DNA of 20,000 nt, taken from positions 52,824 to 72,823 of the IMG/VR virus record IMGVR_UViG_3300031414_000019; one strand, 5' to 3'. Shown in pieces: positions 1-20,000 of this stretch (the stretch's first letter is position 1; the number at the start of each line of letters is the position of its first letter). Below the pieces are notes generated by a model. That model did no database searches, was not told where the DNA came from, and was given only the letters and a program-made list of their open reading frames with translations. The translations under genes were made by a program, and so were the position numbers. Source of the DNA: an uncultured virus (IMG/VR IMGVR_UViG_3300031414_000019). Its lineage: Duplodnaviria; Heunggongvirae; Uroviricota; Caudoviricetes.

Positions 1-89
1 CACGTTACAACTTCGATATCTACTCAACCGTTGTTTCTTCTGCTACGGCCGTATTTAACGCATTCTCTAAAAAGGCCGGAGGTCAGTAA
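1..89 (+). CDS. 3' end of an upstream CDS (partial), possibly another internal head protein paralog
   Basis: Open frame from nt 3 reads RYNFDIYSTVVSSATAVFNAFSKKAGGQ*; its TAA (87-89) overlaps the next ATG (TAATG coupling). The paralog identity is inferred only from context and the amphipathic helical C-terminus. Confidence 0.6.
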   Translation, partial: RYNFDIYSTVVSSATAVFNAFSKKAGGQ

Positions 90-1318
90 TGTCTAAGAAA
101 AACATGCTCAATATTTCTGTTGAGTCCGTAGGCACCGATAACTACGATCTGGCGTCTGCTGCTGCGCCTACAGCGGTTGTCGTTCCATCTGCACCGGTAG
201 ATCCGGTTGTGCTGCCTGTTGCCCAACCACAGGGTGATGACGTAGCTCGTCTGAAAGCTATCGCTGACGCCATTGATGATGTTGCGGATACATTGGGTGC
301 TCGCGTTGCTCAGGTTGGTATTGCAACTGTCGGTGTTAACACCGTTGTTTCAACCGAAGCAATTAGTCTGGCCTCCATCGGTGCTACCGTGAAGAAATAC
401 GTGATGATGGCTATCGACTTCATCAAACGCTTCGTGGTTGCTGTTATCAATTACGGTGCTCGCTATATCGAGAAGCTTCGCTATAACCGTAAAGAGATGG
501 CCGACCTGCTGCGTGACGTTACCAACTTCATGCGTGCTCGCCGTGGCGATACCTTTACGATTGAAGGTACTTCGGTAACGCTGCTTCAGATCAACGGTGT
601 GGTTCCTGCTGGTCCTGCTGAACTGGCCCGCGCCTTCAATGAATTCCGTCGTGACGTCGATGGTCCGTATATGGACTGGCTGAAAAACGCGACTGGTAAA
701 GTTGAAGAAGTGTCCAACATCATGAACAGTATCTTCAAAGCCGAAAGCCTGTTGAAAGCTGACGCTGGTTTGTTCACTCAGCTGGAGCAGATTAAATGTG
801 CTGCTGCACCTAACGGTTGGAAACGTGACGTAAGCGTTGGATCTGGTCTGTGGTCATACGTGCCTAAGGTACCGACCTGGGGCGGCGTTCGTGTAAATGT
901 CGTAGGTGACGAAACTGTCAATGCTGCTGACGTTAGCGCATCAATGGTTTCTCCGTTCGATGCACCGGACAATGAATCAACCATCACCATCGGCGGTGAC
1001 CTGCTGACTGAATACGCTAAGCTGGGTATGGGTGTGGTTGATCTTCAGGTCAACCTGGCTGGTCCTTACGACGCAGTGCGTCAGTTGTCCAAGCGTATGC
1101 TGGATAACTACACCACCAAATTCGTAGGCGTTGACGATAAAGCGCTGACACCTACTGACCAGCAGACCATTGCTACACGCAACTCTCAGATCAACGATGC
1201 GATGGGTTATCTGTCCTTCGTGATGTCATCTACTGCTAACTACATGTCATACCTGACCGCGCTGCGTGGCGCGATTCAACAGACATTGTCTGCGGTGATT
1301 GAGCCACCTGTGGCATAA
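89..1318 (+). CDS. phiKZ-like internal head (virion) protein with cleavable propeptide
   Basis: 409 aa; GGAGG RBS at 78-82. S-x-E motifs (NISVES, VSTEA) are followed by the amphipathic helix IGATVKKYVMMAIDFIKRFVVAVINY typical of phiKZ/SPN3US inner-head paralog families. Ala/Pro/Val-rich propeptide; codon usage suggests high expression. Confidence 0.75.
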   Translation: MSKKNMLNISVESVGTDNYDLASAAAPTAVVVPSAPVDPVVLPVAQPQGDDVARLKAIADAIDDVADTLGARVAQVGIATVGVNTVVSTEAISLASIGATVKKYVMMAIDFIKRFVVAVINYGARYIEKLRYNRKEMADLLRDVTNFMRARRGDTFTIEGTSVTLLQINGVVPAGPAELARAFNEFRRDVDGPYMDWLKNATGKVEEVSNIMNSIFKAESLLKADAGLFTQLEQIKCAAAPNGWKRDVSVGSGLWSYVPKVPTWGGVRVNVVGDETVNAADVSASMVSPFDAPDNESTITIGGDLLTEYAKLGMGVVDLQVNLAGPYDAVRQLSKRMLDNYTTKFVGVDDKALTPTDQQTIATRNSQINDAMGYLSFVMSSTANYMSYLTALRGAIQQTLSAVIEPPVA

Positions 1319-1322
1319 AACT

Positions 1323-1349
1323 AGAGGGGTCCAAGTGACCCCTCTTTTT
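1323..1349 (+). terminator. Rho-independent terminator
   Basis: Stem AGAGGGGTC (1323-1331), loop CAAGT, GACCCCTCT (1337-1345), then TTTT, immediately after the stop codon. Confidence 0.85.
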
Positions 1350-1365
1350 ATTCTGGAGCTTTAGT

Positions 1366-2718
1366 ATGGATGGTTTAGAAAACCGCTCAGCAGAGCTAGA
1401 CGTGCCGCCGGGAGTTACCCCAACCGATCCAGCCAATTTGGTTACGGATAACACCCAGGGTCTCGATGATTCCATTGAAGATCCAATTGTGCGTGTGGAT
1501 ACCTCTGCATACGACTTGCGTGATTTAAATAATCGACTTGATCGTGAATTGGTGGCAGCACAAGAAATGCTGACCCGTTATTTCGCACTGGAGTCGTGGG
1601 CTACTGTAGTCGATAACTACGGTGGACCTTTAACCCCAGATATGCAGATTGGCACTGAGCTTCTGCTCGGTCTTACCACACAACGAGCCAACGTTAAAAG
1701 CGAAGATATCATCCCGTCGCTTGAGTCGTTCTCCGACGGTAAGGGTGTGGCTGGCGCTCTGCGTGCGTATGCCAAGAAACTCTTAGACGGATTGATTCGT
1801 TTGAGTAAGAAGATCACTGAGATCTTTGATAAAATCTACGAGATCCTCACCTCACGGTGTCGTGGGTCACGCCTTCAGATTGCAGCAATTAAAATTAAGA
1901 TGGGCATCGCTAAAGGCGGTCGTCTTAAGCAGCGTCGTATCGGTATGGGTCGCTATAGTCGCTTCTTGGCTGTGCGTGGCATTCCGACACAGACACCGGG
2001 TGAGATTTATGCTGGACTTGGTGCAATCGGTAAGTTGGCAGACGATGCGATCGTGTCCCACTTAGCCGGCTTATTATGGGTGGCCGATGAAGTCACGAAG
2101 ATCACCAACTCAGATAGCTTCCCTAACCCTCGCGCCACTGAAGCACGATTGACCCGTGCCTTCGCCGAGCTGGGTAAAACGTCACTAGCATCCGACTGCA
2201 CTCGTCAGGTTGGAAGTGACCCACGCTTCCAAAGTAAAGGTTACGTAACGACGGCGTCTGAGAACTTAATGGGCAACCGTACGTTATATCTTACTAAACC
2301 GCGAGATGGTAGTGAGATAGCGGACACGTTTGGTACAGTAAACTTCGAATTCACACAGACTCGTTTGGGTGATGAAGATTACGAAGCGAAAGCTGGCGCT
2401 ACGATCGAAACATGCGATCTGGCAATGTGTCGTCGTCTGTTAGAGTTGTGTGAAAAATATGTCGGTGTCATAGAACGGTTTGATACCAGTGATCCGGCGA
2501 AGAGACTTGTCTCCTCTATGGGTAAGATTCACACAGCCGTAGCCGAGCGCGCTAAGCGTGGGGGCTTAGATTCAATTAATGCCGAATTGCTTTATTCAGC
2601 ATCAGTTGCTTTCTCAGCTGCTGCCACCTCACCTATCCGAGATATCATGGGACATCTGGCAACCGCCATTGATGCTACCCTCGATGTCGTCGACCGTTCG
2701 CTTTCAGCGTACGATTAA
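1366..2718 (+). CDS. phiKZ-like internal head (virion) protein paralog
   Basis: 450 aa; GGAG RBS. Acidic N-terminal propeptide with FALES and IIPSLESF protease-type sites, followed by the helix ALRAYAKKLLDGLIRLSKKITEIFDKIYE; same architecture as the preceding gene. Confidence 0.75.
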   Translation: MDGLENRSAELDVPPGVTPTDPANLVTDNTQGLDDSIEDPIVRVDTSAYDLRDLNNRLDRELVAAQEMLTRYFALESWATVVDNYGGPLTPDMQIGTELLLGLTTQRANVKSEDIIPSLESFSDGKGVAGALRAYAKKLLDGLIRLSKKITEIFDKIYEILTSRCRGSRLQIAAIKIKMGIAKGGRLKQRRIGMGRYSRFLAVRGIPTQTPGEIYAGLGAIGKLADDAIVSHLAGLLWVADEVTKITNSDSFPNPRATEARLTRAFAELGKTSLASDCTRQVGSDPRFQSKGYVTTASENLMGNRTLYLTKPRDGSEIADTFGTVNFEFTQTRLGDEDYEAKAGATIETCDLAMCRRLLELCEKYVGVIERFDTSDPAKRLVSSMGKIHTAVAERAKRGGLDSINAELLYSASVAFSAAATSPIRDIMGHLATAIDATLDVVDRSLSAYD

Positions 2719-2741
2719 AATTTACACACTGGGGTAAAGCT

Positions 2742-3131
2742 ATGATTGATTACGAAGACCTGAAAGATCCAGGTTATAAAACTGTTACTGTCCAGGGTAT
2801 TGAACCGGAGTACGACCCTAATCACTTACCCGATGACCCAGTCAACGTAGCGGTTTCTACGTTTGTCTTTAGTGGTCTGGGTGACGATGGCTCACAGCGT
2901 GTCAAGCTTAACATCCAAACGGGTGAGTTTGCACAGGCCGGCTTTACAGGTATTCCGCCGGAAGCTGTCTTGTTAGCAATGCTGGAGCACTACAAGGGTC
3001 TGCAAGATTCTACCCTTCGCTGCAATGAGTTCCGCATGGTGGTTGATCAACTCACCGATGCAATTTCAGCACTGAAGAGCCGCAACGATCTGCGTAATTA
3101 CAAAGGTACGTACGGCACCACTAATCCGTAA
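2742..3131 (+). CDS. tad1: Tad1-family anti-defence nucleotide-signal sponge homolog (diverged)
   Basis: 129 aa. IQTG..AGFTGIPPEAVL..LEHYKGLQ..LRCNEF....L.DAI..LKSRNDLRNYKGTYGT aligns with the recalled Tad1 pattern FQxG..xGVNGITNEALL..DRLxxFQ..FxCREN....LEEALMWLxxRxxDRxxRGVEGT. Confidence 0.75.
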   Translation: MIDYEDLKDPGYKTVTVQGIEPEYDPNHLPDDPVNVAVSTFVFSGLGDDGSQRVKLNIQTGEFAQAGFTGIPPEAVLLAMLEHYKGLQDSTLRCNEFRMVVDQLTDAISALKSRNDLRNYKGTYGTTNP

Positions 3132-3149
3132 AACCCAAAGAGAGAACCT

Positions 3150-3992
3150 ATGCGTTTACAATCCCATGAAGTTAAAGTACTCAATGAAGTCGAAGCTAAA
3201 GAATCAGGCGTTGTTGATTTCGAGCTGTCTCGCGGTGATTCCACTATTTCTCTGCGTGTGGTTAATGATTTCAGCGCGGCTGTGGATAGCGTCGTGGGCG
3301 TAGTGAGCGTCGGTACTCTGATTGATGTCCTGCATCGCACTCTGCGTCTGGGCTTCCCTGTTCCCGCTACACACGCGCCTGCGTGGCGTGCTATTATTCA
3401 GAACGTCAACAACTGTAAAGAAGCGCACAACTTCAGTCAGGTTCAGGCTAACATCGAAACTGCTGAAATCGGCAAATACGACGTAGAGTTCCACATCACC
3501 AACTCTACCCCGTCACTCGATGTTGCGCAATCGCCTAAAACCGTTCGTGTAAGTGGCGACGCGTTGACCATTGATAGCTATCGTGAGCTGAGCAATCGTC
3601 TGCAACAGTATCGTCATACTCTGACGATGAACGACAACGTGCTGGAAGTTCACATGTGGGTTTCTGAAACTACCTACGGCATGGCGCAGGAACTGACTAA
3701 AGCACTGACCACGCAAGATGGTGTTTATACCATCGTAATCCGCAATGGCGAAAAGTGTGTTTACGCGCCAGTAGTTCCAACCTTCCTGGTGAGTGACTCT
3801 GGTAAGCTGATGTCTCAGATTGAGAAATCAACTAATGTCACACCTTACCCGCCAGTAAACTTCATCAGTGATCGTATTGTTTCCGTTAACGCTGAACACG
3901 ATTTCGATGCACTGAACAACGGCGTGTATCTCGCACTGACCGCGCTTGAAGCGGAGTATGAAGCTGGCAACGTAGTTGTCGAAGGCGAATAA
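3150..3992 (+). CDS. hypothetical protein
   Basis: 280 aa ORF with purine-rich leader (AAGAGAGA), strongly biased codons and a downstream hairpin; no recognised motif. Confidence 0.85.
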   Translation: MRLQSHEVKVLNEVEAKESGVVDFELSRGDSTISLRVVNDFSAAVDSVVGVVSVGTLIDVLHRTLRLGFPVPATHAPAWRAIIQNVNNCKEAHNFSQVQANIETAEIGKYDVEFHITNSTPSLDVAQSPKTVRVSGDALTIDSYRELSNRLQQYRHTLTMNDNVLEVHMWVSETTYGMAQELTKALTTQDGVYTIVIRNGEKCVYAPVVPTFLVSDSGKLMSQIEKSTNVTPYPPVNFISDRIVSVNAEHDFDALNNGVYLALTALEAEYEAGNVVVEGE

Positions 3993-4010
3993 AACGTAGC
4001 ATGCTGATGC

Positions 4011-4046
4011 CCTCTAGAGAGCCTTGTGCTCTCTAGAGGCTTCTAT
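4011..4046 (+). terminator. terminator-like hairpin
   Basis: 12-bp perfect stem CCTCTAGAGAGC (4011-4022), loop CTTGT, GCTCTCTAGAGG (4028-4039); weak U-tract (CTTCTAT). Confidence 0.7.
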
Positions 4047-4101
4047 GCCGTCAGTCCGATAATATGACAAGTACCTACTTTATTCATGCGAGGGCACTAC
4101 T

Positions 4102-5646
4102 ATGCCTGCTGTAGTTAAAACAATCGCTGAGACCACACAGGCAATCACCAGGCCAGTGGTTATCGGGGCGATAGATATCCTGAAGCAATATACCGGTATC
4201 AAGAGCAACGTGGAGGTTCAGGTCTTTACCAACTCCAATGCCGCTGCTCTACCGGGAACGCAGATTAACACCGGTTCAGGTGATGACCGTCGGTTTGATG
4301 CCCATGAGAAAATCAAAGCAGATTACACCGAAGAGTACGACGATACCGATGCGTTAACCGCCACAACCAACTGGCGTGATAACGTTCCTATCTTCCTGGA
4401 CGAACCCCTGCAAATCTTTCTTCGTCCCATCTACGTAAAAGCTAAGGTCGATTTACGTATTGAGTATCGCTTTAGTAATGAAGCCGCTGCTCAGCGATGG
4501 TTGGCAGATATCCGTACGTATGTCAGTATGGAACGCGCTGAGCTACCGATGGAGCTACAGTACAGTTACCAGATCCCTCCCGCACAGCTAGTCATCCTTG
4601 CGCATCTCCACGAGTTGCGTGAGAACGTCGCTGGGTATGGTCAGACGTTTACTGAGTACCTTCGTGAAAAGTTTGACGATCGTGTTACGGTTGAGAAAAC
4701 CAATGGCGAGAAAGGGCATCAGTTTAGCGTGCAGGAACGACAGGGTGGAATTGTTGGCTGGTTCGACTTTACCATGCCTCCACAACCTGAACGCAACGAC
4801 TCCAATGGGACATGGATAGCGCAGTTCGGCTTCACCTTCGTTTACGACAAGCCTATCTCGATGATGTTTAACTATCCGGTTATGATACACAACCAGATTG
4901 TTGACGCGCGTTATCGTAAAGACCCAACGCCATATACACTTACCGAGAAACGACTGATGAATATTTCTCGTCGTGCGTACGAGAAACTTCCATTTACTCG
5001 ACCTCGTGAATGGCAACATCCGATTGGTGGTATTGTTGTTCCGAGCTATGACGACTGGGCACCAGGGGATTTCGATCGTTCGACAACAAGTGTCTTTACC
5101 ACCATTGTCATGGTCGATAGTGACGACCCGTATCAGATTGCAAACCTTCAGGACTTAGGTCGCTGGGAGATCAACCCGGTATTGCTTGAGTGGATCAAAG
5201 AGAACAAGAAGAGCATGTTTAAAACAAGCATGTCTCCATTCGTTATCGAGTTTTACTCAGAGAACTCCCGTTGGACACCAGAAGCATTGTACCTGGACGA
5301 ATCCCTTAACCTGCGCTCTGTAACGCCTCTCAGTGAACGTCAACGTCACCACCTGAGATTTGCTATGGTCTCTGATCTATCTGCCCTCTCAGAGCCGTAC
5401 GCTCGCAAATTGCGTGAGACTGGTAAGGTTTGCCTGGAAGTATTAAAGATTGTCGATCCAAGTCTCGAAGCCAGGGGATACCTTCCTCGCCTTCGTGGTG
5501 GGAAGATGGTTGCTCCGTTGGATTGGTCTAAGGCGTTGAGTGCAATTGGCACTACTGACCCGACCTGGAAGACCCGACCTGAGTATCGCCGTATGACAGT
5601 CGGACAGTTTATCTTCTACACTGGAGATCCAAATGCCAACATTTGA
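4102..5646 (+). CDS. conserved phiKZ-like virion structural (probable baseplate) protein
   Basis: 514 aa; GAGGG RBS. Motifs ITRPVV, PIFLD, FSVQERQ..IVGWFDF, YPVMIHNQ and PSYDDW resemble conserved jumbo-phage structural proteins (SPN3US gp61-like, recalled from memory). Confidence 0.65.
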   Translation: MPAVVKTIAETTQAITRPVVIGAIDILKQYTGIKSNVEVQVFTNSNAAALPGTQINTGSGDDRRFDAHEKIKADYTEEYDDTDALTATTNWRDNVPIFLDEPLQIFLRPIYVKAKVDLRIEYRFSNEAAAQRWLADIRTYVSMERAELPMELQYSYQIPPAQLVILAHLHELRENVAGYGQTFTEYLREKFDDRVTVEKTNGEKGHQFSVQERQGGIVGWFDFTMPPQPERNDSNGTWIAQFGFTFVYDKPISMMFNYPVMIHNQIVDARYRKDPTPYTLTEKRLMNISRRAYEKLPFTRPREWQHPIGGIVVPSYDDWAPGDFDRSTTSVFTTIVMVDSDDPYQIANLQDLGRWEINPVLLEWIKENKKSMFKTSMSPFVIEFYSENSRWTPEALYLDESLNLRSVTPLSERQRHHLRFAMVSDLSALSEPYARKLRETGKVCLEVLKIVDPSLEARGYLPRLRGGKMVAPLDWSKALSAIGTTDPTWKTRPEYRRMTVGQFIFYTGDPNANI

Positions 5647-7027
5647 TGAAGACTACAGCGGGAAGCCAAAACCCGTTGTACCTAAACCTCAGACGAAACC
5701 CAACCCTAAGCCGCTCAGTAAGCCGTATCAGGATATTAAGGTCGACTCTCGCCTGTTTCCGAAGTCAGCCATCATTGCGCACATTGAAGGTTCGCAGTGG
5801 TACCCTGAACGATACTACAGCCAGATCTTAGCCGGTGGAAACAACCCGGTTCCGTTTAGCATCGACCTACCTGCGGTATCTCAACAGTATAACCGTATTG
5901 ACCGGTTGGAGTTCCGCGTGCAGGAGCCGCTGTCTAACAGCTTCCGCAACGGCGAGAATGAATTCGAGGTTCGTGGTTCATCTGTAATCTACGCCGGGAT
6001 AGTTCCGAACGTACACGATCTGTTCCTTGTTGATATCGGCGATGGGAAAATGGGTCGCTTCGAGATCACTGAGGTCACGCCTAAGTCTTACTTACAGGCC
6101 GCTGTCTATGAGGTCTCCTATAAACTCATCGACTATTTAACGCCGGCCGTCTCTGCCAACTTAGAGACCAAGACCAACGAAGTAAGTCGCTACGTCCGTG
6201 ATCAGTATCTGGCCGGCCGCCGTGGCGTGTTGTTGGAACAGGAGTATACGCAGTACGAAGAGATGAAACGTCTCCTCGCTACGCTGCCGGGTGAGTACTA
6301 TCGTGAGTTCTACTCTCGTGAGTTTCACACCCTTCTGATCCCGTCGCAGTCTGAAGCCATCTACGATTCTTTTGTTGTAGCGTTCCTGAAAAGAATCCTG
6401 GATGTTTCTGACCACAGCTGGCTTGCTAATATCCATGAGTTGAATGTTGACTTGGGTTTCAACGATAACATCACCACGCTGTTTGATGCTGCATTAAACA
6501 GTGATGAGACTATCCTCGATCGTTGTTACTCGAACATCCAACCTGTCGACTCTAGCTATTTCCGCACCCAGGCCCTCTATGCAAACATTGCGTTTAGCGG
6601 CATTGAAACCACGATGTATCCCGTTGGGATCAAAGTGAACCAGGGTGCGTGGGAAAGTACGGTGGCGTCCAAGTTCAAACTGAACCTGGGTCCTAACGTG
6701 CAGCTGAACCGCAAGGTCTCCATGGATGAAGCATTTAGCCGAACCAAGATGGACGAAGTTCCTGGTACACTGGGCGGATCTACTGAGTGGATTTCTGATG
6801 AGATTATCAAAGAGAGTTACATTTTCTCTAAGGCATTCTATCAGAACCTGGACAGTCAGTCTGCGCTGGAACAGATGTTCCGTTCTGCGGTGCGTGGTAA
6901 GTTCTGTGATTCAGCGATGATCATTAAAGCATGCAACGATCGTGTATTGTGGACATCCACAACGCGTTTCTATTACATGCCTATTCTGTTCTATATCCTG
7001 CGGGTTGCATTAATCAACGTGAGTTAA
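5633..7027 (+). CDS. conserved phiKZ-like virion structural (probable baseplate) protein
   Basis: 464 aa, overlapping the previous stop, GGAG RBS. Motifs HIEGSQW..YYSQ, QQYNRI, PNVHDLFLVDIGDG, YEVSY and FYYMPIL match the recalled SPN3US gp62-like family. Pro/Lys-rich N-terminus. Confidence 0.65.
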   Translation: MPTFDEDYSGKPKPVVPKPQTKPNPKPLSKPYQDIKVDSRLFPKSAIIAHIEGSQWYPERYYSQILAGGNNPVPFSIDLPAVSQQYNRIDRLEFRVQEPLSNSFRNGENEFEVRGSSVIYAGIVPNVHDLFLVDIGDGKMGRFEITEVTPKSYLQAAVYEVSYKLIDYLTPAVSANLETKTNEVSRYVRDQYLAGRRGVLLEQEYTQYEEMKRLLATLPGEYYREFYSREFHTLLIPSQSEAIYDSFVVAFLKRILDVSDHSWLANIHELNVDLGFNDNITTLFDAALNSDETILDRCYSNIQPVDSSYFRTQALYANIAFSGIETTMYPVGIKVNQGAWESTVASKFKLNLGPNVQLNRKVSMDEAFSRTKMDEVPGTLGGSTEWISDEIIKESYIFSKAFYQNLDSQSALEQMFRSAVRGKFCDSAMIIKACNDRVLWTSTTRFYYMPILFYILRVALINVS

Positions 7028-7031
7028 GTCT

Positions 7032-7625
7032 ATGAATGTCGATAGAGAGTCAACAGGCTATAAACTGTTTAAGCAGATCTTTCATTGCAGGGTAAAGGCC
7101 AAGCACTTAATCGACGTTAAGGAAGCGGCTGAATTTGGCTTACCTAGCACTGGGGATGACCAGTATGACGCTGAGTTGGGTGAGGTGTGGAATGATATTT
7201 ATATTCCCACCTCCGATATCGCAGAGTTGATCAACGATGGCGCTGATGTCATCATCGTGTCGCTAGAGGACGCGGCCAAGATCTACGAACTGATACAGGC
7301 ACATCTCGAATGGTGGGAAGACCAGTTCCGTTCTAGCTTCTATTTCAAACCAGATCGGTTGAAGCGGGTTAAACGCGATATCGAACTGTTGAGTCGTGTT
7401 GCAGGCGGGTTATTCCCAATGGTTGAAACGTACGTGCGCAAAGAGGACAAACACCTCACCGCTCGTGACGATTCTATCATGCCGTTCATTCCAGAAGGGG
7501 ATACCTACACCCTCGACCAGACAGACCTGGGTCGTTACGATCCAAGTATTGTTAAGGAACACCGAAGCCTCGACGACATCATCGATACTAAGGTGTTGGA
7601 TCGCGTAAGAATCTGGGAGCGTTAA
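7032..7625 (+). CDS. conserved jumbo-phage hypothetical protein
   Basis: 197 aa in tight operon spacing. Motifs FGLPSTGD..YD and KIYELIQAHLEWW are recalled from phiKZ-like genes lying just upstream of the baseplate hub gene. Confidence 0.7.
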   Translation: MNVDRESTGYKLFKQIFHCRVKAKHLIDVKEAAEFGLPSTGDDQYDAELGEVWNDIYIPTSDIAELINDGADVIIVSLEDAAKIYELIQAHLEWWEDQFRSSFYFKPDRLKRVKRDIELLSRVAGGLFPMVETYVRKEDKHLTARDDSIMPFIPEGDTYTLDQTDLGRYDPSIVKEHRSLDDIIDTKVLDRVRIWER

Positions 7626-7626
7626 C

Positions 7627-8997
7627 ATGCGAATAGAAGGTACCGCACTTTACGCTGACATTGCGATGATCATGGAAGATAAATCGCAACCTACCCACTT
7701 TCGGTTCGACATCTTTGTACGTGGCGGTGGCCAACAAGTCATCGCCATGAAAATGGTGTCGTTGGATGAGCAGCGCGATTATCGGTCAAGCTACGGTGAC
7801 AACACAACGTTAATAGCGTTATTTGTAGAGAGCGATTACGATGCAGTTATCCTCCCTAACGCTAAAGACCTGGAAGTGATGATCACCAAAACTCGAGTGG
7901 GGCGTCCTACCTCTCGCAATGCTGACCAATCGTTCAATGCCGTAACGTATCGCTATAAAGCGACGTTGGTAGACGTCACGGTGCCTGAGGTCGGTGAAGC
8001 TAACTTGAATAGCTACGATAAAAGTAATGCCATGCGTAGCGTTACATTCCAGTTAATCGACCGGGCGCTGTACCAATTGCGACTGACAACAGTAGGTGGT
8101 ATTTTCAGGGCAACCACAGCTGGTGATGTCTTGAACACCTTGTTAACCGCAAAATCTCAGAACCTTGAGATTGACGAGGCTGTAAAACCACTCGGTGTTG
8201 AGATGGTTATTCCGGATACCGCACTAAAGGCAGACGGAAAGCCAAACCTCAGAGAGCATGTCATTGTGAAGAGCGGGTTACCTCTCTTTGACTTGGCGGG
8301 TTACTTGCAAAAGCACTGCGGTGGTATTTACAACAACGGGATCGGTTGTTATTACACAAATCGCATCTGGTATACGTACCCACTCTACGATAACTCCAGG
8401 TTCGATAAGTCACCAAGGACGCTGACTATTATTCGTGTTCCGGCCGACGCCATGCCCGATGTCGACCATAGCTACACGATGTTAGGAAACCATCTCTTTG
8501 TGTTAGCGACAGATGAAGCTATCTCCGTTGACCAAACAGACCATCATCAGTTAAATAGTGGTAATGCTAAGGTATTCCCCACCGCCACTGGTATAATGGA
8601 TAAATACGTGCCTGTAGACGATTCTGCCGGGTTTTCTTCTGAGAGTGATATCTTGGGCAGGATTTCTGTAGCGGATCGTCCTGATGGCTTAAACAGCGCA
8701 CAGTTTGATGTTTCTCGTGTTACGGATAACACGGCACTGATGATATCCGAGCTAGCGAAGAATACACAACAGCTTATGCAGTTTGGCTGGGGCTATTCCA
8801 ACCCTGCTCTTCTTTACCCTGGGATGCCAACCAGAGTGCTATACAACAAAGGTGGCGTAATCGAAACTTTACAAGGTACGCTCGTGGGGGGCGATAGCTT
8901 TACAGAGCTTGCAGCTCCGGGCATGACTACTGTCCACTATCAGACAAAAACCGCCCTGACCGTACTTGTTTCTAAACCGCCGGAGAAACGCGCTTAG
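7627..8997 (+). CDS. virion structural protein, probable baseplate hub (T4 gp27/VgrG-like; phiKZ gp101-like)
   Basis: 456 aa. Motifs RDYRSSYGD, VTFQLID..LYQLRL, YLQKHCGGIYNNGIG.Y...WYTYPLYD and W.YSNP.LLYPGMP resemble the conserved phiKZ-like hub family. The fold assignment is recalled/inferred. Confidence 0.6.
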   Translation: MRIEGTALYADIAMIMEDKSQPTHFRFDIFVRGGGQQVIAMKMVSLDEQRDYRSSYGDNTTLIALFVESDYDAVILPNAKDLEVMITKTRVGRPTSRNADQSFNAVTYRYKATLVDVTVPEVGEANLNSYDKSNAMRSVTFQLIDRALYQLRLTTVGGIFRATTAGDVLNTLLTAKSQNLEIDEAVKPLGVEMVIPDTALKADGKPNLREHVIVKSGLPLFDLAGYLQKHCGGIYNNGIGCYYTNRIWYTYPLYDNSRFDKSPRTLTIIRVPADAMPDVDHSYTMLGNHLFVLATDEAISVDQTDHHQLNSGNAKVFPTATGIMDKYVPVDDSAGFSSESDILGRISVADRPDGLNSAQFDVSRVTDNTALMISELAKNTQQLMQFGWGYSNPALLYPGMPTRVLYNKGGVIETLQGTLVGGDSFTELAAPGMTTVHYQTKTALTVLVSKPPEKRA

Positions 8998-9005
8998 GAG
9001 GTCGT

Positions 9006-9275
9006 ATGCGACCAGACCAAGGCAGTTTCAATTTCCTCAAGCTCCTCGCTATGGCATTGCTGTTGGTTGGTCTGATTGCAGCAGTGTTTACGGTGTGGGC
9101 CTGGCGGGTAAGATCGGATTCTAACAGTGTATCCGTGACCACCAATAACGCCTACTGCTCTAACGGGAGTTGTTATCGTACAAACGGAATGTATATTGGA
9201 CCAGATCCACTTTTACCATCCGCTGATGAGAAGGATGCGAAAGTACCGGAATACATACCACCAAAAAGTAAATAA
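9006..9275 (+). CDS. small single-pass membrane protein
   Basis: 89 aa; AGGAGG RBS. Hydrophobic segment FLKLLAMALLLVGLIAAVFTVWAW, then C-x4-C (CSNGSC) and a Pro-rich tail. Confidence 0.8.
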   Translation: MRPDQGSFNFLKLLAMALLLVGLIAAVFTVWAWRVRSDSNSVSVTTNNAYCSNGSCYRTNGMYIGPDPLLPSADEKDAKVPEYIPPKSK

Positions 9276-9286
9276 CGGCATAACAC

Positions 9287-9318
9287 CCAGGGACCCTTTC
9301 GGGGGTCCCTGGTTTATG
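9287..9318 (+). terminator. Rho-independent terminator ending the structural operon
   Basis: Stem CCAGGGACCCT (9287-9297), TTCG loop, GGGGTCCCTGG (9302-9312), followed by TTTATG. Confidence 0.85.
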
Positions 9319-9330
9319 TGCTTCAGTCGG

Positions 9331-9350
9331 TTTACAGATATATAATATCT
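9331..9350 (+). promoter_or_regulatory. putative phage (early/virion-RNAP-type) promoter
   Basis: TTTACAGATATATAATATCT; the core TATATAAT (9339-9346) resembles the phiKZ early promoter consensus TATATTAC. Lies at the start of an AT-rich intergenic region ahead of an accessory operon. Confidence 0.5.
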
Positions 9351-9582
9351 AACTGAGCAGCAAGCGCTCAGTGTAATTAATTACAAAGATGAGTTATCGT
9401 TTGAAGAAGAGTCTGGGGTTTATGCTGTTAGTACTGAAATGGATTATATCTCATCAAACAGTAGACGGAGTGTTTACACGACAGTATTTTGTTTTGTTGG
9501 GTAAATAGTTTTCAAATTATAGCTCGCTTCAATTCTTTTTTACAAAAGCCGCTTACTTTGTAGATAACAAAAGGAATCAGAA

Positions 9583-10314
9583 ATGCGTAAATATCTTATT
9601 GTTGAAGATGGTTTCATCTCAAGCCCTAAAATCTTATCCGGTATCCTACAGATGTGGATTCACCACTACGGTGAGTTCTGCTTTGAACGCTTCGAAAGCG
9701 AAAAAGAAAATGCCTCGCCGGTGTATCAGGAGCGGTTAACGCCTGAAGGTATTGTCGAACGTATTAATGGTGGCGATTGCGGTACCACCGCATTAGCGGT
9801 TCATCGTGTCTACTACACCCTGATGGAAGAACTCCTCGGTGAGAATGAACGTATCAGTCCGTTGCAGCTGATTGATAACTACAATCACGCTTATCTGCAA
9901 CTGGAGGGTATCAACTACGATACCCTGAACTTGGGTGGTGAGCCAGACCCAATGAAGATGTTAGACGCTGATGCGCCTAATGCCAGTGTTGAGGTCCTGA
10001 CCACAGCAGAGATGTTCAAGCGCTATATCTGGAAAGACCAAATTGGTGCGGAGCTGATTCGTCGTTTCTGCCAGCGTTTCTATTCCGAGCCGTTAAAAGA
10101 AGCACTTGCTCTGTTGGACGAAATGCCTGTGCATCCGAGCAATGTTGACTGGTTCAACTGGGTAGATAACAAGATGGCCCAAGTTGACGCATTCCGTCCG
10201 CGTCCTGCCAAGCACATTAAAGACGAGTCCATTATCGACATGACCGAAACTGATGGTAAGACATTAGAACAGGTCATTGATGAGATGGTGGAGAAGATGG
10301 AGAGCGCGTCATGA
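9583..10314 (+). CDS. papain/transglutaminase-like Cys-His-Asp fold protein (putative)
   Basis: 243 aa; AAGGA RBS. GGDC66GTTALAVH ... NH102AYLQLEGINYD113 gives a candidate catalytic triad. Confidence 0.5.
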   Translation: MRKYLIVEDGFISSPKILSGILQMWIHHYGEFCFERFESEKENASPVYQERLTPEGIVERINGGDCGTTALAVHRVYYTLMEELLGENERISPLQLIDNYNHAYLQLEGINYDTLNLGGEPDPMKMLDADAPNASVEVLTTAEMFKRYIWKDQIGAELIRRFCQRFYSEPLKEALALLDEMPVHPSNVDWFNWVDNKMAQVDAFRPRPAKHIKDESIIDMTETDGKTLEQVIDEMVEKMESAS

Positions 10315-11411
10315 GTTATCGCCAGCAGTATTACCAGATTCCCAAGACACCTTTAGGTGAATCATTTCGTGAGTTGATTAACAACGATGATTTAATCCAC
10401 GATCGTCGTTGCATGCTCGCTAACCTGAAGAACGTTGCACACCAGTGGTTCCATGGTTTGAATATTCTTAATTTCAATCCAGTCGACCCGAATGGTCGCG
10501 TTCGTTATATCGATGAGATGTGCTCTCGTCCGTGGGGAATGAAAGGTCCTGAGCGGATGTGGTGTGAGGGCGTTGCTATTCCACTGCGTCCCCGTGAGAA
10601 ACACATTCACGACGCTCTCGAGCTGTGCATTGCCGGTGGTAACGGTCAGTTGTGGTCTACTAAGCCTACTGCTGGGTTGCGTTACAAATCTGCTGCCGAT
10701 GGTAGCTGGTCTAACATTCGCTGGTTTGGTACTAAGAAAGCACTTTGGCTACAGATGCGCCAGGACGCACAGTTCCGTGAAATCACAGAGATTGTGACGA
10801 TGTCTGCCGTGATGGAACCTGGTATGTCGCGTGAACGTGGCGTTTTTACTGAAGACCCAGATCGGTTCAAACACGGTTTCCGCATTATGGGTATTGGATC
10901 TCCCCAATTACGACTGGAAGAGATGTACGGTGAGGCGGCGGTTAGTGCTGATCAGTTGTTGGAGCATAATCGTCTTCTGACTCCACAGGACCGGATTGAT
11001 TTCACCAAGATGCAGTTAGCGATGGCAGACGGTTTCGCCAGAACCAGTCGTCCTGAAGCTTCTGCCCATATGGCCTCTGTCGGTATCGCTGCACTATGTA
11101 GTCGTTGCGTAGCTCGGTACGGATTACCCGGTGATCCAAAACGCGCTAACTTCTTATCTGCCGAACTCGACGATCCAGAGAATCCGTGGCTCCCTGGCCA
11201 AACAGCAGATGAGACGTACTTGTGGATGATCGATTACATTTACAACATGCTGGGCGATTGTAAAGCGGCGCAGTTGTCAAAACCAATTGCCGATGCTATT
11301 GGTGAACCATTGCTGGAAGCCATGGCACAGGCTGTCAGTCGTGAACCCACTGCCGCTCGTTCAGCACTCATTATGAATTTAAGGAAAGAACATGCTCCGA
11401 CTCCCGAGTGA
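10311..11411 (+). CDS. hypothetical protein
   Basis: 366 aa; ATGA overlap with the previous gene and GGAG RBS; no recognised motif. Confidence 0.85.
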   Translation: MSYRQQYYQIPKTPLGESFRELINNDDLIHDRRCMLANLKNVAHQWFHGLNILNFNPVDPNGRVRYIDEMCSRPWGMKGPERMWCEGVAIPLRPREKHIHDALELCIAGGNGQLWSTKPTAGLRYKSAADGSWSNIRWFGTKKALWLQMRQDAQFREITEIVTMSAVMEPGMSRERGVFTEDPDRFKHGFRIMGIGSPQLRLEEMYGEAAVSADQLLEHNRLLTPQDRIDFTKMQLAMADGFARTSRPEASAHMASVGIAALCSRCVARYGLPGDPKRANFLSAELDDPENPWLPGQTADETYLWMIDYIYNMLGDCKAAQLSKPIADAIGEPLLEAMAQAVSREPTAARSALIMNLRKEHAPTPE

Positions 11412-12180
11412 ACTCATTCGTCGTATGGTGTTAGATGAAACACCAACTGATTTCTCGATGTATAATGAAGAACGTCTGGAACGCAACGGTCGTTACTATT
11501 ACGACGTTACCCCTGTTCCGTATTTTGCGAATAACTGGGAACGTAATAATGAGGTGCTGCCGCGTTTAGTGCAGACGTTGGAGCATATCAAACCAATCGA
11601 ATGCATGCAGGACTACGGAAACTATGCGCTGTGTTTCGAAACGGCCAAAGACGAAGAGTTCTTTAGCAAGGTAGCTAAGAACTTTGAGCGTCATTCTGCC
11701 CGTTGTCCGGATACTCCGTTAGGGCTGTCTTTACTGGTGGCTAGCTTCACCGACGAAATGCCGTTCCCGTATCTGATGTTAAAGATGCTAGAGATCGCGT
11801 CGCATTCTACCTTCGGCTGTCATGTTCTGGAAATGGACTATGCTAACCAACTCGGGACACTGAAGGTTGAGTTCAACGAGCCATTAGTTGTCTACGGTAA
11901 TACGTGGGGCGAAGTTTCATCTACACCGTCCATCCGTATTCCGTTACTGACTGGTGATTCCTGTCCGTTCCACGCCATTGCATTACTGGCTACTTATCCT
12001 GCCCTCGACGGCGATGTCGAAGACAAGTTAGTTTTCGAATTCATCGTGCAGGTTGAAGCCGGTATGCCGTGGTCATTGCTGACACACGCAGATTTTGCGC
12101 CTAATCGGGTTGCGGATTACGTTCGTCGTTATGGCCGTCGCAAGACAGCACTGGTTGATCATCGCAAACCATTCAAATAA
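11392..12180 (+). CDS. hypothetical protein
   Basis: 262 aa; AAGGA RBS, 20-nt overlap with the previous gene. Confidence 0.85.
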   Translation: MLRLPSELIRRMVLDETPTDFSMYNEERLERNGRYYYDVTPVPYFANNWERNNEVLPRLVQTLEHIKPIECMQDYGNYALCFETAKDEEFFSKVAKNFERHSARCPDTPLGLSLLVASFTDEMPFPYLMLKMLEIASHSTFGCHVLEMDYANQLGTLKVEFNEPLVVYGNTWGEVSSTPSIRIPLLTGDSCPFHAIALLATYPALDGDVEDKLVFEFIVQVEAGMPWSLLTHADFAPNRVADYVRRYGRRKTALVDHRKPFK

Positions 12181-12191
12181 GGTCAGGTACA

Positions 12192-12701
12192 ATGTCGATT
12201 CGCAGAACGCTTATTGTTGGGGATGGTCACGTTTCCCACAAAAACATCTGTCGACAACGTACGCGCTTTAAAACAGTAGCTGAACACGATGAGTTTTTCT
12301 GGGACCTACTCGCCCCGTTAAACCATCGCGATCAGTTAATCATGGCTGGCGATATGTTCTTTACTCGCGAGTCGTTGTACAAATTGAAGAAGTATCCGTT
12401 TCGTAAAATCCTGGTCATTGGCAATCACTGCACAGATCACGAACCCGACGCGAGAGACTTGGTCGAAGTGTACGACGACGTCGTGGAGAGCAAGAAGCGT
12501 AATCATTTCCTGATTACGCATTCGCCTCGCCATCCGTTAGCGCTACGCAGTCGAATCAATGTCCACGCTCATATGCACGAAACGATTATTCGGGACGAGC
12601 GTTACATCAATATCTCCCTAGAAGCTACTGGGTTCAGACTCGTAGACTTTGAAGAGATTCGTTCCGGTGAGTATCGGACTTTCAGAGGTAAGAACGCATG
12701 A
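12192..12701 (+). CDS. calcineurin-like metallophosphoesterase
   Basis: 169 aa with all five motifs in order: GDGH (DxH), AGD, GNH, THSP and HAHMH. Confidence 0.9.
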   Translation: MSIRRTLIVGDGHVSHKNICRQRTRFKTVAEHDEFFWDLLAPLNHRDQLIMAGDMFFTRESLYKLKKYPFRKILVIGNHCTDHEPDARDLVEVYDDVVESKKRNHFLITHSPRHPLALRSRINVHAHMHETIIRDERYINISLEATGFRLVDFEEIRSGEYRTFRGKNA

Positions 12702-13762
12702 GTGGTAAACCGCTAACCGTGGATCAAATACTGAAAAAGATGCAGGACGAGAATATGCGTGCTGTAACTGATCCAGTTGATAAGTTTCTTGAAGACGTTT
12801 CAAGAAATGCGCTTTATTGGGCCAGCATAGGTAAGGATAAAGAGGACGTCGCCAGCGGCGTAACGTTCAGTATCTTAAACCTGTTCGACGGTACCAGTCT
12901 CGGGTCGCCACCTATTGACATGACGTATGTGCCGGACATCGACGAGCTACCCGAAGACGTTAGACTGCTGGAAGTAAATGACGGCTTCAATAGTGATGTC
13001 ATGTTGCATGAGCTGTTCTATCCGATCTACCGTGAGACAGCAGCTAAACAGGGTTATGTCGTCGATGGCATAAATGTGATTGTTCCCGATAACAGTCATT
13101 TGCGTATCCCTATCGCACCAAAAGAAGAACACACCATCTTCGAGCCAGTTACTGAAACCTCGCTACAGGATCAGCAGGCTAAGAAACTTGACGAACTCAA
13201 AGTTCCAGTTAGTTTGCCCAACGACATTCATGAGGCGGTAAACTGGCTGCGTGAAGAACTGGGTCCAGATTTCCGTTTGACTGATGAGCACGCTAATATC
13301 ATCGCTGAGACGTATATGGCTAACAAGGGTAAGTTGGAGGATGCAGTGAAGTTCTTTGCTAAAGAACTCTCAGTGGAAACTAATCACCTGATGTCTATAT
13401 CGAAAGAAGCGTCTAACCGCGCCATCCCGAACTTCAAAGCTGTGGTGCCTAAAGAAGAGCGTGTAGCTGAGTTCCTGGAGTCCGCTGCTAATATAGCAGA
13501 GTACTGGTCCACTGAGGCTAAAACTCCGCAGGAAGCCGCTGAGGGCGCTGTAGGTAGCATGATGAAGTTGCTGGACGGTGGTGGGGACTTGCCTGCAATG
13601 AACTTGGTTCCGGCAGTGATGGATGAGCTGGTTGAAGAGTATAACAGCGAAGGGATTGCTGGTTGGCCTGCTGAACCGATTAACGATGAAACCGGACTGC
13701 ATGATAACTTCGTTGCGATCATGACTAACCGTCGGAAAAAGACAGCGCTGGCGCTCGGCTAA
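12698..13762 (+). CDS. hypothetical protein with an internally duplicated ~80 aa domain
   Basis: 354 aa; ATGA overlap. aa 27-107 and 256-338 share FLE....A.YW....K..E.A.G...S...L.DG....P........N....LH..F. Confidence 0.85.
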   Translation: MSGKPLTVDQILKKMQDENMRAVTDPVDKFLEDVSRNALYWASIGKDKEDVASGVTFSILNLFDGTSLGSPPIDMTYVPDIDELPEDVRLLEVNDGFNSDVMLHELFYPIYRETAAKQGYVVDGINVIVPDNSHLRIPIAPKEEHTIFEPVTETSLQDQQAKKLDELKVPVSLPNDIHEAVNWLREELGPDFRLTDEHANIIAETYMANKGKLEDAVKFFAKELSVETNHLMSISKEASNRAIPNFKAVVPKEERVAEFLESAANIAEYWSTEAKTPQEAAEGAVGSMMKLLDGGGDLPAMNLVPAVMDELVEEYNSEGIAGWPAEPINDETGLHDNFVAIMTNRRKKTALALG

Positions 13763-13767
13763 TAAAC

Positions 13768-13788
13768 GGGGACTTCGGTCCCCTCTTT
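13768..13788 (+). terminator. Rho-independent terminator
   Basis: GGGGAC-TTCG-GTCCCC (13768-13783, cUUCGg loop) followed by TCTTT. Confidence 0.8.
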
Positions 13789-13801
13789 AAAAGGAATCAA
13801 A

Positions 13802-14524
13802 ATGTCGCTAGAAACAATGACCGTCCTTGAGCTTATCGACAGTATCGTCGATAAGTCTATTGGATACGATACCGTATTACTGTCTGAGAACGATACACCA
13901 CTGTACTACGATTTCTCAGATGGGGTTGACCCAGCATTCCAACTCCACAACCACACTCGTGAATTCCTGGAAACAAAGATCCAGGTTAGTAAACTGGGTC
14001 CGGGTTATCAGCTCATCCCCAATTCGTGTGTTGTCACGATGCCGGTAGAGCAACTACCGCAGTTAAAGGTTTTGTTCCACGAGCTGGTCCCAACGGTAAC
14101 AATTCCGTATTGCAATGAAACAAGTGCAGCTATTAGCCTAATGGCTGTAAACGGTCTGCTGCCATATCGGAGAGACCTATGTGACGCCGTGAAATCATTC
14201 TACGGTATGTTTGATCTTCAACTGGTCAGAGCGCTGGAAGCACAGATAGATACGCAACAAATCGGTCTGGTGGATTGCGGTATCTACGACTTCAGTGGCA
14301 ATCGCGCTGTTGGTCAGAACCCGGAGATCTATATTCCGTTGTTGACCTACCACGGTTTCGTGGCCTGGATTATCTTCGAAGTGGATGGCGGTCAGTATCG
14401 CTATCGCTTTGGTGTGCGTACAAGTCCCACTGCACAACTCATCGAAATACGCCCGTCTCAGTTCGATGCCAACACTGTGGTGGATATCCTCAATTTCGTA
14501 TGCGGGAATAAGAATGCGGTGTGA
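13802..14524 (+). CDS. hypothetical protein
   Basis: 240 aa; AAGGA RBS; no recognised motif. Confidence 0.85.
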   Translation: MSLETMTVLELIDSIVDKSIGYDTVLLSENDTPLYYDFSDGVDPAFQLHNHTREFLETKIQVSKLGPGYQLIPNSCVVTMPVEQLPQLKVLFHELVPTVTIPYCNETSAAISLMAVNGLLPYRRDLCDAVKSFYGMFDLQLVRALEAQIDTQQIGLVDCGIYDFSGNRAVGQNPEIYIPLLTYHGFVAWIIFEVDGGQYRYRFGVRTSPTAQLIEIRPSQFDANTVVDILNFVCGNKNAV

Positions 14525-14708
14525 TCAATGTGGAATGAACAAACCACTCGCTGACTTTGATGTTATGGAAAATTCAGACGAGTGGCCAATCTGCTACGAT
14601 TGTAGTGAAGCACAAGCCATAAAGAAACCCGTGCGCATTGCATGTGTGATTCTGGTTGCTTTGTTCACTGCGGTGGGCGTTTTCATCAAATTCAAAATGG
14701 GTAGCTAA
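14514..14708 (+). CDS. small CxxC..CxxC zinc-finger protein with C-terminal transmembrane helix
   Basis: 64 aa from the ATG at 14514 (GGGAA upstream): MRCDQC...CYDC...IACVILVALFTAVGVFI. This start avoids the long overlap implied by the 14385 start in the ORF track. Confidence 0.75.
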   Translation: MRCDQCGMNKPLADFDVMENSDEWPICYDCSEAQAIKKPVRIACVILVALFTAVGVFIKFKMGS

Positions 14709-15275
14709 ATGATTCATGCGATTGTGGCCTGGCGTAAAGGCGATCACGGTATTGGTTTCGAAAACAAACTGCCATGGCGCATTCCGTCAGACCTTAAGCA
14801 CTTTAAGGAAATGACACAGGGTTGCTCAGTGGTCATGGGCTATAACACCATGCTCTCGCTGGGTAAACCACTGCCAGGCAGAAAGAACTACGTGTTGACC
14901 CGTTTTAAAGAGCGCGATCTCCCTGAAGGTTTCATCGGTGTGCAGATGGTTCAGGGTCTTCGTGACTTCATGGCTATTGTCGGCAAACGTGAAGATCTTT
15001 GGGTAATCGGCGGGGCTAAGACCTATGAGATCTTAGCTGAGTACGTTGATGCCTGGGTCGTAACCGAAGTTGATGCATCTGACGTTCAGTGCGACGCGTT
15101 TGTAACTCCGCCGGACTTTACTGGCTGGGAAACGTACGACCGCGATGTCGTTCCGTCTGAAAAGGATGAGTTCCCATACACCATCCGATATTACCTGTCA
15201 CCCAATGCAGTCATTGAGCTGGGTGATCATCGCATGGCGGTGAGTGACTTCTCATTCCCGCTTAAACCAGTCTAA
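14709..15275 (+). CDS. folA: dihydrofolate reductase
   Basis: AIVA, GIGFENKLPWRIPSDLKHFK, VVMGYNT, KPLPGRKNYVLTR, VIGGAKTY and CDAF are all canonical DHFR motifs. Confidence 0.95.
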   Translation: MIHAIVAWRKGDHGIGFENKLPWRIPSDLKHFKEMTQGCSVVMGYNTMLSLGKPLPGRKNYVLTRFKERDLPEGFIGVQMVQGLRDFMAIVGKREDLWVIGGAKTYEILAEYVDAWVVTEVDASDVQCDAFVTPPDFTGWETYDRDVVPSEKDEFPYTIRYYLSPNAVIELGDHRMAVSDFSFPLKPV

Positions 15276-15280
15276 ACCAC

Positions 15281-15304
15281 GGGAGGCTAAATGCCTCCCT
15301 TTAT
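15281..15304 (+). terminator. Rho-independent terminator
   Basis: GGGAGGC-TAAAT-GCCTCCC (15281-15299) followed by TTTAT. Confidence 0.8.
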
Positions 15305-15322
15305 GCCCTTAGGAGAATTATC

Positions 15323-15784
15323 ATGGTTCAGAAAGTATCAGTCCGTCCGTCAGTAACTAACAACAATCAACCTGCCATCGAACAGAATACTTTCGTTCCA
15401 TTTGATTCGGGCGAGCGTCTGTTGACTGTGTCTAACTTTGTCACACACCACCAACCGGAAGGATATCGTGGTATTGGCGAATCCCTGATCGTTTCCGGTG
15501 TCCGTCTGAACGTTGGTGGCCAGTGTAAAGATTTTGAATTTATGAATGGACCTAACTACCGTTTCAAACTTGACCCGGCTGGTGAAAACAAGATCTTTAA
15601 AATTGAAGATCTGCGTTGTTCACGACTGGCTTTAGTGGACGATGGCGGGTATCCAGTTAACTTCGTTATCAATGCTGTTTATAACAGTGAGAACGGTCAG
15701 CTTATGGTCATGGGTACTGTTGTAAATAACCGCACTGATAAAGCTATCAGCGTAGACAAAATTTATATCTCTTATAAGGAATAG
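15323..15784 (+). CDS. hypothetical beta-rich protein
   Basis: 153 aa; AGGAG RBS; alternating hydrophobic pattern suggests beta-strands. Confidence 0.85.
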   Translation: MVQKVSVRPSVTNNNQPAIEQNTFVPFDSGERLLTVSNFVTHHQPEGYRGIGESLIVSGVRLNVGGQCKDFEFMNGPNYRFKLDPAGENKIFKIEDLRCSRLALVDDGGYPVNFVINAVYNSENGQLMVMGTVVNNRTDKAISVDKIYISYKE

Positions 15785-15787
15785 AAA

Positions 15788-16666
15788 ATGCAAGATGCAA
15801 TCGTAGGTGTTCTGTGCTGCGGGGAAAATATCTCTTTCCCGGCAACCGTTAACTACCAGGGTGTTGACTACCCTGTTGTTACAAAACCTTGCCCCGAAGG
15901 TGGGATGCACCTCTTAGCGATACTGGATAGTGCTGGCGATGTTATCGACGCCTCGCCAGTTCACATTCCCGGCTCACCTGTACTGACGAAACCACTCAGT
16001 ACTAAGGCGTGGTTTGAAGATCGAATCTCACCGGACGAACCTGAGTTATTCTTCACGGTGAACGCTCAGCAGAAACACGGTCGACCTATTCCATTTTGGT
16101 TTGGTAGTAAATGGGTGCGTCTTACCGGGTACCGCATTAAAACTCCAGATGGTCTGGTCTATGTACCTTTTGATGACGACATCCGTCTATCGTTTAAGCC
16201 AATACCAGATTCGCGGTTTGCAGATATGGCGCTACGTACCCCTAAGACAATTATGTCGAAGGGTGGTAACAAGTACGAGCTTGACGTGAAGGGATTTATC
16301 CGTAATCGGACAATGGAGATTGGTTCATTCCCGCCTATGGTGGAATCGCTGGTCTTTACGTCTGAGATCGAAGATACCCCTAGTCTGGTTCGCGTTGCCG
16401 ATGACGTAGACCGCATCTGCCTCATTGACTTAAGCGAGGGTACCGCGATAACCGATAAGACGATTGATGTTATCTACAACGGCAAGCAGTATAAAACAAG
16501 TCCATCTGCTCGCGGTCCGGGGCAGGAACAGGATAAAGTTCTTGTGCTGGTTGTGAAAAGTTTAGTAGGTCTGAGCGTAGTGTTCGGTGTTTACTTACCG
16601 CCACGCCTGGGTCCAGTCTATTCCTTATCTAAATATTCCATTGGAGAACTGAAGCATGTCAACTGA
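15788..16666 (+). CDS. hypothetical beta/Pro-rich protein
   Basis: 292 aa; AAGGA RBS; tight operon spacing. Confidence 0.85.
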   Translation: MQDAIVGVLCCGENISFPATVNYQGVDYPVVTKPCPEGGMHLLAILDSAGDVIDASPVHIPGSPVLTKPLSTKAWFEDRISPDEPELFFTVNAQQKHGRPIPFWFGSKWVRLTGYRIKTPDGLVYVPFDDDIRLSFKPIPDSRFADMALRTPKTIMSKGGNKYELDVKGFIRNRTMEIGSFPPMVESLVFTSEIEDTPSLVRVADDVDRICLIDLSEGTAITDKTIDVIYNGKQYKTSPSARGPGQEQDKVLVLVVKSLVGLSVVFGVYLPPRLGPVYSLSKYSIGELKHVN

Positions 16667-17825
16667 TATCCACCACATTGATGTTAAAGGCGTCGTGATC
16701 GTAACTAACGACAAGATGCTCACGTCGGTGCAGGCGTCTGTGCATGGCCATCAACGTCACACGGTTACATACGACGGTATTAAACTGCCTGAGATCTTCA
16801 TCGACGAGATCGAGTGCGGTGACAATATTGTCTTCGTTCAGATGTCCGACGAAAATCCGGATGAGATTGCAGCTGCTAACCTCTGCATTAACGTTCAGCC
16901 GAAAGCATTTGGTTCCGAGATCGAGACCAAACTGCCGAAGGACTTCACCATTGAGTTTAGTGGTCGGATGGTGGACGACTCAAAGGCTGTTCGCGATCAG
17001 GTTGCAAAAATGCATCTGCGTGGTTTTGTTCAGGACGTACCGCCTAACTGGTCTGCTGAAACCGTCCCAATGGGTGAGGTTGTCCGTAAGTTCGGGGAAA
17101 ATGCCGGATGCAATCAACTGCATCCGCGCGAGAAATCCGTTCTGGAGGCAGCACACATTGATCACGTTGTGCCACTGATACTGAACGATGCAGCTCATGT
17201 TACACGGACGGCTAAGGTAGTCGGGCGTGACGTAATCACAATCGGCGCTGGCGAACCGGTACCACCGGGTAAACGTAATTACCTGATTGCACAGTACGAC
17301 CCTCACCATACGCTCCTCCGCGCTTTTGTCCTTAAGGACGTACTTCTCAGTGACTACTTAAGTCGTGACAACACCGCGCCACACATACCGGACTTGCCTG
17401 CCGGTAAGACTACCTGGGTACCGACATCAGAGTTTAAAGACATTGATGTCACGTTCATCAATCCAGAAACTCAAAACAAGCGGTATGTAATCTCACTGCA
17501 TTGCGGCATGCTTGTGTGGAATGACCCTGATCTGGCCATTGACCGTGGCGATGGGGAATTCGTCATTGTGACACCTACCACTAAGGTTCCCACTGGTCCG
17601 GTTAAAGTCTTGGTTCTGGACTATGACACCATCCCAGGGACACCTACTCGTATGTACACTGCCGACGAGGTCGACCTGTCTATCACAAACGGCAACTTCA
17701 AACTTGAACCGCTTAAGTCTGGATTGGCTGGTGCTAAGATAGGTGACCAGTGGCTGCACGAAGTTATGCCGTATACCTATTTCGTTCAACAGAATAACCC
17801 GGGCTATCCGCGTTTCAGGGAGTAA
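16656..17825 (+). CDS. hypothetical beta-rich protein
   Basis: 389 aa; GGAG RBS; 11-nt overlap with the previous gene. Confidence 0.85.
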   Translation: MSTDIHHIDVKGVVIVTNDKMLTSVQASVHGHQRHTVTYDGIKLPEIFIDEIECGDNIVFVQMSDENPDEIAAANLCINVQPKAFGSEIETKLPKDFTIEFSGRMVDDSKAVRDQVAKMHLRGFVQDVPPNWSAETVPMGEVVRKFGENAGCNQLHPREKSVLEAAHIDHVVPLILNDAAHVTRTAKVVGRDVITIGAGEPVPPGKRNYLIAQYDPHHTLLRAFVLKDVLLSDYLSRDNTAPHIPDLPAGKTTWVPTSEFKDIDVTFINPETQNKRYVISLHCGMLVWNDPDLAIDRGDGEFVIVTPTTKVPTGPVKVLVLDYDTIPGTPTRMYTADEVDLSITNGNFKLEPLKSGLAGAKIGDQWLHEVMPYTYFVQQNNPGYPRFRE

Positions 17826-17827
17826 CA

Positions 17828-18265
17828 ATGGCAAGTTTAAGTAAGCTGATCAGTCGACTGGAAAAAGATCAATCCAAATACGTAGAAATGCAGGAGGTAC
17901 TAGACAAGGCAGTTTGTGGTAAAGTACTCGCTGCGTTGGATACCATCTGCAATAGTGACGATATCCCGTCCAAGATCACGCAGTCGTCTAACAAGACGGA
18001 TGTAGACTTCACCTTCAGTAATTTCACTGTTGCCATACGCGATGAGGTGAACGAGAATGGGCGCGAGGGTAATAAAAACTGGAAAGTTATTCATCTCACT
18101 TTCTTCCCTGGGCTTATTGCTCGCGAGGGTGCCTACACCCGCCAAGCTATCTTTGATGCTATCCATAGCGAACTCGGCTTAGATACATCTTATCAGGGCG
18201 GACACGCGTTACGCATTGAACTCGTCAACGATAAGACGTTTATCACCATCAAAGTTCGTCAGTAA
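17828..18265 (+). CDS. hypothetical protein
   Basis: 145 aa; GGGAG RBS; followed by a terminator. Confidence 0.85.
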   Translation: MASLSKLISRLEKDQSKYVEMQEVLDKAVCGKVLAALDTICNSDDIPSKITQSSNKTDVDFTFSNFTVAIRDEVNENGREGNKNWKVIHLTFFPGLIAREGAYTRQAIFDAIHSELGLDTSYQGGHALRIELVNDKTFITIKVRQ

Positions 18266-18272
18266 TACACAC

Positions 18273-18317
18273 GCCTCCTACCTTCGGGTAGGGGGCCTTT
18301 ACATTCTTTTCTTTTTT
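18273..18317 (+). terminator. Rho-independent terminator (plus strand)
   Basis: GCCTCCTACC-TTCG-GGTAGGGGGC (18273-18296, one G-U pair) followed by a long T-rich tract. Confidence 0.85.
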
Positions 18318-18339
18318 GTCTTTAAATGGACTAGCGCAT

Positions 18340-18374
18340 AAAAAGCCTCTCCTCCCGTTGTCGGGGAGGAGAGG
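18340..18374 (-). terminator. Rho-independent terminator for the helicase gene
   Basis: 11-bp stem CCTCTCCTCCC (18346-18356) / GGGAGGAGAGG (18364-18374); on the minus strand it is followed by CTTTTT. Confidence 0.8.
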
Positions 18375-18415
18375 GAGGCAATTGCCTCGTGTGTTTACAA
18401 TGGATTCGTTTGTTA

Positions 18416-19984
18416 TTAAGCTGCGGCTGAGAAGTCCATCCAACCCGAGCCACCACCTTCTGCGTTTGTGTTACCAGCAACACGTCTACGCGACATGTCA
18501 GGCCCACCAACGTCTTCGGGAATACCCAAGACAGGGTGGAACTTGTAAACGCAGTACAAGTCTTCTTCTTTCGTAATACCCACCTTACGGTGTTTACCAC
18601 GCTGGATAGTCAGGTAAGACACACCATCAACTTTCTCAATGTGAATGAGAAGCTCAAGGTCGACTTCCTGGTCGATTACACGACAACCATCCCAATAGCC
18701 TTTGTTAGCGATTTCTTTAACAAAGGACTCAGTACCATTACGCAGTAAGTTCTTCGCTTCAGAACTGATCTGATGCGGTGTGAGCACAGTAATGCCGCGT
18801 GGGTTACAGTAGTTACGAACACGACGGAACAAGTCACGTACGTCCGTACCCGTAGCACCAGTCACACAACCTTCTTTCGACATCATATTCAGATAGTCGA
18901 TTGTCATCAAGTGAATCTCATATCCCTGAGACTCGTACTTGGCTAACAGGTTGAATAGTTTCTGGTAGTTGAACATACTTGGGTTGACACGCAGCATTTT
19001 AACTGTGTAACCCGTACGTTCCAGATGACGTTTAACGTACTCTGCAATTTCAGCATAAAGCTCAGGAGAATTCTTAGCACGCTCAGACAGGTCGGTGATC
19101 TCAAGTTTCTCACCGGTCTCTTGTGCTTTCAACGTTACGTAGATTTGGATAACGTTGTCTTTGACGGAGTTCTCTGTGGAGATATGAAGGATCAGTGGCT
19201 TCTTACTCGGGTCACGCATGTACGGTGTTGCGTTCATCGCGATCTGACGTGTTAAGTCAAGAGTAAAGCCCGTTTTAAAGTTGTGCTGTAGTGCGCCAAC
19301 AACAATGAAGTCGCCACGACGGAATCCGCTGTACTCACCCATCATGCGGTTGAGTCCCTGCCAACGAGTATGCATAATACCTTCGGTGCCGGATTCTTCC
19401 AGACCACGTCGGATAGCATCTGTCAGTGTAGAAACCTGGGTCGTATCGATCTCATCAACAATAGCCCCATCGGTTGCTTCGAACCGCTGGCCGCTAAATG
19501 GTTCCAGTTCACCTTTGAACTGTGACATGAAAGTAGACCAGTTAATACTTTCTTCATCGAAGGCTAACTGAGAACTATATTTCTTAACGATAGATTTTAT
19601 GTCTTCACGCTCTTTATAAGCGTACAGGTCGTTGCGGTGTTCTTCACACTGCGTTTTGATATACTCTGGGGTTTCTTCGTGCTCCAATGCTGCCTCAATG
19701 ACAGTCATCAGACCAGGTTCCTGAGACACGTTCACACGCAAACGTTGCAGCAAAGCTGCTTTATCGTATGTATGAGCATGTGATTGCTCAGCCATCCATG
19801 CTGCTGTGGACTTCAATCCATTCAGTGCATCAGTGATGGTTTCCGACCCAAAGCCATTGTCGACAGTTTTAATCTTCGACAGCAGTTCCTTTACTAAAGA
19901 AGCTGAGTTGTCTATCGGGTTCGGCACGCGGGATTCCCAATAGAGTAACATGATGCATTTGAATAAAACGAGTTTAGTATCCAT
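18416..19984 (-). CDS. dnaB: DnaB-like (SF4) replicative helicase, phiKZ gp118-type
   Basis: 522 aa. TRWQGLNRMMG..GFRRGD (H1 lead-in), variant Walker A GALQHNFKT, ISTEN (H1a), IDYLN (Walker B), TPHQIS (H3), IDQEVD and QRGKHR. Inverted orientation matches what I recall for phiKZ-like genomes. Confidence 0.9.
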   Translation of the reverse strand: MDTKLVLFKCIMLLYWESRVPNPIDNSASLVKELLSKIKTVDNGFGSETITDALNGLKSTAAWMAEQSHAHTYDKAALLQRLRVNVSQEPGLMTVIEAALEHEETPEYIKTQCEEHRNDLYAYKEREDIKSIVKKYSSQLAFDEESINWSTFMSQFKGELEPFSGQRFEATDGAIVDEIDTTQVSTLTDAIRRGLEESGTEGIMHTRWQGLNRMMGEYSGFRRGDFIVVGALQHNFKTGFTLDLTRQIAMNATPYMRDPSKKPLILHISTENSVKDNVIQIYVTLKAQETGEKLEITDLSERAKNSPELYAEIAEYVKRHLERTGYTVKMLRVNPSMFNYQKLFNLLAKYESQGYEIHLMTIDYLNMMSKEGCVTGATGTDVRDLFRRVRNYCNPRGITVLTPHQISSEAKNLLRNGTESFVKEIANKGYWDGCRVIDQEVDLELLIHIEKVDGVSYLTIQRGKHRKVGITKEEDLYCVYKFHPVLGIPEDVGGPDMSRRRVAGNTNAEGGGSGWMDFSAAA

Positions 19985-20000
19985 TGTACGTGTTACCTTG

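Follow-up and report, generated by a model that had tools for sequence, protein, structure and literature searches.

The locus examined here raises the question of whether a small gene, set among the head genes of a phage, encodes a member of the Tad1 family of nucleotide sponges and, if so, whether its altered ligand pocket would still recognise the signals that known Tad1 proteins sequester. A first-pass annotation had called its product a diverged Tad1 with a rewired binding pocket, which may bind a different immune messenger or have been repurposed. The gene lies in the final 20 kb (20,000 nucleotides, here called the window) of a 72.8-kb linear viral fragment with a completeness of 27% (CheckV). 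The features of the gene and of its product, P0001, are as follows.

2731..2735, plus strand: putative Shine-Dalgarno-like GGGGT, with GGGG at 2731-2734, 7 nt 5' of the ATG (sequence inspection)
2742..3131, plus strand: Tad1-like gene encoding P0001, ATG start, 129 aa, TAA stop (hhalign, AF2, Foldseek)
2742..2915, plus strand: predicted N-terminal beta-sheet half, residues 1-58 (DSSP on the AF2 model)
2958..3005, plus strand: predicted helix alpha1, residues 73-88, bearing H83 (= CbTad1 R78), L87 (= F82) and the invariant Q88 (AF2 model)
3024..3101, plus strand: predicted helix alpha2, residues 95-120, bearing N95, F97, D102, A110, R114, N115 and R118 (AF2 model and alignments)
3102..3128, plus strand: C-terminal tail, residues 121-129, the counterpart of the CbTad1 ligand lid (116-122)

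No NCBIfam family was matched by P0001, and positions 1-8000 of the window gave no match to a phage collection by megablast. The assignment to Tad1 was borne out both by sequence and profile searches and by the fold and dimer predictions, and on these grounds the protein is a true, strongly diverged Tad1 homologue. A single-sequence phmmer search of 177,635 PDB sequences returned two proteins only: CmTad1 (8kbb; E 8.4e-5, residues 56-127 without a gap) and gp184 of phage phiKZ (8y6v chain I; E 5e-4). As a sequence match, that to CmTad1 is far above chance. A profile built only from the clade described below gave E 6.6e-10 for 8kbb and 3e-8 for gp184 in the same PDB sequences, and comparison by hhalign of seven clade sequences with 44 canonical Tad1-like proteins gave a probability of 99.1% (E 1.3e-18) over columns 31-128. 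The best PHROG for P0001 was phrog_2428 (E 5.7e-8), which is also the PHROG matched by SBSphiJ7 Tad1 (8e-47). The canonical motif residues Q59, G61, G67, G70, E74, Q88, C94, E96, R114, R118, G125 and T126 are all retained in P0001; the family call had been founded on this pattern without G67, and in an alignment of 17 sequences (A1) those 11 of 11 positions are invariant or at least 90% conserved. The likeness had been placed in the C-terminal 70 residues or so, and residues 56-127 do align to CmTad1 without a gap, but this stretch does not mark its limit: homology covers residues ~31-128 and the fold match takes in the entire protein. Identity in structural alignments is 21-22% to CmTad1 and 14-16% to CbTad1.

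The Pfam model PF24729 (Acb2/Tad1 hairpin) matched neither P0001 nor its relatives P0005, P0006 and P0007, even at E <= 10. It likewise fails to match phiKZ gp184, an accepted Tad1; the model is therefore too narrow, and the failure of P0001 is not decisive. Neither the record from which the window is taken nor the complete genome of Erwinia phage pEa_SNUABM_54 contains a PF24729 match, and hence no second, canonical Tad1 was seen in either by a model that misses the clade gene too. Seven long Ig-repeat, RCC1 or other multi-domain proteins (P0008-11, 14, 15, 17), which matched the N-terminal half in 3-7 stretches, were judged after a Pfam scan to be repeat or composition artefacts and were excluded from all alignments.

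The AF2 model of P0001, made from a 119-row alignment, has a mean pLDDT of 93.5 and a pTM of 0.82. DSSP places strands at residues 2-4, 16-20, 40-46 and 52-58, followed by two long helices, 73-88 and 95-120. The first-pass annotation had proposed that the fold be compared with Tad1 structures, and that comparison came out in favour of the Tad1 fold: at E <= 0.001, Foldseek against the PDB gave 20 matches, all of them CmTad1 or CbTad1 chains (best E 3.7e-7, TM 0.60-0.80), and the next match has an E of 0.49. No Acb2 structure is among the significant Foldseek matches. Acb2 proteins are not known to have the N-terminal beta-sheet. The two families are joined in Pfam through their common helical hairpin (PF24729) and both are oligomeric nucleotide sponges, but the Acb2 proteins are shorter, 62-97 aa in 19 rows of Table S2 of Hadary et al. 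(PMC12393519) as against 129 aa for P0001. The trinucleotide binding of Tad1 is itself described, in the available text of Li et al. (10.1101/2023.11.15.567273), as reminiscent of Acb2.

Prediction of a P0001 homodimer gave an ipSAE of 0.88, with 0.00 for the best of three controls. Among proteins of solved structure, 20 of 30 pairs and 1 of 23 single chains reach the mark used; because Tad1 dimers have already been solved, the pass may reflect only model memory or likeness. Contacts agreed to at least 96% between runs, with a partner pLDDT of at least 88. The predicted interface contains the pocket-equivalent residues 37-39, 63, 83, 87, 92, 114, 124 and 127. From these models, we infer that P0001 forms a homodimer interlocked head to tail. 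With SBSphiJ7 Tad1, CbTad1 and CmTad1 (PDB 7UAV/7UAW, 8KBB-8KBH, 8SMD) it would then have in common the fold, a similar length, the same interlocked dimer as predicted, and both pocket arginines.

Relatives of P0001 are few. A near-length word-index search with the single protein found three close relatives only, and the wider family came into reach with a profile search; an exhaustive search added three further full-length relatives at 44-54% identity. Together with a protein of Erwinia phage pEa_SNUABM_54, these make a clade of 8 sequences, a small sample in which 4 are 78-100% identical. A FastTree phylogeny of 125 sequences recovers the clade as monophyletic with a support of 1.0. No branch of that tree is longer than the stem of the clade (1.6, where the median is 0.12), and under midpoint rooting the clade falls on one side of the root and the 117 other sequences on the other.

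To see what has changed along this stem, the pocket of known Tad1 proteins must be considered. In CbTad1, according to the available text of Li et al. (10.1101/2023.11.15.567273), F82, N92, R109 and R113 belong to the pocket that takes both gcADPR and cyclic dinucleotides, and R90 and T97 bind the phosphates of cyclic trinucleotides; the first-pass annotation had named these residues correctly. The available text of Leavitt et al. (10.1101/2022.05.03.490397) gives 11 gcADPR contacts: F82, R109, N92, R57, R113, G120, F87, H29, G55, R78 and N122. The adenine is sandwiched by F82 and R109 and contacted at its Hoogsteen edge by N92, the diphosphate is bound by R57, R109 and R113 together with the backbone of R57/G120, F87 supports the ribose, and the hydroxyls of the ribose-ribose linkage go one each to H29, the G55 amide, R78 and N122. 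Residues 116-122 form a lid that closes over the ligand (10.1101/2022.05.03.490397), in which L119 sandwiches the second base of 2'3'-cGAMP (Li et al., 10.1101/2023.11.15.567273). The latter authors also report that binding of gcADPR and cGAMP is severely reduced in a CbTad1 F82A/N92A double mutant, and that 12% and 6% of Tad1 orthologues are substituted in the two sites.

The proposed correspondence between CbTad1 and P0001 (F82 to L87, R90 to N95, N92 to F97, T97 to D102, W105 to A110, R109 to R114 and R113 to R118) holds in alignments A1 and A3, and was also checked against the CbTad1 sequence numbering in Hadary Table S2 (PMC12393519). For CmTad1, the chain numbering of 8kbb was counted here to be that of Li et al. 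plus 10. The replacement of the GGAYH loop (CbTad1 25-29) by NVAVS (P0001 35-39) was likewise mapped correctly: NVAVS stands where the canonical GNAxH loop is, with A37 as the conserved alanine and S39 at the position of CbTad1 H29. At sequence level the 11 gcADPR contacts are not conserved as a set in P0001. Four are identical (R114, R118, G61 and G125), that is, both arginines and two backbone glycines; two are conservative (L87 and L92); and five are changed (F97, F63, S39, H83 and T127). The substitutions at and around the pocket are listed below for 7 clade rows against 112 canonical rows of alignment A3, the latter being those with the best scores among 3,989 profile hits, and thus not a random sample.

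F97 (CbTad1 N92): canonical N in 112/112, clade F/Y in 7/7
Y124 (lid): canonical E in 112/112, clade Y in 7/7
N115: canonical T in 111/112, clade N in 7/7
H83 (CbTad1 R78): canonical R in 111/112, clade H in 6 and Y in 1
F63 (CbTad1 R57 position): canonical I in 108/112, clade F in 7/7
S39 (CbTad1 H29): canonical H in 101/112, clade S in 5, H in 1 and Y in 1
L87 (CbTad1 F82): canonical F in 109/112, clade L/M/Y

The tail of P0001 reads G122-T-Y124-G125-T126, as against the canonical G-V-E-G-T. R118 is invariant in the clade, and 7 of the 8 members retain R114. Judged from these alignments, the residues that read gcADPR specifically are lost and the phosphate-holding and stacking arginines are kept. 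The description of the pocket as rewired is supported and can be made more precise: the changes at N92, R78, H29, the R57 position and the lid are conserved in the clade, but those at R90, T97 and the tryptophan are not distinctive. Among 9 non-clade sequences of A1, the R90 position varies between R, K, E, Q and D, the T97 position between T, N, H, D, R and E, and the tryptophan position between W and A; the change of tryptophan to alanine is common to phiKZ gp184 and others in A1.

A lid tyrosine is also found in an 84-row group in Hadary Table S1 (PMC12393519) that has GVYGT and retains CREN. A tested member of that group gave positive results against both type I Thoeris and the cGAMP CBASS of E. 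albertii, as given in the available material of Hadary et al. (PMC12393519), and therefore the change of the lid glutamate to tyrosine does not alter function by itself.

Conservation within the clade differs between the two sites. Over the 8 clade sequences, the mean entropy at 12 pocket-equivalent positions is 0.586, compared with 1.093 at all positions (P = 0.007 against random 12-position sets), and our reading of this is that the pocket is being held under selection in a new form. The 8 positions of the trinucleotide site and hexamer interface have a mean entropy of 1.382 in the same 8 sequences (P = 0.86) and are not conserved. The R90/T97 pair (R88/T95 in CmTad1) is N95/D102 in the sequence of P0001, and of the CmTad1 hexamer-interface residues, as taken from the available text of Li et al. 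(10.1101/2023.11.15.567273), none of 8 is retained (P0001 has N95, D102, Q103, T105, D106, S109, A110 and S113). We read the trinucleotide site and the hexamer contact as having been lost. As neither the gcADPR nor the trinucleotide residues are conserved, P0001 should not be classed as a working sponge for gcADPR or for trinucleotides.

Part of this has been published before. In 2025, Hadary et al. (PMC12393519) assembled 2,953 Tad1 homologue entries, and the exact P0001 protein is present in their Table S1, sheet homologs_Tad1, where motif searches found 3 rows belonging to the clade; this listing had escaped the first-pass annotation. Among the 18 tested Tad1 homologues and 2 controls of their Table S2, none bears the clade signature and none is a clade member. 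In the literature on Tad1 with gp184, jumbo phage or phiKZ, no description of the clade or its pocket was found, most subscription journals being outside the coverage.

The surroundings of the gene are those of a phage head. The neighbouring features are:

89..1318, plus strand: 409-aa protein of the same block (PF12699 at E 0.17, a sub-threshold likeness to phiKZ_IP)
1323..1345, plus strand: terminator-like hairpin with a 9-bp stem and a T run after it, preceding the internal-head-protein gene (consensus scan only)
1366..2718, plus strand: phiKZ-type internal head (inner body) protein, 450 aa (PF12699 E 4e-15; PHROG 'internal head protein')
3150..3992, plus strand: 280-aa protein of no family, its position conserved in two related phages
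4102..5646, plus strand: 514-aa conserved jumbo-phage protein (phrog_3289, E 5.9e-105)
5633..7027, plus strand: virion protein with head-tail joining domains (PF24214 1.5e-46, PF24215 1.2e-49; phrog_3013 'virion structural protein')

Only 23 nt separate the end of the internal-head-protein gene from the Tad1-like start, and a consensus scan found no strong terminator-like hairpin between the two, that at 1323..1345 being the sole strong one nearby. As P0001 is co-oriented and tightly packed with the inner-body genes, it is probably a late product, expressed together with the virion proteins. Further downstream lie genes for a phosphoesterase and a dihydrofolate reductase, and then a minus-strand DnaB-like helicase. 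Several neighbours match conserved jumbo-phage PHROGs, and by its gene content the region around P0001 is that of a phiKZ-like jumbo phage. The closest cultured relative is Erwinia phage pEa_SNUABM_54 (272.6 kb), in which gene 00008, at 49.6% identity, holds the corresponding position. A search for related loci gave two in viral contigs and two in metagenome contigs; both sets consisted of one and the same pair of records, an identical locus and another at 78%. The order of internal head paralogues, Tad1-like gene, 280-aa protein, 514-aa protein and head-tail joining protein is common to the window, the 78% locus (L007) and pEa_SNUABM_54. Placement in a head and inner-body block is thus conserved in 3 of the 3 phages with context, a sample that does not include the distant members P0005-P0007. 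This conserved operon setting is absent from the first-pass annotation. By way of comparison, the Bacillus phage Tad1 homologue BCP8-2_171 sits among replication genes.

Such a setting recalls phiKZ, whose PF12699 paralogues belong to the inner body and, in the available text of 10.1101/2024.03.24.586471, undergo proteolysis, are packaged and are injected. In phiKZ, gp184 is described as one of the minor capsid proteins in the vertex-binding complex (PMC11297242), and the accessible parts of two later sources (10.1101/2025.11.23.690004; PMC13282480) identify it as Tad1: the N-terminus of gp184 is wedged in the capsid, and the head protease releases the C-terminal part, which is injected. Since gp184 is packaged and injected, a virion-delivered jumbo-phage Tad1 is already known, and in the available portion of the 2026 review (PMC13282480) Tad1 is the sole anti-defence protein described so far in these jumbo phages. 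This precedent, too, had gone unnoticed in the first-pass annotation. P0001 resembles gp184 in being a Tad1 domain of a phiKZ-like jumbo phage that adjoins virion genes and fails PF24729, in having alanine for the interface tryptophan and in lacking the R90/T97 pair (E/N in gp184). However, gp184 retains N92 and the lid glutamate where P0001 has F97 and Y124, and gp184 is 230 aa long with a capsid-wedged N-terminal extension of ~100 residues that is cut by the head protease, whereas P0001 has none. The gene positions are not equivalent either: gp184 follows the tail lysin genes gp181-183, and P0001 lies inside the inner-body block.

In P0001 there is no N-terminal anchor of the gp184 type, its N-terminus being part of the predicted fold and of the dimer interface. 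Clade positions 19-21 hold an [S/A/G]-x-[E/D] triplet, which we take to resemble the phiKZ head-protease motif; as a protease site it was rejected, being only three residues long and inside a predicted strand. The idea that the capsid map shows the Tad1 domain of gp184 was also considered and set aside, as the P0001 model did not match 8y6v in the Foldseek search and it is the N-termini that are wedged in the capsid (10.1101/2025.11.23.690004). Because P0001 has no gp184-like extension, it is gene position only that suggests packaging; by analogy with phiKZ, P0001 may be packaged in the virion and delivered with the DNA.

Taken together, the reading that we favour, with a probability of about 0.5, is that P0001 is a dimeric sponge of Tad1 fold, encoded in a head operon, whose rebuilt pocket takes a phosphate-bearing nucleotide signal with changed specificity. 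It would be a homodimer in which the N-terminal antiparallel sheet and the two long helices of each protomer interlock head to tail, probably remaining a dimer and not forming a hexamer. The two inter-protomer pockets would be retained yet rebuilt: the arginine pair that stacks on the base and holds the phosphates would be kept, and the readers of the adenine Hoogsteen edge and of the ribose-ribose linkage would have given way to aromatic or smaller residues (F97, F63, Y124, H83, S39 and T127). The most likely function would be the sequestering of a phosphate-bearing nucleotide immune signal. Binding of gcADPR in the canonical mode would not be expected, nor that of cA3 or cAAG; our best guess at the ligand is a cyclic dinucleotide or a signal beyond those tested with Tad1. 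The suggestion that P0001 binds a different messenger from known Tad1 proteins is an inference drawn from its residues, and possible packaging and delivery with the DNA, as for phiKZ gp184/Tad1, would complete the picture.

Several observations bear against this favoured reading. F63, F97 and Y124 are bulky and hydrophobic, and together with the missing polar contacts they could just as well block the cavity and prevent binding. Furthermore, P0006 has a valine in place of the first arginine (the R114 position), and the lid tyrosine is not unique to the clade.

It is possible, though we consider it unlikely, that P0001 is a functionally ordinary Tad1 that binds gcADPR and/or cGAMP-type dinucleotides in the same pocket, the arginine pair and a hydrophobic stacking platform being sufficient. 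R114 and R118 are indeed kept and L87 and L92 are conservative, and in the available text of Li et al. (10.1101/2023.11.15.567273) the pocket loops and dinucleotide spectra of Tad1 homologues vary widely while function is kept. The tested lid-tyrosine homologue inhibits both type I Thoeris and a cGAMP CBASS, and the available material of Hadary et al. (PMC12393519) describes inhibition of CBASS and type I Thoeris as a widespread property of diverse homologues of Tad1. However, the residue at the N92 position is asparagine in all 112 canonical rows and in gp184 as well, and CbTad1 altered at F82 and N92 binds gcADPR and cGAMP poorly; the linkage readers R78 and H29 are replaced in 7/7 and 6/7 clade rows (A3), and the clade's combination of changes occurs in no tested homologue of Hadary Table S2.

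Alternatively, the Tad1 fold may have lost ligand binding and been co-opted in this jumbo-phage lineage, either as part of the virion or inner body or in another capacity, a reading to which we also give a low probability. The head and inner-body block conserved in every phage with context, the replacement of polar ligand readers by hydrophobic residues that could fill the cavity, the exceptional length of the stem branch, as expected after a change of function, and the absence of a PF24729 match would all fit with it. Yet conservation in the clade is highest at the pocket-equivalent positions and both arginines persist, which would be hard to explain without a phosphate ligand. The motifs of the loops around the pocket (QxG, Q88, C94, E96 and G125-T126) are all kept, the capsid contact in phiKZ is made through the N-terminal extension and not through the Tad1 domain, the P0001 model did not match 8y6v in the Foldseek search, and gp184 fails PF24729 too.

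A bolder form of the favoured reading, which we think improbable, is that the phiKZ-like lineage carries in its inner-body operon a dimeric Tad1-derived sponge with a rebuilt, aromatic-rich pocket for a signal outside the range of every known Tad1, perhaps one still to be described, and that this sponge enters the capsid with no anchor of the gp184 type and is injected with the DNA. Finally, that the likeness is one of chance or composition and the ORF unrelated has next to no probability: the single-sequence search did draw long Ig-repeat proteins onto the N-terminal half, so that this region attracts spurious matches, but the hhalign probability, Foldseek ranks 1-20 all taken by Tad1 with a gap of ~5 orders of magnitude in E-value to the next, and the presence of every family-invariant residue refute it.

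P0001 is accordingly best described, from its sequence, as a Tad1-derived variant with a remodelled, conserved pocket in a jumbo-phage head operon. Should it bind the usual ligands or nothing, it would be merely a diverged member of the family. Immune signals have previously been discovered by means of sponge proteins, and the clade offers a concrete candidate for a changed or new ligand, with phosphate-holding arginines apparently under selection and the side chains that read gcADPR replaced. Its position among inner-body genes bears on how prevalent pre-packaged anti-defence proteins are in jumbo phages; if the bolder form is true, the sponge would be present in the cell ahead of any phage gene expression.

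The N-terminal half of the window protein, the Tad1-like gene product (residues 11-96, window 2772-3029), is matched in several stretches by very large bacterial proteins built of Ig-like (Big_13) repeats, and P0008, an Ig-like repeat protein of 2,217 aa, is matched to it in 7 stretches (E 7.7e-14). These matches probably arise from a common pattern of beta-strands and Asp/Pro-rich sequence, whose effect is multiplied by the repeats.

Within this half, alignment positions 19-21 read [S/A/G]-x-[E/D] in all eight members of the clade formed by the window protein and its relatives (GIE, GIE, GVE, GVE, SED, SYE, ASD and SED). In the window protein the triplet is:

2796-2804, G-I-E, residues 19-21, inside a predicted strand

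It resembles S/A/G-X-E, the motif at which the phiKZ head protease cuts. As evidence for a head-protease site the triplet was discounted; it is too short and lies within a predicted strand.

The Pfam model PF24729 matches the Tad1 of SBSphiJ7 (2.9e-8), and a search of phiKZ gp184 (L004, the phiKZ locus, 5554-6246), a published Tad1, with the same model returned no match even at E <= 10; the Pfam model therefore overlooks jumbo-phage Tad1 proteins. Elsewhere in the family, Tables S1 and S2 of Hadary et al. 2025 (PMC12393519) cover a separate group of 84 rows with GVYGT, that is, with the C-terminal lid tyrosine, which nevertheless keeps CREN. The tested member of this group, number 46, is recorded there as positive against type I Thoeris and also against the E. 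albertii cGAMP CBASS, in each case in liquid and plaque assays.

Around the gene, the following features were located in the window:

1323-1345, GC-rich hairpin (9 bp, perfect) and then TTTTATT, after the 409-aa gene and before the internal-head-protein gene
12192-12701, phosphoesterase (phrog_547, 6e-38)
14709-15275, dihydrofolate reductase (phrog_316, 3.6e-39)
18416-19984, (-), opposite strand, DnaB-like helicase (phrog_3213, 1.2e-169)

The hairpin reads as a terminator, on either strand. The three genes all lie downstream of the virion block and mark where the structural module gives way to the modules for metabolism and replication.

In Herelleviridae of the Bacillus cereus group, Tad1 homologues carry the annotation 'putative structural protein', a label whose source is similarity to Bc431v3 orf166. 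Bacillus phage BCP8-2 gene 171 (L003, the BCP8-2 locus, 3887-4267) is among them, yet it has a gene for a DNA polymerase III subunit on one side and a recA-like gene on the other. If the label in Bacillus phages derives from virion proteomics, virion-associated Tad1 could extend beyond the jumbo phages.
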